Source: Tissierellia bacterium
Lineage (GTDB): Bacteria; Bacillota; Clostridia; Tissierellales; Peptoniphilaceae
DNA length: 64,000 bases
NCBI GenBank assembly: GCA_012728755.1
Contig: JAAYEL010000020.1
Location: forward strand, 723 to 64,722
Direction of reading: 5' to 3'
The notes below the pieces were generated by a model. The model was not told the DNA's origin. It was given only the letters and a program-made list of their open reading frames with translations, and did no database searches. The translations under genes and the position numbers were made by a program. Of the stretch, positions 1 through 64,000 are shown in pieces; positions within the stretch are counted from its first letter, which is position 1; every line of letters starts with the position of its first letter.

Positions 1-158
1 CCAAGTAGGGTAATAGCTACCTTTGATGATGTTAAACCTGTCAGTTGAAATACATGTACTCCAAGTGCAAAAGCAGTCATACCGCTTCCAATCGCAGCGA
101 TTAAGCTACCAAACCAGAAGAGTATAAATTTTTTATATAATTCTTTTTCTTTAGACAT
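1..158 (-). CDS. MFS-type transporter, N-terminal fragment (gene runs off the window start)
   Basis: Reverse-strand ATG at 156-158 preceded by AGGAAA. Translation MSKEKELYKKFILFWFGSLIAAIGSGMTAFALGVHVFQLTGLTSSKVAITLL looks like TM1-TM2 of a DHA3/EntS-like MFS permease. Open-ended, so absent from the ORF track. Confidence 0.5.
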   Translation of the reverse strand, partial: MSKEKELYKKFILFWFGSLIAAIGSGMTAFALGVHVFQLTGLTSSKVAITLL

Positions 159-175
159 ATAGTTTCCTTTTCATT

Positions 176-1105
176 TTATCCATAAATCTTCACAAATTTA
201 TCTAAGGCATTGTTAATGCTCTTTAATGTTATGACTACTTTACGGACTTCATAATTATATACAATCGAAAATTGAGTTACTAAATCAGTATCTTCCATTT
301 CACTTTCGGGAAGAATCTTTTCATTGTAATAATTGTTTACAAAATCAACGCTCTTTTTAGTTAAATTATTAGAATTATCCATATGGTTGATATCTATTAG
401 TATGCTTATAGCCATCCTGAATTTGTTGTTTAACTCTTCAATATTGATAATATCTATATGTTCATTCATTTTGTATTTTGTGTCATTTCTTAAGTTTCTG
501 TAGTTTGTATTTAGCAGATACAGCCCTTCTATTAATTGGCTTTGATTAATCTTTCTTCCATTTACGATATCAATTAGAGACGTCTCTATTTGGGGAACCA
601 AAGCTAGATATGATTCGATTAAGAATTTTTCTTGTTTTGGTCTAAATAATACGATATTTACGACCAATGCTATGATTGAGCCGACCATAGTATCTATAAG
701 TCTGTAGACTGCATACATCACTAAATCTCTATCTGTCTCAAATTCGTAAGTAAGTACTGATATAAATATTAGAGTAGCTAGTACCAATGCTTTTTGAATA
801 CCTAAAAGATTGCAGGCGATGATAATAATTAGCACTCCAAGTCCTGCTGAAAATGGATTTGCAAAATTCAACAGCTGAAATGCTATCGCAAGCACTACTC
901 CTATTAGCGTTGAAAGTGTCCTAAACAAAGATGCTGCAAAAGACTCATGTATATTTGTTGCCATAGCAGTGATAACGGCAGTAGCAACTATCGAAGGGCT
1001 TTTTAATTGCAGTAAATCAACAGCAATAAGTGCGATGATAACAGCAGCGGCTGTCTTTATCGATCTCATCCCTATTATTCTATTGTAAAATTTTCTCTCC
1101 TTCAT
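176..1105 (-). CDS. ArAE/FUSC-family (UPF0421, YgaE-like) membrane protein, putative aromatic acid exporter
   Basis: 309-aa ORF. The N-terminal half is 4-5 hydrophobic helices starting GMRSIKTAAAVIIALIAV; the C-terminal half is a soluble helical domain. AAGGAG lies 5 nt before the ATG. Confidence 0.65.
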   Translation of the reverse strand: MKERKFYNRIIGMRSIKTAAAVIIALIAVDLLQLKSPSIVATAVITAMATNIHESFAASLFRTLSTLIGVVLAIAFQLLNFANPFSAGLGVLIIIIACNLLGIQKALVLATLIFISVLTYEFETDRDLVMYAVYRLIDTMVGSIIALVVNIVLFRPKQEKFLIESYLALVPQIETSLIDIVNGRKINQSQLIEGLYLLNTNYRNLRNDTKYKMNEHIDIINIEELNNKFRMAISILIDINHMDNSNNLTKKSVDFVNNYYNEKILPESEMEDTDLVTQFSIVYNYEVRKVVITLKSINNALDKFVKIYG

Positions 1106-1178
1106 AATTGCTCCTTATTAAAAAAATGAAACTTTGTTTACGTATACCCTATATAATAACAAAGAAAAGCAAAATAGT

Positions 1179-1212
1179 AAAAAGGACCTATTGAGAAAAT
1201 CTCAATAAGTCC
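1179..1212 (-). terminator. intrinsic terminator inside the leader of the exporter gene
   Basis: Minus-strand stem GGACTTATTGAG / CTCAATAGGTCC (12 bp, one mismatch) with a 5-nt loop, followed by UUUUU. Confidence 0.75.
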
Positions 1213-1436
1213 TTAATCGATCGATTGTCATCTGCGCTACATAGCTTACTTATGGGTGAGAGACCATAAAGATAGCATGTAAACTATCGCGCATACTATT
1301 TGACAGCTCATAAATAGTATAAGGTACTCAAGATTCGATGACCTATCTTGAGTTTATAGAGTTCTTGTAACTGGATAATGTTAAGGTGAGATATAGCTAG
1401 TATCTCAAGGCTCTATAAAAACCATGCATCATTTTC
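1213..1436 (-). promoter_or_regulatory. unclassified structured 5' leader RNA (candidate riboswitch or attenuator)
   Basis: Consecutive hairpins (plus-strand coordinates): 1326-1334/1345-1353, 1388-1393/1401-1406, 1355-1361/1411-1417, 1293-1301/1312-1320, 1250-1255/1264-1269, 1271-1275/1284-1288 and 1233-1237/1289-1293. It sits between a promoter and a terminator, upstream of the CDS at 1105. Confidence 0.4.
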
Positions 1437-1442
1437 CTTAGA

Positions 1443-1470
1443 ACTATAGTACCATTTTTTAAACCGTCAA
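1443..1470 (-). promoter_or_regulatory. sigma-A-type promoter for the leader and exporter gene
   Basis: Minus strand TTGACG - 16 nt - TATAGT, immediately after the stop of the upstream gene. Confidence 0.5.
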
Positions 1471-1494
1471 TATTATCATTTTTGTTAAATATAT

Positions 1495-2862
1495 TTAATT
1501 ATTTAAGATTCTTGATACTTCAACTCCTGATGCAGAAGCTTGTGATAGTGAGTGAGTAAGCCCAGAACCATCTCCAACAGCATAAAGGCCTTTAACTTCA
1601 GTCTCAAAATTCTCATCAATAAGAACTTTCGAGTTATAGAATTTAACTTCAACTCCATATAAAAGCGTATCTTCATTAGCAGTACCAGGAGCGATCTTAT
1701 CTAATTGATAAATCATCTCAATGATAGTATCTAATTGTCTTTTTGGGATGACTAAACTCAAGTCTCCAGGCGTAGCATTAAGAGTAGGAGTAGTAAAGCA
1801 TTTTAACATCCTTCTATCACTTGATCTTCTTCCTTTAACTAAATCGCCAAACCTTTGTAGTATCACGCCACCACCAAGCATATTTGATAATCTAGCAATT
1901 GATTCACCATATTCGTTTGAATCCTTAAAAGGTTCTGTAAATGTATTAGAAACAAGAAGTGCAAAATTCGTATTTTTAGATAATTTGCTCTCATCTGAAT
2001 AAGCATGTCCATTAACCGTGATAACTCCATTGGTATTTTCTGTAACTACCACTCCATATGGATTCATACAAAAAGTCCTTACCATGTCATTATATTTATC
2101 AGTCTTATAGATAATCTTGCTTTCGTAAACTTCATCTGTGATATGTTTGAAGATTTCTGCAGGAAGCTCTACTCTAACGCCGATATCAACCCTATTTGAC
2201 AATGTCTTCATGCCAAACTTATCAAAAATCTTGCTCATCCATTTTGAACCACTTCTACCACTTGAAAGAACCAATTTCTCACAAGTAAAATACCCTTTAT
2301 CCGTCTTTACTAAAAAACCCTCTTCAGTTTTTTCTACATCTAAAGCGTTATGATTAAATTTGAAATCAACAGTGTCTTTGGTATAGTCATAGATTTTTTT
2401 AAGAATCTCAACATTTCGATCTGTACCAAAATGTCTAACTTTAGCGTTTAGTAAATGAAGATTATTCTTTAGGCATAGAGTTTTTAAATCGGTTGAAGCT
2501 GTCTCATAAAGTTTAGATTTTTGAGTATCAAAACTTACCAAAACACTATCGACATATTCCATTAACTCAATTGCCTTTTTCTCTCCTAATACTGTATGTA
2601 AATCTCCACCAAACTCAGTCGTTATGTTATACTTTCCATCCGATAAAGTTCCAGCACCACCAAAGCCTTCCATGATATTGCATGGATTACATTTGATACA
2701 GTTTTGAACCTTGCCTTCGGATATAGGGCATTTTCTTCTTTCTATTGGATTTCCGCCATCTAAAATTAAAACTTTCTTTTTTGTGTTATTTTTTGTAAAT
2801 TCATAAGCTGCAAAAACTCCCGCTGCTCCAGCACCTACAAAAATTATGTCATAATTGTTCAT
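1495..2862 (-). CDS. NAD(P)/FAD-dependent oxidoreductase (COG2509-like, uncharacterised FAD dehydrogenase)
   Basis: 455 aa. N-terminal dinucleotide-binding fold IIFVGAGAAGVFAA, C-terminal GDGSG motif, GGAGG RBS. Confidence 0.7.
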   Translation of the reverse strand: MNNYDIIFVGAGAAGVFAAYEFTKNNTKKKVLILDGGNPIERRKCPISEGKVQNCIKCNPCNIMEGFGGAGTLSDGKYNITTEFGGDLHTVLGEKKAIELMEYVDSVLVSFDTQKSKLYETASTDLKTLCLKNNLHLLNAKVRHFGTDRNVEILKKIYDYTKDTVDFKFNHNALDVEKTEEGFLVKTDKGYFTCEKLVLSSGRSGSKWMSKIFDKFGMKTLSNRVDIGVRVELPAEIFKHITDEVYESKIIYKTDKYNDMVRTFCMNPYGVVVTENTNGVITVNGHAYSDESKLSKNTNFALLVSNTFTEPFKDSNEYGESIARLSNMLGGGVILQRFGDLVKGRRSSDRRMLKCFTTPTLNATPGDLSLVIPKRQLDTIIEMIYQLDKIAPGTANEDTLLYGVEVKFYNSKVLIDENFETEVKGLYAVGDGSGLTHSLSQASASGVEVSRILNN

Positions 2863-3022
2863 ATCATACCTCCGTACGAGGATAAGTTTATCATATTTGA
2901 GGTAAAATGTTATTTTATTTTATCTTTTTAAAATTTATATGAAGGCAAACTAAGGTCGTAATTATTGAATATGTGCATTTTCTGTGATAAAATAAAGAAA
3001 ATTTATTCTAGGAGGAAATTAA

Positions 3023-4372
3023 ATGGACGTACCGCAGCAAGCTTCTGAAGTAGGACTCGGGAGCGACGGTTTAGTTGTACAATTATTACTAATACTGATA
3101 TTAACACTTATTAATGCATTTTTTGCAGCATCGGAAATGGCGCTTGTATCAGTGAATCAAAACAGATTAAAAAGGGATGCAGAGGATGGGGATAAAAAGG
3201 CCATAAAGATATTAGATATCTTAGCGGATCAATCAAACTTTTTATCAACAATTCAAGTAGCCATCACTTTGGCTGGGTTCTTTAACTCTGCCGCTGCAGC
3301 AGTTGGGATATCACAAAGATTAGGAGTTTACTTTAATAATCTTGGTGTACCATATGCATTCACTGTATCTACGGTAGTTATCACGCTTATACTTTCATAT
3401 ATTACGATTGTATTTGGTGAGCTTGTACCTAAGAGAATCGCCTTAATAAAGAGCGAAGAATTTGCTAGATTTTCTGTTGGAGTTATAAAAGCAGCAGCAT
3501 TTCTATTCAAACCATTCGTAAAGTTGCTTTCTTTTTCAACAAATCTAATTTTGAGACTTTTCGGAATCTCAACAGATGATGTCGAAGGAAAGATTACTAT
3601 CAATGATATTAAATCCCTTGTTCAATTAGGACAAACTCAGGGAGTTATCGATGAAGTAGAAAGTGATATGATCAATTCAGTTATCGGATTTGACGATACA
3701 TATGCTGAAGAAATCATGACGGCAAGACCGGAAGTGTTTATGATAGATATTAATGAACCTTTTGAGGAATATCTTGATGAGATGCTTAACTTAAAGTATT
3801 CAAGGATTCCAGTTTATGAGGATGAAGTAGACAATATCATAGGTATTCTTTACTTGAAAGACTATCTATTAGCTAGCTACAATAGTGGATTTGAAAATGT
3901 GGATATAAGGAGCATTCTTAAACCAGTATACTTTGTACCTGAGCGTAAAAATGTCAATGACTTATTCTCAGAACTTCAAACAAATAATAGGCATATGGCA
4001 TTATTGATTGACGAATATGGTGGATTTTCAGGTATAGTTACCATGGAAGATCTAATCGAAGAAATCGTAGGGGAAATCGATGATGAATATGACCATGACG
4101 AACCAGAGATTAACCAGATAACAGATGATATTTGGATGGCGAAAGGAAGTTCATCAATAAAAGAAATAAACTTTAGGCTGGACTTAAAACTAGACGAAAA
4201 GACTGAAGACTACGATACTTTAGGAGGATTATTAATCTTTTTATTAGGACATGTTCCAGAAGATGGGGAACAAATCACTGTAGAGTATCAAAACTTAATT
4301 TTCGAGATACTAGAAGTAGCAGAAAGAAGAATACAAGAAGTAAAAATTACTGTTCTTGAAGAAGAGGAGTAA
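3023..4372 (+). CDS. hemolysin-family / CNNM-type protein (DUF21 membrane domain + CBS pair + CorC_HlyC)
   Basis: 449 aa. Four N-terminal TM helices with AASEMALVS, a central CBS pair, and a C-terminal transporter-associated domain. GGAGG RBS. Confidence 0.8.
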   Translation: MDVPQQASEVGLGSDGLVVQLLLILILTLINAFFAASEMALVSVNQNRLKRDAEDGDKKAIKILDILADQSNFLSTIQVAITLAGFFNSAAAAVGISQRLGVYFNNLGVPYAFTVSTVVITLILSYITIVFGELVPKRIALIKSEEFARFSVGVIKAAAFLFKPFVKLLSFSTNLILRLFGISTDDVEGKITINDIKSLVQLGQTQGVIDEVESDMINSVIGFDDTYAEEIMTARPEVFMIDINEPFEEYLDEMLNLKYSRIPVYEDEVDNIIGILYLKDYLLASYNSGFENVDIRSILKPVYFVPERKNVNDLFSELQTNNRHMALLIDEYGGFSGIVTMEDLIEEIVGEIDDEYDHDEPEINQITDDIWMAKGSSSIKEINFRLDLKLDEKTEDYDTLGGLLIFLLGHVPEDGEQITVEYQNLIFEILEVAERRIQEVKITVLEEEE

Positions 4373-4387
4373 AATTTCGTTGGAAAC

Positions 4388-4412
4388 AAAGGGGCTTAGA
4401 GCCCCTTTTTTG
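4388..4412 (+). terminator. intrinsic terminator
   Basis: GGGGC-TTAGA-GCCCC followed by TTTTTTT. Confidence 0.75.
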
Positions 4413-4505
4413 ATGGGAAATATAATTAGGTCGTGAGGCATTTTACAGGGTTGATAATTAGAGATATATAATATATGATAAAAGAAAAGAATAGGAGGAT
4501 TACGA

Positions 4506-4841
4506 ATGAGTAAAGTAGTATTTTTTGCATTTAGAAATCACGCTATGTGTTTTCAACATTTATTATTGAACGCTTTTGATATCATTGAAAAGGGTGGAGA
4601 AGCAAAGATAGTTTTTGAAGGGGAAGCGGTTAAGTTACCAGTAGAATTAGAAAGCAAAAACCCAATGTATAAAAAAGCGGTTGAACAAGGCGTTATCGCA
4701 GGTGTTTGCGAAGCATGCTCAAAAGCAATGGGAGTATATGAACAAAATAAGGAACTTGGAGTTACATTCCTATCAAGCCTAAGCGGACATCCAGCGATGG
4801 AAGATTATCTAGCAGAAGGTTATCAAGTAATAACTTTATAG
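4506..4841 (+). CDS. small DsrE/DsrF-like alpha/beta protein (putative)
   Basis: 111 aa, no TM segment. Layout resembles DsrE-family proteins with a conserved Cys pair (CEACSKA). GGAGG RBS. Confidence 0.4.
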   Translation: MSKVVFFAFRNHAMCFQHLLLNAFDIIEKGGEAKIVFEGEAVKLPVELESKNPMYKKAVEQGVIAGVCEACSKAMGVYEQNKELGVTFLSSLSGHPAMEDYLAEGYQVITL

Positions 4842-4856
4842 GATACATAGAAACAA

Positions 4857-4894
4857 TAAAAAAAGGGGCTGAACTTTGCAACAGCCCCTTTTTT
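4857..4894. terminator. bidirectional intrinsic terminator (copy 1 of a duplicated hairpin)
   Basis: A-run, GGGGCTG-AACTTTGCAA-CAGCCCC, T-run. Confidence 0.8.
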
Positions 4895-4896
4895 GT

Positions 4897-5330
4897 ATAT
4901 GAAAGAGGCTTACTTCGAAAGCTTCTATATTAATAGCACAGGGAAGTGACCTCGGTCGCTATTTTTCTTTTAAAAGTGTGGGGATGACATGCTAGTTTGC
5001 TATAAACTCTGAAACTAGCACGTAGAAAACTATCTGTAACAACGTGCTAGTTTAGACGAAAACCCGAAACTAGCACGTTGAAAATGGCATATAACAACAT
5101 GCTAGTTTAACCAAAACCCCGAAACTAGCACGTAAAAGTGTCTAATAACCTACATGCTAGTTAAACCAAAACCTCAAAACTAGCACGTAAAAGTGTCTAA
5201 TAACCTACATGCTAGTTTCCCAAAATCCCAAAACTAGCACGTAACCCCGTCCTAGAATGTGAGTTTTCGCTCGCGAAAACTTCCTCTTTTATCTTTGAAA
5301 GCGACCAAGGTCGATCACATTTCATAAAAC
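4897..5330. repeat. modular palindromic intergenic element (flank palindromes + 5-unit hairpin array + flank palindromes)
   Basis: Flank palindromes at 4904-4926, 4945-4960, 5263-5280 and 5300-5313. The same palindrome types bracket the arrays at 13.4-14.5 kb and 54.7-55.1 kb. Confidence 0.85.
4987..5243. repeat. tandem hairpin array, 5 units of 55 bp (stem family ACGTGCTAGTTT)
   Basis: Unit is AC(A/G)TGCTAGTTT - 13 nt C/A-rich loop - AAACTAGCACGT. Left arms start at 4987, 5042, 5097, 5152 and 5207. Confidence 0.95.
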
Positions 5331-5363
5331 AAAAAAGGGGCTGGATTTTGCAACAGCCCCTTT
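5331..5363 (-). terminator. intrinsic terminator of the permease gene (copy 2 of the duplicated hairpin)
   Basis: GGGGCTG-GATTTTGCAA-CAGCCCC with an A-run on the plus strand (U-run on the minus strand). Near-identical to 4857-4894. Confidence 0.8.
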
Positions 5364-5374
5364 CTATACTTATT

Positions 5375-8300
5375 CTAGTCTACAGCCTTTAAGGCTTCAA
5401 CCATATTTATTCTGTTCATCTCGCGTCTAGCAGCAAGCATTACTAGTAAAGTAAATGCTGTAACTATAAGCATTGCATATAGATAGCTTATAGGGTTCAT
5501 AAATGGGTTAAATAGAAATGCTCCAGGTGATAACGAATATACGATTATCAAATGCATTATCCTAGCTAGTCCCATACCTACTAACATACCTATAAAGGTA
5601 AGAATATAGTTTTCCTTAAAGATATACGATGCTACTTCGTGCGGTCTAAAACCTAATACTTTTATCGTTGATATCTCTCTAATTCTTTCTGAAATATTTA
5701 TATTAGTTAAATTATATAGTACTACGAAAGTTAATAAAGCTGAGATTCCTATGATTAAAACAATTATCACATTAAGGGATTCACTCAAGCTTGTTAGAGT
5801 CTCTTCCATATCCAATACCGGCATGAAATTAATGTTAGCATCATAGTCATTTAGTTTCTTTTCAAAATCATTCATGCTACTTTCATCTGAATTATTTAGC
5901 TTTATTAATAGAGTATTTTGATCTTGCTTATCATCAACACTTTTTAGATACGTTTTTTCACTCATATAGATTTGGTGGTTAAAGTATTGTTCAGTGATAG
6001 CCATTATCTCAAATTCTCTTTGAATACCATTAGAATCCTTAAATCTAAATCTATCGCCAACACCCTTACCAACAGCTTTTGAAAGCTTTTCGCTTATGAT
6101 AACATATCCATCTTTTAAGATGTAGTTTTCGCTTGAAGTCCTATCTTTTAGAGAGATGAAATTATTGATATCACTTATCTTATCAGTGGCCACAACATTA
6201 ATATCTTCATTAAATCCAGAAGGTGTTTTCGCGCTACCTGTCTGATATATGATGCTTAAATATCCATTTGAATCTTTATCAAGGAATTTAATCATATCTT
6301 CATAGTCATCAGCATTTTTATCGTATACTAACTGAGCTTGATATTTGTATACATCTCCAAACTGCTTATCAGCTACTGTATCGATAGAGTATTGTAGCCC
6401 AAAAGCCATCGCAATTAACGCAAAACTTCCTGATACTCCAGCTATGGTCATTAACATCCTAATCTTATGTCTCATAACATTTCTAAATGAGACTTTATTT
6501 AAGAATGAAAGTTTGTTCCAAAGTAGTGGGATCTTCTCAAGTAAAGTTCTCTTAGCTTCTTTTGGAGGCTTTGGTCTCATAAGGCTTGCAGCATTTTCCC
6601 TAAGATTATTCATAATTGAGAAAATTATTGTAGATGATATTAGTACTATAGTTACTACAAATATCAATAAAGCCTTATCATATTCAAAGATCATTGGATT
6701 ATCACTTAAGTTAGTAGATGTTACATAAGCGGAGATAACTGGAGGCATAAATAGGTAATAACCTATTATGATACCAAGTATGGCGCCTATGATACCTGCT
6801 GAAAGGCCGTATGCAAGGTATTTGCCAAGTATAGTTCTTCTGCTATATCCTAAGGCTTTCATAGTACCGATTTGAGTTCTTTCTGTCTCAACCATTCTTA
6901 ATATAGTTGTCAATGTTACTAGTATAGCTACTAAGTAAAACATCAATGTGAAAATATATGAAAGGTTGTTTAAGCTTTTTGATTGGTCGATATAACTAAA
7001 GAATGCTGGATTATCATATTTCCCTTGAATGTTATATAAAGGTACTCTTAAATTATCTATATCTTTTTGTATATCTTCTATCTTTTTCTCACCATCGGCG
7101 ATTTCTTTAAGCGCATCCTTTTGTTCTTTATTAAAGGTTTCCAAACCATCTTGATACTCTTTAAGACCATCTTGATATTTCTTTTCACCATCCAAAAGTT
7201 CATTTCGAGCTTCGTCTAGTTTTTGTAAACCATCTTGTTCTTCAAAAGCTAATGTATCTCTAGATTCGTTTAGTGTCCTTTGACTATCGTCAAGTTCTCT
7301 TTGTCCTGATTCAATTTCTGCAAGTGCATCATCTAAAGTCTTTTGTCCAGATGCCTTTTGTTGGTTAAATTCTTCAAGTCCCTTTTGATATTCGGCTAAG
7401 CCGTTGTTTAGTTCTGTCTCACCATTATTTAGCTTAACAAGCGCATCATCCAAAACTTTTTTTGAATCATCCAATCGTTTTTGAGCAGCATCTAATTTTT
7501 TTGCCTCTTCTTCTAATAAAGTCTTATTATCAGATAGCTCTTTTTCTTTTTGGGCAATTAATTTAAGGCCTTCTTCGATTTGCGCCAAACCTGTATTTAC
7601 TTGATCAAGTCCACTTTGTATTTGAGTTTCATTTTTCTTAAGCTCATTAAGAGTCGTTAATGGTTCTATAAGTTGTTGTAATTGACTTACATTGCTATCT
7701 AGACTTTCTTTTACTCTACTAATGATAGCTAAAGCTTGATTAACTGATTCAATATTTGAGCCATCATTGGCTAAAAGTGATTCTGCTTGTTTAAGATTTT
7801 CTGTCATCGAAGCCATAGCAGAGTTTGATTCAGTAATAGCTATAAGTTGTCTAAGTGTTCCCAAAGCTGTTTGAAGACCTTGTTGATAGGCTTCTGGTTG
7901 TGCTACAGGGTCTATCGTAGTTAGATTTTGGACTAGAGCAACAGTACCTTTGGTTAACTCAATTAACTGGTTCAAAGAGATAATATCAGATTGAACTTTC
8001 TCCAATGTGTAGCCCTCAAGGATAGCAGCCTCTATTTGAGCGATTCCTTCTTGAACTTGTGCTAAGTTTTCATTTAATTCAGCCTTAGTTTTTTCAAGCT
8101 CTGATTTTTGAGTAAGTGCATTTTCCTTTTCGCTAGCAAGTTGTTTTTCGCCATCTTCAAGTAGTTTTCGATTCTTGTCAATCTCAGCCTTACCAGCTTC
8201 TAATTGCTTAACTCCATCATTGTATTTTTGCAGACCATCTTCATATTCTTTTCTAGAATTATCTAGCAAGGTCTTAGCATCATCTAATTCCTTTTTCCCT

Positions 8301-9391
8301 TGATTAAGGTCTTGCTGCGCTTTGATGATTTCTTCGTTAAATTCACGCAATCCATCATTATATTCTATTCGACCTTGATTTAAATCCGCTTGGCCTTCGT
8401 CGATCTTATCTTGACCTTCGGCCAGTTGCCTTTTTGCATCTTCTATCTCATCGTAAAATGTCTTTTCATTTTCTTCTAATGTCTTTTTACCATCTTCTAT
8501 TTCTTTTTTAGCATCATCTAAATCAATCTTTGCTTGATCCAGATCTTCTCTAGCTTTTTGAAGCTCTGATTTACCATCCTCAATTTCTTTTCTAGCATCG
8601 GTAAGTTCTTTATTTGCATCATCTTTTATTGAGTTTTCAACCTCTTTAGGTCTAGATTCAAATAAATAAACCAACTCATCTAAAGTTTTTGTCTCAAATA
8701 ATTTGTATTTATCTGACGCAATATCATATCCCTGATTTCTTTCCAAATGCATTATGGCATAATCAGGATAATCTTTTTTTATCACTTCGTCTTTTACAAA
8801 GCCAAAATAATTACCATCTCCAACTTGGCCATTTGCCCTTTGGTTCATGATATAGTCGACACTGTACACGTATCCAACGACTGTTAAATCCGTGTTTGTA
8901 AGTATTTTCTCGTCTTTTTCATTTTCTTTATTTGAAAAAGAAAGCAAATTACCAGTCATATCTCCATGGTCTACAAAGTGTTGATAGTCAAGAGCTATCT
9001 CATTTGGGGATTGTGGTAAGCGACCACTCTTTAGTATAGGAGTGTCTATGTCATTTGTCATAGTGTAAAATTTTATAGAATACTCACCATCTACTAAATT
9101 AAATGTATCTGTCTTTACATATTCTATTTTGTTATTGCCATCTAGCGACTTTAGTAAAGAGACATCATCATCTCGGATGCCTGTATATGAGCTAATTCGA
9201 ACATCATACATCCTATGCTCTTGAATACGAGAGACAATCATCTTTCGTAAATTAGGCACACCAGTTTGAAGTCCGATAAATACAGTCGCACTTAAAGCGG
9301 TCATCGCTATGATGGCTAGATATCTAGTCCATGAATTTTTAATTGTTCTAAATATATCCTTCCATAAGGTAGGATTAAAGTTAAATCTCAT
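5375..9391 (-). CDS. ABC transporter permease, duplicated MacB/FtsX-type, with a roughly 540-aa coiled-coil insert in the first extracytoplasmic domain
   Basis: 1338 aa. It has an N-terminal TM helix, a heptad-rich segment (residues about 245-790) and two FtsX-type helix bundles separated by a second extracytoplasmic domain. It lies immediately downstream of an ABC ATPase gene. Confidence 0.8.
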   Translation of the reverse strand: MRFNFNPTLWKDIFRTIKNSWTRYLAIIAMTALSATVFIGLQTGVPNLRKMIVSRIQEHRMYDVRISSYTGIRDDDVSLLKSLDGNNKIEYVKTDTFNLVDGEYSIKFYTMTNDIDTPILKSGRLPQSPNEIALDYQHFVDHGDMTGNLLSFSNKENEKDEKILTNTDLTVVGYVYSVDYIMNQRANGQVGDGNYFGFVKDEVIKKDYPDYAIMHLERNQGYDIASDKYKLFETKTLDELVYLFESRPKEVENSIKDDANKELTDARKEIEDGKSELQKAREDLDQAKIDLDDAKKEIEDGKKTLEENEKTFYDEIEDAKRQLAEGQDKIDEGQADLNQGRIEYNDGLREFNEEIIKAQQDLNQGKKELDDAKTLLDNSRKEYEDGLQKYNDGVKQLEAGKAEIDKNRKLLEDGEKQLASEKENALTQKSELEKTKAELNENLAQVQEGIAQIEAAILEGYTLEKVQSDIISLNQLIELTKGTVALVQNLTTIDPVAQPEAYQQGLQTALGTLRQLIAITESNSAMASMTENLKQAESLLANDGSNIESVNQALAIISRVKESLDSNVSQLQQLIEPLTTLNELKKNETQIQSGLDQVNTGLAQIEEGLKLIAQKEKELSDNKTLLEEEAKKLDAAQKRLDDSKKVLDDALVKLNNGETELNNGLAEYQKGLEEFNQQKASGQKTLDDALAEIESGQRELDDSQRTLNESRDTLAFEEQDGLQKLDEARNELLDGEKKYQDGLKEYQDGLETFNKEQKDALKEIADGEKKIEDIQKDIDNLRVPLYNIQGKYDNPAFFSYIDQSKSLNNLSYIFTLMFYLVAILVTLTTILRMVETERTQIGTMKALGYSRRTILGKYLAYGLSAGIIGAILGIIIGYYLFMPPVISAYVTSTNLSDNPMIFEYDKALLIFVVTIVLISSTIIFSIMNNLRENAASLMRPKPPKEAKRTLLEKIPLLWNKLSFLNKVSFRNVMRHKIRMLMTIAGVSGSFALIAMAFGLQYSIDTVADKQFGDVYKYQAQLVYDKNADDYEDMIKFLDKDSNGYLSIIYQTGSAKTPSGFNEDINVVATDKISDINNFISLKDRTSSENYILKDGYVIISEKLSKAVGKGVGDRFRFKDSNGIQREFEIMAITEQYFNHQIYMSEKTYLKSVDDKQDQNTLLIKLNNSDESSMNDFEKKLNDYDANINFMPVLDMEETLTSLSESLNVIIVLIIGISALLTFVVLYNLTNINISERIREISTIKVLGFRPHEVASYIFKENYILTFIGMLVGMGLARIMHLIIVYSLSPGAFLFNPFMNPISYLYAMLIVTAFTLLVMLAARREMNRINMVEALKAVD

Positions 9392-9424
9392 AGAATCACC
9401 ATCTTTTTGTAAATTTAATCTATA

Positions 9425-10126
9425 TTACCATTCAATATTTTCAATAGGTACGGGTTTTTCATTCTTAGTTGTCTTTTTTACTTTTGCATCTCTTATCTCA
9501 ATTACTTTATCAGCCATAGGCGCTACAGCGCCGTTATGAGTGATTACTATAACTGTAGTGCCAGTCTTTTTACAAGTATCGTGTAAAAGCTTAAGGATTT
9601 GCTTGCCTGTATTATAATCTAGGGCACCTGTGGGTTCGTCACATAGTAAAATTTTTGGATTCTTTGCCAAAGCCCTTGCTATGGCAACTCTTTGTTGCTC
9701 TCCTCCTGATAATTGAGAAGGAAAATTATCCAATCTATGCTCAAGGCCTACCATGCTCAAAGTTTCCTTCGGATCAAATGCATGAGGGACTATTTGAGTT
9801 GCCATCTCTACATTTTCTAGCACTGTAAGATTTGGGATAAGATTGTAAAATTGAAATACAAATCCGATGGCGAATCTTCTATAATCAGTTAGTTCTTTTT
9901 GCGAATATGAAGATACTAATTTTCCATCAACGATTATCTCTCCTTCGTCAAGAGTGTCAAGTCCACCTAGGATATTTAGGGTAGTTGATTTACCAGCACC
10001 TGATGGGCCGACAATGATAACAAATTCGCCTTCATCTATATCAAAGTTTACGCCATTATTTGCGTGGATGATATTATCACCCATCTTATAAACTTTATGT
10101 ACATCTTTAAAACTTATATATGCCAT
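9425..10126 (-). CDS. ABC transporter ATP-binding protein (MacB/LolD-type)
   Basis: 233 aa. Walker [10 protein letters not shown], signature LSGGEQQR, Walker B ILLCDEPT. Confidence 0.9.
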
Positions 10127-10253
10127 ATCTAGCCTCTTTCATAATTTTTACAAAAATTCTTCATAATTTCTTAACATCTTCTATATATATTATACTCAAG
10201 GACAAGGCTTATTGCTCAAATTTATTTTGACATGATAAGCGAAGGAGGAAAAT

Positions 10254-11648
10254 ATGAGTGATAATAATCTATTTGATTGGTTAAACAATAATGACAATGA
10301 GGACAACAAGAATAATTCAAATGAAAGTGGTTTTGAGAGTCAAGAGACTAATAGATTTAATAATATAAATCCATCCAGTATTGACTCAAACGCTGGTTCA
10401 AACGAGAGACATTTTTCAGACCATGAATATGAATTTGAAAGAGCTAAGAGGGAATTTTACGAAAATAAAGAACGAGAAGAAAAACAAAAAGAACAGGAAA
10501 AGCTAAGAGGAATCATACAAGAAGAGGTAAGAAAATCAAAACCTAAATATGGTTTTCTTAGAGCTTTAGCCCTTGTGCTTGTCGGATCTGTTATAGGTTC
10601 ATTTATAGGTTTTGGAGTAGGTAAGAGCAATGATAAGAAACAAGTGGCTATTAGCTCAAATAATCCTACATCAATAAGCATATCAGCTAATGAAGAGGTA
10701 AATGTAGAAAATGCAGTTGCTGAAAAATCTATCCCATCAGTAGTAGGGATTCAAGTTAATATAACAAGACAAGGTGGATTCTTTGGAGAGCAAATACTTC
10801 AAGGTGAAGCGATAGGTTCAGGAGTTATAGTTAGTGAAGATGGATATATCATAACAAATGCACATGTTATCGCAGATGCTACAGAAGATAATATCAATAT
10901 ACTATTTCACAATAATGATAAAGCACAAGCTAAGTTGATTTGGAAAGATGAAAATATAGATTTAGCGATAATAAAGACTGATAGTACAGGATTGACACCG
11001 ATGGAGCTTGCAGACTCAGATGATGTTAAGATAGGCGATAAAGCGATAGCTATTGGTAATCCAGTAGGTTTAAATCTTCAATCAACACTTACTTCAGGAT
11101 ATATCTCAGGTACAAATAGAAGTATTCAGATGCAAAATGGATATGTGATGGATGGGTTATTTCAAACAGATGCATCAATTAATTCAGGAAATAGCGGTGG
11201 TGCTTTAGTTAATAGCAAAGGACAACTTATCGGAATTAATACAGCAAAAGTTCAAAGCACAGATGGTATTGGTTTTGCTATACCAGTAAATGTAGCAAAA
11301 TCTATCATTAACTCAGTAATCGATAAAGGGTCATTCCAATCAGTTCAATTAGGAATTCAAGGGGTAAACCTTGATATTTACAGACAAAGATATGAATTAG
11401 ACTTTAAGGTTGATTCGACAGATGGAGTGCTAGTTATGGAAGTTGTCGATGGTGGTAATGCTTCAAGGACTGATATTAAGCCAAAAGACGTTATAGTTAG
11501 TATAGATGGAGTAAAGATTGAATCTATGAACAAACTTAAACAAGTGCTTCTGAAGTACTCAGCAAATGATAAGGCGACAATAGATATTATTAGAGACGGA
11601 AAGGTAAAACAAGTTGAGTTGACATTTTACCCTGAGTCAAACGCTTAG
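10254..11648 (+). CDS. htrA: HtrA/DegP-family trypsin-like serine protease with C-terminal PDZ domain and a disordered N-terminal tail
   Basis: 464 aa. Catalytic triad contexts TNAHV, DLAIIK and GNSGGAL. One TM helix after a low-complexity N/E/K-rich head. GGAGG RBS. Confidence 0.85.
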   Translation: MSDNNLFDWLNNNDNEDNKNNSNESGFESQETNRFNNINPSSIDSNAGSNERHFSDHEYEFERAKREFYENKEREEKQKEQEKLRGIIQEEVRKSKPKYGFLRALALVLVGSVIGSFIGFGVGKSNDKKQVAISSNNPTSISISANEEVNVENAVAEKSIPSVVGIQVNITRQGGFFGEQILQGEAIGSGVIVSEDGYIITNAHVIADATEDNINILFHNNDKAQAKLIWKDENIDLAIIKTDSTGLTPMELADSDDVKIGDKAIAIGNPVGLNLQSTLTSGYISGTNRSIQMQNGYVMDGLFQTDASINSGNSGGALVNSKGQLIGINTAKVQSTDGIGFAIPVNVAKSIINSVIDKGSFQSVQLGIQGVNLDIYRQRYELDFKVDSTDGVLVMEVVDGGNASRTDIKPKDVIVSIDGVKIESMNKLKQVLLKYSANDKATIDIIRDGKVKQVELTFYPESNA

Positions 11649-11652
11649 TTCT

Positions 11653-12333
11653 ATGTTTTCAATAGAACAGGGCTTCCTAGTAAATGGGAAGGCTCATAAG
11701 ATAAATGTATGTGAAAAAGATTTTGAGTTATTCAAAAAGAAATATTTTGAAGTAACAAGGTCTTTGACGATAGATGAGATTGTGGATTACAGCGTTAATC
11801 CAGATCAAAAAACTAGAATCATTGTGGATATCTTTTATGAAGATGAAGATGATTTTAGAAAAAAAGAAAAAGTAGTGAGATCCTTTGGGCCAATTTTCGA
11901 GATAGCTCTTGACAATACCTACCAAGAAAATGACGACAGATATCTCCTTAAATATCGAAAACAAGGAGCTTATTTTGAAAAAGAGGATGGTTATTTTAGG
12001 TTTTCATTAGGTGATTCTAATGAACCAAGTATAAGCTTTTCGATGATTGCATTAGTATATGCGCTAATTTATGAAGGGATAATTCTTCAAAAATTAGATG
12101 AAAAATTTGAACGCATCACACCCGCAATCATAGACGGTGGCTACAATTCAGCCTCATTCAATGGTCTTCAAGGTTACTATTTTTCAAATTACTTTGTAAA
12201 ATGGCTTTTAGATATAAAGAGCCTCGCTAATAAATATTCTTCAATTGATGGAGCAGAATTTGATCCATTATATGCATTAATATGGAATTTAGAAAATCCA
12301 AAAGATGCGATGCTAAATAATAAAAACATTTAG
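11653..12333 (+). CDS. hypothetical protein
   Basis: 226-aa ORF starting 5 nt after the htrA stop. No convincing RBS and no motif I recognise; codon usage matches the neighbours. Confidence 0.4.
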   Translation: MFSIEQGFLVNGKAHKINVCEKDFELFKKKYFEVTRSLTIDEIVDYSVNPDQKTRIIVDIFYEDEDDFRKKEKVVRSFGPIFEIALDNTYQENDDRYLLKYRKQGAYFEKEDGYFRFSLGDSNEPSISFSMIALVYALIYEGIILQKLDEKFERITPAIIDGGYNSASFNGLQGYYFSNYFVKWLLDIKSLANKYSSIDGAEFDPLYALIWNLENPKDAMLNNKNI

Positions 12334-12424
12334 TTATAGGATAAATTTGCATGCAAAATTTTCATGAAAAAACTTATAAACAAGTTGCCCACAAAAAATA
12401 GAATAAGAATTGGCTAAATAACGG

Positions 12425-12457
12425 TTATCCACAAGTTATCCACAAAAATGTGGATAA
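12425..12457. promoter_or_regulatory. cluster of three perfect DnaA boxes
   Basis: TTATCCACA at 12425-12433 and 12436-12444, and TGTGGATAA at 12449-12457. A degenerate box TTGCCCACA lies at 12385-12393. Confidence 0.7.
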
Positions 12458-12465
12458 CTTTTTTT
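12435..12465 (+). terminator. intrinsic terminator built from two inverted DnaA boxes
   Basis: GTTATCCACA-AAAA-TGTGGATAAC followed by TTTTTTT. Confidence 0.65.
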
Positions 12466-12618
12466 GTTTTCGGTGACTTCATAAATATTAGGCAACGTTT
12501 AGAAAATTAATTATGCAAAATATTTTACCTTTTTTAGATGAAAAATTACGAAAATTTTTGTTAAAAGATATCTAATATGGGTAAATTAGAAATAACAACC
12601 AAATAAGGAGGGAACACC

Positions 12619-13155
12619 ATGAAAATTAATTATGTGGGAAAAAACATTACTATCAGAGAAAACTTTAAAGAAACTGTAGAAAAGAAGCTTCTAAGACTTG
12701 ATAAGTTCTTCGATGAAGATGTTGAGATGAAGGCAACATTCTCAACAATAGGAAACTTTAAGACTGTCGAAGTAACGATTTGGTTGAAATCAGGTACGAT
12801 AATTAGAACGGAAGAAACTTCTGACGATATGCTAGCATCTGTTGATATGGCAGTTGAATCTCTTGATGGTCAGTTAAGAAAATACAAAACAAAACTTAAA
12901 GCAAAGAAAACAAATGAATCAATTAGATTTGATCAAGTAGCCGAAGATGAAGAAACATTGTCAGAAGACGATAAGCCAAATATAGTAAGAGTAAAAGAAA
13001 TAGGCTTAAAACCAATGTTTGTTGAAGATGCAGTAATGCAAATGGAATTATTAGGACACGATTTCTTCGTATACGAAGATGCAGAAACAAACCTTGTTTC
13101 AGTAGTATACAAAAGAAACGATGGCAACTTTGGATTGATTGAACCAAGAAGATAA
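12619..13155 (+). CDS. hpf: ribosome hibernation promoting factor, long form
   Basis: 178 aa. MKINYVGKNITI start, an N-terminal RaiA/HPF fold and a C-terminal dimerisation domain. AAGGAGGG RBS. Confidence 0.9.
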   Translation: MKINYVGKNITIRENFKETVEKKLLRLDKFFDEDVEMKATFSTIGNFKTVEVTIWLKSGTIIRTEETSDDMLASVDMAVESLDGQLRKYKTKLKAKKTNESIRFDQVAEDEETLSEDDKPNIVRVKEIGLKPMFVEDAVMQMELLGHDFFVYEDAETNLVSVVYKRNDGNFGLIEPRR

Positions 13156-13190
13156 ACTTTTCCATGAAAGGATCCCAGCTGCAGTGTCTT

Positions 13191-13337
13191 TTCGAATTCA
13201 AATTTTTCGAGAGCTGGTCCTCAGGGCGAGGCTTGTTAAATAAATAAAACGTTCGCTGTTCATATATTGAGCAGCGATTTTTTTTATTTAATCGTCGCTT
13301 CATCCCTTGCGGAGGCTTCAAAAAATTTGAATTCGAA
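13191..13337. repeat. palindromic cassette enclosing the hpf terminator
   Basis: Perfect 17-bp inverted repeat TTCGAATTCAAATTTTT (13191-13207) / AAAAATTTGAATTCGAA (13321-13337). The left 34 nt recur in inverted orientation at 35318-35351 (29 of 34 identical). Confidence 0.8.
13253..13285 (+). terminator. intrinsic terminator of hpf
   Basis: TCGCTGTTCA-TATAT-TGAGCAGCGA followed by TTTTTTTT. Confidence 0.8.
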
Positions 13338-13490
13338 AAAATCAGGGTTGGGTCTACTGAATTTTGTGGAGGAGTAGGGTTTCGTTTAGAGCTGGGGCTA
13401 GTGAAGAGTGGAAGGTTTAGCGAATTAAACCTTCCACATTTCTTTAGACAGAAAGCGACCGTTGGTCGCTATCTTTTTAAACAGTGCTTT

Positions 13491-13798
13491 TCCCTAAGAC
13501 ACAGAGCAAAGTTATGCTTTCTTAGGGACGTTCAGGGGGATAATTCCCTAAGACACAGAACATTGCAGTATATTCTTAGGGACAATTATGGCTGAAATTC
13601 CCTAAGATACAGTAAAAAGTATTGGAATCTTAGGGAAATTCAGCTTTGAAATTCCCTAAGACATGAAGAAAAACACTTGTATCTTAGGAAAAAAGCATGC
13701 GTACTGCCCCTAAGAGATGAAGAAAAATCCTCGCGTCTTAGGGAAAATGGAGCCAAAGTGCCCCTAAGAAAACAACTAAAGTTATTGAGTCTTAGGGA
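13491..13798. repeat. tandem hairpin array, 6 units of about 54 bp (stem family TCCCTAAGA)
   Basis: Unit is (T/C)CCCTAAGA - about 20 nt - TCTTAGGGA. Left arms start at 13491, 13545, 13599, 13653, 13708 and 13762. Confidence 0.95.
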
Positions 13799-13893
13799 AT
13801 TTAAGAATGATAGGTTTAGCGTAGCTAAACCTTCCTTTTTTTGTATAGAAAGTGGCTTGCTGCGCAAGCTTCTGTTTTTAAAATTTGAAGCTT

Positions 13894-14371
13894 ACGTGCT
13901 AGTTTACTCAAAACCCCAAAACTAACACGTATAAATCAGCCGTACCATACGTGCTAGTTTGTCCTAACTCCCAAAACTAGCACGTAAAAATCTGCAGCAC
14001 AATACGTTCTAGTTTGCTCGAACCCCCAAAACTAACACGTATAAATCAGCCGTACCATACGTGTTAGTTTGTCCAAAATCCCAAAACTAGCACGTAAACT
14101 GCCCCCGTAGCATACGTGTTAGTTTGCCCAAAATCCCAAAACTAGCACGTAAACTGCCCCCGTAGTATACGTGTTAGTTTGCCCAAAACCCCAAAACTAG
14201 CACGTAAACTGCCCCCGTAGTATACGTGTTAGTTTGCTCAAAATCCCAAAACTAGCACGTATAAATCAGCAGTACCATACGTGTTAGTTTGCTCGAAAAC
14301 CCCAAAACTAACACGTAAACTGCCCTCGTACCATACGTGTTAGTTTGCCCGAAACCCCACAACTAGCATGT
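13894..14371. repeat. tandem hairpin array, 9 units of 55 bp (stem family ACGTGCTAGTTT)
   Basis: Left arms start at 13894, 13949, 14004, 14059, 14114, 14169, 14224, 14279 and 14335. Same unit as 4987-5243. Confidence 0.95.
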
Positions 14372-14593
14372 TTTCTCACCTCGCCTAACACAATGACAGT
14401 TTTCGCTTTCGCAAAAACTTACCTTCTTTATGAGAAAGTAGCTTGCGTATGCAAGCTTCTATACTTATTACATATTTACTCGATATGGTCTTGGTATTAT
14501 CATGATATGTTTTGTTGAGATGGTGGGTAAATATTGTCTAAATCTCAATATAATGATAAGATAAAGGGTAGTTAAAAACGAAAAGGAGACGAC

Positions 14594-17317
14594 ATGGGAT
14601 TATTTGGAAGATTATTTAAATCGTTTAGTGAAAAAGAAATAGATAAGATAATGCCTCAAGTGGATAAGGTACTTTCGCTTGAATCAGAATATGAAAAGCT
14701 AACAGATGAACAGTTAAGAGAAAAGACAAATGAATTTAAAAATAGATTAAACAACGGTGAGACTTTGGATGATATATTGCCAGAAGCATTTGCTACAGTA
14801 AGAGAGGCTTCATTTAGAGTTTTAGGGATGAAGCATTATAAGGTGCAAATTATTGGGGGGATTATTCTTCACCAAGGTAGTATTTCTGAGATGAAAACGG
14901 GTGAAGGTAAGACTTTAGTGGCTACTTTACCTGCTTATTTGAATGCCTTAAATGGCAAGGGTGTCCATGTTGTTACAGTAAATGACTATTTGGCGCAAAG
15001 AGATATGGAGTGGATGGGTAAAGTCTATAACTTCCTTGGTCTGAGTGTTGGATGTATCATTTATGGACTTACTCAAAAAGAAAGACAAGAAAACTATAAT
15101 GCAGATATTACTTATGGTACAAATAACCAGTTTGGTTTTGACTATTTGAGAGATAACATGGAAATCTACAAGGAAGATACCGTTCAAAGAGGATTGGCAT
15201 ATGCCATTGTCGATGAGGTTGACTCGATTTTGATAGATGAGGCGAGAACTCCACTTATCATATCTGGTAAAGGTGATAAGTCTACAGATTTATATAAGAT
15301 AGCTGATAATTTTGTTAAGGGTCTTACAGGAAGAGTTCTTGATCCAAGTGAGACTGAGAAAAACAAATTAGATATGATTTTAGATGAACAAAAAGAAGAA
15401 ACTGTAGATTTTCTTGTAGATGAGAAAAGAAAAACAGCCAACCTTACTGAAGTAGGTACGGGAAGAGCTGAAAAATATTTTAATGTTGAAAACTTAGCCG
15501 ACCCTGAGAATATGGAAATCATGCATCATATTAATCAGGCTTTAAAGGCTAGAAATACTATGCATAGAGATATTGATTATGTAGTAAATGGTGATGAGAT
15601 TCAAATAGTTGATGAATTTACTGGACGTATCATGCAAGGTAGAAGGTATTCAGATGGTTTGCATCAAGCTATAGAAGCTAAAGAAAATGTAGAAGTAAAG
15701 AGCGAATCAAAGACACTTGCGACTATTACATTTCAAAATTATTTTAGGATGTATGGCAAATTAGCTGGTATGACAGGTACTGCTATGACTGAAAAGGATG
15801 AGTTTGCTGAGATCTATAATATGGATGTTATAGAAGCACCTACTAATAAGCCTGTAATCAGAAATGACGAAAATGATAGAGTTTATGTAAATGAGATGGC
15901 TAAATTTAAGGCAGTTGTTCAAGATATTATAGAAACTCATAAGACAGGTCAGCCAATACTTGTTGGTACGATATCAATTGAAAAATCAGAGATATTATCT
16001 GCTTTACTTAAAAGAGAAAGAATACCTCATGAGGTACTAAATGCTAAACAACATGAAAGAGAAGCCGAGATAGTAGCTCAAGCAGGACGTTTTGGTACTA
16101 TTACTATTGCTACTAACATGGCAGGAAGAGGTACGGATATAGTTCTTGGTGGAAATCCAGAATTTAGAGCAAAACAAGATATGAGAAAACAAGGCCTTGA
16201 AGAGCATCTTATAGAAGCGGCTGACTCTTATGCAGATACAAATGATCAAGAGATATTAGCTGCAAGAGAGATGTTTAGAAGTCTTAAAGCCCAATATAAG
16301 GAAGAGACTGATGAAAATGCTAGAAAGGTTATCGCTGCTGGCGGACTTTATATCATAGGTACAGAAAGACATGAGTCTAGACGTATAGATAATCAGCTTA
16401 GAGGTAGATCTGGTAGACAGGGAGACCCTGGAAGATCTAGATTTTATGTATCACTTGACGATGATTTAATGAGACTATTTGGTGGACCTACTTTGCAAAG
16501 GTTCGGAGCTTTCCCAGAAGATGAACCAATTGAAGCTAAGATACTTTCATCAAGTATAGAAAGAGCTCAAAGAAAGGTAGAATCAAATAACTTTGCTATG
16601 AGAAAACGTGTATTAGAATACGATAACGTTATGAATAAGCAAAGAGAAGTTATCTACAATGAAAGAAATTCAGTGCTAAATGGTGAAGATATTAAATCAA
16701 ATATTACTCATATGATTGATATGTTGATTGAAGAAGCAGTAGACAGTTTCTGTGCTCAAGGACTTAATAAGGACCAATGGGAAATAGAAGGTTTAGTGAA
16801 CTATCTTCAAGGGATTTATTTACCAGCACAAGCTTGGGAACATATAAATATAACTAATGATAGAGATGACCTAAAACAACAACTTAAGAATCTTTCATAT
16901 AAAATGTATGAAGTTAAGGAAGAAGAGTTGGGCGAGGATATGAGAGAAATCGAAAGAGTAGTATTACTTAGAGTGGTAGATACGAAATGGATGGATCATA
17001 TTGATGCCATGGATCAGCTAAAACAAGGAATCGGTGTTCGTGCATTTGGTAATGACGACCCTGTAAGAGCTTTTAGCAACGAAGGCTACGAGATGTTTAA
17101 TGAGATGAATAGAAGCATCAGGGAAGATACTATTAGAAACATCTATCATGTTTATAAGGAGTCTAAAGTAGAGCGAAATAAGGTAGCTCAAGAAGTTGAA
17201 GCACCACAAGATGGTCCAAAACAACCTATTAAGCGTAAGGAAAAAAAGGTTGGTAGAAATGACCCTTGTCCATGTGGAAGTGGTAAAAAATATAAACATT
17301 GCCATGGAAAGAACTAA
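14594..17317 (+). CDS. secA: preprotein translocase ATPase SecA
   Basis: 907 aa. MKTGEGKTL Walker [19 protein letters not shown] motif, C-terminal zinc finger [14 protein letters not shown]. Confidence 0.97.
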
Positions 17318-17329
17318 ATAGAGGATATT

Positions 17330-18437
17330 ATGGAAATTTTTGAGATTAAAAATGAAACACAGAATCTAGCGAAGATTCTAAAGGAACTCGGTGATTCACT
17401 TTGACGTCGCTGGTAAAAAAGAAGAAGTAACAAAGTTACAAAAACAAAGCCTTGAGCCTGATTTTTGGGATGATAGCGACAAAGCAAGTAAGACAGTAAT
17501 TCAATTGAATAGTTTGAAAGATACAGTAGAACTACATGAAACGCTAAGCTCTGGGATTAATGATATCGGTGAAATGCTTGATATGTTGAGCGAAGAGGAA
17601 CTTTTAGAGTATAAAGCTGATATCGAAGCGGATTTGATTAAAAATAAAAAACAGATTGAAGAGCTAAAGATTCAAACGCTTTTATCAGGTGAATACGATA
17701 AGAATAACGCCATCGTATCAATCCATGCTGGCTCGGGTGGACTAGAGGCTACTGATTGGGCAGAAATGCTATTAAGGATGTATCAAAGATGGTTTGATTT
17801 GAAAAAATTCAAGTATCAAATCACAGATCTTAACAATGAAGATGCTGGTGGTATCAAATCAGCTACCCTTTTAGTTAAAGGAGTAAATGCGTATGGATAT
17901 TTGAAGGGTGAAAAAGGTGTTCATAGATTAGTAAGAATATCTCCTTTTGATTCGAATAAGAGAAGACATACTAGCTTTGCAAGTATTGATGTATATCCAG
18001 AATTAGAAGACGACCAAAATGTAGAGATAGACGATAAAGATTTGAGAATCGATACTTATAGGGCATCTGGAGCTGGGGGACAGCATGTTAATACGACAGA
18101 TTCAGCCGTAAGGATAACTCACTTACCAACGGGTGTTAGTGTTAGTTCACAATCTGAAAGATCTCAGATACAAAATAGAGTTACTGCTATGAAAATGCTG
18201 ATGGCCAAATTAGTACAGATAAAAGAAGAAGAACATAGAGAAAAGATAGAAGATATTCAAGGAAAATATTCGCAAATATCATGGGGAAGTCAAATCAGAT
18301 CATATGTATTTCAACCATATACTTTGGTAAAAGACCATAGAACCAATTTTGAGATTGGCAATATCGAAAAAGTAATGGGTGGAGAGTTAGATGATTTTGT
18401 TAACGCATATTTAAATATGAAGGGACAGGAAAAATAA
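17330..18437 (+). CDS. prfB: peptide chain release factor 2, expressed through a programmed +1 frameshift at 17399-17405
   Basis: Frame 0 reads ATG 17330 ... GGT GAT TCA CTT TGA (stop at 17402-17404). The +1 frame continues from GAC at 17403 into the 17391..18437 ORF, which has SPF and GGQ motifs. The SD-like GGTGAT lies upstream of the CTT TGA C slip site. Confidence 0.9.
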
Positions 18438-20551
18438 TGAGCATAATAACGAGGTTGGCAAAGGTACTTAATATAAAAGCTAGTCAAGTTGAAAAGACAG
18501 TAGCACTAATAGATGAGGGTAATACCATCCCATTTATAGCTAGATATAGAAAAGAAGTGACGGGCAATCTAACTGATGAACAGTTGAGAACTCTTGAAGA
18601 AAGACTTAACTATTTTAGAAATCTTGATAAGAGAAAAGAAGAGGTTATTTCTTCGATTGAATCACAAGAAAAAATGACTGATGAACTATTATTAGCAATA
18701 GCCAAAGCAGAGACTTTGAAGGATGTTGAAGATATATATCTTCCTTACAAACCTAAAAAAAGAACAAGAGCGACTATCGCTAGAGAAAATGGATTAGAAC
18801 CATTAGCGGATTATATATTGAATTTTGATAAAGAAGAAGATGATATACCTTCAGAAGCTGAAAAATATCTTGGCGAAAATGTGACAACAGCACAAGATGC
18901 CATCAATGGAGCAAAAGACATCATAGCTGAGATGATAAGTGAAAATGTAGATTTTAGAAACATCCTTCGTAGAGATGCAAAAAAAGTTGGCATGATTACT
19001 ACTGAAAAAGCGAATATTGAAGCGGATAAAGAAGAAGATGCGATCGTCTATGAGATGTATTTTGACTATGAGGAAAGCCTTAAATCAATACCTTCACATA
19101 GGATATTAGCTATAAATCGTGGCGAAAAAGAAGGAATTTTAAAAGTAAAAGTAGTCTTGTATCATGAAGATAATATATTTGAGATAGCTGCTCATATCCA
19201 ACCAAAAAGGTCAATAAAAAACTATAGCTATATATATGAAGCAACTGATGATAGTTATAAGAGATTGCTTTTTCCTTCAATAGAAACTGAGATAAGAAAT
19301 GAGTTGACAGAAAAAGCCGAATCTCAGGCTATAGACGTATTTGCTACAAACCTAAAACCATATATCATGCAAGCTCCTATTAAAGAAACAGTTGTTATGG
19401 GACTTGACCCAGGATTTAGGACTGGTTGTAAACTAGTTGTTGTATCAGAAACTGGCGAGCTTCTATATAATAGCGTTATATATCCAGCTAAACCAAAGGA
19501 AGATATAGCTGGTTCTAAGCGTGAAATGTTAAAGCTAATTGAAAAATATGGTGTTGGACTAATTGCTATCGGTAACGGAACTGCTCCAAGAGAGACTGAA
19601 CAAGTGGTTTCTTCGATGCTTTCTGAGATAAAAGGAAAGAAAGTATACTACACTATAGTTAATGAATCTGGAGCTTCTATTTATAGTGCATCAAAGGTAG
19701 GTATAGAAGAGTTTCCTAATCACGATGTTACTGTAAGAGGAGCTGTATCTATAGCAAGAAGAGTTCAAGATCCAATGGCAGAACTTGTAAAAATTGAACC
19801 TAAACATATTGGTGTAGGACAATATCAACATGATGTAAATCAAAAAAACCTTACTGAAACATTAGATAAGGTTGTTGAAGATTGTGTAAATAACGTAGGA
19901 GTAAACTTAAATACAGCTTCTCCTTCACTATTATCATATGTATCAGGAATAAATAAGACTGTTTCAAAAAATATAGTAGCTTTTAAGGAAGAAAATGGAC
20001 CTTTTACAAGTAGAGCTCAGCTAAAAAAAGTTAAGGGACTTGGACCAAAAGCATTTGTTCAATGTGCGGGATTTCTAAGGATTCCTAATGGAAAAAACCC
20101 ATTAGATAATACGGCTGTACATCCAGAAAGTTATGATATAGCAAAACAAATTATGAATGAAGATTTAGATGATATTAATATAGAAGAAAAAGCAACACAA
20201 CTAGGTGTTGGTTTACCAACACTTAAGGATATAATTCAGGAACTTAAAAAACCTGGTAGAGATCCAAGAGAAGATATGCCTAAACCAATACTTAGAGCCG
20301 ATGTACTAAGTATTGACGATTTATCTGAAGGAATGGAACTAAAGGGAACTGTTAGAAATGTGGTCGACTTTGGATTATTCGTAGATATCGGAATAAAAAA
20401 TGACGGATTAGTGCATATATCTGAGATATCAGATGAATTTATAAAACATCCTAGCCAAGTGGCAAAGGTATCGGACATAGTAAAGGTAAGAATTATTAGT
20501 ATCGATAAGAAACGCTCAAAGGTAGGGTTATCAATGAAAGGACTTAAATAA
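18437..20551 (+). CDS. tex: Tex-family transcription accessory protein (YqgF/RuvX-like, HhH and S1 domains)
   Basis: 704 aa. N-terminal [10 protein letters not shown] motif and a C-terminal S1 domain ([16 protein letters not shown]). Confidence 0.9.
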
Positions 20552-20552
20552 T

Positions 20553-22241
20553 ATGAGAATGAAGAATTTTTATATGCCAACTCTTAGAGAAAATCCAGCT
20601 GAAGCTGAGATAGCAAGTCATAGACTACTATTGAGAGCAGGCATGATTAGAAAAACGGCTTCTGGCATCTACACATATTTACCTTTAGGATTTAGAGCGA
20701 TTAAGAAAATCGAAGGAATCGTAAGAGAAGGCATGGATAGATTTGGTGCACAAGAAGTTTTGATGTCTGCTATCCAACCACAAGAGATTTGGGAAGAATC
20801 AGGAAGATGGGCTAACTTTGGTCCAGAAATGTTCAAGCTAAAAGATAGAAATGATAGAACATTTTGCCTTGGACCTACAGCAGAAGAGTATTTTACGATG
20901 CTTGTAAGAGATGAACTTAAATCATACAAGCAACTACCTTTAAATCTATATCAAATTCAAACAAAATATAGAGATGAGAAAAGACCACGCTTTGGGATAA
21001 ATAGAGCTAGAGAATTTACTATGAAGGATGCTTATTCATTTGATAAGGATCATGAAACTATGCTTGAATCATATAAAAATATGTGGCATGCATATGAATA
21101 TATATTTGATAAAATTGGCTTAGATTATAGAGTGGTAAAGGGCGATAGCGGAGTTATGGGCGACAGCGACTCACATGAATTCGTAGCTATGAGTGAGACT
21201 GGCGAAGGAATAATTGTGTATAGTGACGACTCTGAATATGCAGCGACTGATGAAAAAGCAGAGGTTGTATTAGCTAAACCTGAGAAAGAAGAGATGAAAG
21301 ATCTTGAAGAAGTAAGTACGCCTGATGTTAAGACTATAGAAGATTTAGCTGGTTTTCTAGATATGGAACCTAGTAGATTTGCTAAAGTAGTTGCTTTAAG
21401 AGTGGCTGACGAAAATGTATTTGTTTTAATTCCTGGAGACAGAGAGTTAAATATGGCTAAACTAGTTTCTTATTTAAAAGCACCAGAGCATGAGATTGAG
21501 ATGCTATCAGATGAGCAAATAGAAAAAGCTACAGGTGCAAAAGCAGGTTTTTCAGGACCTATAGGATTAAAGGGAGTTAGACTGTTAGTTGATAAGAGAA
21601 TAAGTGAGAGATCAAATCTTGTATGTGGGGCAAATAAAACGGATGCGCATATAAAAAATGTAAACTATGGAAGAGATTTTGAAGGCGAGATAGTTGAAGA
21701 TCTTCTATTAATAAAGGAAGGCGACAAAGGGCCTAATGGTGAAGAACTTAAATTTGCTAGAGGAATTGAAGTCGGAAATATATTTCAACTTGGGACTAAA
21801 TATTCTGAACCAATGAAAGCTACATTCTTAGATGAAAATGGAAAAGAAAAACCATTTATCATGGGAAGTTATGGAATTGGTATCACAAGAACGGTAACTG
21901 CTGTGATTGAACAAAACTATGATGAAAAAGGAATAGTTTGGCCGGCATCAGTAGCCCCATATCATGCCATCATAACTGTAATGAATATAAATGATGAGAC
22001 TCAAATGGAATTAGCTAATGAGCTTTATGATCAATTATGGGATAAAGGTATCGAAACGATGCTAGACGACCGTAAGGAAAGACCGGGAGTTAAGTTTAAT
22101 GACAGGGATTTAATTGGTATACCATACAGAATTACAGTAGGTAAGAAAGCTTCAGAGGGAATAGTAGAGTTTTCAACTAGAGCTGAAATGCTTAATGAAG
22201 ACATTGATAAATCTGAATTATTGAATAAAATCAAATTGTAA
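20553..22241 (+). CDS. proS: proline--tRNA ligase (bacterial type with INS editing domain)
   Basis: 562 aa. Class II motifs (FRDE-like [19 protein letters not shown]) with an inserted editing domain. Confidence 0.95.
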
Positions 22242-22447
22242 CATTCATTTCACTAAATGAATAAAGGTGGATTATTATACGATATTCAAGTATACAATGT
22301 AATAAATAATATTTCAAAGTGTAAACAAGTGTTAGACTTCCAACAATGACGCTTAATTGAATAATATTCAAAGCTAAAAATATAGAATAATATTAGTATA
22401 TATAATAGAAAAATATAAAATATAATACATAAATAGTCTATTAAAGC

Positions 22448-22476
22448 TTGACAATGTATTCAAAAGTTATTATAAT
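22448..22476 (+). promoter_or_regulatory. consensus sigma-A promoter of the Opp-type operon
   Basis: TTGACA (22448-22453) - 17 nt - TATAAT (22471-22476). Confidence 0.7.
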
Positions 22477-22533
22477 AAACAGCATATAGAAAAATTGAAT
22501 GTGTTTCTATAACAAAACATTTAGGAGGATATT

Positions 22534-24876
22534 ATGAAATCAACTAAAAAATTATTAGCTTTGTTATTGGCTTTAGTTTTAGTTCTAGCAGCTTGTGGTC
22601 CAACTACAACTCCAGAAGAACCAACTAAACCAACAGAAGGCGAAACGCCAACTGAACCAACAGAGCCAACTGAACCAACAGGTGAAGAGCCAACTGGTGA
22701 AGAAACACCTGAAGATCCAGCAGTAGCAGGCGTACAAAAGTTTGCTGACGCTGAAACTCTTGTAGTAGGAGCTCCAGAACTAAGTGGTGACTATATTAAT
22801 GGTTTTGGTAATTCAAGCTATGACGTTTGGATTAAAAACCTTATAGGAACTTATGGTGGTGAATTAGGATACGCAACTATCTATTCAAATGCTAATGGCG
22901 AATTTGTAAACAACCCAACGGTTCAAGCACAAGACCCAGAAGTAACTACAAACGCAGATGGATCAAAAACTTACAGATTCTTCTTAAAAGATGGTCTAGT
23001 ATGGAATGATGGTACACCAATCACAGCTAAAGACTATGTATTCGGTACATTCTTTACTTCATCTCCAGAATGGGGAACAACAGGTTCTCAAAACAACAAC
23101 TCTGGTGAAGATTTAGTAGGATTCGTTGATTATAACGAAGGAAAAACTAGAACATTCCCAGGATTAAATCTAGTTGATGAAAAAACTTTTGAAATCACTT
23201 TAGATGCTTCAAAAGTACCTTACTTCTTCGAAACAGCTTTAGTAGCTACATCTCCAACTCCAATGCATAGATACGCTCCAAACCTAGATATCGTTGGTAG
23301 CGAACTTGTAGTAGAAGAAGGATATACAGTAACTGATGCAGATAAAGCTTTATTAGTAACTGGTCAAGAAGACGTAGTTGAAGCAGCTAAGACAACTCAT
23401 GATGCTGAAGTTAAAGCAGTAACTGATGCAGCAAATGCTACACCAGAAGAAGAAACAGAAGAAACTAAAGCAGCTAAAGAAGCAGCTCAAAAAGTATTAG
23501 ATGATTTTAACGCTTTAGTAGAAGCAGGAACTTTACAAGAAACATTGGATGCAGCTAATGCTGAAGGTGGCACTCCACTTGATCCAAAACTTGATACACT
23601 TGTAAAAACAAAATTAGCTTTAACAGCTGAAGAAACTAAATTAGCTGGATATAAAGATGGTACTATTGAATTAGAACCAATCAACTTATTAATGACAGCT
23701 GCAGCAAACGACATAGCTTATACTTATAGATTTAAGCCAGACGTAACTGCTGGACCATACAACTTCGTTTCATTAGAAAACGGTATGGCTAAAGTAACAT
23801 TAAATGACAAATTCGTTGGTAACGCAAGCGGCAAAAAACCAACAATCAAAAACGTTATAGTACAAACAGTTCAAGCAACAATCGACGTTGACTTAGTAAT
23901 AGCTGGTACTGTAGACTTAGCTCCTGGCGTTATCGAAGGTGCTAAGATAAACAAAGCAAAACAAACTCCAGATAAAGTTGGTATGGCAACATACTACAGA
24001 AACGGTTACGGAGTTATGCCTATATTAACTCATATGGGAGCAACACAACATAAAGGTGTTAGACAAGCAATTGCTTACTCACTTGATAGAACAGGATTCG
24101 TTCAAACTATCGCAGAAGGTTACGGAACAGTTGTTAACGGAGCTTTCGGTGTTGACCAATGGGAATATGTAGATGCTACTGAAGAAGGTAAATTAGATGA
24201 TTTAATCAACTATACAGTAAACGTGACAGCTGCAAATGCTGCATTAGATACTACTCCTTATAAATTCGAAAAAGATGGTACTACACCATGGGATGCTGAA
24301 AAAGCAGCTACAGAATTTGCATCAAATTCTGACGGATTTAGCTATTGGAGATATGACGCTGAAGGTAACCAATTAAGAGTTATCCACGAAGGTACAGTTG
24401 ATAATACAGTTACTGACTTAATTAATACTCAATTACCAAATAACGCAAAAGCAGTTGGTATGCAATATATTATTAATGCAGTTGACTTTGCTACATTATT
24501 AAATCACTACTACTATCCAAAAACTGATGACAAAGAAGCTCCAACAGTATTCAACATGGGTAACGGATTTGGTACTCCAAACGATCCTTACTATTCATGG
24601 CATAGTTCTCAAATCGGTGCAGGAAACTTATCAAATGTTAACGATCCTGAACTTGATAAAGTATTAGATACTATGAGAAAAGCTGATGCTACTGATAGAG
24701 AAACTTGGTTAAACGGTTGGGTAACTTTCCAACATTGGTATAATGAAAACATGCCAGCAATACCTCTATATGGTAATGAATATCATGATATTCATACTTC
24801 AAGAGTACAAGGATTAGAAACTACACCATTCTATGATTGGTCATATGTAATTACTAATCTTACACTTGCTCAATAA
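22534..24876 (+). CDS. ABC transporter substrate-binding lipoprotein, family 5 (Opp/Dpp-type), enlarged
   Basis: 780 aa. Lipobox LAAC, a Pro/Thr/Glu-rich tether (residues about 22-62), an SBP_bac_5-like core and an Ala/Glu-rich helical insert (about 23330-23660). Confidence 0.85.
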   Translation: MKSTKKLLALLLALVLVLAACGPTTTPEEPTKPTEGETPTEPTEPTEPTGEEPTGEETPEDPAVAGVQKFADAETLVVGAPELSGDYINGFGNSSYDVWIKNLIGTYGGELGYATIYSNANGEFVNNPTVQAQDPEVTTNADGSKTYRFFLKDGLVWNDGTPITAKDYVFGTFFTSSPEWGTTGSQNNNSGEDLVGFVDYNEGKTRTFPGLNLVDEKTFEITLDASKVPYFFETALVATSPTPMHRYAPNLDIVGSELVVEEGYTVTDADKALLVTGQEDVVEAAKTTHDAEVKAVTDAANATPEEETEETKAAKEAAQKVLDDFNALVEAGTLQETLDAANAEGGTPLDPKLDTLVKTKLALTAEETKLAGYKDGTIELEPINLLMTAAANDIAYTYRFKPDVTAGPYNFVSLENGMAKVTLNDKFVGNASGKKPTIKNVIVQTVQATIDVDLVIAGTVDLAPGVIEGAKINKAKQTPDKVGMATYYRNGYGVMPILTHMGATQHKGVRQAIAYSLDRTGFVQTIAEGYGTVVNGAFGVDQWEYVDATEEGKLDDLINYTVNVTAANAALDTTPYKFEKDGTTPWDAEKAATEFASNSDGFSYWRYDAEGNQLRVIHEGTVDNTVTDLINTQLPNNAKAVGMQYIINAVDFATLLNHYYYPKTDDKEAPTVFNMGNGFGTPNDPYYSWHSSQIGAGNLSNVNDPELDKVLDTMRKADATDRETWLNGWVTFQHWYNENMPAIPLYGNEYHDIHTSRVQGLETTPFYDWSYVITNLTLAQ

Positions 24877-25113
24877 TCAAAATTAATTGATTAATCTTAA
24901 TTAATAGATTATAGTAAGTAATAATATAATATATACTTAGGGAGGCGAGTTATTCTCCTCCCTATGTTATGTTTATGGCCTATTAATGTCTGATGAAAAT
25001 CAGCCTAATAGAGAAAGCTTATAATAATTTATGACCCACATATGTGAGGTCTATTTCGCATTTGTAGGTCATCAATTATAAAGAAAGGGGATACCCGTTA
25101 AACGGGAGTTATT

Positions 25114-26070
25114 ATGTTTAAGTATATTTTAAAAAGAATTATCAATTTAATACCAGTTTTATTGATTATTTCAATCTTACTTTTCACTCTTAGTGAGGCT
25201 ATGCCAGGATCACCTATCGACCAGATGATACCTCAAAACATTAAGTCTGAAAGGCAAAAAGAACAGTTAAGAAAGAATTTAGAAGAAAAGTACAATCTAA
25301 ATGGAAGTATTCCAGAAAGATATATTGGATGGCTTTTCAGGATATCACAGGGAGAATTCGGTCAATCCACTAGATATCAAAGAGATGTTAAGGAAGTTTT
25401 GGCTCAACCATTAAAGAACACATTAATATTAAATTTGGGTTCTACGTTGATCGCATTTTTCTTATCGTTAATAATAGGGATTAAATCTGCCGTCAAAAGA
25501 GGCGGAGTTTACGATAAATTTTGGCAAGTATTCTCATTATTTGGGATATCAATACCTACATTTTTTACAGGTATGATTTTAATCTATGTATTTGCCCTAA
25601 AATTAGGATGGTTACCAGCAGGTATGATGCCTGTTAATAATGATATTGGTCTTTGGTTACGACATTTAGCTCTGCCAACAATAACTCTTACTATAGGTTC
25701 GTTAGCATCTACATCTAGATACGTAAGAAATTCAATGATTGATGCACTAAGCAATGACTACATAAGAACTGCTAGAGCAAAAGGCTTGAGTGAAAAGACA
25801 GTAATTTATTCTCATGCATTTAGAAATGCTTTAATACCAGTAGTTACAGTAGTTGCTTGGTCATTAACTGGATTATTAAGTGGGGCTGCTATTACAGAAC
25901 AATTATTCGCATACAATGGTATAGGTAAATACTTTATAGCATCTATATTAGCTCAAGATTATAATGTAATCATGACATTAAATATGATGTATGCTTTATT
26001 GTCAGTTATTGGTAACTTATTGATGGATATTGGTTATTCATTAGTAGACCCAAGAGTTAAATTATCATAG
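25114..26070 (+). CDS. Opp/Dpp-type ABC permease (OppB-like)
   Basis: 318 aa, six TM helices. EAA-type loop YIRTARAKGLSEKTVIYSHAFRNALIP. Confidence 0.9.
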   Translation: MFKYILKRIINLIPVLLIISILLFTLSEAMPGSPIDQMIPQNIKSERQKEQLRKNLEEKYNLNGSIPERYIGWLFRISQGEFGQSTRYQRDVKEVLAQPLKNTLILNLGSTLIAFFLSLIIGIKSAVKRGGVYDKFWQVFSLFGISIPTFFTGMILIYVFALKLGWLPAGMMPVNNDIGLWLRHLALPTITLTIGSLASTSRYVRNSMIDALSNDYIRTARAKGLSEKTVIYSHAFRNALIPVVTVVAWSLTGLLSGAAITEQLFAYNGIGKYFIASILAQDYNVIMTLNMMYALLSVIGNLLMDIGYSLVDPRVKLS

Positions 26071-26078
26071 GAGGGCTT

Positions 26079-27917
26079 ATGTTAGAAAAAATTAAAAACA
26101 TATTTAGAAAAAGCGATAAGCCTAGTGAAGTTGACGTAGAGACTTTATTAAAGGAAGAAGCTATTACTTCTCCTGCAAAACAAATAGTAAAAAGATTTTT
26201 CCAAAACAAATTGGGAGTAATTGGTCTTGTTGGATTCCTAGCAATTGTATTAACAGTTTTTATAGGATCATCACTTTTAAAGTATGATGCATATTATTCA
26301 CAAGGCGTTATGAAAAACATCGGAACTGGTTCAGGATACATGAACATTCCAAATCAATTAGAAAAAGAAGGTATAAAGAAGATTGATATTGGTACTACTT
26401 TTTCGATTGGTTTATCAAAAGAAAATAACTTCTTTGTATGGGGTTATTATGAACCTCAATTAGGAGAGGTGCCAGAGGCTGCTACTGCAGTACAAGGTAA
26501 GGTTAAAGATATAGCTGCCGGTGATAAGCATGTATTGATATTAACTGAAGATAATAAAATCATTGGATGGGGAGATAATGCTCATGGACAAATAGAGCAT
26601 CCAACTGATTTCGATAAATTGATAGAAGAAGAAGGAATCTCATATATTGGAGCAGGAGATCTTTATTCAGTACTTTTAACTGATAAAGGAACATTTAAGG
26701 CTTGGGGAGCTACTTTACCTACAAACCTTCATAGAATTAGTACAGCATATAATCAAAATATCGCATATGTAGAAGAAGGTTCAGTAGACGTATTAGCTCT
26801 TACAAAAGACGGACGTGTTGTTGTATTAGGACAAAAAGGTTCTGAGCTTGACACAGCGCTACCTGAAGAAATAGGTAGAAATGGAACTGTTAAGATAGTA
26901 GAAATAGGCAGGATGAGATACTCAGGTGCAGCAGTTGACGAAAATGGTAAACTATATACTTGGGGATCAAGCTTAGATGGTGCGAATAAAGCGCCAGAAA
27001 TTGATGGAAAAGTAATTAAATTAGAATCTGGTAGAGAAAGTATAGTGGCTCTTACAGATACAGGCAAAGTATATGCTTGGGGAAATAATAACTACGGTAC
27101 TTTAGATTATCCTAAGGATGATGGATATAAAAACATATTTGCAGGATTCTTTAATAATTATGCTATAAAAGAAAGTGACACAGGTGAGACTCAATCAGTA
27201 TCTACTTGGGGACTTGACGGTTTCATAATGGGATCTGATGAGCAAGGTAGAGACTTATTTACTCGTTTAGTAAACGGTGGTAAGATGACTTTATTAATCG
27301 CTTTAGTAGCTGTAGTAATTCAAATAGTTATCGGGGTAACTGTAGGGGTTGTGGCAGGATTCTATGGTGGAGTTGTAGATAACATACTTATGAGATTTGC
27401 GGAAGTTGTTGCATCTTTCCCATTTTACCCACTAATTATCACTATATCTGCATTGTTGCCTGTGGATACGTCTCAATACACTAGATTAATTATGATAATG
27501 TTTATATTAGGTATATTGAACTGGACTGGTATCGCTAGACTTGTTCGTGGAGAGATATTATCAGAAAGACAAAAAGACTATATAACAGCAGCAAAAGCAT
27601 TAGGGTTAAAAGAAAGCAAGATAATGGCGAGCCATATGGTTCCAAACATTATTTCTATTATCATAGTACAAGCTACTTTAGGATATGCAGGAAGTTTATT
27701 ATCAGAAGCAGGATTATCATTCCTTGGTTTTGGTGTTAAAGATCCATTCCCATCTTGGGGAAATATGCTTTCTAAAGCTAATGAAGTAGCCGTTCTAGAA
27801 ACTTACTGGTGGCGTTGGGTATTCCCTGGTTTATCGGTATTCTTAACAGCTTTAACAGTTAACTTTATAGGTGATGCGTTAAGAGACGCTATGGACCCTA
27901 AAGCGCTAGAAAGGTAG
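26079..27917 (+). CDS. Opp/Dpp-type ABC permease (OppC-like) with a seven-repeat RCC1-like beta-propeller inserted in the first extracytoplasmic loop
   Basis: 612 aa. TM1 at residues about 45-67. Seven repeats at residues about 95-385 end in WG-type motifs (VWGYY, GWGDNAHGQ, AWGATL, VLGQKG, TWGSSLDG, AWGNNNYG, TWGLDG). The canonical OppC body follows, starting GSDEQGRDLFTRLV. Confidence 0.8.
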   Translation: MLEKIKNIFRKSDKPSEVDVETLLKEEAITSPAKQIVKRFFQNKLGVIGLVGFLAIVLTVFIGSSLLKYDAYYSQGVMKNIGTGSGYMNIPNQLEKEGIKKIDIGTTFSIGLSKENNFFVWGYYEPQLGEVPEAATAVQGKVKDIAAGDKHVLILTEDNKIIGWGDNAHGQIEHPTDFDKLIEEEGISYIGAGDLYSVLLTDKGTFKAWGATLPTNLHRISTAYNQNIAYVEEGSVDVLALTKDGRVVVLGQKGSELDTALPEEIGRNGTVKIVEIGRMRYSGAAVDENGKLYTWGSSLDGANKAPEIDGKVIKLESGRESIVALTDTGKVYAWGNNNYGTLDYPKDDGYKNIFAGFFNNYAIKESDTGETQSVSTWGLDGFIMGSDEQGRDLFTRLVNGGKMTLLIALVAVVIQIVIGVTVGVVAGFYGGVVDNILMRFAEVVASFPFYPLIITISALLPVDTSQYTRLIMIMFILGILNWTGIARLVRGEILSERQKDYITAAKALGLKESKIMASHMVPNIISIIIVQATLGYAGSLLSEAGLSFLGFGVKDPFPSWGNMLSKANEVAVLETYWWRWVFPGLSVFLTALTVNFIGDALRDAMDPKALER

Positions 27918-27922
27918 GAATT

Positions 27923-28921
27923 ATGTCATTACTAGAAATTAAAAATTTACACACATATTTCAGCACTAAAAGAGGTTTGATAAAGGCTGTTGATGGTGTT
28001 GATCTAACGATCGAAGAAGGACGTACACTTGGTGTAGTAGGTGAGTCTGGTTCAGGAAAGAGCCAAACAGCGATGAGTATCTTACAATTATTTGAACCAA
28101 ACCAAAAAATTCATAATGGTGAGATTATTTTCGATGGCAACAAGATTTCTGAATATAATACAAAACAATTGGAAAATGTTAGAGGTAATGAAGTATCAAT
28201 AATTTTCCAAGAACCTATGACTTCTTTGAATCCAGTATTTACAGTAGAAAGACAACTTAGTGAAGCATTTATGCTTCATCAAGGTATGAATAAAAAAGAA
28301 GCAGCATTAAACTCAGTAAAGATGCTTGAGATGGTTAAGATCCCTAACCCAGATGTAGTAGTTAAACAATATCCGTTTGAACTTTCTGGTGGGATGAACC
28401 AAAGAGTTATGATCGCGATGGCATTGGCATGTAAACCAAAATTACTAATTGCCGATGAACCAACGACAGCTCTTGACGTTACTATTCAAGCCCAAATATT
28501 GAAGTTAATGAACGATTTAAAAGCAGAAACAAATACAGCTATTATGTTTATCACTCACGATTTAGGAGTTATAAACCAAATGGCAGATGATGTAGCAGTT
28601 ATGTATGCTGGACAAGTAGTAGAACAAGCTCCAGTAGACTATATATTTGATGGATCAATGACTAAGTATTCTCATCCTTATACGGAAGGTCTACTTGCAT
28701 CAATCCCATCAATCACATCAAAAAGAGATGAAAGATTAGATACGATTCCAGGCTCTGTACCTCATCCATTGGCTATGCCGAATGGTTGTAGATTTGCAGA
28801 TAGATGTAAATATGCTACTCAAAAATGTAAAGATAATATGCCTGAGCTTGAAGAAGTAACTAAAGGGCAATTTATCAGATGTTTCTATCCTGAAAAGGGG
28901 GTAAGAAGTAGTGGAAAATAA
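27923..28921 (+). CDS. Opp/Dpp-type ABC ATP-binding protein (OppD-like)
   Basis: 332 aa. Walker A GESGSGKSQ, signature LSGGMNQR, and a C-terminal oligopeptide-type extension containing a Cys cluster. Confidence 0.9.
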   Translation: MSLLEIKNLHTYFSTKRGLIKAVDGVDLTIEEGRTLGVVGESGSGKSQTAMSILQLFEPNQKIHNGEIIFDGNKISEYNTKQLENVRGNEVSIIFQEPMTSLNPVFTVERQLSEAFMLHQGMNKKEAALNSVKMLEMVKIPNPDVVVKQYPFELSGGMNQRVMIAMALACKPKLLIADEPTTALDVTIQAQILKLMNDLKAETNTAIMFITHDLGVINQMADDVAVMYAGQVVEQAPVDYIFDGSMTKYSHPYTEGLLASIPSITSKRDERLDTIPGSVPHPLAMPNGCRFADRCKYATQKCKDNMPELEEVTKGQFIRCFYPEKGVRSSGK

Positions 28922-30530
28922 AAACGAAAAGAAGGTATTGTTTTCGGTAAAAAACCTAAAAAAATACTTCCCATTAAAAAAGAAACCATTTGAGAGAACA
29001 CAAAGATATGTTAGAGCGAATGAATCAATCACTTTAGATATATATGAAGGAGAGACATTAGGTCTTGTAGGAGAGTCTGGATGTGGTAAATCTACATTTG
29101 GAAGAACTATCATTCAGTTATATGAACAAACTGGTGGATCTACTTTATACTATGGAAGAACATTGGCTGATTTTGCTCCAAAATACGCGGCTAAAGTTAT
29201 AAAGGCTATTCCAAGTCTTTTCCCTAAATACTTAAAGGAAAAGCAAGAATTTGAAAAGCTAAGTGCTGAATTTGAAGCAGCTGAAGATAAAAAGGCTATC
29301 GAATTAGAAGAAAAAGCAATTAATAAGAGAAGAGATATAGAAGAAAAATATTTCAACATGTTACGAATTGCTGGTGGACTTTTAGTTCATAATGATTTGA
29401 AAAAAGTTTCTGATACTTTATTAGAAGAATATAATGAAAAAGTTGTTGGTGCAAATATAAGAAGAGATATCGAAAAAGTAACTCTTCAAATACATGACGA
29501 CCATTTAGCTAATAAAAAAGCTGATAATGAAAGAAAACTTCAAGAACTAAATAATAAATTAGATCAACAAGTTCAAGAAATTGAAAGCAAGAGACTAAAT
29601 ACTCAAAAACTAAGAGATGAGATATCTTCAAAAGAAGGTTATGATTTCTATGAAGAGATGAAAGATACAGGAATAGATTTATCTGAATTGACTACAAATG
29701 AGATGCGTGAACTTAGAAAAGAAATGCAAATGATTTTCCAAGATCCATATTCTTCATTAGATACAAAGATGACTGTAGGTAATATAATTGGTGAAGGTGT
29801 ATTAGCACATAAGATGTTTAAGTCTAATAAATCTAAAGAATACCAAGATCATATTATTAAAGTTATGGAACAATGTGGTCTAGCAGATTACTTTATTCAT
29901 AGATATCCTCACCAATTCTCTGGTGGACAAAGACAAAGAATCGGTATAGCAAGAGCATTAGCTCTTCAACCAAAATTCATCGTAGCCGATGAAGCCGTAT
30001 CTGCGCTTGACGTATCTATTCAATCTCAAGTAATTAACTTATTACAAGACTTAAAAGAAGAAAACAACTTAACATATCTATTTATCACTCATGACTTATC
30101 AGTAGTTAAATACATTTCCGATAGGGTTGGAGTTATGTATCTAGGTAATCTAGTTGAGTTAACACAATCAGATAAATTATTTGAAAAACCACTTCATCCA
30201 TATACACAAGCTCTATTAGCAGCTATTCCTAGAACGGATGTTGAACATAATACAGAGCTATCTATACTTGAAGGTGATATCCCATCAGCGGTTAATCCAC
30301 CAAAGGGATGTAAATTCCATACAAGATGTAAATATGCTATGGACGTATGTTCTCAATTTGAACCAGCATGGAATGAACAAGAAAAAGATCATTTTGTTGC
30401 TTGTCACTTATATGCTATGGAACCTGAAGAAAGAGAACAATATATGAAAGAAGTAGATGAAAGAGTATTAGAAGAACAAAAAGCTTCTGGTAAAGCTTTC
30501 GAAAATCTAGAGGAAGTAGTTAGCGAATAA
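28911..30530 (+). CDS. Opp/Dpp-type ABC ATP-binding protein (OppF-like) with a roughly 170-aa coiled-coil insert
   Basis: 539 aa with a GTG start after GGGGG. Walker A GESGCGKST is at residue about 55, but the Q-loop context MQMIFQDP is only at about 272. Signature FSGGQRQR. Confidence 0.85.
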   Translation: MENKNEKKVLFSVKNLKKYFPLKKKPFERTQRYVRANESITLDIYEGETLGLVGESGCGKSTFGRTIIQLYEQTGGSTLYYGRTLADFAPKYAAKVIKAIPSLFPKYLKEKQEFEKLSAEFEAAEDKKAIELEEKAINKRRDIEEKYFNMLRIAGGLLVHNDLKKVSDTLLEEYNEKVVGANIRRDIEKVTLQIHDDHLANKKADNERKLQELNNKLDQQVQEIESKRLNTQKLRDEISSKEGYDFYEEMKDTGIDLSELTTNEMRELRKEMQMIFQDPYSSLDTKMTVGNIIGEGVLAHKMFKSNKSKEYQDHIIKVMEQCGLADYFIHRYPHQFSGGQRQRIGIARALALQPKFIVADEAVSALDVSIQSQVINLLQDLKEENNLTYLFITHDLSVVKYISDRVGVMYLGNLVELTQSDKLFEKPLHPYTQALLAAIPRTDVEHNTELSILEGDIPSAVNPPKGCKFHTRCKYAMDVCSQFEPAWNEQEKDHFVACHLYAMEPEEREQYMKEVDERVLEEQKASGKAFENLEEVVSE

Positions 30531-30736
30531 TGGCAAATTTATTTAGAAAACCAAAAGATGAAAGTGAATTTGCAAAACTTTCAAAGGAAGAGCAAAAAGA
30601 ACACTTAAGTAAATTGGGCGAGAATTTTACAAAGAAAGATGAACTAGCTATGTTGATAGCAGCTTTTAAGGTTTTCTTGCCACCGATTCTAGTGATCATA
30701 TTGATAATTTATTTGATTACAAAACTATTTGTATAA
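30530..30736 (+). CDS. small tail-anchored membrane protein, translationally coupled to the OppF-like gene
   Basis: 68 aa. The ATG overlaps the upstream TAA (TAATG). A charged N-terminal half is followed by a single C-terminal TM helix. Confidence 0.5.
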   Translation: MANLFRKPKDESEFAKLSKEEQKEHLSKLGENFTKKDELAMLIAAFKVFLPPILVIILIIYLITKLFV

Positions 30737-30822
30737 ACAAGGGCTGTTGAAAAACAGCTCTTTTATATTGCTATCATTAGTAAATTCAACAGGTAAAATT
30801 TGATGAAAGTTTAATTAAAAAC

Positions 30823-30850
30823 TTGATTTTTTAGCAATTTGAGCTATAAT
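30823..30850 (+). promoter_or_regulatory. sigma-A-type promoter
   Basis: TTGATT - 16 nt - TATAAT, about 90 nt upstream of the FMN-binding lipoprotein gene. Confidence 0.5.
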
Positions 30851-30939
30851 AAACAGTGTCCAGATTTTGTTCAATTAGATCTGGGTATAAATGAAATGTT
30901 ATAGGGAGAACCCCTAAATATTTAACAGGAGGAAATAGA

Positions 30940-31329
30940 ATGAAGAAAATATTCGCGCTTTTATTAGTATTAACATTAGTTTTAGTTGGATGTGGACAAG
31001 GTACTTCAACTACTGACAAACCAGAAACAACAACTGGCGAAGCAAAAACTATTACTAAAACAGTAAAAGGACACAATGGAGATGTAGAAGTAACTACAAC
31101 TTTTGATGCAGCAGGAAAGATTACTGAAGTTAAAGTAGGTAAACATGAAGAAACTGAAGGTCTTTCAGACCCAGCTATCAGCGATGTTCCAAAATCAATC
31201 GTTGAAAAGAATTCAGTAGCAGTTGACACTGTTGGTGGAGCTACAGTAACTTCAAAAGCTATCATCGATGCTGTAACACAAGCTATCACAGAAGCAGGAT
31301 TTAACCCAGCTGATTATGGTGCTAAATAG
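30940..31329 (+). CDS. FMN-binding-domain lipoprotein (NqrC/RnfG-type FMN_bind)
   Basis: 129 aa. Lipobox LVGCG. Flavinylation-type motif VDTVGGATVTSKAI. GGAGG RBS. Confidence 0.75.
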   Translation: MKKIFALLLVLTLVLVGCGQGTSTTDKPETTTGEAKTITKTVKGHNGDVEVTTTFDAAGKITEVKVGKHEETEGLSDPAISDVPKSIVEKNSVAVDTVGGATVTSKAIIDAVTQAITEAGFNPADYGAK

Positions 31330-31349
31330 TAAATAAAAAGATAGTAAGA

Positions 31350-31389
31350 GAGGTTAGATTTGAGAAATCATTTCTAACTTCTTTTTTTA
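31350..31389 (+). terminator. intrinsic terminator
   Basis: AGGTTAGA ... TCTAACTT stem followed by TTTTTTT. Confidence 0.6.
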
Positions 31390-31455
31390 TCTTTGTCAAA
31401 ATGAAAGAACAATCATATGGTATAATAGAAACAAGAATAATATATGAGGTGAGAT

Positions 31456-32274
31456 ATGATTTACGAAAAATTAGAAAAAGCTTATAAAAATATTAGAGAA
31501 AAAACAGATTTTGAACCGGAATTAGCGATTGTTTTAGGTTCAGGACTTGGTAAATTAGCAGATCAAGTTGAAATGATTGATGAGATAAGCTACAAGGACA
31601 TCGAAGGATTTCCTGTATCAACAGCTCCAGGTCATAAAGGAAGATTTATCTTCACTGAGATTCATGGAGTAAAGACTGTTATCATGCAAGGAAGAGTTCA
31701 CTATTATGAAGGATATCCTATGAGCGATGTAGTATTACCTACTAGATTGATGGGCATGATGGGTGCTAAGACTCTTATCGTTACTAACGCTGCTGGTGGA
31801 GCAAATCCAGAATTTAATGTTGGTGATTTAATGGTTATTAGAGATCATATAGCTCAATTTGTGCCATCACCTTTGATAGGACAAAATGTTGAACAACTTG
31901 GCGTAAGATTTCCTGATATGACTGAAGTTTATAAAAAAGAATATAGTGATTTAATAACTAAGATAGGTAAGGAAAAAGGATTTAACATGAGAGAAGGAGT
32001 TTATTGTCAATTTACAGGACCTGCTTATGAGACTCCTACTGAAGTAAAGATGGCAGCTCTTCTTGGAGCTGATGCTGTTGGTATGTCAACAACTGTTGAA
32101 TCAACTGCTGCAAGACATATGGGCATGGAAGTTTGTGGCATAAGCTTAATCACAAATAAAGCTGCTGGACTTTCAGATGAACTTCTTTCAGAACAAGAAG
32201 TAATTGATGCTGGTGAAGCTGCATCTGAATATTTTATAGACCTTGTTTTAGAATTTGTTAGACAATACAAATAA
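31456..32274 (+). CDS. punA: purine nucleoside phosphorylase, trimeric PunA type
   Basis: 272 aa. Motifs AIVLGSGLG, GRFIF..I.G, VMQGRVHYYEG and VGMSTVPE-like VGMSTTVES. Confidence 0.9.
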   Translation: MIYEKLEKAYKNIREKTDFEPELAIVLGSGLGKLADQVEMIDEISYKDIEGFPVSTAPGHKGRFIFTEIHGVKTVIMQGRVHYYEGYPMSDVVLPTRLMGMMGAKTLIVTNAAGGANPEFNVGDLMVIRDHIAQFVPSPLIGQNVEQLGVRFPDMTEVYKKEYSDLITKIGKEKGFNMREGVYCQFTGPAYETPTEVKMAALLGADAVGMSTTVESTAARHMGMEVCGISLITNKAAGLSDELLSEQEVIDAGEAASEYFIDLVLEFVRQYK

Positions 32275-32275
32275 G

Positions 32276-35044
32276 ATGAATAAAATTAATCGTAATCAAC
32301 AAATTGCGATAGAAACCATTGATGGACCTGTGCTTATTATCGCAGGTCCTGGAAGTGGTAAGACTTATACGATAGTAGAGCGTGTGATACATATGGTGGC
32401 TGATAGAGATATCGAACCATCACAAATAATGGTTTCTACATTTACCAATAAGGCTGCTACTGAACTTTTGGATAGACTATCATTAAAATTTAAAGAACTA
32501 AATATTGCTAAAGATATTAACGATATGTTCCTAGGAAACTTCCACGAAATTTGTAGAAGAATAATAGATGAATATATCGATTATTTAGATTTAAAACGTG
32601 GTTATCAGATGATTGATGATGTGGCGAAAAGATATATTATCTCTAAGTATATAGACCATTTTAGAAAGATTAAAAATTATGCCACATACTATCAAAAATA
32701 TGAGATTAAAAATATCGAAAAAACACTTCAAGCAATTTTTGAAGATGGGATAATTGATAGAAAATCTAATAATGTTGAGCACCAAGTGATGTTTGATATA
32801 GCATCATTATATGAATCTATTATGAAAAAACATAATATTTTAGATTTTTCTATGATCTTATATCATACTTATAAGCTATTAAAAACTCATCCTAAGGTTA
32901 GAGATGAGCTAAGAGATAAAATCAAATATATTATGATTGATGAGTATCAAGATACAAATAGAGTTCAAGAAAAGATTTTATTTGAGCTATTAAACGATGA
33001 AGAGAATATTTGTGTAGTTGGTGATGACGATCAAGGATTATATAGATTTAGAGGTGCCACTGTAAAGAATATTCTTGAATTTGGCAAGCAATTTAAGCAG
33101 CCAGTAACCAGGGTAAACTTAGAGACAAACTATAGGTCGACTCAAGATATCATAGACTTTTATATTCAATTTATGGATTCAATTAGGTCCTATGTAAAAG
33201 ATATAGACAAGTATAGATATGATAAGAAGATTTACTCAAATGACCCGAACAACTCAAAGTCGGTTTTTAAGTTAGGTGCATTAAATGAAGATGAGTATCG
33301 AGAAAAAATCGTTTCATTAATATTAGAGCTTAAATCAAAAGGCGTCATCAATGAATATAATGAGGTTGGTGTGCTTGTGACATCTGTAAACGACCAAAGG
33401 GTAGCTAAACTTGGAACAGCTCTAAAAAAGGCTAATATTGGATTGTACACGCCAAAGACTTCTACACTTCTAAGTCGAACGGAGATCCATTTAATCATCG
33501 GTGCTATTTATGCGATTTTTCTACCATACATTCAAAAGAATAAAGTGATTATCGACTATAAGACACAGGAATTTTTAGGAATATGTCTTGGTGAATTTTT
33601 GAAAAAATCAAAAAAAGATGAAAACATGGAGATATTTATCGAAAGTATGTCAAAATACTTGTTGAAAGACTCGTTTTCTATCACTATGCTTGATATCGTC
33701 TATAGACTTTTTAGATATGAGCCTTTTAAGTCCATACTTGATGATGAGATAAATGAAAAATCCAAAAAGAATATATCAAGATTTTTAGAACTTATTGAAA
33801 GTTATGAGTCAATTCATCAAAATTTCAATATAAATCAAAACGAGATTTCAAAATATGTGAGTGGTTTCTTTGGCGATTTTGTCGCTTTTATTAAACAAGA
33901 GAAAGTGGCTGAATTTGATGAAGATACCATAATCCCACAAAAAGACCAGGTATCCCTATTAACTATTCATTCTTCAAAGGGAATGGAATATCCAGTAGTA
34001 ATCATGGCAAGCTTATGGGATAAGCCATTTAATTCATATAAATTTACGCTTGATAATATGATAAACTCATTGCTTTCTGAATATGGTAGAGAAGAGTTTG
34101 AACCTATTAAATATAACGAAATTCTAGATTATTATAGGAAGTATTTTACTGGATTTTCTAGAGCAAAAAATCTTTTAATCCTAGCGGGAATAGAATCAGA
34201 TGCGTTGGTATCATATGCTATAAAACCATTTTACGAAAAATTAAGTGAGATTAAAGAGTCTGATTTTTCTGGGATTAGAAGAGAACCTTATAAGGAAGAA
34301 ACGATAAAGAAAGTATATTCCTATACACAAGACATAGTAAATTATCGCAAATGTCCAAGAGCTTATTATTTTTTCAGGCTGTTTAAGTTTAGAAAACTAA
34401 CAAGCACAGGGATTTACTATGGAAGTATAGTTCATGAGACTATTGAATATATTAATAAGAGATATATTGATAATGAGCCTCTTGATCGGGATGATATCCA
34501 TGAGCAAGCCACGCTTATAGCTCGTTCAAAATATCTTAAAGGCGCTATAGGACTTACTAAGGATAGCATCGATATTATAAAACAAGAAGTAGATAAATAC
34601 CTTGATTTTATGGAATATTTTGATGCGATTTTGGATTCTGAACTTCAAATTTCCATGGCGACTAAGGATTATATACTAACGGGTAATGTCGATTTAATAT
34701 ATGAGAAAAATGGGAAGCTTGGCATCATGGACTTTAAGACGGGTCGTTCACCAGTAGAGATTGGTAACGATGAGTTATTGAATCAATACATGGGACAGCT
34801 AAGACTTTATGCTTATTTATATAAGGAGACAAAGAAGCAAGATATAGATGATATAGTTCTTTATTTTACAGGATTAAATAATCAAGACTCCATTCATGGT
34901 GAACATTTAAGGAAAAATGATATTGATATCGACCATATTGACAAGACGATAAGACAAATTGAAACAGATAAAGAATTTAAGAAAACAGATGATATAGAAA
35001 AATGCAAATATTGTGAAATGCGTTTTTACTGCGATCGAGTGTAA
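32276..35044 (+). CDS. UvrD/PcrA-like SF1 helicase fused to a C-terminal Cas4/AddB-type PD-(D/E)XK nuclease with a 4-Cys cluster
   Basis: About 922 aa from the ATG at 32276. Walker A AGPGSGKT, IMIDEYQDTN and NYRST motifs. C-terminal domain has C-x(n)-...IMDFKTG...QLRLYAYLY...C-x2-C-x5-C. Confidence 0.8.
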   Translation: MNKINRNQQIAIETIDGPVLIIAGPGSGKTYTIVERVIHMVADRDIEPSQIMVSTFTNKAATELLDRLSLKFKELNIAKDINDMFLGNFHEICRRIIDEYIDYLDLKRGYQMIDDVAKRYIISKYIDHFRKIKNYATYYQKYEIKNIEKTLQAIFEDGIIDRKSNNVEHQVMFDIASLYESIMKKHNILDFSMILYHTYKLLKTHPKVRDELRDKIKYIMIDEYQDTNRVQEKILFELLNDEENICVVGDDDQGLYRFRGATVKNILEFGKQFKQPVTRVNLETNYRSTQDIIDFYIQFMDSIRSYVKDIDKYRYDKKIYSNDPNNSKSVFKLGALNEDEYREKIVSLILELKSKGVINEYNEVGVLVTSVNDQRVAKLGTALKKANIGLYTPKTSTLLSRTEIHLIIGAIYAIFLPYIQKNKVIIDYKTQEFLGICLGEFLKKSKKDENMEIFIESMSKYLLKDSFSITMLDIVYRLFRYEPFKSILDDEINEKSKKNISRFLELIESYESIHQNFNINQNEISKYVSGFFGDFVAFIKQEKVAEFDEDTIIPQKDQVSLLTIHSSKGMEYPVVIMASLWDKPFNSYKFTLDNMINSLLSEYGREEFEPIKYNEILDYYRKYFTGFSRAKNLLILAGIESDALVSYAIKPFYEKLSEIKESDFSGIRREPYKEETIKKVYSYTQDIVNYRKCPRAYYFFRLFKFRKLTSTGIYYGSIVHETIEYINKRYIDNEPLDRDDIHEQATLIARSKYLKGAIGLTKDSIDIIKQEVDKYLDFMEYFDAILDSELQISMATKDYILTGNVDLIYEKNGKLGIMDFKTGRSPVEIGNDELLNQYMGQLRLYAYLYKETKKQDIDDIVLYFTGLNNQDSIHGEHLRKNDIDIDHIDKTIRQIETDKEFKKTDDIEKCKYCEMRFYCDRV

Positions 35045-35071
35045 AAAAAAGTGGCCTTCGGCCACTTTTTT
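35043..35071. terminator. bidirectional intrinsic terminator
   Basis: A-run, GTGGC-CTTCG-GCCAC, T-run. Confidence 0.85.
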
Positions 35072-35104
35072 ATGCTTTACTCGACACTAAGCTTATACTT
35101 CAAT

Positions 35105-35351
35105 ATACCTTGTGTCCCAAGCTATAAACTTTTCCACAGAAAAGTCCGAAGCGAGGAATCCGCAGACCAGAAGCTTCATTAAAAAAGCGACCTGCTGGAC
35201 TGACATATTTGAAGTGGTTTTTTACCACAACTTTTTTGGCCAGTTTAAGCAGGTCGCATATCAATCAAAAGCTTCGCCAGTCGAGGCATGCAGCTAGGAC
35301 CTTTTTTGTGGAAAAGTCTGAGGACCAGCTTGCGAAAAATTTGGGCTCGAA
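35105..35351. repeat. nested palindromic repeat element of the same modular family
   Basis: Outer inverted repeat 35129-35147 / 35297-35316, inner inverted repeat 35187-35196 / 35248-35257, central hairpin 35214-35228 with a T-run. Module 35318-35351 matches 13191-24 (inverted). Confidence 0.8.
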
Positions 35352-35863
35352 AAGTTTTTATTCTTATATACATTATAAGTATATTCAAATACGTCATCGC
35401 CTTGGATTTCTGTTTGAAGGTCTGATTGTTCGATTAGTTCCCAGTTTTCTAGTTTTTCTAAGTTTGGGATGGCTGTATCGAATCGTTCATATGCCTTGTC
35501 AACAAGGGTGATGTAAGCATATTCACATTTATCGATTAATTGATCTACTAGATTTCCACCGCCAATTAGAAACACTTTCTTGTTGTCTACATTTATTTCT
35601 TTTAGTTTATCGTCTAATTTTGACACATCTGTCACAACGATGGCATCGTGATTTACGTAGTTTCCATCTCTAGTTATCACTACATGAGTTCTATTTGGAA
35701 GTGGTTTTGAGCCAGGAAGGGATTCAAGTGTTTTTCTGCCCATAACCATGATATGTCCAGAAGTTATTTCTTTAAATCTCTTAAGGTCTTTTTTAAGGTG
35801 AAATAACATATCACCGTCAACACCTATCGAAAAGTTTCTATCTACACCTATTATTAATATCAT
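35294..35863 (-). CDS. folA: dihydrofolate reductase with a repeat-encoded C-terminal extension
   Basis: 189 aa. Motifs MILIIGVDRNFSIG, GRKTLESLP and LIGGG. The last 20 or so codons lie inside the repeat element at 35294-35351. Confidence 0.85.
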   Translation of the reverse strand: MILIIGVDRNFSIGVDGDMLFHLKKDLKRFKEITSGHIMVMGRKTLESLPGSKPLPNRTHVVITRDGNYVNHDAIVVTDVSKLDDKLKEINVDNKKVFLIGGGNLVDQLIDKCEYAYITLVDKAYERFDTAIPNLEKLENWELIEQSDLQTEIQGDDVFEYTYNVYKNKNFSSPNFSQAGPQTFPQKRS

Positions 35864-36039
35864 ATTACCTCCATGAGTATTTAATGCATTTTACCTTCTG
35901 TAAAATGAATTGTTGCTTTCGTAAAGATTATACCATATAAATGGGAATATTTACTCTTTGTACAAAACAATGAGCTTTGATTCTATCGTTATCGCTCGTT
36001 TTTTGGTATAATAGTAAAGATATATAGATTGGAGTTAAA

Positions 36040-37005
36040 ATGAAAAAAATTAATGTAAAAGAATCTTGGTTAAATACTTTAACTATGGGCTTGTTGGGAG
36101 CGGTGTTAATGTATCTATACTCAAGAGTGGGAGAATTTGCGACTATATTACAAATACTTCCTTTTATGGTCTTATATGTTAATGATGGCCTTAAATCAAC
36201 ATTGGTTGCTATGTTGATTACGTATGTGATTGGATTTTTCTTAGTAGATATAGTTAGTTTAGTTTACTTGATAGTCTTTTTAAGCACATCATCACTATTT
36301 ATAGGATACTCAATAAAAAACAAAAAAAAGTTATCATATATTTTATTAAATGCGACCTATATAAAGATTGCATGTTTTTTAGCGTTAGCACTTTTCTCAT
36401 ATTATGTGCTTGAAGTAAACTTTATCGAAGTTATGAAGGAAGCCTATCAAAAAAGTATTGAATCTGTTGAAGCTAGCCTTGCTATGAACATTGATTTATC
36501 GAAGGCACAAATAGATGGATATATGAAGACTTTAAGAGCATCGGTAGATGTGGCTGTTGAAAATATTCCGGCAATAGTTTTTATCTTTAGCTTTATAGGA
36601 GTCTTTATCAATACCATACTAGGACTAAAAATGCTTAAGAAATCTCGTGGAGATATCAAATATGTGACAAAGCTAAACCTTTTAGGTGCATCGCCTGAAT
36701 TAAAGATAGCAAGTGTATCGACCACTGCTATTGTATTTATAATTTATTTACTAGGATTTGAACATATAGATACTCTGATATCGAATGTTATGATGGTATT
36801 GGGATTTTTCTACTTGGTAAATGGTGTATTGGTGGCAGATTTTATTATTGAAAAGAATAAAAGAAATTGGATGAGATTTATCATGCCAGTATTATTTATA
36901 GTTTTACTACAAGCATATTTTGCATACGTGATAATTGGTTTTTTAGATATGATATTTAATTTTAGAAGGAGGATAATACTTTATGAAAACACGATTGGGA
37001 AATAA
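36040..37005 (+). CDS. yybS: YybS-family (DUF2232) polytopic membrane protein
   Basis: 321 aa, polytopic. Conserved position immediately upstream of gdpP-rplI-dnaB. Confidence 0.7.
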   Translation: MKKINVKESWLNTLTMGLLGAVLMYLYSRVGEFATILQILPFMVLYVNDGLKSTLVAMLITYVIGFFLVDIVSLVYLIVFLSTSSLFIGYSIKNKKKLSYILLNATYIKIACFLALALFSYYVLEVNFIEVMKEAYQKSIESVEASLAMNIDLSKAQIDGYMKTLRASVDVAVENIPAIVFIFSFIGVFINTILGLKMLKKSRGDIKYVTKLNLLGASPELKIASVSTTAIVFIIYLLGFEHIDTLISNVMMVLGFFYLVNGVLVADFIIEKNKRNWMRFIMPVLFIVLLQAYFAYVIIGFLDMIFNFRRRIILYENTIGK

Positions 37006-38959
37006 TTTTGACTTTGATACTTGGTTTGTTCCTGGTGTTGCTATTGTCCTATCCATTATAATTTCTTTTTTTAACATATACATTGGCTTGATAGCATTTG
37101 CTCTTACTGGGTTTGGAGTGTATAAGACTTATAAACAAGATAAGAAAAGAAAAGATTATATTAAGAATTATTTAGATGAGTTGGACATTGCTTTTGAAGG
37201 TGTTACCAAAAATGCCATATTTAATATGCCATTTCCAGTAGCTTTATTAAATGATGACTATAAACTATTATGGTATAACAACAGATTCAAAACTATGTCG
37301 AATCAAACGGATAGTTTAGTAGATAAAAACATCACACAAATACTTCCAAATCTTGATAAAGACGCTATAGCAAAGCAAGATAAATCAAAGATTTATGAAT
37401 TATTTGATAAGAAATATGTAGTTTATACTAATCATGTTAAAGAAAAAGGAGGAGAGGACCTTACTTTAATTTATCTTATTGATGATACAAGTCATCAAGA
37501 CCTGATTAGTGAATATGAAAATACAAAATTAGTTATGACAAGTATTCATATAGATAACTATGATGAGTTAATGACTAATACTCCAAGTGAAAGAAGACCA
37601 CTTTTGTTTGCGCAAATAGATAGATTGGTTAGTGTCTATTTTCATGATAGAGGAGCTAGTATAAAGAAATATGAAAATGATAAATACATTGGTGTATTGA
37701 CTGCTAGTCAACTTAAAGAGTTTGAAAAAGACAAGTTCACTATCGTAGATAGAGTTAGAGATACAAAAATAGGCAATACAATACCACCTACATTATCAAT
37801 CGGTTTTGGTAGAGGTCAGATCGCTCCAAGAGAAAATGAGAAAGCTTCTAATGCAGCTTTAGATGTAGCTTTGGGACGTGGTGGTGACCAAATAGTTGTT
37901 AAAAATGGTGAAGATCTTCAATATTATGGAGGACAAAACAAAGCCACTCAAAAAAGAACGAAGGTTAAAGCTAGAGTTATAGCGCATGCACTGGCTCAAT
38001 TAGTTGACAAATCGACAGAAGTATTTGTTATGGGACATAAAAATCCTGATATGGATTCATTTGGTTCGGCTTTAGGGTTATTTCACGCGGTTGAAAGAAG
38101 AAACAAAGATGTTTATATAGTTCTTAAAGAAGTAACGCCAGCGATAAAAAATTTGTATGTTAGAGCTATTAGCATGATAGATGGATTGGAAGCTAATATC
38201 ATAACTCCAGATGAAGCTTATGAAAAAGCTAGAGCATCTTCATTAATCATTGTTACTGATAACCATAGGAGAAATTCTACTGAGGAACCAAGACTGTTTG
38301 AAAAGTCTAGCAATATTTTCTTAATAGATCATCATAGAAGAGGTAAAGACTATATAGATAATGCTACCTTAATATACATGGAGCCTTATGCATCAAGTTC
38401 TTCAGAACTAGTAACAGAGATGTTAATGTATATGGGTGAAGATATAGCGATTAATGAAACTGTAGCAGAAGGATTACTAGCTGGTATCACAGTAGATACT
38501 AAGAATTTCTTCTATCAAACGGGAGTTCGTACATTTGAAGCGGCATCTGTTCTGAAAAGATATGGTGCAGATTCGATGGTAGTAAAGCAATTATTTAAAG
38601 ATGATATTGAGTTGATTAAGTATAAGTCGGAGATAATAGCAAGCGCAGAAAAGTATCATGATAGTAATTTGATAGGTGTATTTAATAAACAGATGGATTC
38701 TTCTTCATTGATAGCATCACAAGCAGCTGATGATTTATTAAATGCTGATGGTATCGAGGCATCATACGTATTGACGACAGTGGATGGAAAGACACATATT
38801 AGTGCAAGATCACTAGGAGCAGTGTCCGTTCAGTTAATTATGGAAAAGCTAAATGGTGGTGGACATTTGACAGCTGCTGCTACACAGCTTGATATGAGCA
38901 TAGAAGATGCGATAGTTAAGTTAAAAGAGACAATAGATAGTTATAAGTTAGGAGAGTAA
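36983..38959 (+). CDS. gdpP: cyclic-di-AMP phosphodiesterase GdpP (2 TM + PAS-like + degenerate GGDEF + DHH/DHHA1)
   Basis: 658 aa. DHH motif context (IDHHRR) and GGGH in DHHA1. Synteny with rplI and dnaB. Confidence 0.85.
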
Positions 38960-38960
38960 A

Positions 38961-39407
38961 ATGAAAATAATATTATTAGAAGATGTAAAAGGTTTAGGCA
39001 AAAAGGGTGAATTAGTAAATAGTAAGACTGGGTATTTTAGAAATTTCCTAGCACCAAAGAATTTAGCTGTTGAAGCAACACCTGCAAATAAAAAGGCTTG
39101 GGAAGAAGAACAACTACAAAAAGCTGAAATTTTCAAAGAAAATAAAAACCTTGCTTTAGAATTAAAAGAAAAATTAGAAAATACAAAAGTTGTTTTAAAA
39201 GTAAAAAGTGGTAATGATGGCAGACTTTTTGGCTCTGTGACATCAGGCGATATCGCAAAAGCGCTTAATGAACAACATAAATATGATATAGATAAAAAGA
39301 AAATTGAACTTGGCGAAAATATTAAAACGGAAGGTGTTCATAAGGTTGGAGTTAGAGTGTTCCCAGAGATACTTGCCCAATTAAATGTAGTTGTTGAAAA
39401 AGAATAG
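38961..39407 (+). CDS. rplI: 50S ribosomal protein L9
   Basis: 148 aa. [19 protein letters not shown] start. Confidence 0.95.
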
Positions 39408-39415
39408 AGGATAAT

Positions 39416-40759
39416 ATGGATCAAGAAATTAAAGGCAATGCTCCGCAAGCGGTTGAGGTCGAAAAGTCAATTCTCGGACTGGTAATCGTTAATAACAACT
39501 TAATAAATATTTTATTAGAGAGAATGCGTTCTGATTATTTTTATGATCCTAGAAATAAGATTATCTTTGATGCTATTAGAGACCTTAACTTCTTAAATAA
39601 GCCTGTAGACTATACGACTATAGCAAATGAACTAGAAAAGAGTAAAGGACTTGAGAGCATAGGTGGTACTTCATATATATATAATCTTTTAGAACCTTCA
39701 TACTATGCTGCAAATATTGAAGTATACATGGAGATAGTTAAGGAAAAGGCCATACTTAGAAATCTTCTAGGTCTTGGTCATGAGGTAGTATCAGACGTAT
39801 TTAATGGACAAGATGACTCTGAGTCAATAATAGGTAAATTCTCCGAAAAATTGTTTAGGATGAGTGAGTATTCGACAGAAGAAGGACTTACAAAATTAGA
39901 ACAAATAGTACCTAGCACTTATCAATATATGATTGAGATGAAGGATAATGATGGTGAACTTACAGGAATTACCACAGGATTTAAGGACTTAGATAGACAA
40001 TTAAGTGGTCTACAAAATTCAGATTTAATACTATTAGCTGCTAGACCTTCTGTTGGTAAGACAGCTTTAGGTATCAATATGGGGATCAATGCCGCTAAAG
40101 CTGGTAAGAGAGTCGCAGTATTTTCTTTAGAAATGAGTAAGAGACAGATATCTCAAAGAATTATCTCGATGCTTACTATGGTCGAGCTTCAAAATATTAT
40201 TTCGGGAAATATCACCGAAGAAGACTGGCAAGTTTTATTTACAAAAGTTGAAGAGATTAAAGATTTAGATGTTTATATTGATGACACGGCTAGTATATCT
40301 CTTACAGAATTAAGAGCGAAAGCGAAAAGAAAAAAGCAAGAAGTAGGTTTAGATTTGATCGTTATCGACTACTTACAGCTTATGACTACAGATTCAAAGC
40401 GTGTTGAAAATAGACAACAAGAAATATCAAATATATCAAGAGGATTAAAAGCATTGGCGAAGGAATTAAATATACCTGTGCTGGCTTTATCGCAATTGTC
40501 TAGAAAGTCTGAGGAAAGAACAAATAAAAGACCGATGTTATCTGACCTTAGAGAGTCTGGGGCGATCGAGCAAGATGCCGACGTTGTTATGATGCTTTAT
40601 AGGGATGACTACTATAACGAAGATACAGAGCATCCCGATGTCCTAGAAGTTATCGTTGGAAAGCATAGAAATGGTCCTACGGGAACAGTCTATCTACATT
40701 TCAACAAACCATATACTTCATTTATGGATACGGAATATGTCCCAGAAGATAATAGCTAA
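39416..40759 (+). CDS. dnaB: replicative DNA helicase
   Basis: 447 aa. Walker A ARPSVGKTA, plus DYLQLM and ESGAIEQDADVV motifs. Confidence 0.95.
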   Translation: MDQEIKGNAPQAVEVEKSILGLVIVNNNLINILLERMRSDYFYDPRNKIIFDAIRDLNFLNKPVDYTTIANELEKSKGLESIGGTSYIYNLLEPSYYAANIEVYMEIVKEKAILRNLLGLGHEVVSDVFNGQDDSESIIGKFSEKLFRMSEYSTEEGLTKLEQIVPSTYQYMIEMKDNDGELTGITTGFKDLDRQLSGLQNSDLILLAARPSVGKTALGINMGINAAKAGKRVAVFSLEMSKRQISQRIISMLTMVELQNIISGNITEEDWQVLFTKVEEIKDLDVYIDDTASISLTELRAKAKRKKQEVGLDLIVIDYLQLMTTDSKRVENRQQEISNISRGLKALAKELNIPVLALSQLSRKSEERTNKRPMLSDLRESGAIEQDADVVMMLYRDDYYNEDTEHPDVLEVIVGKHRNGPTGTVYLHFNKPYTSFMDTEYVPEDNS

Positions 40760-41348
40760 GAGGGATGAATACTACATTAAAGATCTGGAAGCACAGGATA
40801 GATTTTTATTGAATAAATGGGCGGAGTTTGAAGACCCAATTTTCTATGGATACAATTATGTTGATATGAGCGATAAGGAGTTAAGCTATTGGTATAGTAC
40901 CAAACAATATCCTTTTAGGGTATCGTATTTTAGCGTGATGGACTATGATGGAAATATGATTGGATATCTTGGGATTAAAGAAATTAACCGTTTTACAAAG
41001 GCGGCAAAGCTTGGTATAGTTCTTGACCCCAGACATGTATCAAAGGGGTATGGAACTTTGATAATGAAGGATTTTTTAGCATACTATTTTGATGAATTAA
41101 ACATGAAAAGGCTTAATTTAGAGGTTAATGGGTGGAATAAAAGAGCTATTAATCTATATAAGAAGTTTGGGTTTAAATACTATGGTGAATATATGCAAAA
41201 ATTCGAAAACCAGACATTAGACATTTACTCGGACGAATACAGCGATGTAAGTGAATTTTTCGAAGAGAAAACTTTAGGATTATATAATAAGATATATAAG
41301 ATGAGTATGACTAAACTAGAATATGAGGAGGGCAAAGATGAGATTTGA
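40737..41348 (+). CDS. GNAT-family N-acetyltransferase
   Basis: The ORF is open from 40656, but the ATG at 40737 (MSQKII...) avoids a 100-nt overlap with dnaB. Acetyl-CoA-binding-type segment GYGTLIMKDFLAYYF...AINLYKKFGF. Confidence 0.7.
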   Translation: MSQKIIAKRDEYYIKDLEAQDRFLLNKWAEFEDPIFYGYNYVDMSDKELSYWYSTKQYPFRVSYFSVMDYDGNMIGYLGIKEINRFTKAAKLGIVLDPRHVSKGYGTLIMKDFLAYYFDELNMKRLNLEVNGWNKRAINLYKKFGFKYYGEYMQKFENQTLDIYSDEYSDVSEFFEEKTLGLYNKIYKMSMTKLEYEEGKDEI

Positions 41349-42147
41349 AACTGATAAAACTACAATTGATTTGGGCTATACTCCCGTTGAAAATATGTTT
41401 ATTCATACATATTTATCGTTAGCAAATGGCGATCAGATAAAGGTATACCTTTATGCTTTATCCAATGCTCACTCTAATAACAAAGAAGAGATCACAAATG
41501 ATATGATAGCATTTGAGATGGGCTTATCTGAAGGGCAAGTGATAGATGCATGGGCTTATTGGCAAGAAAAGGGCTTGGTTGAGGTAAAGGGTAATACGGT
41601 TGTATTAAAGAGTCTAAGAAACAATTACATTAATCAGTTAATGGGATATGATACATCAGAAAACCAAATGGAAAAAGAAATCATAGATAGCTCATTTGAT
41701 AATGTAGATAAATTAAGTGCTCATGAAAAGAAACTTATAGAAGATATCGAAGAGTTTATCTCACAGGGAAAAGATGTGAGGATCAATTTACAAAATAATG
41801 AAATCCAAGCGATTCATAACCTGATACGTGAGCTGAATTTGACGCATGACTATTTCCTATATGCTTATGGTATGGCTTCAGTTGAGGCAGATTCAAAGAC
41901 GGTACCGTTGATAACAAAATATATTAGGAATTGGTATACTGATGGTGCAGTTGATGAGGCTTCGCTTGATGCACTATTGGAAAAGAAAAACAACGAGAAA
42001 AAAGATAAAGAAGAATATATATCTAAAAAGAAATCTTCAAAGAAACCTAGTTTACCTAAAGATGATAGGATGAGTCGTGAAGAACGTAAACGATTTATTG
42101 AAAATAAGATGAAAAATAGAGATCTAATGCCTAGGAGGAAAAAATGA
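41338..42147 (+). CDS. DnaD-domain replication initiation / helicase-loading protein
   Basis: Start at ATG 41338 after GAGGAGGG. N-terminal winged-helix-like region with YLYAL, a DnaD/DnaB_2 repeat with YIRNWY, and a basic C-terminal tail. Confidence 0.75.
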   Translation: MRFETDKTTIDLGYTPVENMFIHTYLSLANGDQIKVYLYALSNAHSNNKEEITNDMIAFEMGLSEGQVIDAWAYWQEKGLVEVKGNTVVLKSLRNNYINQLMGYDTSENQMEKEIIDSSFDNVDKLSAHEKKLIEDIEEFISQGKDVRINLQNNEIQAIHNLIRELNLTHDYFLYAYGMASVEADSKTVPLITKYIRNWYTDGAVDEASLDALLEKKNNEKKDKEEYISKKKSSKKPSLPKDDRMSREERKRFIENKMKNRDLMPRRKK

Positions 42148-43091
42148 GTAGAGCAAACAAAATCCTGGAGCAAAGAAGAGCAAAAAATCATAAAGATTTA
42201 GATAATAGAAAACAAGAAGTTTATACATCTTCTCCAAGAATTCATGAGATTGAGAAGGAATTGGAAAAGCTGAATCATGCTTTTATGCAGGCATTGATAA
42301 ATACAAAAGATACCAAAGATATAGGTATACAAATTGAGAAATTGCGTAAAGAAAAAATAGCACTTATGAATGAACTTGGATATGATAAGGACTATCTAAA
42401 TATCAAATATCATTGCGATATATGTAAAGATACTGGCGCAAATAACGGTAAGATATGTCAGTGCAAAAAGAAACTATTGATCGAAACTCTATATGACCAA
42501 AGTAGCATTAAGCAAAGGCTTGATATGGAAAATTTCTCAAATTTTAAGCTAAATGTATTTAGAAAATCAAGACAAGCTGGTGAGGATTTAAGTCCATATG
42601 AAAATATGAGAATCATTAAAGCTGAGATGCAAAAATATGTTAAGAATTATGCTTCAACATCACCATCACTTTTCCTATATGGTCAAGTTGGCACTGGGAA
42701 GACATTTATGGTAAATTGTATAGCTAAAGAACTTATGGATAAGGGAGTTTCAGTACTTTATCAATCAGCTCAAGAGCTTTTACAAACATTAACCAGCTAT
42801 CAGTTTATGTATAGTGAAGATAAAAAGCAAAATACTGAGAAAATAGAGTTTATTTTTAGTGTAGATGTATTAATTATTGATGATTTGGGAACAGAAAGCA
42901 CTAATGATGTAGTTAGAGCAAACTTGTTTGAGATAATCAATAAAAGACTTGTAAATGAAAAGACTACGATAATTTCATCAAATATTGATTTATATGATTT
43001 ATCAATACATTATGATGATAGAATTAACTCTAGAATCATGGGTGAATATGTACCATTTTACTTTTATGGAAATGATTTAAGGATGGCCTAA
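42144..43091 (+). CDS. DnaI/DnaC-type AAA+ helicase loader with an N-terminal zinc-binding module
   Basis: 315 aa. CDICKDTG...CQCKK, Walker A GQVGTGKTF, Walker B LIIDDLG. Confidence 0.8.
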   Translation: MSRANKILEQRRAKNHKDLDNRKQEVYTSSPRIHEIEKELEKLNHAFMQALINTKDTKDIGIQIEKLRKEKIALMNELGYDKDYLNIKYHCDICKDTGANNGKICQCKKKLLIETLYDQSSIKQRLDMENFSNFKLNVFRKSRQAGEDLSPYENMRIIKAEMQKYVKNYASTSPSLFLYGQVGTGKTFMVNCIAKELMDKGVSVLYQSAQELLQTLTSYQFMYSEDKKQNTEKIEFIFSVDVLIIDDLGTESTNDVVRANLFEIINKRLVNEKTTIISSNIDLYDLSIHYDDRINSRIMGEYVPFYFYGNDLRMA

Positions 43092-43092
43092 T

Positions 43093-43784
43093 ATGAGAGA
43101 TATCACCGTTACTAAAGAAGAGATGAAAAGAATTGAGAGATATGCTATCGATTATTATGGTATATCTGAGATTGCTTTGATGGAAAATGCAGCTTCAAAG
43201 GTTGTTAAGAATATTAAGAATGTTGAGATTGAAAAAAGTAATAGATATGCTATTATCTGCGGGGTCGGAAACAATGGGGCAGATGGACTTGTAGTTGCTA
43301 GGCATTTACTTGCTTTAGATAAGATGGTAGATATCTATATTATCGGTGATGAGAATAAGGGTTCGCCTTTGTTCAAAATGAATTTAGAAATTATTAAAAA
43401 GATTAAAGATGAGATTAAGTCTTTAGATGTGATAGGTGAACTTCAAGATTTAAGAACTAATCTAAACAAGGCAACCACTATAATCGATGCGATTACGGGG
43501 ACTGGATTTGAAGGGTCTTTTGATGGAAATATTGACTATGTTATAGAAACTATCAATGATTCGAATAGATATATTATCTCTATTGATATGCCTTCGGGTA
43601 TGGATGCTAATAGTGGTAATGTCTCAACGGTATGTGTGATGCCAGACTTGATCGTAACATTATGCATATGAAACAAGGCTTGACTAGAACGAGCAGATTG
43701 ATAGGTACAAAGGTGATGGTTGAAAGCATCGGTATTCCGATTGAAGCATCATACAAAGTGGTACCTTTTAGACCAAATTTTTAG
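43093..43784 (+). pseudogene. nnrE: NAD(P)H-hydrate epimerase (YjeF_N/NnrE), interrupted by a 1-nt frameshift near 43660
   Basis: Frame A ends DLIVTLCI* at 43671. The frame offset by +2 continues MHMKQGLTRTSRLIGTKVMVESIGIPIEAS to the TAG at 43782-43784, which is the conserved VTF...K.GL...V.DIGIP tail. One extra T in ACATTATG would restore VTFMHMKQGL. Confidence 0.65.
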
Positions 43785-43792
43785 GAGGAAAT

Positions 43793-45061
43793 ATGTTAGA
43801 TATTAAAAGAATAAGAAGTAATAAAGAAGAAGTGCTTGAAGCTCTTAATAAAAGAAGCGGAAGCTTTCCAATAGATAAAGTATTAGAATTAGATGAACAA
43901 AGAAGAACTATATTAGTTGATGTAGAAGCAAAAAAAGCAGAGCAAAATAAAGTATCTAAGATGATTCCTCAAATGAAGAAAAATGGTGAAGATACTACAG
44001 AGATTATGGCTCAAATGAAAGACCTTGCTCAAGAGATTAAAGACCTTGATACTCAAGTAAGAGAAGTAGAAAATCAGATAGAAGAAACTATTCTTTACAT
44101 ACCAAATACTCCAAATCCTCAAGTGCCTGTTGGCAAGGATGATACGGAAAATGTAGAAATTAGGACTTTTGGTACTCCAAGAGAATTTGATTTTGAACCT
44201 AAAGCGCACTGGGACCTAGGAGTAGATTTAGATATATTGGATTTTGAGCGTGCAGCTAAGATAACAGGAGCTAGATTTACTGTATTTAAAGGTATGGGTT
44301 CTAGATTAGAAAGATCTATTACGAATTTTATGCTTAACCTTCATACTTCAGAACATGGATACACAGAATTAGCTGTGCCATTTATGGTAAATAGAAATGC
44401 GATGATTGGTACTGGACAACTTCCAAAATTCGAAGAAGATATGTTTCACCTTCCAACAAAGGACTTCTTCTTGATACCAACTGCCGAAGTACCTGTAACA
44501 AACTTTAGAAAAAATGAGATAATTGAAAATGCTGAGTTACCTCTTTACTACACAGCTTATACTCCATGCTTTAGACAAGAAGCTGGAAGTGCTGGTAGAG
44601 ATACAAGAGGACTTATTAGAAATCATCAATTTGATAAGGTAGAGCTTGTAAAGTTAGTTAAACCAGAAAATTCATATGATGAGCTAGAAAAGCTAACAAG
44701 AAATGCAGAAGAGGTACTTCAAAGACTAAATATCCCATATAGAGTAGTTATATTATCTACTGGCGATTTAGGGTTTTCATCAGCAAAGACTTATGATATA
44801 GAAGTGTGGATGCCTTCATATGGCAGATATGTTGAGATTTCTTCATGTTCAAATTTTGAAGATTTCCAAGCAAGAAGAGCTAATCTTAAATTTAGAGATG
44901 AAGATGGAAAGGTAAAATTCCTTCACACTCTTAATGGTTCAGGACTTGCAGTCGGAAGAACATTTGCAGCAATACTTGAAAACTATCAAAATGCGGATGG
45001 TTCAGTAACTATTCCTCAAGAACTAATTCCATATATGGGTGTAGATATTATAGAAAAATAG
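43793..45061 (+). CDS. serS: serine--tRNA ligase
   Basis: 422 aa. N-terminal coiled-coil arm and class II core ([31 protein letters not shown]). Confidence 0.95.
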
Positions 45062-45068
45062 GTAGATT

Positions 45069-46151
45069 ATGAGAAATAAGAAGGTTGACAAGCGAATTGT
45101 ATTAACAGGTGGGGGAACTACTGGGCATGTATCAGTAAACCTTGCGCTTATACCAAAGTTGCTTGATTTAGGTTATGAGATATACTATATGGGATCGAAG
45201 GATAGGATAGAGCGAGAGCTAGTAGAACCAATCGAAAATGTGACATACATCCCGATATCCACTGGTAAGCTAAGAAGGTTTTTCTCGTGGGAAAATTTTA
45301 TAGATGTTTTCAAAGTTATCGCTGGTTCGATTCAATCCATCTGGCATATATTTAAGATTCGACCAAATATCGTTTTTTCAAAGGGAGGATTTGTATCTGT
45401 GCCTGTATTAGTCGGTGCTAAGCTTAATGGTGTGCCGTCTATCACTCATGAGTCAGATTTAACTCCAGGACTTGCAAATAAATTGGTTCAACCTATAGTT
45501 AAAGAAGTTCTTACGACTTTTCCAGATACAGTTGACTATATCAAGTCAGGTAAAGGTGAATACTTAGGACCAGTTATTAGAGATGGTCTAAAAAATGGAG
45601 ATGCAAATAGGGCTAGACAAAGATATGGTATGGATGATAAGCCTGTCATATTAGTAATGGGTGGTTCTTTAGGAGCTAGAGCTCTTAACAATCTAATCAG
45701 AGAATCCCTAGGAGAACTTACTAAAAAATATAATGTAGTTCATTCATGTGGTAAAGAAGAATATGATGCTACTATTGATAATGATTCATACTATCAATTT
45801 GAATACATTAATGAAGGTCTTAATGACGTATTAGCTTTAGCGGACATAGTAGTCTCAAGAGCAGGTTCAAATGCCATCTTTGAGTTTCTTTACTATAAGA
45901 AACCCATGCTATTAATACCTCTACCAACTTCACAAAGTAGAGGCGATCAAATAGACAATGCCAAATCATTTGAAAATCAAGGCTTTGCATTAATGAAAAT
46001 GGAAGAGGATCTAACAAGTCCGATCCTTATAGAAACCATCGTACAAATGATGAATGACAGAGAAAAATATCAAGAAAAGCTTGAAAAAGTAAACTTTGAT
46101 GACTCGCTTTCGGTCTTGATAGAAAAAATTGAAAAATACAAGAAAAACTAG
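45069..46151 (+). CDS. murG: undecaprenyldiphospho-muramoylpentapeptide beta-N-acetylglucosaminyltransferase
   Basis: 360 aa. Motifs LTGGGTTGHV, THESD and SRAGSNAIFE. Confidence 0.9.
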   Translation: MRNKKVDKRIVLTGGGTTGHVSVNLALIPKLLDLGYEIYYMGSKDRIERELVEPIENVTYIPISTGKLRRFFSWENFIDVFKVIAGSIQSIWHIFKIRPNIVFSKGGFVSVPVLVGAKLNGVPSITHESDLTPGLANKLVQPIVKEVLTTFPDTVDYIKSGKGEYLGPVIRDGLKNGDANRARQRYGMDDKPVILVMGGSLGARALNNLIRESLGELTKKYNVVHSCGKEEYDATIDNDSYYQFEYINEGLNDVLALADIVVSRAGSNAIFEFLYYKKPMLLIPLPTSQSRGDQIDNAKSFENQGFALMKMEEDLTSPILIETIVQMMNDREKYQEKLEKVNFDDSLSVLIEKIEKYKKN

Positions 46152-46168
46152 GGAGACCTAGTTTTTTT
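46143..46168 (+). terminator. intrinsic terminator of murG
   Basis: AAAAACTAGG-GAGA-CCTAGTTTTT with a T-run. The stem overlaps the stop codon. Confidence 0.7.
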
Positions 46169-46202
46169 GATGCTTTTTAGATTGCATTGTATATGTGCAA
46201 TG

Positions 46203-46224
46203 AAAAAGTCCGACATAGTCGGAC
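46203..46224 (-). terminator. intrinsic terminator of murF
   Basis: GTCCGAC-ATA-GTCGGAC with a U-run on the minus strand, 5 nt after the murF stop. Confidence 0.75.
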
Positions 46225-46229
46225 CTTAA

Positions 46230-47612
46230 TTATAGAACATTTATTTTTTCTAATGCTTCAACTATTTCTTCAAGACGAATCGACCTTGAAGCTTTTACTA
46301 ATACTAATGAATTTTTCTGTATTAGATATTTGGCTTTATCTAACAGAATATCTTTTGACTCTGCATAGAAGACATGCCCAAATGGGAATCTCTTTTCAGC
46401 CTCTTCAGCTATGAATTTACTTAGTGGACCTGTAAGTAATAGATAGTCTACCTTGCTTGGGTCAATCTCTCTACCAATCTCACGATGAAGAAGTTCTTCA
46501 TTATCACCTAGTTCTAACATATCTCCAAGTATGGCAATTTTTCTCTTATAGCCACTTAGGATGTCAAGAGTATCAAGTGCTGAAAGCAATGATTGGGGAT
46601 TTGATTTGTAGCTATCATTTAGGATATCAAAGCCTTGGCAGCTTATTAATTCACTTCGCATCTCGCTAGTTTCGTTAATCTCCAATTGCCTTTTTACTAC
46701 ATTTTTATCTAAACCATAGATTTTTGCCACGATAATAGCGCAAGTGGCATTGTATACTTGGTGAAGTCCTACTTTTGAAGTCCTAAATTCTTCTCCGTTT
46801 AGCTTAAATGTAGAACCATTATTAGTATTATTAACCACTTCAATCACATAATCAGAATCTTTATCTTGTCCAAAAGTAATTGTCTTTTGTTTAATCTCTC
46901 TTTCATTAACAGCTGCTTTTATATACTCATCATCATAATTATAGATAAAATACCCGTCATCAGATAATCCATTTACGATATCTAATTTCTCTCTAGCTAT
47001 TAAATCCTTAGATTTAAGTATATGAAGATGTGCATCTCCAACATTTGTAAGTATAGCGATATTTGGTTTAACCATTCTAGATAGATAATCTATTTGGCCA
47101 AAACCATCTGTTCCCATCTCTACTACACCTAATTCAGTCTCCTTACTTAATCTAAGAAGAGTTCTTGGTACGCCAATCTCATTATTTAGATTGCCGATAG
47201 TCTTAGCGATTTTCATCGATTTTGAAAAAACTAGAGCTATTAGATCTTTTGTTGAAGTCTTTCCATTTGATCCAGTGATACCAATGATATCGACATTTTT
47301 AAGCGAATTTCTATAATTAGTCGCAAGTCTAGCAAAAGCTTCGTTTGAGTTTTCTACATAAACAATAGGTTTATCCTCAAATAAAGAAGCTCTACCTTTT
47401 TCAGAAAAAACAGCCGCAGCTCCTTTATCAAAAGCTTGCTTTATAAATAGGTGACCATCAAGTTTTTCGCCAATAATTGGCATATACATCTCGCCTGAGT
47501 TAAGGGTTCTAGTATCTATAGAGACCACATCAATTATGATATCTGAAAATTCATCATTATTAAGTTGACCGCCTGATAATTCAGCTATCTGGCCTAGTGT
47601 TAAGCTTAGCAT
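46230..47612 (-). CDS. murF: UDP-N-acetylmuramoyl-tripeptide--D-alanyl-D-alanine ligase
   Basis: 460 aa. GITGSNGKTSTKD P-loop and Mur ligase middle and C-terminal domains. Confidence 0.93.
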   Translation of the reverse strand: MLSLTLGQIAELSGGQLNNDEFSDIIIDVVSIDTRTLNSGEMYMPIIGEKLDGHLFIKQAFDKGAAAVFSEKGRASLFEDKPIVYVENSNEAFARLATNYRNSLKNVDIIGITGSNGKTSTKDLIALVFSKSMKIAKTIGNLNNEIGVPRTLLRLSKETELGVVEMGTDGFGQIDYLSRMVKPNIAILTNVGDAHLHILKSKDLIAREKLDIVNGLSDDGYFIYNYDDEYIKAAVNEREIKQKTITFGQDKDSDYVIEVVNNTNNGSTFKLNGEEFRTSKVGLHQVYNATCAIIVAKIYGLDKNVVKRQLEINETSEMRSELISCQGFDILNDSYKSNPQSLLSALDTLDILSGYKRKIAILGDMLELGDNEELLHREIGREIDPSKVDYLLLTGPLSKFIAEEAEKRFPFGHVFYAESKDILLDKAKYLIQKNSLVLVKASRSIRLEEIVEALEKINVL

Positions 47613-47613
47613 A

Positions 47614-48684
47614 CTATAAACCTCTTTTTATCGCTTTCTGTTGTTCAAAATACTCTATAGAGTAATCAATCAATTTATCTAATAATTGAGTAAATGAAGT
47701 ATCATCCGTAACTTTCCATAAATCAGAAAATAGGGAAGTAGGAGTCATACCTGGATAGGTATTAATCTCATTTACATAAAAGTTTCCATCATTATCCATA
47801 AATGAATCCACTCTAGCAAAGCCATTGCATCCAGTTGCTAGGTAGGCATCTATAGCTAATTGTCTAATTTGTTTTGTCTTAGTCTCATCCAATACATGTG
47901 GCGAGTTTTTAATAAGTGTATTATCCATATATTTAGCATCATAATCGAATAATTCCTTGGTACTAGTATATGAACCAGGAAGAGAGGCGATAGGGTTATT
48001 ATTTCCAATAACAGAAACTTCTAATTCAACACCTTTAATTTCTTCTTCAATCACGACCTTATTGTCATATTGGAATGCATCTTTTAATGCTTCTATGATA
48101 TTTTCTCTAGTAGCTTTATTAACACCTACAGATGAACCATTGCTAGATGGTTTAACATAAACTGTCTCGCCACAAGCATCAAAGATATTTGAGATAATTG
48201 ATTCATGATCTTCATCTCTATCAAATCTTTTTCTCTCAAGGACATAATATCTTGCTTGAGGTATATCATAGGCCTTAAAAATATTATTTGTAGTTGCTTT
48301 ATCCATACAAATAGCTGATGATTCAACATCATTACCTATAAATCTTAAACCTAAAGTCTTTAAGAAACCTTGAATCTGTCCATCTTCACCAGTTGCTCCA
48401 TGAATAACTGGGATAATAATTGGATCATTTAAGCTTTGTATAAAATCAATAAATTGCATTATCGACTGCTGTTTTGTCAGGTAAGTAGTTCTTTGTAAAT
48501 CTTCTGGATTTTTAATATCTTCCTTAAAATTTCCAATAGGAACAAACCTTCCATCCTTTGTAATATATGTCATTGACACATTGTATTTTTCTTTATCTAA
48601 ATCATTGATAACGTTTTTGGCCGAGCGCAATGATATCTCATGCTCAGTACTTTCGCTACCACATAAAACGTGAATATCTATCAT
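47614..48684 (-). CDS. ddl: D-alanine--D-alanine ligase
   Basis: 356 aa. SEHEISL N-terminal motif and an ATP-grasp core ending YVNEINTYPGMT. Confidence 0.93.
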   Translation of the reverse strand: MIDIHVLCGSESTEHEISLRSAKNVINDLDKEKYNVSMTYITKDGRFVPIGNFKEDIKNPEDLQRTTYLTKQQSIMQFIDFIQSLNDPIIIPVIHGATGEDGQIQGFLKTLGLRFIGNDVESSAICMDKATTNNIFKAYDIPQARYYVLERKRFDRDEDHESIISNIFDACGETVYVKPSSNGSSVGVNKATRENIIEALKDAFQYDNKVVIEEEIKGVELEVSVIGNNNPIASLPGSYTSTKELFDYDAKYMDNTLIKNSPHVLDETKTKQIRQLAIDAYLATGCNGFARVDSFMDNDGNFYVNEINTYPGMTPTSLFSDLWKVTDDTSFTQLLDKLIDYSIEYFEQQKAIKRGL

Positions 48685-48767
48685 TTCTTCCTCCCGTAGC
48701 TATACTAATATTATATACATATTGTTAAAATTGTGAAATGTATTTATATCTCACCTATAGATTTAAG

Positions 48768-49727
48768 CTACTTCGATAGTTTCTGGTCGAGTTTATGGAT
48801 ACTGTTAATATATCTGATAGTTCCACTAGGAAGTCTAAGTAAGATACTCTCAGTTCTTGCCATATTTTCTTTTAAGTATTCTACACCTGATAGAAAAGAA
48901 CCAGAAGTGATGCCTGTTGCTGAAAAAAGCACTTGGTTTCCTTTAATTAAATCATCAAGTTTATATACTTTATCTAAGTCGATGCCTAAATCATCGCATC
49001 TTTTAAGTTGTTGTTCATCTGATGGTGTAAATACTGCTTGAAAATCACCATCAAGACATTTAAGTGCACAAGCTGCTATGATTCCTTCTGGAGCGCCACC
49101 TATTCCCATCATAAGGTCTAGCTGTCCATTTGGCATAGCTGTATCTATGGCAGTTAATATATCGCCATCATTTACCATGCTAATTCTAGCGCCAGTTTTT
49201 CTTATCTCTTCTACCAAATGATCATGTCTTTCCCTTTTTAAGACTGAAACAGTGATATCAGAAACATCCTTTTTTAAAGCTCTTGCTACATTTTCAATAT
49301 TTTCTCTCACAGACTTATTTATATCTATAAGTCCTTTTGCTTTTGGACCACAAGCAATTTTTTTCATATATACATCAGGCGCATCAAGGATGTTACCCTT
49401 TGGTGCTACGGCTAGTACCGAGATAGCATTTGGCATCCCATCAGATAATGATGTAGTCCCATCAATTGGATCTACTGCTATATCAACCTGGTCTAAATTG
49501 CTTGGATTTCCGATTTGCTCTCCAATGTAAAGCATCGGAGCATTGTCAATCTCACCTTCTCCAATAACGACTTTTCCGTCTATATTTAGAAGATTAAACA
49601 TTGTTCTCATCTCATTAACAGCGGCTTCATCAGCCCTGTCTTTGTCTCCTTGTCCTAAAAACTTACCGCTTGCAAGTGCGGCAGCTTCAGTAACCCTAGT
49701 TAAGTTAATTCCTAAATCCCTATTCAT
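48768..49727 (-). CDS. glpX: class II fructose-1,6-bisphosphatase
   Basis: Start moved to ATG 49727 (MNRDLGINLTRVTEAAALA), which follows GAAGGAG; the ORF-track start at 49742 is TTG. Motifs DPIDGT and GGAPEG. Confidence 0.9.
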   Translation of the reverse strand: MNRDLGINLTRVTEAAALASGKFLGQGDKDRADEAAVNEMRTMFNLLNIDGKVVIGEGEIDNAPMLYIGEQIGNPSNLDQVDIAVDPIDGTTSLSDGMPNAISVLAVAPKGNILDAPDVYMKKIACGPKAKGLIDINKSVRENIENVARALKKDVSDITVSVLKRERHDHLVEEIRKTGARISMVNDGDILTAIDTAMPNGQLDLMMGIGGAPEGIIAACALKCLDGDFQAVFTPSDEQQLKRCDDLGIDLDKVYKLDDLIKGNQVLFSATGITSGSFLSGVEYLKENMARTESILLRLPSGTIRYINSIHKLDQKLSK

Positions 49728-49787
49728 CGTATTCTCCTTCAATTACGTTTGAGCTAAGTATCCAAAAACTAAACAATTATTTGAGTA

Positions 49788-51011
49788 TTAAGCCCAGTTT
49801 CCATCCACAAAAATATTAACTTGTTTACCTTCATGATCTATACCTACTATAGATAAATCGCTAGTACCAACCATGAAATCCTCATGAATAAATGAGTCAT
49901 TTACTCCATGAGCTGCCAACTCTTCCTCGCTCATCGCATCCCCGCCCTTAAGAGTAGTAGGATAAGCCTTACCAAATGCCAAATGGCATGAAGCGTTCTC
50001 ATCAAATAATGTATTGAAGAATAATACATTTGAGTCTGATATAGGTGACTTAAATGGCACTAGTGCCACTTCACCAAGATATCTAGCATTTTCATCTTGT
50101 TCAAAAATTGAAGAAAGAGTTTCTTTTCCAACCTTAGCATCAAAATCAACTACTCTACCATTTTCAAATTTTAACCAAAATTCATCTATAACATTACCAT
50201 TGTAAGCTAGAGGCTTTGATGAGTATACTATCCCATTAACTCCATCTTTTTTAGGTAAAGTAAAGACTTCTTCAGTTGGCATATTAGGTACAAATTCCTC
50301 TTCTTTAGCGTTTAGAGAACTTGCTGCAGTCCAAATATGACCTTCTGGTAATTCGATATCAAGATCTGTACCATTTGAAGCTTTATATCTTAAATACTTA
50401 AAGTTTGAATTATTTAACCAAGTCGCTTTATCAAGTAAAAGTTGTAAATGATCTTTCCATGCCTTAACAGGATCTTCAAGATTTACTCTAGTAACATCAA
50501 AAATTAACTCCCATAAATCAGATACAGAGTCTTTAGATTCAGGCAATACTTTATCAGCCCATGCTTTTGTAGGCACTGATACTACACACCATGAGTTAAT
50601 ATCATTCATAGTATATTTCATAAGTGGCTTGAATTTCATGCTCATCGCAAGGCTCACTCTTTGAATTTTCTCACTATCAATATTTTTTAATAGCTCAGGA
50701 TTAGCTGCATATACGGAAATGAATTTAGCTCCTTTTTCATATAGGTATTCATTTCTATCATATAAATATTGAGGGATATCTTCCATAACCTCAACAGGTG
50801 AGTTTTCATATTCCATTAATGTCAAATCATCATCTGACCAATTCACTATAACACTATGTGCACCAGCTTCATAAGAGTTTTTAGCAAGAAGTCTAGCAAA
50901 ATCAGCCCTTTCAATAGGACACTTAATAACTATAGTATCGCCTTCTTTAACTTGAACTCCAATATCTGTGACTAATTTAGCATATGTGCTTAATTTTTTT
51001 GTAAAATCCAT
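49788..51011 (-). CDS. M29-family aminopeptidase (AmpS/PepS type)
   Basis: 407 aa. C-terminal metal-binding segment HLAFG...HEDFMVG. Confidence 0.85.
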   Translation of the reverse strand: MDFTKKLSTYAKLVTDIGVQVKEGDTIVIKCPIERADFARLLAKNSYEAGAHSVIVNWSDDDLTLMEYENSPVEVMEDIPQYLYDRNEYLYEKGAKFISVYAANPELLKNIDSEKIQRVSLAMSMKFKPLMKYTMNDINSWCVVSVPTKAWADKVLPESKDSVSDLWELIFDVTRVNLEDPVKAWKDHLQLLLDKATWLNNSNFKYLRYKASNGTDLDIELPEGHIWTAASSLNAKEEEFVPNMPTEEVFTLPKKDGVNGIVYSSKPLAYNGNVIDEFWLKFENGRVVDFDAKVGKETLSSIFEQDENARYLGEVALVPFKSPISDSNVLFFNTLFDENASCHLAFGKAYPTTLKGGDAMSEEELAAHGVNDSFIHEDFMVGTSDLSIVGIDHEGKQVNIFVDGNWA

Positions 51012-51240
51012 AATACCTCCAAAATTTTTCTACTTATTTAAAAGAAATTATACAAATTATACCACAAATGGCTGTTTGATGATAATTTTAAAGGGCTTAA
51101 TCCACCTGTTTTTATCAAAATATCAAGATATATGTTATACTCTAACTAAATATTTATTATTGGAACTACAGTCGAAAAAATAAATTTGTAATTTGACTCA
51201 AATTTGATATAATAAAGGACAGGTAATAGCTAGGGTTATA

Positions 51241-51269
51241 TTGAAATATACACACAAAAGTGATATAAT
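51241..51269 (+). promoter_or_regulatory. sigma-A promoter of rpmE with extended -10
   Basis: TTGAAA - 17 nt (ending TGA) - TATAAT. Confidence 0.6.
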
Positions 51270-51311
51270 ACTAAAGCTATAAGATATTAGTAAGCAAAAG
51301 AGGTGATATAG

Positions 51312-51515
51312 ATGAAAAAAGACTTACATCCAAAGTATAATGAAGAAGCAACAGTAACATGTGCTTGTGGTAATACATTTACTACAGGATCTACAAAAGA
51401 CGAATTAAAAGTAGAAATCTGTTCTGAATGTCATCCATTCTATACTGGTAAACAAAAGTTCGTTGAACGTGGTGGTAGAGTAGAAAGATTTAAAAAGAAA
51501 TACAATATGGACTAA
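51312..51515 (+). CDS. rpmE: 50S ribosomal protein L31 (zinc-binding type A)
   Basis: 67 aa. MKKDLHP start and a CxC...CxxCHPFYTG motif. Confidence 0.95.
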
Positions 51516-51566
51516 TTCTACTAAAAAGAGCATCGTAGATGAAGCTCTAAAGAATTTGACTTACAC

Positions 51567-51595
51567 CAGAGACATTAACCAATGTCTCTGTTTTT
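51567..51595 (+). terminator. intrinsic terminator of rpmE
   Basis: CAGAGACATT-AACC-AATGTCTCTG followed by TTTTT. Confidence 0.8.
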
Positions 51596-51685
51596 CTTTA
51601 TCCACAAAACCTCTAGCATTTTACCTGATGGCATATATTTGGTAAAATGTATCTAGACTCAAAAAATTAAACAAATGGAGATAAG

Positions 51686-52615
51686 ATGAAAAAAGTAGTT
51701 AAGAAGACTACCATCGGTGGACAGGCTCTATTTGAGGGCATCCTTATGAAAGGACCACACGAATCCTCAATAGTTGTAAGAAAACCTGATGGAAGCTTAG
51801 AATCAAAAATAGTAAATAACAAAAGCATTTCAGATAAATACTCAATATTCAAATTGCCATTTTTCAGAGGCATGGGAGCGTTGTATGATGCGCTTAAAAA
51901 TGGTACAGGAGCTATAAACTATAGTACGAGCTTTTATGAAGAAAGCGAAGAAGAAAAGCAAAAAGAGGCGAATAAATCTAAATTTAGAAGAAAGCTTGAA
52001 GATGCGTTAGTATCGGTGGCAGGCATACTTATGGTATTAGGCTTTTTGTTCGCATTTTTAGTGCTTCCTTCAATGATATCAAATCTTTTTAGAAATCAAA
52101 TTAGCTCACCACTAGTATTAAACTTGATAGAAGGATTAATCAGAATCATATTTTTCTTTATATATATCTTTGTGATATCAAATATTGAAGATATAAAAAG
52201 AGTTTTTATGTATCATGGCGCTGAACACAAAACTATAGCTACCTATGAATTTGGTGAAGAACTTACTGTTGAAAATGCAAGAAAAAATAGTATGTTGCAT
52301 CCAAGATGTGGCACAAGTTTTATGTTTAATATGGTGATAATATCATCTATAGTATTGGCATTTTTCGGATGGCCAAATCCAATAGTTAGGGCCGTGACTA
52401 GAATCCTAATCCTTCCGATACTTGTTGGTATCACTTATGAAGCTAATAGATGGATGGGTCGTTCAGATTCAAAAATGGCAAAGATACTTTCTAAGCCAGG
52501 GATGTTTATCCAATATATCGGAACGGTTAAAGAACCAACAGATGATATGTTAGAAGTAGCGATTGAATCGCTTAAACTAGTAATTCCTGAAAATGCAAAA
52601 GATGATATTTGGTAA
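51686..52615 (+). CDS. DUF1385-family membrane protein (YqhQ-like)
   Basis: 309 aa. IGGQALFEGILMKG start and an HGAEHK motif. Usual position between rpmE and prmC/prfA. Confidence 0.8.
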   Translation: MKKVVKKTTIGGQALFEGILMKGPHESSIVVRKPDGSLESKIVNNKSISDKYSIFKLPFFRGMGALYDALKNGTGAINYSTSFYEESEEEKQKEANKSKFRRKLEDALVSVAGILMVLGFLFAFLVLPSMISNLFRNQISSPLVLNLIEGLIRIIFFFIYIFVISNIEDIKRVFMYHGAEHKTIATYEFGEELTVENARKNSMLHPRCGTSFMFNMVIISSIVLAFFGWPNPIVRAVTRILILPILVGITYEANRWMGRSDSKMAKILSKPGMFIQYIGTVKEPTDDMLEVAIESLKLVIPENAKDDIW

Positions 52616-52620
52616 AAGAA

Positions 52621-53412
52621 ATGAAAATTAGAGATTATTTTACAAAACATGATAAGGATACGACTAGAATCGTCCTAAGCTATATGCTAGATAAGTCATT
52701 TTCTGAAGTGGTATACAATCAAGACTATGAGATTGATAGCGATATGGTAGAAAAAATAGATGAAGTTTTTGACAAAATCAATACTGGTTATCCAATTCAA
52801 TATGCACTGAAAAAGTGGAATTTTTATGGAAGAGATTTTGATATCGATGAAGATGTTTTGATTCCTAGAAGAGAAACCGAGCTATTGGTTGAGTTAGTAT
52901 TAAAAGAAAAAATTGATGGCAAAAAGATTCTTGATATCGGAACAGGGTCGGGTGCGATTGCCATCTCGATAAAGCTAGAAAATCCAAAAGCAGAAGTGTA
53001 TGCGTCGGACATTTCACCAAAAGCGATAGTAAAAGCTAGAGGAAATGCCGAAAAATTAGGAGCGAATGTAACATTTATAGAATCAGATTTATTTGAAAAT
53101 ATAGGACAAAAATTTGACTTCATTGTCTCAAATCCACCTTATATATCTCAAAAAGACTATGATAATCTTGAAAAATTATTATACTTTGAACCTAAAAATG
53201 CTTTATTAGGTGGAGAATTAGGACATGAGATATATGCTAGAATCATAAGTGAAGCTAAGCAATATCTGAATCCTCATGGAAAGATTTTGTTTGAGATTGG
53301 TTTTGATCAAGCACAAATAGTCAGTGAATTACTTGAAAAATCAGGATTTACAAATATAAAGGTCCACAAGGATTATGGTGGATATGATAGGATAGTAGAA
53401 GGCACGAATTAA
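52621..53412 (+). CDS. prmC: release factor glutamine N5-methyltransferase
   Basis: SAM motif ILDIGTGSGAI and catalytic NPPY (VSNPPYI). The ATG at 52621 is preferred over the TTG at 52609. Confidence 0.88.
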   Translation: MKIRDYFTKHDKDTTRIVLSYMLDKSFSEVVYNQDYEIDSDMVEKIDEVFDKINTGYPIQYALKKWNFYGRDFDIDEDVLIPRRETELLVELVLKEKIDGKKILDIGTGSGAIAISIKLENPKAEVYASDISPKAIVKARGNAEKLGANVTFIESDLFENIGQKFDFIVSNPPYISQKDYDNLEKLLYFEPKNALLGGELGHEIYARIISEAKQYLNPHGKILFEIGFDQAQIVSELLEKSGFTNIKVHKDYGGYDRIVEGTN

Positions 53413-53529
53413 AGACATTTAAACAGTGGGCAAGTCCCACTGTTATTGCGTTTTGATGGATATTTTGCTAGACTATCTTTTGTGTTATAATATTTAAGAG
53501 AATAGATGAACAGGAATATAGAGGTAGAT

Positions 53530-54597
53530 ATGTTTGAAAAATTAAAGAAAACTAGAGACTATTACTACGAATTAGAAAAGAAATTAGTTGATCCTGAGCT
53601 TTTAGCAAATATGGATCAATGGCAAGAAGTTAATAAAGAATATGGTGGATTAAAGACATTAGTTGAAAAATATAATGAATATGATAAGGCTAAACAAACC
53701 ATTGCCGAAGATAAGGAAATGCTTGAAGTATCTGATGATCACGATATGAATGCTATGCTTAAAGAAGAGATATCAACACTTGAAAAATCAATACCAGGTT
53801 TAGAAGAAGAGATAAAAGTACTTCTATTACCAAAAGACCCTAATGATAACAAAAACGTATTTGTTGAGATTAGAGCAGGTGCTGGTGGAGATGAAGCTGG
53901 ATTATTTGCAGCTGAACTTTATAGAATGTATCATATGTATGCTGATTCAAAGGGCTTTAAGACTGAAGAAGTTGAATATTCTGAACAAGGTTCAGGTGGT
54001 ATCAAAGAAGCCATTTTCATGATTAAAGGACAAGGCGCTTATTCAAAACTTAAATATGAATCAGGTGTTCATAGAGTACAAAGAGTACCACAAACTGAAT
54101 CAAGTGGACGTATTCATACATCAACAGCTACAGTAGCAGTACTACCAGAAGCTGAAGAAGTTGACGTTGAGATTGATGCTAGTACAGAATTAAGAATTGA
54201 TGTATTTAGAGCATCTGGAGCAGGCGGACAACACGTTAACACAACTGACTCTGCAGTAAGAATCACGCATATACCAACAGGTCTTGTAGTAAGTTGCCAA
54301 GATGAAAAATCACAACATAAAAATAAAGACAAGGCAATGAAAATCCTATATGCTAGACTTTATGAACTAAAGATGGAAGAACAACAAAAAGAACTATCTG
54401 AAGACAGAAAGACACAAGTAGGTACAGGTGACAGATCTGAAAAAATCAGAACATATAACTTCCCACAAGGAAGAGTAACTGATCACAGAATCAACGTAAC
54501 AGTTCACCAACTAGGAGACTTCCTAAACGGCGAGATAGAAGGCATGATAGAAGCACTTATCACAGAAGACCAAGCAAAGAAAATTCAATTACACTAA
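53530..54597 (+). CDS. prfA: peptide chain release factor 1
   Basis: Start at ATG 53530 (MFEKLKK...). PxT-type decoding region (RVPQTES) and a GGQ motif (SGAGGQHVN). Confidence 0.93.
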
Positions 54598-54605
54598 AAA
54601 TCAAA

Positions 54606-54632
54606 CTGCTAAGAATCCTTAGCAGTTTTTTT
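54606..54632 (+). terminator. intrinsic terminator of prfA
   Basis: CTGCTAAG-AATC-CTTAGCAG followed by TTTTTTT. Confidence 0.85.
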
Positions 54633-54707
54633 GTGAAATGGACATGCTTCGTAAGTTGCTGAGTTAAAGAAGAGGATTTTGCTTGCTATCATCATTTGCC
54701 AGCCCGC

Positions 54708-55019
54708 CCCCCCAAGTTCGCGTTTTTAGTCACTTCTTGGGGGGCAATTTTTAGCCCCAAAACCCCCCAAGTTAGCTAGATTTAGTATTTCTTGGGGGGC
54801 AATTTTCAACCCCAAAACCCCCCAAGTTTTAACTTTTCAGTTCTTCTTGGGGGGTTTTTCGAAGACTTTTTTTCCACCATGTTTTATACTTTTAGAGTAA
54901 CTTGGGGGGTTTTTGAATGTTTTTTGGCCCCCCAAGATTCTAGATTTTAGTGTATCTTGGGGGGTTTTTGAGCCATTTTTAGCCCACAAAGTTTTTACAT
55001 TTTGAGGGTTCTTGGGGGG
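54708..55019. repeat. tandem hairpin array, 6 units of 55 bp (stem family CCCCCCAAG)
   Basis: Unit is CCCCCCAAG - 19 nt T-rich loop - CTTGGGGGG. Left arms start at 54708, 54763, 54818, about 54873 (degenerate), 54928 and 54983 (degenerate). Confidence 0.93.
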
Positions 55020-55037
55020 CCCAACGCTTATAAAATA

Positions 55038-55176
55038 TGGAAGCTTGCTTCGCAAGCTACTTATTAAGTGAAAGGAAGGTTTCGCTAGCGAAACCTCTCA
55101 TTCTGAGATTGGAGGAGTCGAATTTACGTAGATTGAGGCCCTGTCCTAAGAGTATAGGACCTTTTCTGTGTAAAAT
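55038..55176. repeat. flank modules of the repeat family
   Basis: AGCTTGC-TTC-GCAAGCT at 55042-55058 and GGTTTCGC-TA-GCGAAACC at 55078-55095. AGGACCTTTTCTGTGTAAAAT at 55156-55176 matches 35298-35316 at 18 of 21 positions. Confidence 0.75.
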
Positions 55177-56608
55177 TCTCCACAACTACCTTTGCCACTT
55201 CCTTTACTGAGCGGATATCATTTGCTCGATAATGGATTGAAAATACCCACATGCCTATCATATAAAGATTTTCTAATTCGCCGTAACGCTTGCTAAGCAC
55301 TGTCGCTTTCGGCCATGTTATATTGACAGAATTACCTTCTTCATCGGAGTCGATAATCTTTTTATCATATAAGTTTTTTATCAGGGTATTGCGCTTAGCA
55401 TTTCTTTCAATGTTAAAGTCAAATCCAGTCGTATTGATTAGATAATCAACGGTGATGTTTTCATCCGCGATAGCTTCGAACTGACCCGAGTCATTAACCT
55501 TTATTTCTTCCAAACCCTTTATGATTAAGGCTTTGCCAGCATCTATGGTATCAAGTAGCCAAGTTGCAGTATTTGGCGGGGTTAAGGCTCTAAAAGCGTC
55601 TATCTTATCATGATATTTATCCATATAGAAATTTTGATCACTCTTAGAAAGTAGACCATAAAGCTTAGAAAAGTATTTTGTAAAATGCTCGAAATACTCT
55701 ACTATCAATGCGATATCTTGAGGTTTTTCTTCCAAAAGTTCCCTATAAAGTTCAAGCGAATTATTCTTTATTCGCTCATAGCATTTATGAAAAGCCACTC
55801 CTTCTGATTTGAAGTCCTCAGCTACAAGATGCAAGATATTATCTAAAGGAATAATCCCTCCATTTTCATCAAGCTGGGTCTGAACCCATTCATCATTTAT
55901 AGAGAATCTAAATTCGGATTTATCCAGTTCAATATGCGGGATATTAAATATTGAATCTCTAGTTAGTATGTAAAATGGATTTTCTAACTCATAGCTTTGA
56001 AGTATATATCTAAAAACATCAAGGCTAGTAGCGCCAGCGCCAATCATAGCGATTTTATCATCCTTTGTTAGGTGAGCTAGCATCTTTTCCAAAGGATAAG
56101 GATTATGGATATAGTTTTTCTTATCTCGTAAATCATAATGGTCCGAATAATCAGGATGACCTAAAGTTAGAAAAACTGCATCAAAGATGGGCTCTTCCCA
56201 TTGGTCAGTTTTTAGTCTGTATGTTTTAGGAAAGCTTTCGACAACCTCCATATCTGTTACTTCCTTTTTGACGATGTTGATGTTTGGATGATTGTAGTAG
56301 GGTCTATAGAAATCTTCTAGATATTGACCGTAGTAGTTACGAGGTGTCATACCTTCAAAGTTTTGATAAGTAGTTTTGTTCGCTTCAAGCCATTTTACAA
56401 AACCCATATCATCATCGTCCATGCTCATAAAGTGCTCGGGTACATTTAGGAGTTTATATTCGGATTCGAATTCGTAGGGAAATCCCGAGCCGAGTTTTTC
56501 GCGAGGTTCGAAGATATAGATTTGATTTTGCTCTATAAGATTATTATCGAATAAGTTTTTTAGTATATTTGAGCCGCTAAGACCAGCACCTATTATGGCA
56601 ATATTCAT
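55124..56608 (-). CDS. FAD/NAD(P)-binding protein of unknown function (NAD_binding_9-like)
   Basis: 494 aa. N-terminal IAIIGAGLSGS and a second dinucleotide fold IAMIGAGATSLD. The last 15 or so codons lie in a repeat module. GGAGG RBS. Confidence 0.6.
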   Translation of the reverse strand: MNIAIIGAGLSGSNILKNLFDNNLIEQNQIYIFEPREKLGSGFPYEFESEYKLLNVPEHFMSMDDDDMGFVKWLEANKTTYQNFEGMTPRNYYGQYLEDFYRPYYNHPNINIVKKEVTDMEVVESFPKTYRLKTDQWEEPIFDAVFLTLGHPDYSDHYDLRDKKNYIHNPYPLEKMLAHLTKDDKIAMIGAGATSLDVFRYILQSYELENPFYILTRDSIFNIPHIELDKSEFRFSINDEWVQTQLDENGGIIPLDNILHLVAEDFKSEGVAFHKCYERIKNNSLELYRELLEEKPQDIALIVEYFEHFTKYFSKLYGLLSKSDQNFYMDKYHDKIDAFRALTPPNTATWLLDTIDAGKALIIKGLEEIKVNDSGQFEAIADENITVDYLINTTGFDFNIERNAKRNTLIKNLYDKKIIDSDEEGNSVNITWPKATVLSKRYGELENLYMIGMWVFSIHYRANDIRSVKEVAKVVVENFTQKRSYTLRTGPQST

Positions 56609-56786
56609 ATTTACCTCCTGTTGAATTCATTATATATTTAGATACCCTTATCAGGTGAAATCAGCACCATAATGATAAATTATTATGCCCGATATAATCA
56701 ACTTAATCGTATTTATGATATAATATATAAGATATAGACATAGTAAAAAATAGAGTATAAGGAAGGGACTTTCAGAAGGTGAAAAT

Positions 56787-57659
56787 ATGAGTAGAGTAGA
56801 TAAGATATTTTTAGAAAAGGCAAATTCCATTTTGGAAGAAGGATATAGCGAAAGAGATTTGAACTCTGCAGTTAGACCTATTTGGGATGATGGAGATCAA
56901 ACTACAAGTGCATATACGAAGTATTTGACTCAACAATTTGTCGAATACAAACAAGGTGAAGTTCCTATAATAAATCTTAGGAAAATTGCATGGAAGACAG
57001 CGATTAAAGAAGTTTTATGGATTTATAAAGATAAATGCAATAATGTAGCAAATTTGAAAGAAAAATACAATGTACATTATTGGGACAGCTGGACTAATGA
57101 AGAAGGAAGTTTAGGGACAGCATATGGCTACCAAACGGCAAAGACTTTTAAGTCACCAGAAACTGGAGAATTTATAAATCAAGTAGATAGATTAATTCAA
57201 CAATTAAAGGTAAATCCTTTAAATAGAAGACTGATTATATCACTTTATGATGTAGATGATTTGGCCGATATGACATTGATACCATGTGCATTTATGACAT
57301 TATGGAGTGTTAGAGGCGAATATTTAGATATGACTTTGGTTCAAAGAAGTGGAGATTTCTTAGCTGCTGCAGGACCAGGAGGTATTAATACATTCCAATA
57401 CTATGTATTGATGAGAATGATAGCACAAGTAACAGGATATAAGCCTGGCAAATTTGTGCACTTTGTGCAAAATCTTCATATCTATGATAGACATATAGAT
57501 ACAGTTAAAGAAATTATGGAAGAAGATAGTGAAAAAGAGGGACCAACACTTTGGGTTAATCCATAAGTGAAGGACTTTAAGGATTTTACAATTGATGATT
57601 TTAAGTTGATGGACTATAATCCTTCAACTAAGAAATATGATATTCCTATAGCTATTTAG
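56787..57659 (+). pseudogene. thyA: thymidylate synthase ThyA interrupted by an in-frame TAA at 57564-57566
   Basis: Conserved core with the active-site context LIPCAFMT. The ORF stops at ...GPTLWVNP*, and the same frame continues VKDFKDFTIDDFKLMDYNPSTKKYDIPIAI to the TAG at 57657-57659. That continuation is the conserved ThyA C-terminus. Confidence 0.7.
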
Positions 57660-57693
57660 GAAAATTGTTAGAGAGTAGAAAGATAGGTAGAAA

Positions 57694-58776
57694 ATGACTA
57701 GAGAAAAAATAACGGGATATTTTATGGTAGCTATCACAGTACTTGCTGTCATATCACTTGGATATATTGGCTATACATTTGGTGAAGATTTGGATAGACA
57801 GGGAATTGATCTCCCGTTATATATGGTAATTATTTATGTATATGCGATGCTATTTGGTATATTGATGATTAGTATCATATTGCATGAAGGTGGACATTTG
57901 ATAATGGGGCTTTTAACAGGCTATAAATTAATGTATTTTAGAGTAGGTTCGACTTGTCTTGTAAGATACTATGATGGCTATAAAATTAGAAAACAATATA
58001 TGCCAGGAGCCGCTGGACAATGTGTGCTTTATCCTCCTGAAAAGAAGGATGGAAAATTTCCATATCTTTTATATAATCTTGGTGGACTAATCATGAATAC
58101 GATACTGGCTCTTATAGCAGTGATTCTATTATTGAATTTTGAAAATGCATTTGTATTGGCAATAGCTAGACTGTTGCTTGTCATAAACGTATACATCTTA
58201 ATTACTAATGGTATCCCTATGGATACTAATGATGCAGGAAATATCGTAACTTTCTCAAAAAGCAAACAATCGAGGGATAATTTCTGGACTATGTTAAGGA
58301 TAGAGTACTTAAAAATGAATGATGATCCTAAATTTGAAAATCTTGAGATTCCTGAATCTATAAAGAATGATTTAACATCTCAATATTACGATATGGTAGA
58401 GATTCAAAGATTGATTAATCACGATAAAAAGCAAGAAGCTTTAGAAAGAATCGAGAGATATCTTAGTGAGAATGCAAAAGTGCCAGCTCCCTATAAGATA
58501 GAAGCAATTGCTAATAAGGCATACCTAAAGACCTATATGAATAGAACAGATGAAGAAATGGGGATTTTTAAGGATAAGGAACTTAAAAATTATTTTAAGG
58601 GACTAAGAAAAGATCTGCAAATGATAAGAATTCGCATTATGTATCATTCACTAGTAGATAAAGATGATAAAAAACTACAAAAAGAGATAAAATTATTCGA
58701 AAAAGAAGCTAGTAGATATTACGATAAATATCAAATAAGATCTGAGAGAAATTTAGTTAGTGAATTTGTGAGATGA
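57694..58776 (+). CDS. M50/site-2-protease-like membrane metalloprotease with a C-terminal helical domain
   Basis: 360 aa. HEGGH in a TM helix and a second motif NGIPMDTNDAGN in a later helix. The soluble C-terminal region is helical and repeat-like. Confidence 0.55.
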   Translation: MTREKITGYFMVAITVLAVISLGYIGYTFGEDLDRQGIDLPLYMVIIYVYAMLFGILMISIILHEGGHLIMGLLTGYKLMYFRVGSTCLVRYYDGYKIRKQYMPGAAGQCVLYPPEKKDGKFPYLLYNLGGLIMNTILALIAVILLLNFENAFVLAIARLLLVINVYILITNGIPMDTNDAGNIVTFSKSKQSRDNFWTMLRIEYLKMNDDPKFENLEIPESIKNDLTSQYYDMVEIQRLINHDKKQEALERIERYLSENAKVPAPYKIEAIANKAYLKTYMNRTDEEMGIFKDKELKNYFKGLRKDLQMIRIRIMYHSLVDKDDKKLQKEIKLFEKEASRYYDKYQIRSERNLVSEFVR

Positions 58777-58788
58777 TAAGAGGGATAT

Positions 58789-59841
58789 ATGACTGATAAT
58801 TTAAATGAATTCAACAAAGGTGAGTTAATAATAGAAAATAAAAGAGATAAGAGATTGGATAATGCTCTATTGACTACTTATGAAGGTGATACATTGCTTT
58901 CATGTGTTTATATAGAACATAATTCATTACCAGAACTATCGATAGATGATGTTGATACGACAACTACATTTTTTGGTAAACAAGTACCATTTCCATTAAT
59001 GATTAATGCTATGACAGGTGGCACCGAACAAGGCGTAGAGATTAACGAGGCTTTATATAACATCTCTAAAGAACTAGGAATACCTATGGAAGTAGGAGCA
59101 CAAGATGTTCTTATGGAAGATATGGATACGGCTGAGCTTTTCTTAGGAGAGATAGTTGAAGAGGTAAATAGACCAACAGTACTTCTTTCAAACCTTCATG
59201 CTAACTCATCTGTAGCAGATATAAAGGTAGCTATGGACACCATAAATGCAGATGGGATAGCACTACATTTAAATCCAGGTCAAGAGATATTTACAAAAGA
59301 CGGGATATCTAATTTTGTTGGCAGATATGAAAGTATTGAAAAAGCCGCTAAAGAATATGGTGATAAGCTTATAGTTAAAGAAGTTGGATTTGGTATGTCT
59401 GAAGAGGTCATTAAGAAGCTAGTTGATGTTGGAGTTAAAAACATTGATGTATCAGGAAGTGGTGGCACTAATTTTGTAGAAATTGAAAATCTAAGAAACT
59501 TTGATTATGATTTTTCTGAATTATATGAATGGGGAGTACCTACAGCCAAATCAATAATTAATGCTAGAAACATCTCAAAAGATATTACGATTATAGCAAG
59601 TGGTGGTATTAAAACATCTTTAGATATTGCTAGGGCACTTATACTTGGAGCTGATATGGTCGGTATCAGTGGTGAGGTACTTAAGTACTTAATCCATGGT
59701 GGATATGATTATGCTAAAGATTACTTGCAAGAGCTTATGTATAAGACTAAAATAGTTATGCTATTGCTTGGATGTAAAAATATTGAACAATTGAAAAAAA
59801 CTCCATATAAGCTTACTGGAAAGTTAAAGGAAATAATATAA
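58789..59841 (+). CDS. fni: type 2 isopentenyl-diphosphate delta-isomerase (FMN-dependent)
   Basis: 350 aa. Motifs INAMTGG, VKEVGFG, SGSGGTNF and ASGGI. Confidence 0.9.
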   Translation: MTDNLNEFNKGELIIENKRDKRLDNALLTTYEGDTLLSCVYIEHNSLPELSIDDVDTTTTFFGKQVPFPLMINAMTGGTEQGVEINEALYNISKELGIPMEVGAQDVLMEDMDTAELFLGEIVEEVNRPTVLLSNLHANSSVADIKVAMDTINADGIALHLNPGQEIFTKDGISNFVGRYESIEKAAKEYGDKLIVKEVGFGMSEEVIKKLVDVGVKNIDVSGSGGTNFVEIENLRNFDYDFSELYEWGVPTAKSIINARNISKDITIIASGGIKTSLDIARALILGADMVGISGEVLKYLIHGGYDYAKDYLQELMYKTKIVMLLLGCKNIEQLKKTPYKLTGKLKEII

Positions 59842-60104
59842 TGCAAGAATTCAATAAAAATCAATTAAGGATGACAATTGTATCATCTGTAGCACTAGTG
59901 CTAACTGTGGTAGTGATATTACTAGAAGATGTGATGAAAAAAGAAAGATTTTTCTCATTTATCATGCTAGGCTTATCATTTATCCTATTAGGTGTGACAC
60001 AGATAATCACATATAAGAATACAAAAAAAATTAAAAGTATCATTTTAGCTATACTATATTTGATAATTGGGATAGTGAATTTGGTATTAATTTTTACTAA
60101 ATAA
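59841..60104 (+). CDS. small membrane protein (three predicted TM helices)
   Basis: 87 aa and hydrophobic. The ATG overlaps the fni stop. Confidence 0.45.
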   Translation: MQEFNKNQLRMTIVSSVALVLTVVVILLEDVMKKERFFSFIMLGLSFILLGVTQIITYKNTKKIKSIILAILYLIIGIVNLVLIFTK

Positions 60105-60128
60105 TTTAAGAAACAAATGAGGAGAAAG

Positions 60129-61277
60129 ATGGAAATTAATAGATTTGAAAACAGGGTTTGGTTGTCTTCACCAACGATTTATGGAGAAGAACAAAAATTT
60201 GTACAAGAAGCATTCGACACTAATTGGATAGCTCCTTTAGGACCTAATGTTGACGCTTTTGAAAAAGAGATTGCTGAATATATGGGAATAGGACATGGCG
60301 CTGCTACTTCAGCAGGAACTGCTGCGCTTCATTTAGCATATAAACTAGCTGGTGTTCAACAAGGGGATATAGTGCTTTGTAGCGACTTAACTTTTTCAGC
60401 TACAGTTAACCCTATTTCATATGAAAAAGCGATTCAAGTATTTGTAGATTCAGAAAGAGATACTTGGAACATGGACCCTAGAGCTCTTGAGATAGCGCTT
60501 GAAAAATATAAAGGAAGAGTTAAGGCTGTTGCTTTAGTTCATCTATATGGTTCTCCAGCAAAAATTGATGAGATAATGGAATTATGTCAAAGATACGATG
60601 TACCACTTATAGAAGATGCAGCTGAAAGTCTTTCAGCAACATATAAAGGTAAACAAACTGGAACATTCGGAAAATATAATATCATTTCATTTAATGGAAA
60701 TAAGATAATCACTACTTCTGGTGGTGGTATGCTTTTATCTGAAGATGAAGAAGCTATAAAAAAAGCAAGAAAATGGTCAACTCAAGCAAGAGATAATGCA
60801 CCTTGGTATCAACATTCAGAACTTGGATATAACTACCGCATGAGCAACGTATTAGCTGGCATAGGTAGAGGACAATTACTACATCTTGAAGAGCATAAAG
60901 CTAAGAAGCAAGCTATTTACAGAATGTATGAAGAAGGGTTTAAAGGTCTTCCTGTATCAATGAATCCATATCTTGAGTATACAGATCCAAACTTCTGGTT
61001 AAGCTGTCTATTGATTGATGAAGATGTAGTAGCATCAGGAAAAGTAACTCCAGAAAAAGTTAGACTTTATTTAGAAGAATATAATGTTGAGACAAGACCT
61101 GTTTGGAAACCAATGCATATGCAACCAATATTTGAAGGTTTAGATTTTATATCATATGAAGAAAGCAGTGTTGGAAAGGACCTTTTTGAAAGAGGTTTAT
61201 GTTTACCAAGCGATGTTAAGATGAGTGAAGAAACTCAAAAACAAGTTATTGAATTAATAAAAGAGTTATTTAAATAA
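60129..61277 (+). CDS. DegT/DnrJ/EryC1/StrS-family PLP-dependent sugar aminotransferase
   Basis: Start at ATG 60129 after GAGGAG. PLP-lysine context SFNGNKIITTSGGG. Length about 382 aa. Confidence 0.85.
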   Translation: MEINRFENRVWLSSPTIYGEEQKFVQEAFDTNWIAPLGPNVDAFEKEIAEYMGIGHGAATSAGTAALHLAYKLAGVQQGDIVLCSDLTFSATVNPISYEKAIQVFVDSERDTWNMDPRALEIALEKYKGRVKAVALVHLYGSPAKIDEIMELCQRYDVPLIEDAAESLSATYKGKQTGTFGKYNIISFNGNKIITTSGGGMLLSEDEEAIKKARKWSTQARDNAPWYQHSELGYNYRMSNVLAGIGRGQLLHLEEHKAKKQAIYRMYEEGFKGLPVSMNPYLEYTDPNFWLSCLLIDEDVVASGKVTPEKVRLYLEEYNVETRPVWKPMHMQPIFEGLDFISYEESSVGKDLFERGLCLPSDVKMSEETQKQVIELIKELFK

Positions 61278-61300
61278 GACTAGTATTAAGAGGATTAGCT

Positions 61301-61954
61301 ATGAGAAAAAAAGGATTGTATGAAAGATTTTTTAAGAGATTTTTAGATATATTGCTATCGCTAATAGCTTTAGTATTGTTTTAGTGGCTAATTCTAATTA
61401 TTGCGATTTTAGTAAGGTTTAAGTTAGGTTCACCAATACTATTTAAGCAACCACGACCTGGAAAAGATGAGAAGTCTTTTAATCTATATAAGTTTAGAAC
61501 TATGACTGACGAAGTTGATAGTGAAGGAAAGTTGCTACCAGATGATGTTAGATTGACAAAATTTGGAAGATTTTTAAGATCTACAAGTATGGATGAGTTA
61601 CCAGAGTTGTTCAATATAATCATGGGCGATATGAGTATAGTTGGACCAAGGCCGCTATTTGTAGCATATCTACCTTACTACACAAAAAGAGAAAGAATAA
61701 GACATGATGTAAGACCAGGATTAACAGGCTGGGCTCAAGTAAATGGGCGTAATGCCACTAACTGGGATGAAAGATTAGAACAAGATATTTACTATGTTGA
61801 AAATATAAGTTTAGGTCTTGATATCAAGATTGTCTTTATGACCGCTTTTAAGGTATTAAAAAGATCTGATATATTAGTTGGGAAACAGATAAAAGCTGGT
61901 AGGTTAGATGTCGTTAGAAAAGATAGGATGCTAGATGATGGAAGTAAAGATTAG
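61301..61954 (+). pseudogene. PglC/WbaP-C-like small phosphoglycosyl transferase interrupted by an in-frame TAG at 61382-61384
   Basis: ATG 61301 gives MRKKGLYERFFKRFLDILLSLIALVLF*. The same frame continues [40 protein letters not shown] into the 61502..61954 ORF, which has [20 protein letters not shown]. Confidence 0.7.
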
Positions 61955-62423
61955 AAAGTTTTCAATTGAAGATATAGAGTCAAAAGTTAGATGGATCAAC
62001 GATTCAAAGAATAACCAATATCTTCACTATGATTTACCTCTTGAAGTAGATAAGACAAGAGATTGGTTTCTAAACAATAAAGATAGAACTGATAGATATG
62101 ATGCTACTATAATTTTTGATGGTATTCCAGTTGGTTTAATCGGATTGTTAAGCATAAAAGATAATAGAGCGGAATATTATGTGACATTAGGTGAAGATAT
62201 CGCAAAGGGCAAGGGAGTTGCTAAAGAAGCTTCAAGACTTCTTTTAGACTTTGCATCAAAAGAACTAAACTTAAGAGAAGTATATTTATATACAGAGGTT
62301 GACAATATCAGGGCTCAAAAATCCTTTGAGTCTATTGGATTTGTCCAAAAAGAAAGAATTAAAGATTCAGCAGTTAATAAAGGTGTTTTGGTAGATAGAT
62401 ATTATTACTCTATCGATTTATAA
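61935..62423 (+). CDS. GNAT-family N-acetyltransferase
   Basis: 162 aa. Acetyl-CoA-binding-type segment [16 protein letters not shown]...[10 protein letters not shown]. Confidence 0.75.
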
Positions 62424-62432
62424 GAGGTAAGC

Positions 62433-63377
62433 ATGCAAAAAAGTCCAATTTTCAAACTAAATCAAAATGAAAATTCATTGTATATTAAAAGGGAAGACTT
62501 GCTACCTTTTTCATTTGGTGGAAATAAGGCTAGAAAAGGCCAGAAGTTTTTTGACGATATTGATAAGGGTGCATTTGATGTAGTAGTAACTTATGGTAGT
62601 GCTAGTTCAAATCATGGAAGAATTATCGCAAATATGGCAAAAAAAAGAGATTTGCCTTGTATTATAATCTCTCCCAAAGAGGCTTCAAAAGAGACTTTTA
62701 ATAGTGAAATGATGAGATTTCTAGGTGCTAAGATTATAGTAGTGCCGGTGGATGAAGTATCAAAAACTATTGACGATTTGATTTTAGAACTCAAAGAAGA
62801 AGGCAAAAATCCATACTTTATCCAAGGTGGAGGCCATGGAAATTTAGGTACACAAGCCTATGTTGAATGCTATGAAGAGATTAAAGAATTTGAGAAGCAG
62901 AAAGACATATTTTTTGACTATATATTTTTAGCTTCTGGGACAGGGGCGACTCAAGCGGGTTTAGTTTGTGGACAGACAATAAATAATGACAAGAGAGATA
63001 TCGTTGGTATTAGCATAGCAAGACCAAATCCAAGAGGAAAAGAAGTAGTATTGGATAGTATAAGAGAGTATCTAGATAGTTTGGATATTGAATATAACGA
63101 GAAGTCATTACTAGAAAATACACATTTTACAGATGAATATATCTGTGGGGGTTATGGTAAGTTTGATTTAGATGTTGAACGAGTGATTGAAAATTCGTTT
63201 AAAAATTATGGATTACCTTTGGATTCAACATATACTGGAAAGGCATTTTCTGGAATGCTTAAGTTTATTGAAAAAGAGAAAATAGTAGGAAAAAACATCC
63301 TATTTATACATACTGGTGGCACACCTTTGTATTTTGATTATTTGAGAGAGAGTAAGGGAGACGTTGAAAATGATTAA
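62433..63377 (+). CDS. PLP-dependent enzyme of the ACC deaminase / D-cysteine desulfhydrase family (fold type II)
   Basis: 314 aa. PLP-lysine context FSFGGNKARK and a glycine loop ASGTGATQAGL. Confidence 0.7.
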   Translation: MQKSPIFKLNQNENSLYIKREDLLPFSFGGNKARKGQKFFDDIDKGAFDVVVTYGSASSNHGRIIANMAKKRDLPCIIISPKEASKETFNSEMMRFLGAKIIVVPVDEVSKTIDDLILELKEEGKNPYFIQGGGHGNLGTQAYVECYEEIKEFEKQKDIFFDYIFLASGTGATQAGLVCGQTINNDKRDIVGISIARPNPRGKEVVLDSIREYLDSLDIEYNEKSLLENTHFTDEYICGGYGKFDLDVERVIENSFKNYGLPLDSTYTGKAFSGMLKFIEKEKIVGKNILFIHTGGTPLYFDYLRESKGDVEND

Positions 63378-64000
63378 TATTTTAGTGCTTAGTTCTGGGA
63401 CAAGAAATAAAATAGTTCAATACTTTAAGCGCGCTTTGACTGATGAAAATGGGCAAAGGCTTGGTAAGGTCATAGCTACAGACTTGAGTGAATGGGCACC
63501 GTCTATTTACGATGCAGATAAGTATTATTTGGTTCCAAGAGTGACTGATGAAAACTATATTGATTGCATTCTAGATATTTGTAAAAAAGAAGAGATAACA
63601 GGTGTATTGAGCCTTATTGATACTGAATTAAGTATATTGGCAAAAAACCAAGAAAGATTTAAAGAGCTTGGCACGACTGTGATAGGATCAAGCTATGAGC
63701 TAAATCTTATGGCGTTGGATAAGATGGAAATGTTTGATTGGTTAGTTGAACATGGATATAAAACTGCAAAGAGCTATATGGACAAAGAAGCATTTTACAA
63801 GGATTTGGAAGAGGGTAGAGTTAGTTTTCCAGTTTTTGTTAAACCAGTACGTGGTTCAGCTTCACTGTCTATAAGCAAGGTCTATGACAAAGATGTGTTA
63901 GAAATATTGTGTGCGAAGGATGAAAACTTGATGATTCAAGAATTTATGAATGGTCAAGAAATCGGAGCTGATGTATATATAGACATGATTTCAGAAGAGA
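63370..64000 (+). CDS. ATP-grasp-domain protein, 5' part (gene runs off the window end)
   Basis: ATG 63370 after GGGAG, overlapping the upstream stop. MINILVLSSGTRNKIVQYFK... then ...FPVFVKPVRGSASLSISKV...LMIQEFMNGQEIGADVY, typical of PylC/CarB-like ATP-grasp ligases. Open-ended. Confidence 0.65.
   Translation, partial: MINILVLSSGTRNKIVQYFKRALTDENGQRLGKVIATDLSEWAPSIYDADKYYLVPRVTDENYIDCILDICKKEEITGVLSLIDTELSILAKNQERFKELGTTVIGSSYELNLMALDKMEMFDWLVEHGYKTAKSYMDKEAFYKDLEEGRVSFPVFVKPVRGSASLSISKVYDKDVLEILCAKDENLMIQEFMNGQEIGADVYIDMISEE

Follow-up and report, generated by a model that had tools for sequence, protein, structure and literature searches.

Interspersed mosaic repeats are familiar from Proteobacteria, streptococci and staphylococci, with REP/BIME, BOX and STAR as examples. 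The BOX element is a composite intergenic element, in which terminal modules surround a tandem, self-folding internal module whose copy number varies between strains (PMC3049150). They are over-represented downstream of genes, and their modules occur in several permutations. BOX HMMs find nothing in the tested genomes of Haemophilus influenzae, of Neisseria meningitidis and of Staphylococcus aureus, and elements of the BOX type occur in S. suis (PMC3049150). Reports of GTAG repeats cover Proteobacteria, Cyanobacteria, Chloroflexi and members of the PVC group, but no Firmicutes (PMC3733652). For Tissierellia and Peptoniphilaceae no description of mosaic repeats was found in the literature, and a literature search for repeat families of Helcococcus or Clostridia gave nothing relevant.

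Here we describe such an element from a window (the whole stretch of DNA analysed) of 64,000 nucleotides. The host belongs to an uncultured lineage of Peptoniphilaceae related to Helcococcus; its closest SecA among species representatives is at most 83% identical. On balance the repeats are probably a lineage-specific, non-coding mosaic repeat family of the BOX/BIME type that acts at the DNA level, a reading we hold with modest confidence. A preliminary description of this DNA had proposed a modular, dispersed intergenic element of BOX/BIME-like build, with terminal palindromic modules and a variable number of tandem internal units, and had assigned its sequences to no described family. Both proposals hold up, the second in the sense that no library searched contained a match.

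Arrays, flank modules and neighbouring genes

The composite element occupies three intergenic sites in the 64 kb, with 26 units in total and a consistent internal orientation. The four arrays listed in the preliminary description were all recovered, with exact geometry. Two of them lie in the 1438-bp spacer between hpf (Pfam S30AE; 3' end at 13155) and a 907-amino-acid open reading frame starting at 14594, which is SecA (used as a query, it recovers SecA-bearing loci across Bacillota). Array A (13491..13798, plus strand) consists of six 54-bp units of the form TCCCTAAGA-N20-TCTTAGGGA-N16, that is, a 9-20-9-16 geometry of arm, spacer, arm and linker in nt, with left arms at 13491, 13545, 13599, 13653, 13707 and 13761 and a period of exactly 54. 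A coding repeat of 54 bp (18 codons) was considered for this array and rejected because there are stop codons in every frame. Array B (13894..14371, plus strand) has nine 55-bp units, ACGTGYTAGTTT-N13-AAACTARCACGT-N18, with a 110-bp super-period, and a second locus (4987..5243, plus strand) carries five 55-bp units with the same arms in the same orientation. The geometry of this family is 12-13-12-18 at both loci, the last interval in the nine-unit array being 56, and its hairpin pattern is matched 23 times versus 0.02 times expected by chance. Array C (54708..55019, plus strand) has six 55-bp units, CCCCCCAAG-N19-CTTGGGGGG-N18 (9-19-9-18, period 55), including one degenerate left arm near 54873.

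In all of these arrays the arms run left, right, left, right, and each arm can pair with either neighbour (loops of 13–20 or 14–18), so that calling one interval the hairpin and the other the linker is a convention. Whole units within an array are all in direct orientation; the alternation is limited to single arms.

The arrays are bracketed by terminator-like palindromic modules, here called P1 to P5, which span about 17–40 bp with stems of 6–13 bp and which in the window are found beside arrays only. All flank palindromes of the preliminary description are present, some of them imperfect (14399-14418 pairs at 7/8 positions, and 4945-4960 and 5300-5313 have one mismatch each). To the left of array A lie P4 (13398..13447, plus strand; GTGGAAGGTTTA-gcgaat-TAAACCTTCCAC), a terminator-like palindrome, and P1 (13443..13481; AGCGACC-gtt-GGTCGCT), which has A-rich and T-rich flanks and is terminator-like on both strands. 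To the right, P4' (13803..13841; AGGTTTAGC-gta-GCTAAACCT) is a direct copy of P4. Array B is preceded by P2 (13843..13880, plus strand; GAAAGTGGCTTGC-tgc-GCAAGCTTCT), an oriented terminator-like palindrome, and followed by P3 (14385..14425, plus strand), oriented and extending over ~40 bp around GTTTTCGC-tttc-GCAAAAAC, and by a direct copy of P2 (14428..14470, plus strand; GAAAGTAGCTTGC-gtat-GCAAGCTTCTATACTTATT). At the second B locus, the left side has a copy of P5 (4859..4894; AAAAAAGGGGCTG-N10-CAGCCCCTTTTTT), the terminator of a DsrE-like gene, and then a degenerate P2 and a P1 (4896..4970, plus strand; GGCTTAC-ttcga-AAGCTTCTATA and AGTGACC-tc-GGTCGCT). The right side has P3 and then P1 (5250..5320, plus strand; GAGTTTTCGC-tc-GCGAAAACTT and AGCGACC-aa-GGTCGAT) and the right copy of P5 (5330..5365), which duplicates 4859-4894 directly over 35 bp, with two mismatches, and forms the terminator of the convergent FtsX-permease gene. 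Array C has a weak, degenerate P2-like remnant on its left (54643..54660; ACATGCTTCGTAAGTT) and on its right an inverted P3-P2 block (55026..55125, minus strand), with ~95 nt homologous to 14372-14470, that serves as terminator of the convergent gene 55124-56608.

The P3-P2 block is common to the hpf-secA locus and the array C locus, in opposite orientations, and at the two B loci the B units are oriented alike with respect to the P modules. Bracketing is by direct copies of one oriented module (P4/P4', P2/P2, and P1/P1 together with P5/P5). Because the copied modules are palindromes, a direct copy is at the same time an inverted one; no long duplex of the boxA-boxC type was demonstrated.

According to Pfam, the genes beside the arrays are hpf, secA, the DsrE-like gene, the FtsX permease, prfA and a gene for a FAD-binding protein. 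At every locus at least one flanking gene has its 3' end just upstream of the element, with terminator-like hairpins close by. The window's open reading frames scanned with Pfam were either housekeeping genes or gave no Pfam match, and no transposase, recombinase or RAYT was among them. A GNAT-like open reading frame at 40656-41348 was judged from its translation only.

Conservation, pairing and transcription

Within families, identity is 91–100% for arms, 45–78% for loops and 36–59% for linkers. The length of the spacers is fixed while their sequence drifts, only two spacers differing in length. Between the two loci of family B the arms are 85–96% identical, versus 32% for the linkers. Families A and C show no conservation of loop sequence, and the loops of family B are rich in C and A and poor in G (46% C on one strand). 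So strong a conservation of arms, next to near-random spacers whose length is fixed, exceeds what neutral junk DNA would be expected to show; it may reflect a specific function, and it counts against the mosaic-repeat reading.

The preliminary description had taken the replacement of stem sequences at constant span and period as a sign of selection on structure rather than sequence, and had read stem position 6 of the nine-unit array as a compensatory series with wobble intermediates. Neither interpretation is supported within a family. It is the sequence of the arms that is conserved while the spacers drift towards random, and at stem position 6 all four C/T x G/A combinations occur, including the two C·A mismatches of the 13894 and 14004 units, which had been omitted from the earlier list. 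Paired positions in family B covary no more than those of shuffled controls (445 of 500 shuffles reach the observed value).

These data bear on the idea that the arrays are a double-stranded DNA binding platform, with the arms as half-sites for a nucleoid-associated, partition-type or regulatory protein that would wrap or coat the array. The arms repeat every 51–56 bp, about five helical turns, and the contrast between conserved arms and drifting spacers of exact length, both within families and between the two B loci, would fit such a platform. The missing covariation in family B points to conservation of sequence, not of pairing, and loops of 13–20 nt are large for cruciform extrusion. However, the two small genomes have at least five unrelated arm sequences, each of which would need a binding specificity of its own, and a distance of 13–20 bp between half-sites is uncommon for dimeric DNA-binding proteins. 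The units are also strand-polar (a covariance model of the B unit scores 55–75 bits on the plus strand versus 19–35 bits on the minus strand); this polarity, like the C-rich loops of family B, is needless in a symmetric duplex site. Nor was a candidate binding gene seen nearby among the window's open reading frames in Pfam. We regard the platform as unlikely, while granting it some appreciable weight.

Alternatively, the arrays could be functional structured RNA, whose transcribed tandem stem-loops would stabilise 3' ends or block exonucleases, offer processing sites or act as a multivalent sponge. The plus strand folds very strongly (z = -18.4 for array B, -9.0 for array A), the families keep a hairpin span of 37–39 nt in spite of their different arm sequences, and the strand polarity and the composition of the B loops would suit an RNA, as would the sense-strand T·G combinations of array B and of family D of Helcococcus kunzii (see below). 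Against this, the minus strand folds about equally well, C·A mismatches stand beside T·G in family B with its shuffle-like covariation, the mismatches of family A are C·A on the sense strand, and the loops of A and C are not conserved. Rfam 15 gave no match across the window at the gathering threshold, and at E up to 5 only chance-level hairpin matches between 13150 and 14650.

Transcription signals around the arrays count against an RNA as well. The hpf-secA spacer contains 10 terminator-like sites versus 1.3 expected, with three such hairpins between hpf and the first array and further ones after each array. Terminator-like hairpins lie near every array, and on both sides in this spacer and at 4987. 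No promoter-like site was found inside any array, and the only one for secA is at 14475-14503, downstream of the arrays. The proposed role in a long secA 5' region is doubtful for the same reason: terminator-like hairpins precede and follow the arrays, and the promoter-like site for secA comes after them. Altogether we see only a small chance that the arrays function as RNA. Other ideas that the sequence suggested do not hold for all families and were dropped: anti-Shine-Dalgarno loops rich in C, a GGA sponge of the CsrA type, G-quadruplex or telomere-like motifs (TTAGGG, TTGGGG, C4A4), and a terminator in each unit.

Recurrence between strains and in Helcococcus kunzii

Repeats are commonly mis-assembled, and short-read assemblies tend to break in or near these arrays; the H. 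kunzii array even holds an assembly gap. It is worth asking, as the preliminary description did, if the arrays might be an assembly artefact. As to their existence this is refuted, and we put its probability close to nil: the arrays recur at 98–99.9% identity in independent metagenome assemblies of other samples. Two contigs (L001, L006) contain array A and the start of B, six (L073, L076, L077, L079-L081) contain the 4987 array, some of them running right through it, and one (L083) contains array C, with the first three units identical. Unit numbers in the window are those of its own assembly. Contigs with exact proteins extend the window ends by ~7 kb, and no array was seen at the contig ends inspected.

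The same contigs show variation between strains in steps of whole 54- or 55-bp units. Array A has five units instead of six in L006 (a 54-bp deletion), the 4987 array has four B units instead of five in L073 and L077 (a 55-bp difference), and in L080 a different unit of that array is absent (again 55 bp).

In relatives the hpf-secA spacer is 200–350 bp long and without arrays. Custom scans for the array geometry in 62 GTDB and 19 metagenome secA loci were positive in H. kunzii only, where two further arm families, D and E, lie in the LytR-htrA spacer with a hairpin span of 37–39 nt and a period of 51–53 bp. The common geometry across arm families noted in the preliminary description extends to these two as well. 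P-type end modules were not found at the H. kunzii arrays, and arrays and P modules may therefore be separable elements. The covariance model of the B unit had zero matches in relatives and zero on the H. kunzii E units, leaving homology of B and E unsupported. Homology of the A and C arms (CCCTAAG and CCCCAAG, with two compensated positions) is suggestive by eye, but the MAFFT alignment was not structure-consistent, and the idea is no more than a lead.

The exact family B hairpin pattern had 0 matches in JGI metagenomes, IMG/VR and GTDB species genomes, whose representatives do not include this species, and the family D pattern of H. kunzii had 0 in IMG/VR. The family A pattern matched 22 IMG/VR contigs, all of which have just one palindrome rather than an array; these matches were taken as chance. 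A blastn search of the spacer against plasmids and phages returned no match.

The hairpin span is constant across five unrelated arm sequences, with longer arms going with shorter loops, and the spacers are fixed in length but free in sequence. One explanation would be a molecular ruler, in which a structure-recognising protein or enzyme sets the span of 37–39 nt and also generates the tandem arrays, for instance by rolling-circle amplification of a basic module; an HUH/Y1-type nuclease would be a candidate. Rolling-circle amplification of a basic module has been proposed for RAYT and BIME. We consider the ruler improbable; if true, Firmicutes would have their first hairpin system of the REP/RAYT kind, with geometry rather than sequence as the recognised feature.

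Proposed nature and comparison with known systems

As a BOX/BIME-type mosaic repeat, each copy would consist of oriented, terminator-like end modules (P1–P5) around an internal tandem array. Arrays may gain and lose units through slipped-strand mispairing or unequal recombination, both favoured by the complementarity of each arm to its neighbours on either side. The arms and their spacing would be frozen by this two-neighbour pairing network, or by a hairpin-specific enzyme acting in trans, leaving the spacers to drift. New loci might be founded when the palindromic end modules undergo recombination or a copy-and-paste step. Mobility is deduced from dispersal only, since no mobilising enzyme (among the window's open reading frames), target-site duplication or within-species empty site was found. 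For the host, the effect would mainly be additional transcription termination and insulation, with tandem stem-loops arising only in read-through RNA; the element is presumably tolerated, not required.

The pattern is unusually clean, with frozen arms and spacing, free spacer sequence and several arm families of one geometry in two species. This makes it a good system to find out what maintains such repeats, be it a pairing network, a hairpin-specific enzyme or a binding protein, and the questions are experimentally testable because H. kunzii ATCC 51366 can be cultivated. In practical terms, the arrays break short-read assemblies of this lineage, and their unit-number polymorphism is a ready-made marker for strain typing.

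Among known systems, CRISPR arrays also combine short conserved repeats with sequence-variable spacers of fixed length, and the ToxI repeats of type III toxin-antitoxin systems are tandem and adjoin terminators, as the repeats do here (PMC3401426). Still, successive arms have opposite orientations, the spacers measure only 13–20 nt and are related by descent, and two loci share the same arms. Neither a cas gene nor a leader nor a toxin gene was found beside the arrays, the downstream genes being secA, the FtsX permease and the gene for the FAD-binding protein, not toxN, cptN or tenpN. A degenerate or novel CRISPR-like array or an orphan set of antitoxin repeats is largely refuted, and very improbable.

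The P modules resemble the pneumococcal SPRITEs in being dispersed, intrinsic-terminator-like repeats, some of them at the expected position of a gene's terminator (PMC3049150). A SPRITE, however, has an 18-bp stem and a long U tract, unlike the shorter-stemmed modules seen here next to arrays only.

The properties of BIMEs match those seen here (PMC2817692): palindromic motifs at regular spacing whose orientation alternates, modules in tandem that are interspersed with further short motifs, and a length that differs between strains with palindromy preserved (PMC2817692, PMC3733652). The array hairpins, with a span of 37–39 bp in families A–C and in those of H. kunzii, are within the 20–40 bp of REP-like imperfect palindromes, the palindromes of the P modules span 17–30 bp, and three of the four P2 modules have a REP-like head (GTAG twice, GTGG once); P4 at 13408 starts with GTGG, and P1 and P4' carry ATAG. 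On the other hand, the array units lack a conserved GTAG or CGTC tag, GTAG being present only in some family B linkers. A REP is itself a hairpin, with neighbours inverted, whereas here single arms alternate and whole units are direct. REPs are expected in more than ~100 extragenic copies per genome, and the 64 kb contain 3 extragenic loci with 26 units. Unlike REPs, no solitary units lie outside arrays, and no RAYT was found in the window.

The BOX element, boxA-(boxB)n-boxC of S. pneumoniae and S. suis, differs in host (Streptococcus, not Tissierellia) and in the size of its internal unit (45 bp compared with 54–55 bp here). Its boxA and boxC are 50–59 nt long and pair mutually, in place of the short terminator-like palindromic end modules of the present element, which moreover has at least three interchangeable internal families of one geometry. 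A sequence relationship was neither expected nor seen in the libraries searched. The features of BOX named at the outset are all seen here; P modules bracket every array, enclosing 5–9 units, and the number of internal modules varies between strains. Without claiming membership of the BOX family, we take the element to work like BOX.

Geometry of the hairpin arrays

The spacer between hpf and secA (13156–14593, 1438 bp) contains two arrays of tandem hairpin units, A and B, placed back-to-back. Array A has six units with left arms TCCCTAAGA at 13491, 13545, 13599, 13653, 13707 and 13761, and right arms TCTTAGGGA starting 29 nt past the corresponding left arm. It has no coding capacity; its geometry is 9-20-9-16 (left arm, loop, right arm and linker, in nt) and its period exactly 54. 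Array B (13894–14371) has nine units of geometry 12-13-12-18, with a period of 55 and a final interval of 56. Here TRF finds a 110-bp super-period, and linker types ATAAATCAGCCGTACCAT and AAACTGCCCCCGTAGTAT alternate. Five copies of this B unit are found at a second locus (4987–5243). Array C (54708–55019) has arms CCCCCCAAG and CTTGGGGGG, geometry 9-19-9-18 and period 55, one left arm being degenerate. The window has 23 matches to the B hairpin pattern where 0.02 would arise by chance, and it has no solitary units beyond the arrays. The preliminary description, made from the sequence alone, had already placed A, both B loci and C here, and its positions, periods and geometries were recovered.

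Conservation is given as mean identity among units per segment. For left arms, loops, right arms and linkers, in that order, it is 94%, 45%, 96% and 36% in array A, 91%, 46%, 100% and 41% in array C, 93%, 78%, 92% and 59% in the nine-unit B array, and 92%, 54%, 100% and 49% in the five-unit one; between the two B loci the figures are 85%, 59%, 96% and 32%. Just two of the spacers deviate in length, by 1 nt each. What is kept is thus the sequence of the arms and their spacing, the spacers being almost free in sequence. A compensatory series had been proposed for the single variable stem position of family B. However, C-G, T-A, T·G and C·A are all present there and no covariation was found within the family (445 of 500 shuffles reach the observed count of double changes), so the series is ordinary assortment of two polymorphic columns, its appearance inflated by recent tandem duplication of T·G units. 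It is only the comparison between families, whose arms differ yet are always complementary, that suggests that pairing matters. Such arms would be found just as readily in a hairpin of RNA or single-stranded DNA as in a symmetric binding site for a protein; that the arrays are a binding platform on duplex DNA is unlikely, if worth keeping in mind.

Variation between samples and species

Contigs from other samples whose neighbouring proteins are encoded exactly as in the window carry the arrays at 98–99.9% identity. L001 and the window are collinear across array A and into the first B unit, L083 has the first three C units, and L073 (also retrieved as L125) spans the whole 4987 locus. In several contigs the difference is exactly one unit: L006 has five units in array A instead of six (one 54-bp unit fewer), the 4987 locus has four B units instead of five in L073 and L077, and L080 is without a different 55-bp B unit. 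These single-unit differences are the unit-number polymorphism that the preliminary description had suggested looking for. In L006 the order of B units also differs from the window's, so two-unit blocks have been duplicated or deleted as well. Many short-read contigs end at, or shortly before, the arrays, and the array of Helcococcus kunzii has an assembly gap inside. The same arrays in other samples nevertheless make it almost certain that they are no assembly artefact.

Judged by SecA, the window belongs to the Peptoniphilaceae (Tissierellia), close to Helcococcus; the best GTDB species representative is only 83% identical. The hpf-secA spacer had no blastn match in plasmids and phages. The preliminary description did not recognise the repeats; an Rfam search gave no matches, and the B hairpin pattern had no exact match in 185,579 species genomes, JGI metagenomes or IMG/VR. 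In the closest relatives the spacer is 200–350 bp long and has no array. Among 62 GTDB and 19 metagenome secA loci, comparable arrays were found in H. kunzii ATCC 51366 only, where they are located elsewhere, flanked by a LytR-CpsA-Psr gene and htrA. Its family D has arms TTTCCTGATTA and TAATCAGGAAA, geometry 11-17-11-12..14 and period 51–53; family E has arms TACATGTGTAA and TTACACATGTA, geometry 11-15-11-15 and period 52–53. The idea of one geometry with unrelated stems thus holds for A to C and extends to D and E: arms are 9–12 nt, loops 13–20 nt, the hairpin span a constant 37–39 nt and the period 51–56 bp. What is unusual is this clean, ruler-like geometry, shared by five arm families from two species; H. 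kunzii being cultivable, it is open to testing. On the minus strand every D unit also has a promoter-like match, though a weak one (CTGACY-16-AATAAT; 2964–3413 of contig L015), probably a by-product of AT-rich composition.

Flanking modules and gene surroundings

Five short GC-rich palindromic modules (P1–P5) occur in the window beside arrays only, and are shaped like intrinsic terminators (A-tract, GC stem-loop, T-tract); the hpf-secA spacer has 10 terminator-like sites where 1.3 are expected. The brackets are direct copies of one module per array, which bears out the shared palindrome kit described earlier: P4 and its right-hand copy P4' for array A, two P2 copies for the nine-unit B array, two P1 copies for the five-unit one (outside these, a duplicated 35-bp P5 terminator), and a degenerate P2 remnant with an intact P2 for array C. 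P2 and P3 each have an orientation, their sequence being conserved past the palindrome; the P3-P2 block at 14372–14470 is homologous over ∼95 nt to 55020–55125 in reverse orientation. The two B loci agree in how B units and P modules are oriented to one another. Of four P2 copies, three start with GTAG or GTGG, a tag typical of REPs (PMC3733652). Around the H. kunzii arrays no P-type flanks were found. In the closest MAG (L011, SecA 83%) the contig end (1–40), 243 bp upstream of secA, carries a P5-like hairpin of which the right half is present, ATTTTGCAACAGCCCC, with the loop sequence of P5, which suggests a repeat element in the hpf-secA spacer of this species too. The ENA contig L074 (3337–3782, matching the window from 4842 onwards) departs from the window exactly within the P5 terminator hairpin, in its loop, and continues as unrelated sequence of higher GC with no clear ORF; the contig may be chimeric or rearranged, or have an insertion at the hairpin.

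Every window ORF scanned against Pfam is either a housekeeping gene (examples are hpf, prfA, prfB, dnaB, tRNA synthetases and an Opp transporter) or has no Pfam match. No transposase, recombinase, cas gene or toxin is among these ORFs, and a CRISPR-like or ToxI-like nature of the arrays is highly improbable. An OppC-type oligopeptide permease (26079–27917) has RCC1 repeats (PF13540, E = 1.7e-31) placed after its N-terminal transmembrane segment and before the permease domain, an unusual domain insertion. At 12425–12457, ∼165 bp upstream of hpf and with no dnaA gene nearby in the window, a 33-bp stretch has three perfect DnaA boxes (TTATCCACA), one of them inverted relative to the other two; the full 64 kb has only four. 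Directly 3' of the hpf stop codon is an imperfect hairpin of ∼190 nt (13156–13345, z = -7.6), the apex of which is the hpf terminator. It is kept in two further strains (L006 and L010), and 7 of 10 metagenome contigs end inside it, at 13228 or 13229. L010 (97.8% identical over hpf) is wholly different past window position ∼13340: where the window has arrays and secA, it has three other small GC-rich palindromes at 930–1181 (GGGGTTCGAC.., the P1-like GGCGACC..GGGTCGC, and GTGGCC..GGCCAC) and then a minus-strand gene.

Folding and comparison with known repeats

The arms alternate left, right, left, right, so each can pair with either neighbour, and the minimum-free-energy fold of a whole array therefore consists of nested long-range pairings instead of hairpins in a row. 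For either strand of A and B the fold is far more stable than in shuffled controls (z = -18.4 and -7.6 for B, -9.0 and -12.4 for A). The B units are polar, scoring 55–75 bits on the plus strand and 19–35 bits on the minus strand with a covariance model, and their loops are 46% C against a background of 12–15%. A functional structured RNA is nonetheless quite improbable: no array is far from terminator-like modules, which flank the arrays on both sides at the 4987 locus and in the hpf-secA spacer, and the sole promoter-like site for secA (14475–14503) is downstream of the arrays. Read-through stem-loops could be compatible with this placement. We judge it somewhat probable that the arrays are a DNA-level mosaic repeat family, expanding and contracting by slippage or unequal recombination. 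The arms might be frozen since each must remain complementary to two neighbours, or via a trans-acting factor recognising the hairpin.

The mosaic repeat family is real and previously undescribed. With pneumococcal BOX elements (PMC3049150) and BIMEs (PMC2817692) it shares the hallmarks reported for both, namely the architecture, sites downstream of genes and beside terminators, species-specific sequence, absence from orthologous sites and whole-unit polymorphism. The likeness to BOX and REP/BIME proposed at the outset stands for architecture and unit polymorphism. It fails for the end modules, which are of another kind than those of BOX, and for orientation, as whole REP hairpins should alternate in a BIME and the window arrays do not; the GTAG tag is partial and on P modules only. 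By analogy, the element would work like BOX and BIME, and it is filed in neither family.

Follow-up and report, generated by a model that had tools for sequence, protein, structure and literature searches.

Gram-positive bacteria rely mainly on Opp systems to feed on peptides, take up pheromones and recycle muropeptides, and to our knowledge all mechanistic models of their action come from transporters with short-outer-loop permeases only. The locus described here lies in a 64-kb window (the whole stretch of DNA that was analysed) from a Tissierellia-class Bacillota bacterium. It encodes an OppC permease with a large repeat domain between its first two transmembrane (TM) helices, and it raises the question of whether this fusion is genuine and what such a domain could do on an importer. 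We consider it about 95% probable that the operon, a single predicted transcription unit, encodes a six-gene Opp-type importer in which the TM1-TM2 loop of OppC has been replaced by a wall-facing RCC1/BLIP-II-type propeller, acquired once and kept in a large clade of Bacillota, in every case together with a tail-anchored micro-protein.

The gene order is oppA-oppB-oppC-oppD-oppF-small gene, with the following features.

22448..22476, + strand: putative sigma-70-type promoter 58 nt 5′ of oppA, called by consensus match (TTGACA-17-TATAAT, 12/12)
22534..24876, + strand: oppA, lipoprotein peptide-binding protein, 780 aa (SBP_bac_5; lipobox LAAC)
25114..26070, + strand: oppB, canonical partner permease of 318 aa that includes the periplasmic N-terminal region (BPD_transp_1_N)
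26079..27917, + strand: oppC with inserted propeller, 612 aa plus stop codon (OppC_N, RCC1_2/RCC1, BPD_transp_1)
27923..28921, + strand: oppD, ATPase, 332 aa (ABC_tran plus oligo_HPY in Pfam; OppD-type in NCBIfam)
28911..30530, + strand: oppF, ATPase, 539 aa (ABC_tran in two stretches in Pfam; OppF-type in NCBIfam)
30530..30736, + strand: sixth gene, 68-aa tail-anchored membrane protein, conserved across fusion operons
30739..30762, + strand: putative intrinsic-terminator-like hairpin at the operon end, recognised from sequence, 10-bp stem then T-run

Pfam and NCBIfam thus assign to the operon a binding protein of the SBP_bac_5 family, the partner permease OppB and two ATPases with oligo_HPY. 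The oppC ATG is located after the oppB stop and has a strong Shine-Dalgarno sequence, AGGAGG, 4 nt upstream. At the distal end, the start of the small gene overlaps the oppF stop (TAATG), so that the two are translationally coupled, and the small gene lies inside the putative promoter-to-terminator unit. Rfam and tRNA scans of the 64-kb window gave no matches.

Searches of the 612-aa OppC against Pfam returned the two halves of a permease, OppC_N (PF12911; residues 31-72, 33.7 bits, cutoff 23.9) and BPD_transp_1 (PF00528; residues 419-608, 95.1 bits, cutoff 26.4, E 5.5e-27), together with RCC1_2 (PF13540; 107.6 bits, cutoff 22, E 1.7e-31) and RCC1 (PF00415; 37.1 bits, cutoff 21.7). By profile score, these matches lie far beyond chance. 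The protein is divided as follows.

26079..26279, + strand: residues 1-67, cytoplasmic N-terminus (10 K+R) and TM1 (45-67), from OppC_N, hydropathy and an AF2 helix at 44-66
26280..26372, + strand: residues 68-98, N-terminal connector, consensus FDPYYSQG..KNI.PG.GYM..P.EL, from homologue alignment
26373..27221, + strand: residues 99-381, seven-bladed RCC1/BLIP-II-like propeller, from Pfam, AF2, Foldseek and phmmer
26373-26465, 26502-26591, 26637-26726 and 26760-26849, + strand: blades 1-4 (residues 99-129, 142-171, 187-216, 228-257)
26895-26984, 27012-27101 and 27126-27221, + strand: blades 5-7 (residues 273-302, 312-341, 350-381)
27207..27254, + strand: residues 377-392, WGLDGFIMGSDEQGRD, the last blade strand continuous with the conserved pre-TM2 motif
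27255..27914, + strand: residues 393-612, TM2-TM6 core (BPD_transp_1) with the EAA coupling loop at ~490-514, from Pfam, hydropathy and solved relatives

An earlier note on this DNA had placed a segment of about 290 residues between TM1 and the conserved OppC motif, at 26361-27233 (OppC residues 95-385). The assignment of TM1 to residues 45-67 stands, and the motif, GSDEQGRD, begins at residue 385 rather than 386. In and just after the EAA coupling loop, D500, Y501, A504, A505, A507, L508, G509 and P522 are among the invariant residues. No NCBIfam equivalog model matches OppC at cutoff: the best, Opp4C (NF045476), scores 322.3 bits against a cutoff of 350, and the remainder (OppC, DppC, NikC, GsiD and others) score far under their own cutoffs. 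We therefore regard the protein as a member of the family and not as the equivalog of any named system.

The note had also recognised seven WG-type repeats of the RCC1/BLIP-II kind. All seven of the strings it quoted are present in the translation, with the correction that blade 4 has L-G for W-G, and the proposed fold is borne out by profile and fold searches. The W/L-G turns fall at residues 121, 164, 209, 250, 295, 334 and 377, a spacing of 39-45 residues; among 30 homologues the turn Gly is invariant and the Trp invariant or almost so. In the AF2 model the domain has a pLDDT of 85-94 and seven groups of three DSSP strands, and the seven blades are predicted to close into one propeller. Three-stranded blades are a peculiarity of BLIP-II. 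That protein, from Streptomyces exfoliatus (3qi0, 3qhy, 1jtd), is also the best structural match: it is a compact seven-bladed RCC1-type propeller with ~40-aa blades, and Foldseek aligned 262-302 columns of the model to the whole BLIP-II chain of 268-273 aa with TM-scores of 0.76-0.84 and 24-28% identity (3qi0_A, E 2.6e-18, TM 0.84). The RCC1-like domains of RCC1, UVR8, RPGR and HERC2 share the repeat family and seven-bladed fold (Foldseek E 1e-12 to 1e-16), but their blades are longer (50-60 aa), their TM-scores reach only 0.45-0.64, and they are intracellular GEF or protein-interaction domains. By phmmer the propeller matched UVR8 at ~1e-17 and BLIP-II at 3e-14. The whole-domain model WD40_RLD (PF25390) remained under its gathering threshold (124.7 bits versus 150), which suggests that a compact BLIP-II-like domain is a better description than a long eukaryotic-type one. 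Unlike BLIP-II, a free secreted inhibitor of class A beta-lactamases, the OppC propeller sits as a domain inside a polytopic membrane protein, and nothing ties it to beta-lactamases. Across 14 loci, genomic context hinted at neither Ran-GEF activity nor beta-lactamase inhibition.

We then considered how the propeller is mounted. OppC is predicted to have six TM helices with both termini inside and the TM1-TM2 loop outside. The insert contains no hydrophobic segment (maximum KD19 0.66), three TM helices lie between it and the EAA coupling loop in the cytoplasm, the N-terminus is rich in K and R (10 in 44 aa), and the TM half aligns with solved OppC/DppC structures in which the TM1-TM2 loop is periplasmic; Foldseek, too, matched the TM half to cryo-EM chains of DppC and OppC. 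Hydropathy, charge and structural alignment thus agree with the earlier suggestion that the insert faces outward. The closest solved TM cores are those of E. coli DppC (8z1v_B, 4.6e-46) and OppC (8z21_B, 5.1e-46) and M. tuberculosis OppC (8j5q_C, 6.9e-37), at 32-37% identity. These canonical proteins have the same OppC_N TM1, G[ST]D..GRD pre-TM2 motif, five-helix BPD_transp_1 core, EAA coupling loop and oppABCDF operon. As stated in the note, they are about 300 aa long with a short loop: the solved chains measure 287-302 aa, and the distance from TM1 to G[ST]D..GRD is 17-23 aa in most canonical relatives measured, and 78-110 aa in three. In the fusion family the distance is 307-317 aa, and in the OppC described here the ~310 residues of this gap are folded as a propeller. 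The N-terminal connector is 31 aa in 38 of 39 homologues and the C-terminal connector (residues 377-392) 16 aa in all 39. The contrast between these length-invariant connectors and the inter-blade loops, which range from 15 to 35 aa, argues for a fixed geometry, not a flexible tether.

The operon supplies a further component. The small gene is the invariant, family-specific sixth gene of the fusion operon: it is present in 13/13 seed fusion operons with downstream sequence, three of three independent look-ups begun from the small protein led to a fusion operon, and it is missing from all 67 canonical loci. The proposal that the 68-aa protein is a constant companion of the propeller therefore agrees with all 16 fusion operons that could be checked. 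Across the family the protein is ~52-70 aa long, with a charged N-terminus, a juxtamembrane motif ([LF]EK[GKN]D.[LF]AM.[IL]A), one TM helix and a C-terminal tail of 0-4 aa. The family comprises at least 261 clusters, all named 'hypothetical', and the homologues recovered carry no precomputed Pfam domain. We discarded as spurious a Pfam match (E 7.9e-6) between the 68-aa protein and 'T4 endonuclease VII dimerisation', since this is a tail-anchored membrane protein encoded within an opp operon. It is most likely a sixth subunit, embedded in the membrane, an addition that distinguishes this system from canonical Opp, and it may buttress TM1, the helix that bears the propeller.

A second expectation, that enlarged OppA and OppF proteins always accompany the propeller, did not hold, as both enlargements are variable and are missing from several fusion operons. 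OppA has a ~45-aa Pro/Thr/Glu-rich tether and, at residues 257-387, a helical low-complexity insertion; its SBP_bac_5 match is split in two stretches. The insertion is found in Anaerococcus and missing at L004, L007, L009 and L017, as well as at the Gemmiger locus L083. It had been expected to pair with the propeller, and its lack of conservation counts against docking between the two proteins. OppF carries a ~166-aa charged insertion inside its NBD (residues 90-255, 40% K/R/D/E), which aligns to long Mycoplasma Opp NBD models in NCBIfam and is missing from L006, L007 and, again, the Gemmiger locus L083. OppA itself is constant: a dedicated copy is found in every fusion operon whose upstream region is present, with a lipobox in 13 of 15 (in the other two the N-terminus is cut off or there is no lipobox match). 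Since a lipoprotein OppA accompanies the fusion, the propeller is no substitute for the substrate-binding protein (SBP). The solved structures closest to OppA are all peptide SBPs (9p48_A, an OppA, at 2e-25, then OppA, PrgZ and DppE), and Peptidase_M3 (PepF-type) adjoins the fusion operon in two loci, in Dorea and Gemmiger; this indirect evidence points to peptides as the probable substrate. The opp gene order is kept at every fusion locus with sufficient flanking sequence, and beyond the operon a comparison of 14 loci revealed no conserved neighbour or candidate partner gene. One locus, L003, has tandem oppA genes.

What, then, might the propeller do? The earlier note had offered three possibilities: docking of the enlarged binding protein, binding of a cell-wall or host ligand, and action as a second receptor. 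Our preferred account, drawn by analogy and held tentatively at somewhat less than even odds, is that it forms a rigid extracellular platform beside the OppA docking site and docks or retains OppA. MalF P2 of MalFGK2-MalE is a large folded extracytoplasmic TMD-loop domain of a type I ABC importer that docks the SBP; as an Ig-like fold of ~180 aa in the TM3-TM4 loop of another transporter family, it is a functional analogy only. In a comparable manner, the OppC propeller would hold or re-capture lipid-tethered OppA on the translocator, complementing the OppB scoop motif as MalF P2 holds maltose-binding protein, and it may help to enclose the outward-facing cavity, so that peptide passes into the channel on release and is not lost by diffusion. 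In E. coli DppABCDF, a periplasmic scoop motif between TM1 and TM2 of DppB reaches into the cleft of DppA and closes off the cavity (PMC12136057), which places this loop position at the SBP interface. The scoop occupies the same TM1-TM2 position in the pseudo-symmetric partner subunit, but it is a ~30-aa helix-loop-helix on the B subunit, whereas here a ~290-aa propeller is carried by the C subunit, and the argument from pseudo-symmetry is indirect because the C-subunit loop differs in the solved structures. Of all the parts of the system, the propeller and OppA evolve fastest (mean distances 0.66 and 0.62, compared with 0.32-0.51 for the rest), and a mirror-tree comparison of the two found no specific co-variation (partial r 0.11, p 0.13; 15 loci, low power). 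Docking or retention of OppA by the propeller would show how monoderms, which have no periplasm, re-capture the SBP and prevent the escape of substrate; binding of something else would make the propeller an importer-borne receptor of a new kind. In both cases, the locus provides a concrete six-gene module and a function-linked context for an unannotated small-protein family. As the earlier note had suspected, no function has been described for such a fusion, nor the fusion itself, in the literature that we searched on RCC1/BLIP-II propellers with OppC/ABC permeases.

It is also conceivable, if unlikely, that the propeller is a built-in second receptor that binds or concentrates substrate (long peptides, glycopeptides or muropeptides) and passes it to OppA or the channel. 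Beta-propellers often serve as scaffolds for ligand binding, most of the hosts are anaerobes that depend on peptides, and the PepF-type peptidase adjacent in some loci would fit. A precedent is AztD, a periplasmic beta-propeller zinc chaperone that hands zinc to AztC, the SBP of the AztABC importer (PMC6689063); like the propeller proposed here it works with an ABC-importer SBP outside the membrane, but it is a separate soluble protein of another propeller family and binds metal. Against a receptor role stands the dedicated OppA described above. A search of homologue conservation for a family-specific patch or pocket found none: strong conservation falls on structural residues generic to RCC1 (the W-G turns, G.(D)H, Y361 and the Pro that follows each blade), and for this reason we could point to no partner-binding patch. 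Moreover, the propeller evolves fast, with 27-69% identity across the fusion family, which is unusual for a site that recognises generic peptide backbone, and the RCC1/BLIP-II-type propellers known to us bind proteins, not small ligands.

Quite unlikely, and a little more so than a receptor, is an envelope anchor or spacer that binds peptidoglycan, teichoic acid or S-layer and positions the transporter or keeps a cavity open in the wall. Every named record of the family falls within Bacillota, bar one truncated contig binned as Treponemataceae; RCC1_2 repeats are hugely abundant in bacterial surface-type proteins (a search for a donor or closest free-standing relative of the insert returned 61,183 clusters, the best-scoring being giant multi-propeller proteins of 1,300-7,000 aa, with scores summed over repeats, and singled out no origin); and faint Tectonin-type matches occur on the Gemmiger orthologue. 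These observations are offset by the lack of any fused or linked SLH, LysM, SH3b or CWB module, and by the rigid membrane-proximal mount, which would keep the propeller no more than a few nm away from the membrane.

Less probable again is a reading in which propeller-OppC and the micro-protein define a six-component Opp class whose translocator has its own receptor or sensor to gate or regulate transport. By itself the propeller would bind a specific ligand or partner, such as a secreted protein or a (glyco)peptide from host or wall, and the micro-protein would couple capture across the membrane to the ATPases, which often have a large cytoplasmic insertion. We are most doubtful of a role as an adaptor that recruits a protease, orphan SBPs or a signalling partner, or that inhibits a penicillin-binding-fold enzyme as BLIP-II does. 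BLIP-II is a picomolar protein binder and the closest fold (TM 0.84, 25-28% identity), RCC1-like domains such as those of UVR8, RPGR and HERC2 are generally protein-interaction platforms, and the tandem oppA genes at L003 would fit. The 14 loci hold no conserved candidate partner gene near the operon, however, and what the propeller shares with BLIP-II is the fold class.

Homologues of propeller-OppC number in the hundreds, at 585-664 aa, across Bacillota and include proteins from complete genomes. We ran two homologue searches seeded from opposite ends of the fusion family, and all of the best 120 matches have both RCC1 and BPD_transp_1. A profile scan of genome contigs yielded 80 loci among the matches listed, mostly canonical OppC, with at least 13 fusions; the canonical loci, found with patterns from the TM domain, served as the control set. 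In a neighbour-joining tree built from the TM domain only, the fusions formed one clade in 193 of 200 bootstraps, and this monophyly argues for one acquisition. Members include Dorea, Gemmiger, Sellimonas, Anaerococcus, Erysipelotrichaceae and rumen Oscillospiraceae, with Peptoniphilaceae also among the hosts. The hosts (Peptoniphilaceae, Anaerococcus) are mostly peptide-dependent anaerobes. A 592-aa 'long OppC' in L019 was rejected as a stop-to-stop ORF artefact of a high-GC genome. For propeller-OppC itself, the chance of an artefact (mis-assembly, a frameshift joining two genes or a decaying pseudogene) is negligible: TM1, propeller and TM2 follow one another in a single reading frame that has its own Shine-Dalgarno sequence, a 100% identical protein occurs on 13 contigs, the same architecture recurs in the hundreds of homologues, including on contigs of 1.86 and 2.08 Mb, and the structural W-G turns are invariant within a monophyletic clade. 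The fusion clade is large, old and abundant, and its translocator has a folded ectodomain and an extra micro-subunit. Propeller-OppC with its small partner protein is common among gut and host-associated Firmicutes; the small-protein sequence of Dorea, taken by itself, occurs in 1,508 indexed blocks of the assembly collection.

The OppC-type permease lies in a compact + strand operon, in a window with a G+C content of ~33%. The operon comprises the five opp genes and a small ORF.

Features of the opp operon in the window
22448-22476, predicted sigma-70 promoter (12/12 consensus match)
22534-24876, + strand, oppA, 780 aa
25114-26070, + strand, oppB, 318 aa
26079-27917, + strand, oppC, 612 aa
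27923-28921, + strand, oppD, 332 aa
28911-30530, + strand, oppF, 539 aa
30530-30736, + strand, small ORF, 68 aa
30739-30762, terminator-like hairpin with a 10-bp stem, directly 3′ of the 68-aa ORF

oppC has its own AGGAGG Shine-Dalgarno sequence 3′ of the oppB stop, and its product is 100% identical to a protein annotated from a Tissierellia MAG. Just 3′ of the terminator is a gene for a 129-aa FMN_bind lipoprotein (30940-31329, + strand; Pfam 2.1e-16) with its own promoter-like site at 30823-30850; its location beside the opp operon is not conserved in other loci.

An RCC1/BLIP-II-type propeller inside OppC, first proposed from sequence in an earlier note, was borne out by Pfam, an AlphaFold2 model, Foldseek and a PDB sequence search. 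In Pfam, OppC_N (residues 31-72) and BPD_transp_1 (419-608) flank a run of RCC1-type repeats (RCC1_2, E 1.7e-31, 107.6 bits, cutoff 22; RCC1, 37.1 bits, cutoff 21.7). By Pfam criteria the protein belongs to the OppC/DppC permease family and its insert to the RCC1/BLIP-II superfamily, but the insert scores below threshold for the long RLD model PF25390, and NCBIfam makes the permease an equivalog of no named transporter. The seven repeats quoted in the note were found at residues 99-129, 142-171, 187-216, 228-257, 273-302, 312-341 and 350-381. These and the conserved OppC motif stand, save for two trivial points: residue 385 is the first of the motif, and the turn of blade 4 is L-G. In an alignment of 30 homologues (49-79% identity), turn residues W121/G122, W164/G165, W209/G210, G251, W295/G296, W334/G335 and W377/G378 are invariant or nearly so. 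The AlphaFold2 model computed from this alignment has a pLDDT of 85-94 across residues ~95-380 and arranges the β-strands of the insert in seven groups of three. Its best Foldseek match in the PDB is BLIP-II (3qi0_A; E 2.6e-18, target-normalised TM-score 0.84, 25% identity), followed by UVR8, RPGR, HERC2 and RCC1, while the C-terminal half resembles cryo-EM chains of E. coli DppC, E. coli OppC and M. tuberculosis OppC; the PDB sequence search agrees. The blade-7 loop (ESDTGETQSVS; residues 362-374, window 27162-27200) has 13 aa here and 8 aa in 30 of 39 homologues, a lineage-specific expansion beside the membrane-proximal junction.

Several features bear on the side of the membrane occupied by the insert. 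TM1 (residues 45-67) follows a K/R-rich N-terminus with 10 K+R among its 44 residues, and the insert lacks a hydrophobic segment, its highest 19-residue Kyte-Doolittle mean being 0.66. The EAA coupling loop (~490-514) contacts the ATPase and must therefore be cytoplasmic, and three TM segments separate it from the insert. The TM1-TM2 region lies in the periplasm in the solved structure of DppBCDF (PMC12136057). Together these observations uphold the proposal that the insert faces outward, and we predict that it faces the cell wall. The expectation of a short loop in canonical permeases also held: among the OppC-type genes measured across at least 80 loci listed by our genome scan, most canonical ones have 17-23 aa between the end of TM1 and the G[ST]D..GRD motif and three have 78-110 aa, compared with 307-317 aa in the fusion family. 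Both ends of the canonical loop are still recognisable, one in the first residues of the N-connector (FDPYY...) and the other in the last of the C-junction (...GF.MGSD..GRD), so it is the middle of the loop that the propeller has replaced.

To whole OppC, all 120 best matches carry RCC1 and BPD_transp_1 domains, and nearly all carry OppC_N; they are 591-664 aa long, one fragment excepted, and come from Tissierellia, Peptoniphilaceae, Anaerococcus, Ndongobacter, Lachnospiraceae and Eubacteriales. Genome loci added fusions from Erysipelothrix, Erysipelotrichaceae, Oscillospiraceae, Sellimonas intestinalis and other Clostridia, at identities as low as 33%. When the search was started from the far edge of the family, the 120 best matches were again all fusions (649-664 aa, one fragment), from Oscillospiraceae, Clostridia and Firmicutes MAGs. 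A mis-joined assembly is ruled out by recurrence of the fusion in both sets, including contigs of 1.86 and 2.08 Mb in the first, and we assign an artefact negligible probability. The OppC-propeller fusion is a large, old family. In a neighbour-joining tree of the TM domain (17 fusions plus 66 canonical relatives, over 217 columns without the insert), every fusion falls in one clade in 193 of 200 bootstraps, which indicates that the propeller was acquired once and retained since. Across the family, identity to the window OppC is 27-69% in the propeller and 46-93% in the TM core. The clade also holds L013, a locus on a Treponemataceae-binned (Spirochaetota) contig, in which a fusion-type gene (3-788) is cut by the contig edge and its first residues align to blade 7; its nesting among Bacillota fusions reflects either horizontal transfer or a binning error.

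Database copies of the fusion number in the hundreds and bear no label beyond "ABC transporter permease subunit" or "peptide/nickel transport system permease protein". Extra domains on the TMDs of ABC importers are known, as in MalF P2 and the SBD fusions of OpuA and GlnPQ, and the concept is therefore not new. The literature searched yielded no description of an RCC1-OppC fusion, nor of the inserted domain's fold, its TM1-TM2 position in a C subunit, the strictly linked micro-protein or the size of the clade.

The order oppA-B-C-D-F is kept in all fusion loci with flanking sequence save one, an Erysipelothrix MAG (L004, 10806-13209), in which an oppF-like gene precedes an oppD-like gene and the small membrane protein gene follows the last. 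All-against-all clustering of ORFs from 14 loci found no other conserved neighbour. OppA was a lipobox lipoprotein with a low-complexity tether in 13 of 15 operons examined; of the other two, L011 has its N-terminus cut off and L017 matched no lipobox. The tether, ~45 aa rich in Pro/Thr/Glu behind the lipobox Cys in the window (residues 22-66), ranges from ~10 to >60 aa. Contrary to expectation, enlargement of OppA and OppF is not a constant companion of the propeller. The ~130-aa, Ala/Glu/Lys/Thr-rich OppA insertion (residues 257-387), which splits the SBP_bac_5 domain and looks helical by composition, occurs in the window and Anaerococcus; it is missing from Erysipelotrichaceae, Eubacteriales and Gemmiger orthologues, and is absent in L004, L007, L009 and L017. 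Between Walker A and the signature motif, the nucleotide-binding domain of OppF is interrupted by a highly charged insertion (residues 90-255, ~166 aa, 40% K/R/D/E). Most family members have this insertion, but L006, L007 and Gemmiger do not. NCBIfam aligns it to its long Opp ATPase models from Mycoplasma (MMSYN1_0167/0168), a hint that it may share an origin with Mollicutes Opp systems. In an uncultured Anaerococcus (L003), tandem oppA genes of ~740 aa each (3620-5839 and 6142-8358) lie 5′ of propeller-type oppBCDF, suggesting that several SBPs may serve one translocator.

The solved relatives of OppA are all peptide-binding (9p48_A OppA, 2e-25, then other OppAs, PrgZ and DppE). NCBIfam types were assigned to OppB, OppD and OppF, all with matches below the equivalog cutoff. 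By homology, the system is predicted to be a peptide importer with a conventional SBP. A Peptidase_M3 gene (PepF-type oligoendopeptidase, 562-567 aa) adjoins the propeller-type operon in Dorea (L081, 8228-9916, downstream) and Gemmiger (L083, 1-777, upstream), which fits an oligopeptide substrate; a 562-aa ORF cluster in three seed loci may be the same gene.

The propeller supplements the SBP and does not take its place, since an SBP is encoded alongside the fusion throughout. The connectors of the propeller are fixed in length (N, 31 aa in 38/39 homologues; C, 16 aa in 39/39), in contrast to inter-blade loops of anywhere between 15 and 35 aa, and its last strand continues directly into the pre-TM2 motif. 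The invariant connectors and this junction point to what is probably a fixed, membrane-close mount. The propeller and OppA are the fastest-evolving components of the system. The corresponding loop of the paralogous DppB forms a scoop motif that inserts into the cleft of the SBP; deleting the scoop reduces activity, apparently through substrate escape (PMC12136057). On the basis of SBP presence, connector lengths, the DppB scoop and the rapid evolution of propeller and OppA, we favor, at a probability of roughly 40%, a role in which the propeller would be a platform that docks or retains OppA, or walls off the cavity. Such a platform would be analogous to the P2 domain of MalF. A mirror-tree comparison of propeller and OppA gave no significant sign of specific co-evolution (partial r 0.11, p 0.13). 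The propeller could instead be an independent ligand receptor, which we regard as unlikely; a wall anchor or spacer is somewhat less probable, and a role as adaptor for some other protein, or as an inhibitor in the manner of BLIP-II, is improbable.

Co-occurrence of the 68-aa protein with the propeller, also anticipated, was confirmed. The window and 12 of 12 seed loci with downstream sequence encode a tail-anchored protein of 52-69 aa directly 3′ of the last ATPase gene, and in 3 of 3 look-ups outside the seed set (Dorea, Gemmiger, Firmicutes HGW-10) the gene lies right 3′ of oppF and OppC has an RCC1 insert. Homologues were located in L001-L004, L006-L012, L017, L081, L083 and L085. The proteins of the window and the seed loci share a juxtamembrane motif, [LF]EK[GKN]D.[LF]AM.[IL]A, with invariant D, A and a TM-helix Pro. 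A motif-plus-TM filter matched nothing in any of the six frames of 67 canonical loci, the motif having been derived from fusion loci and the controls lying phylogenetically outside the fusion clade. The data thus establish that the small gene and the propeller strictly co-occur in one clade, which falls short of showing functional dependence. A profile search returned at least 261 clusters; the 120 listed are of 52-92 aa without a Pfam domain, and those bearing a source name are almost all called "hypothetical protein". The Pfam match "T4 endonuclease VII dimerisation" of the small ORF is probably spurious. In the window, the start codon of this ORF overlaps the stop of oppF (TAATG), by which the two genes are predicted to be translationally coupled. 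Its product would serve as an additional subunit in the membrane. In Gemmiger (L083, 8388-13311, − strand) a canonical opp-type operon (SBP of 510 aa, permeases of 323 and 276 aa, two ATPases), with neither propeller nor small gene, adjoins the propeller-type one; the two constitute a natural paired control.
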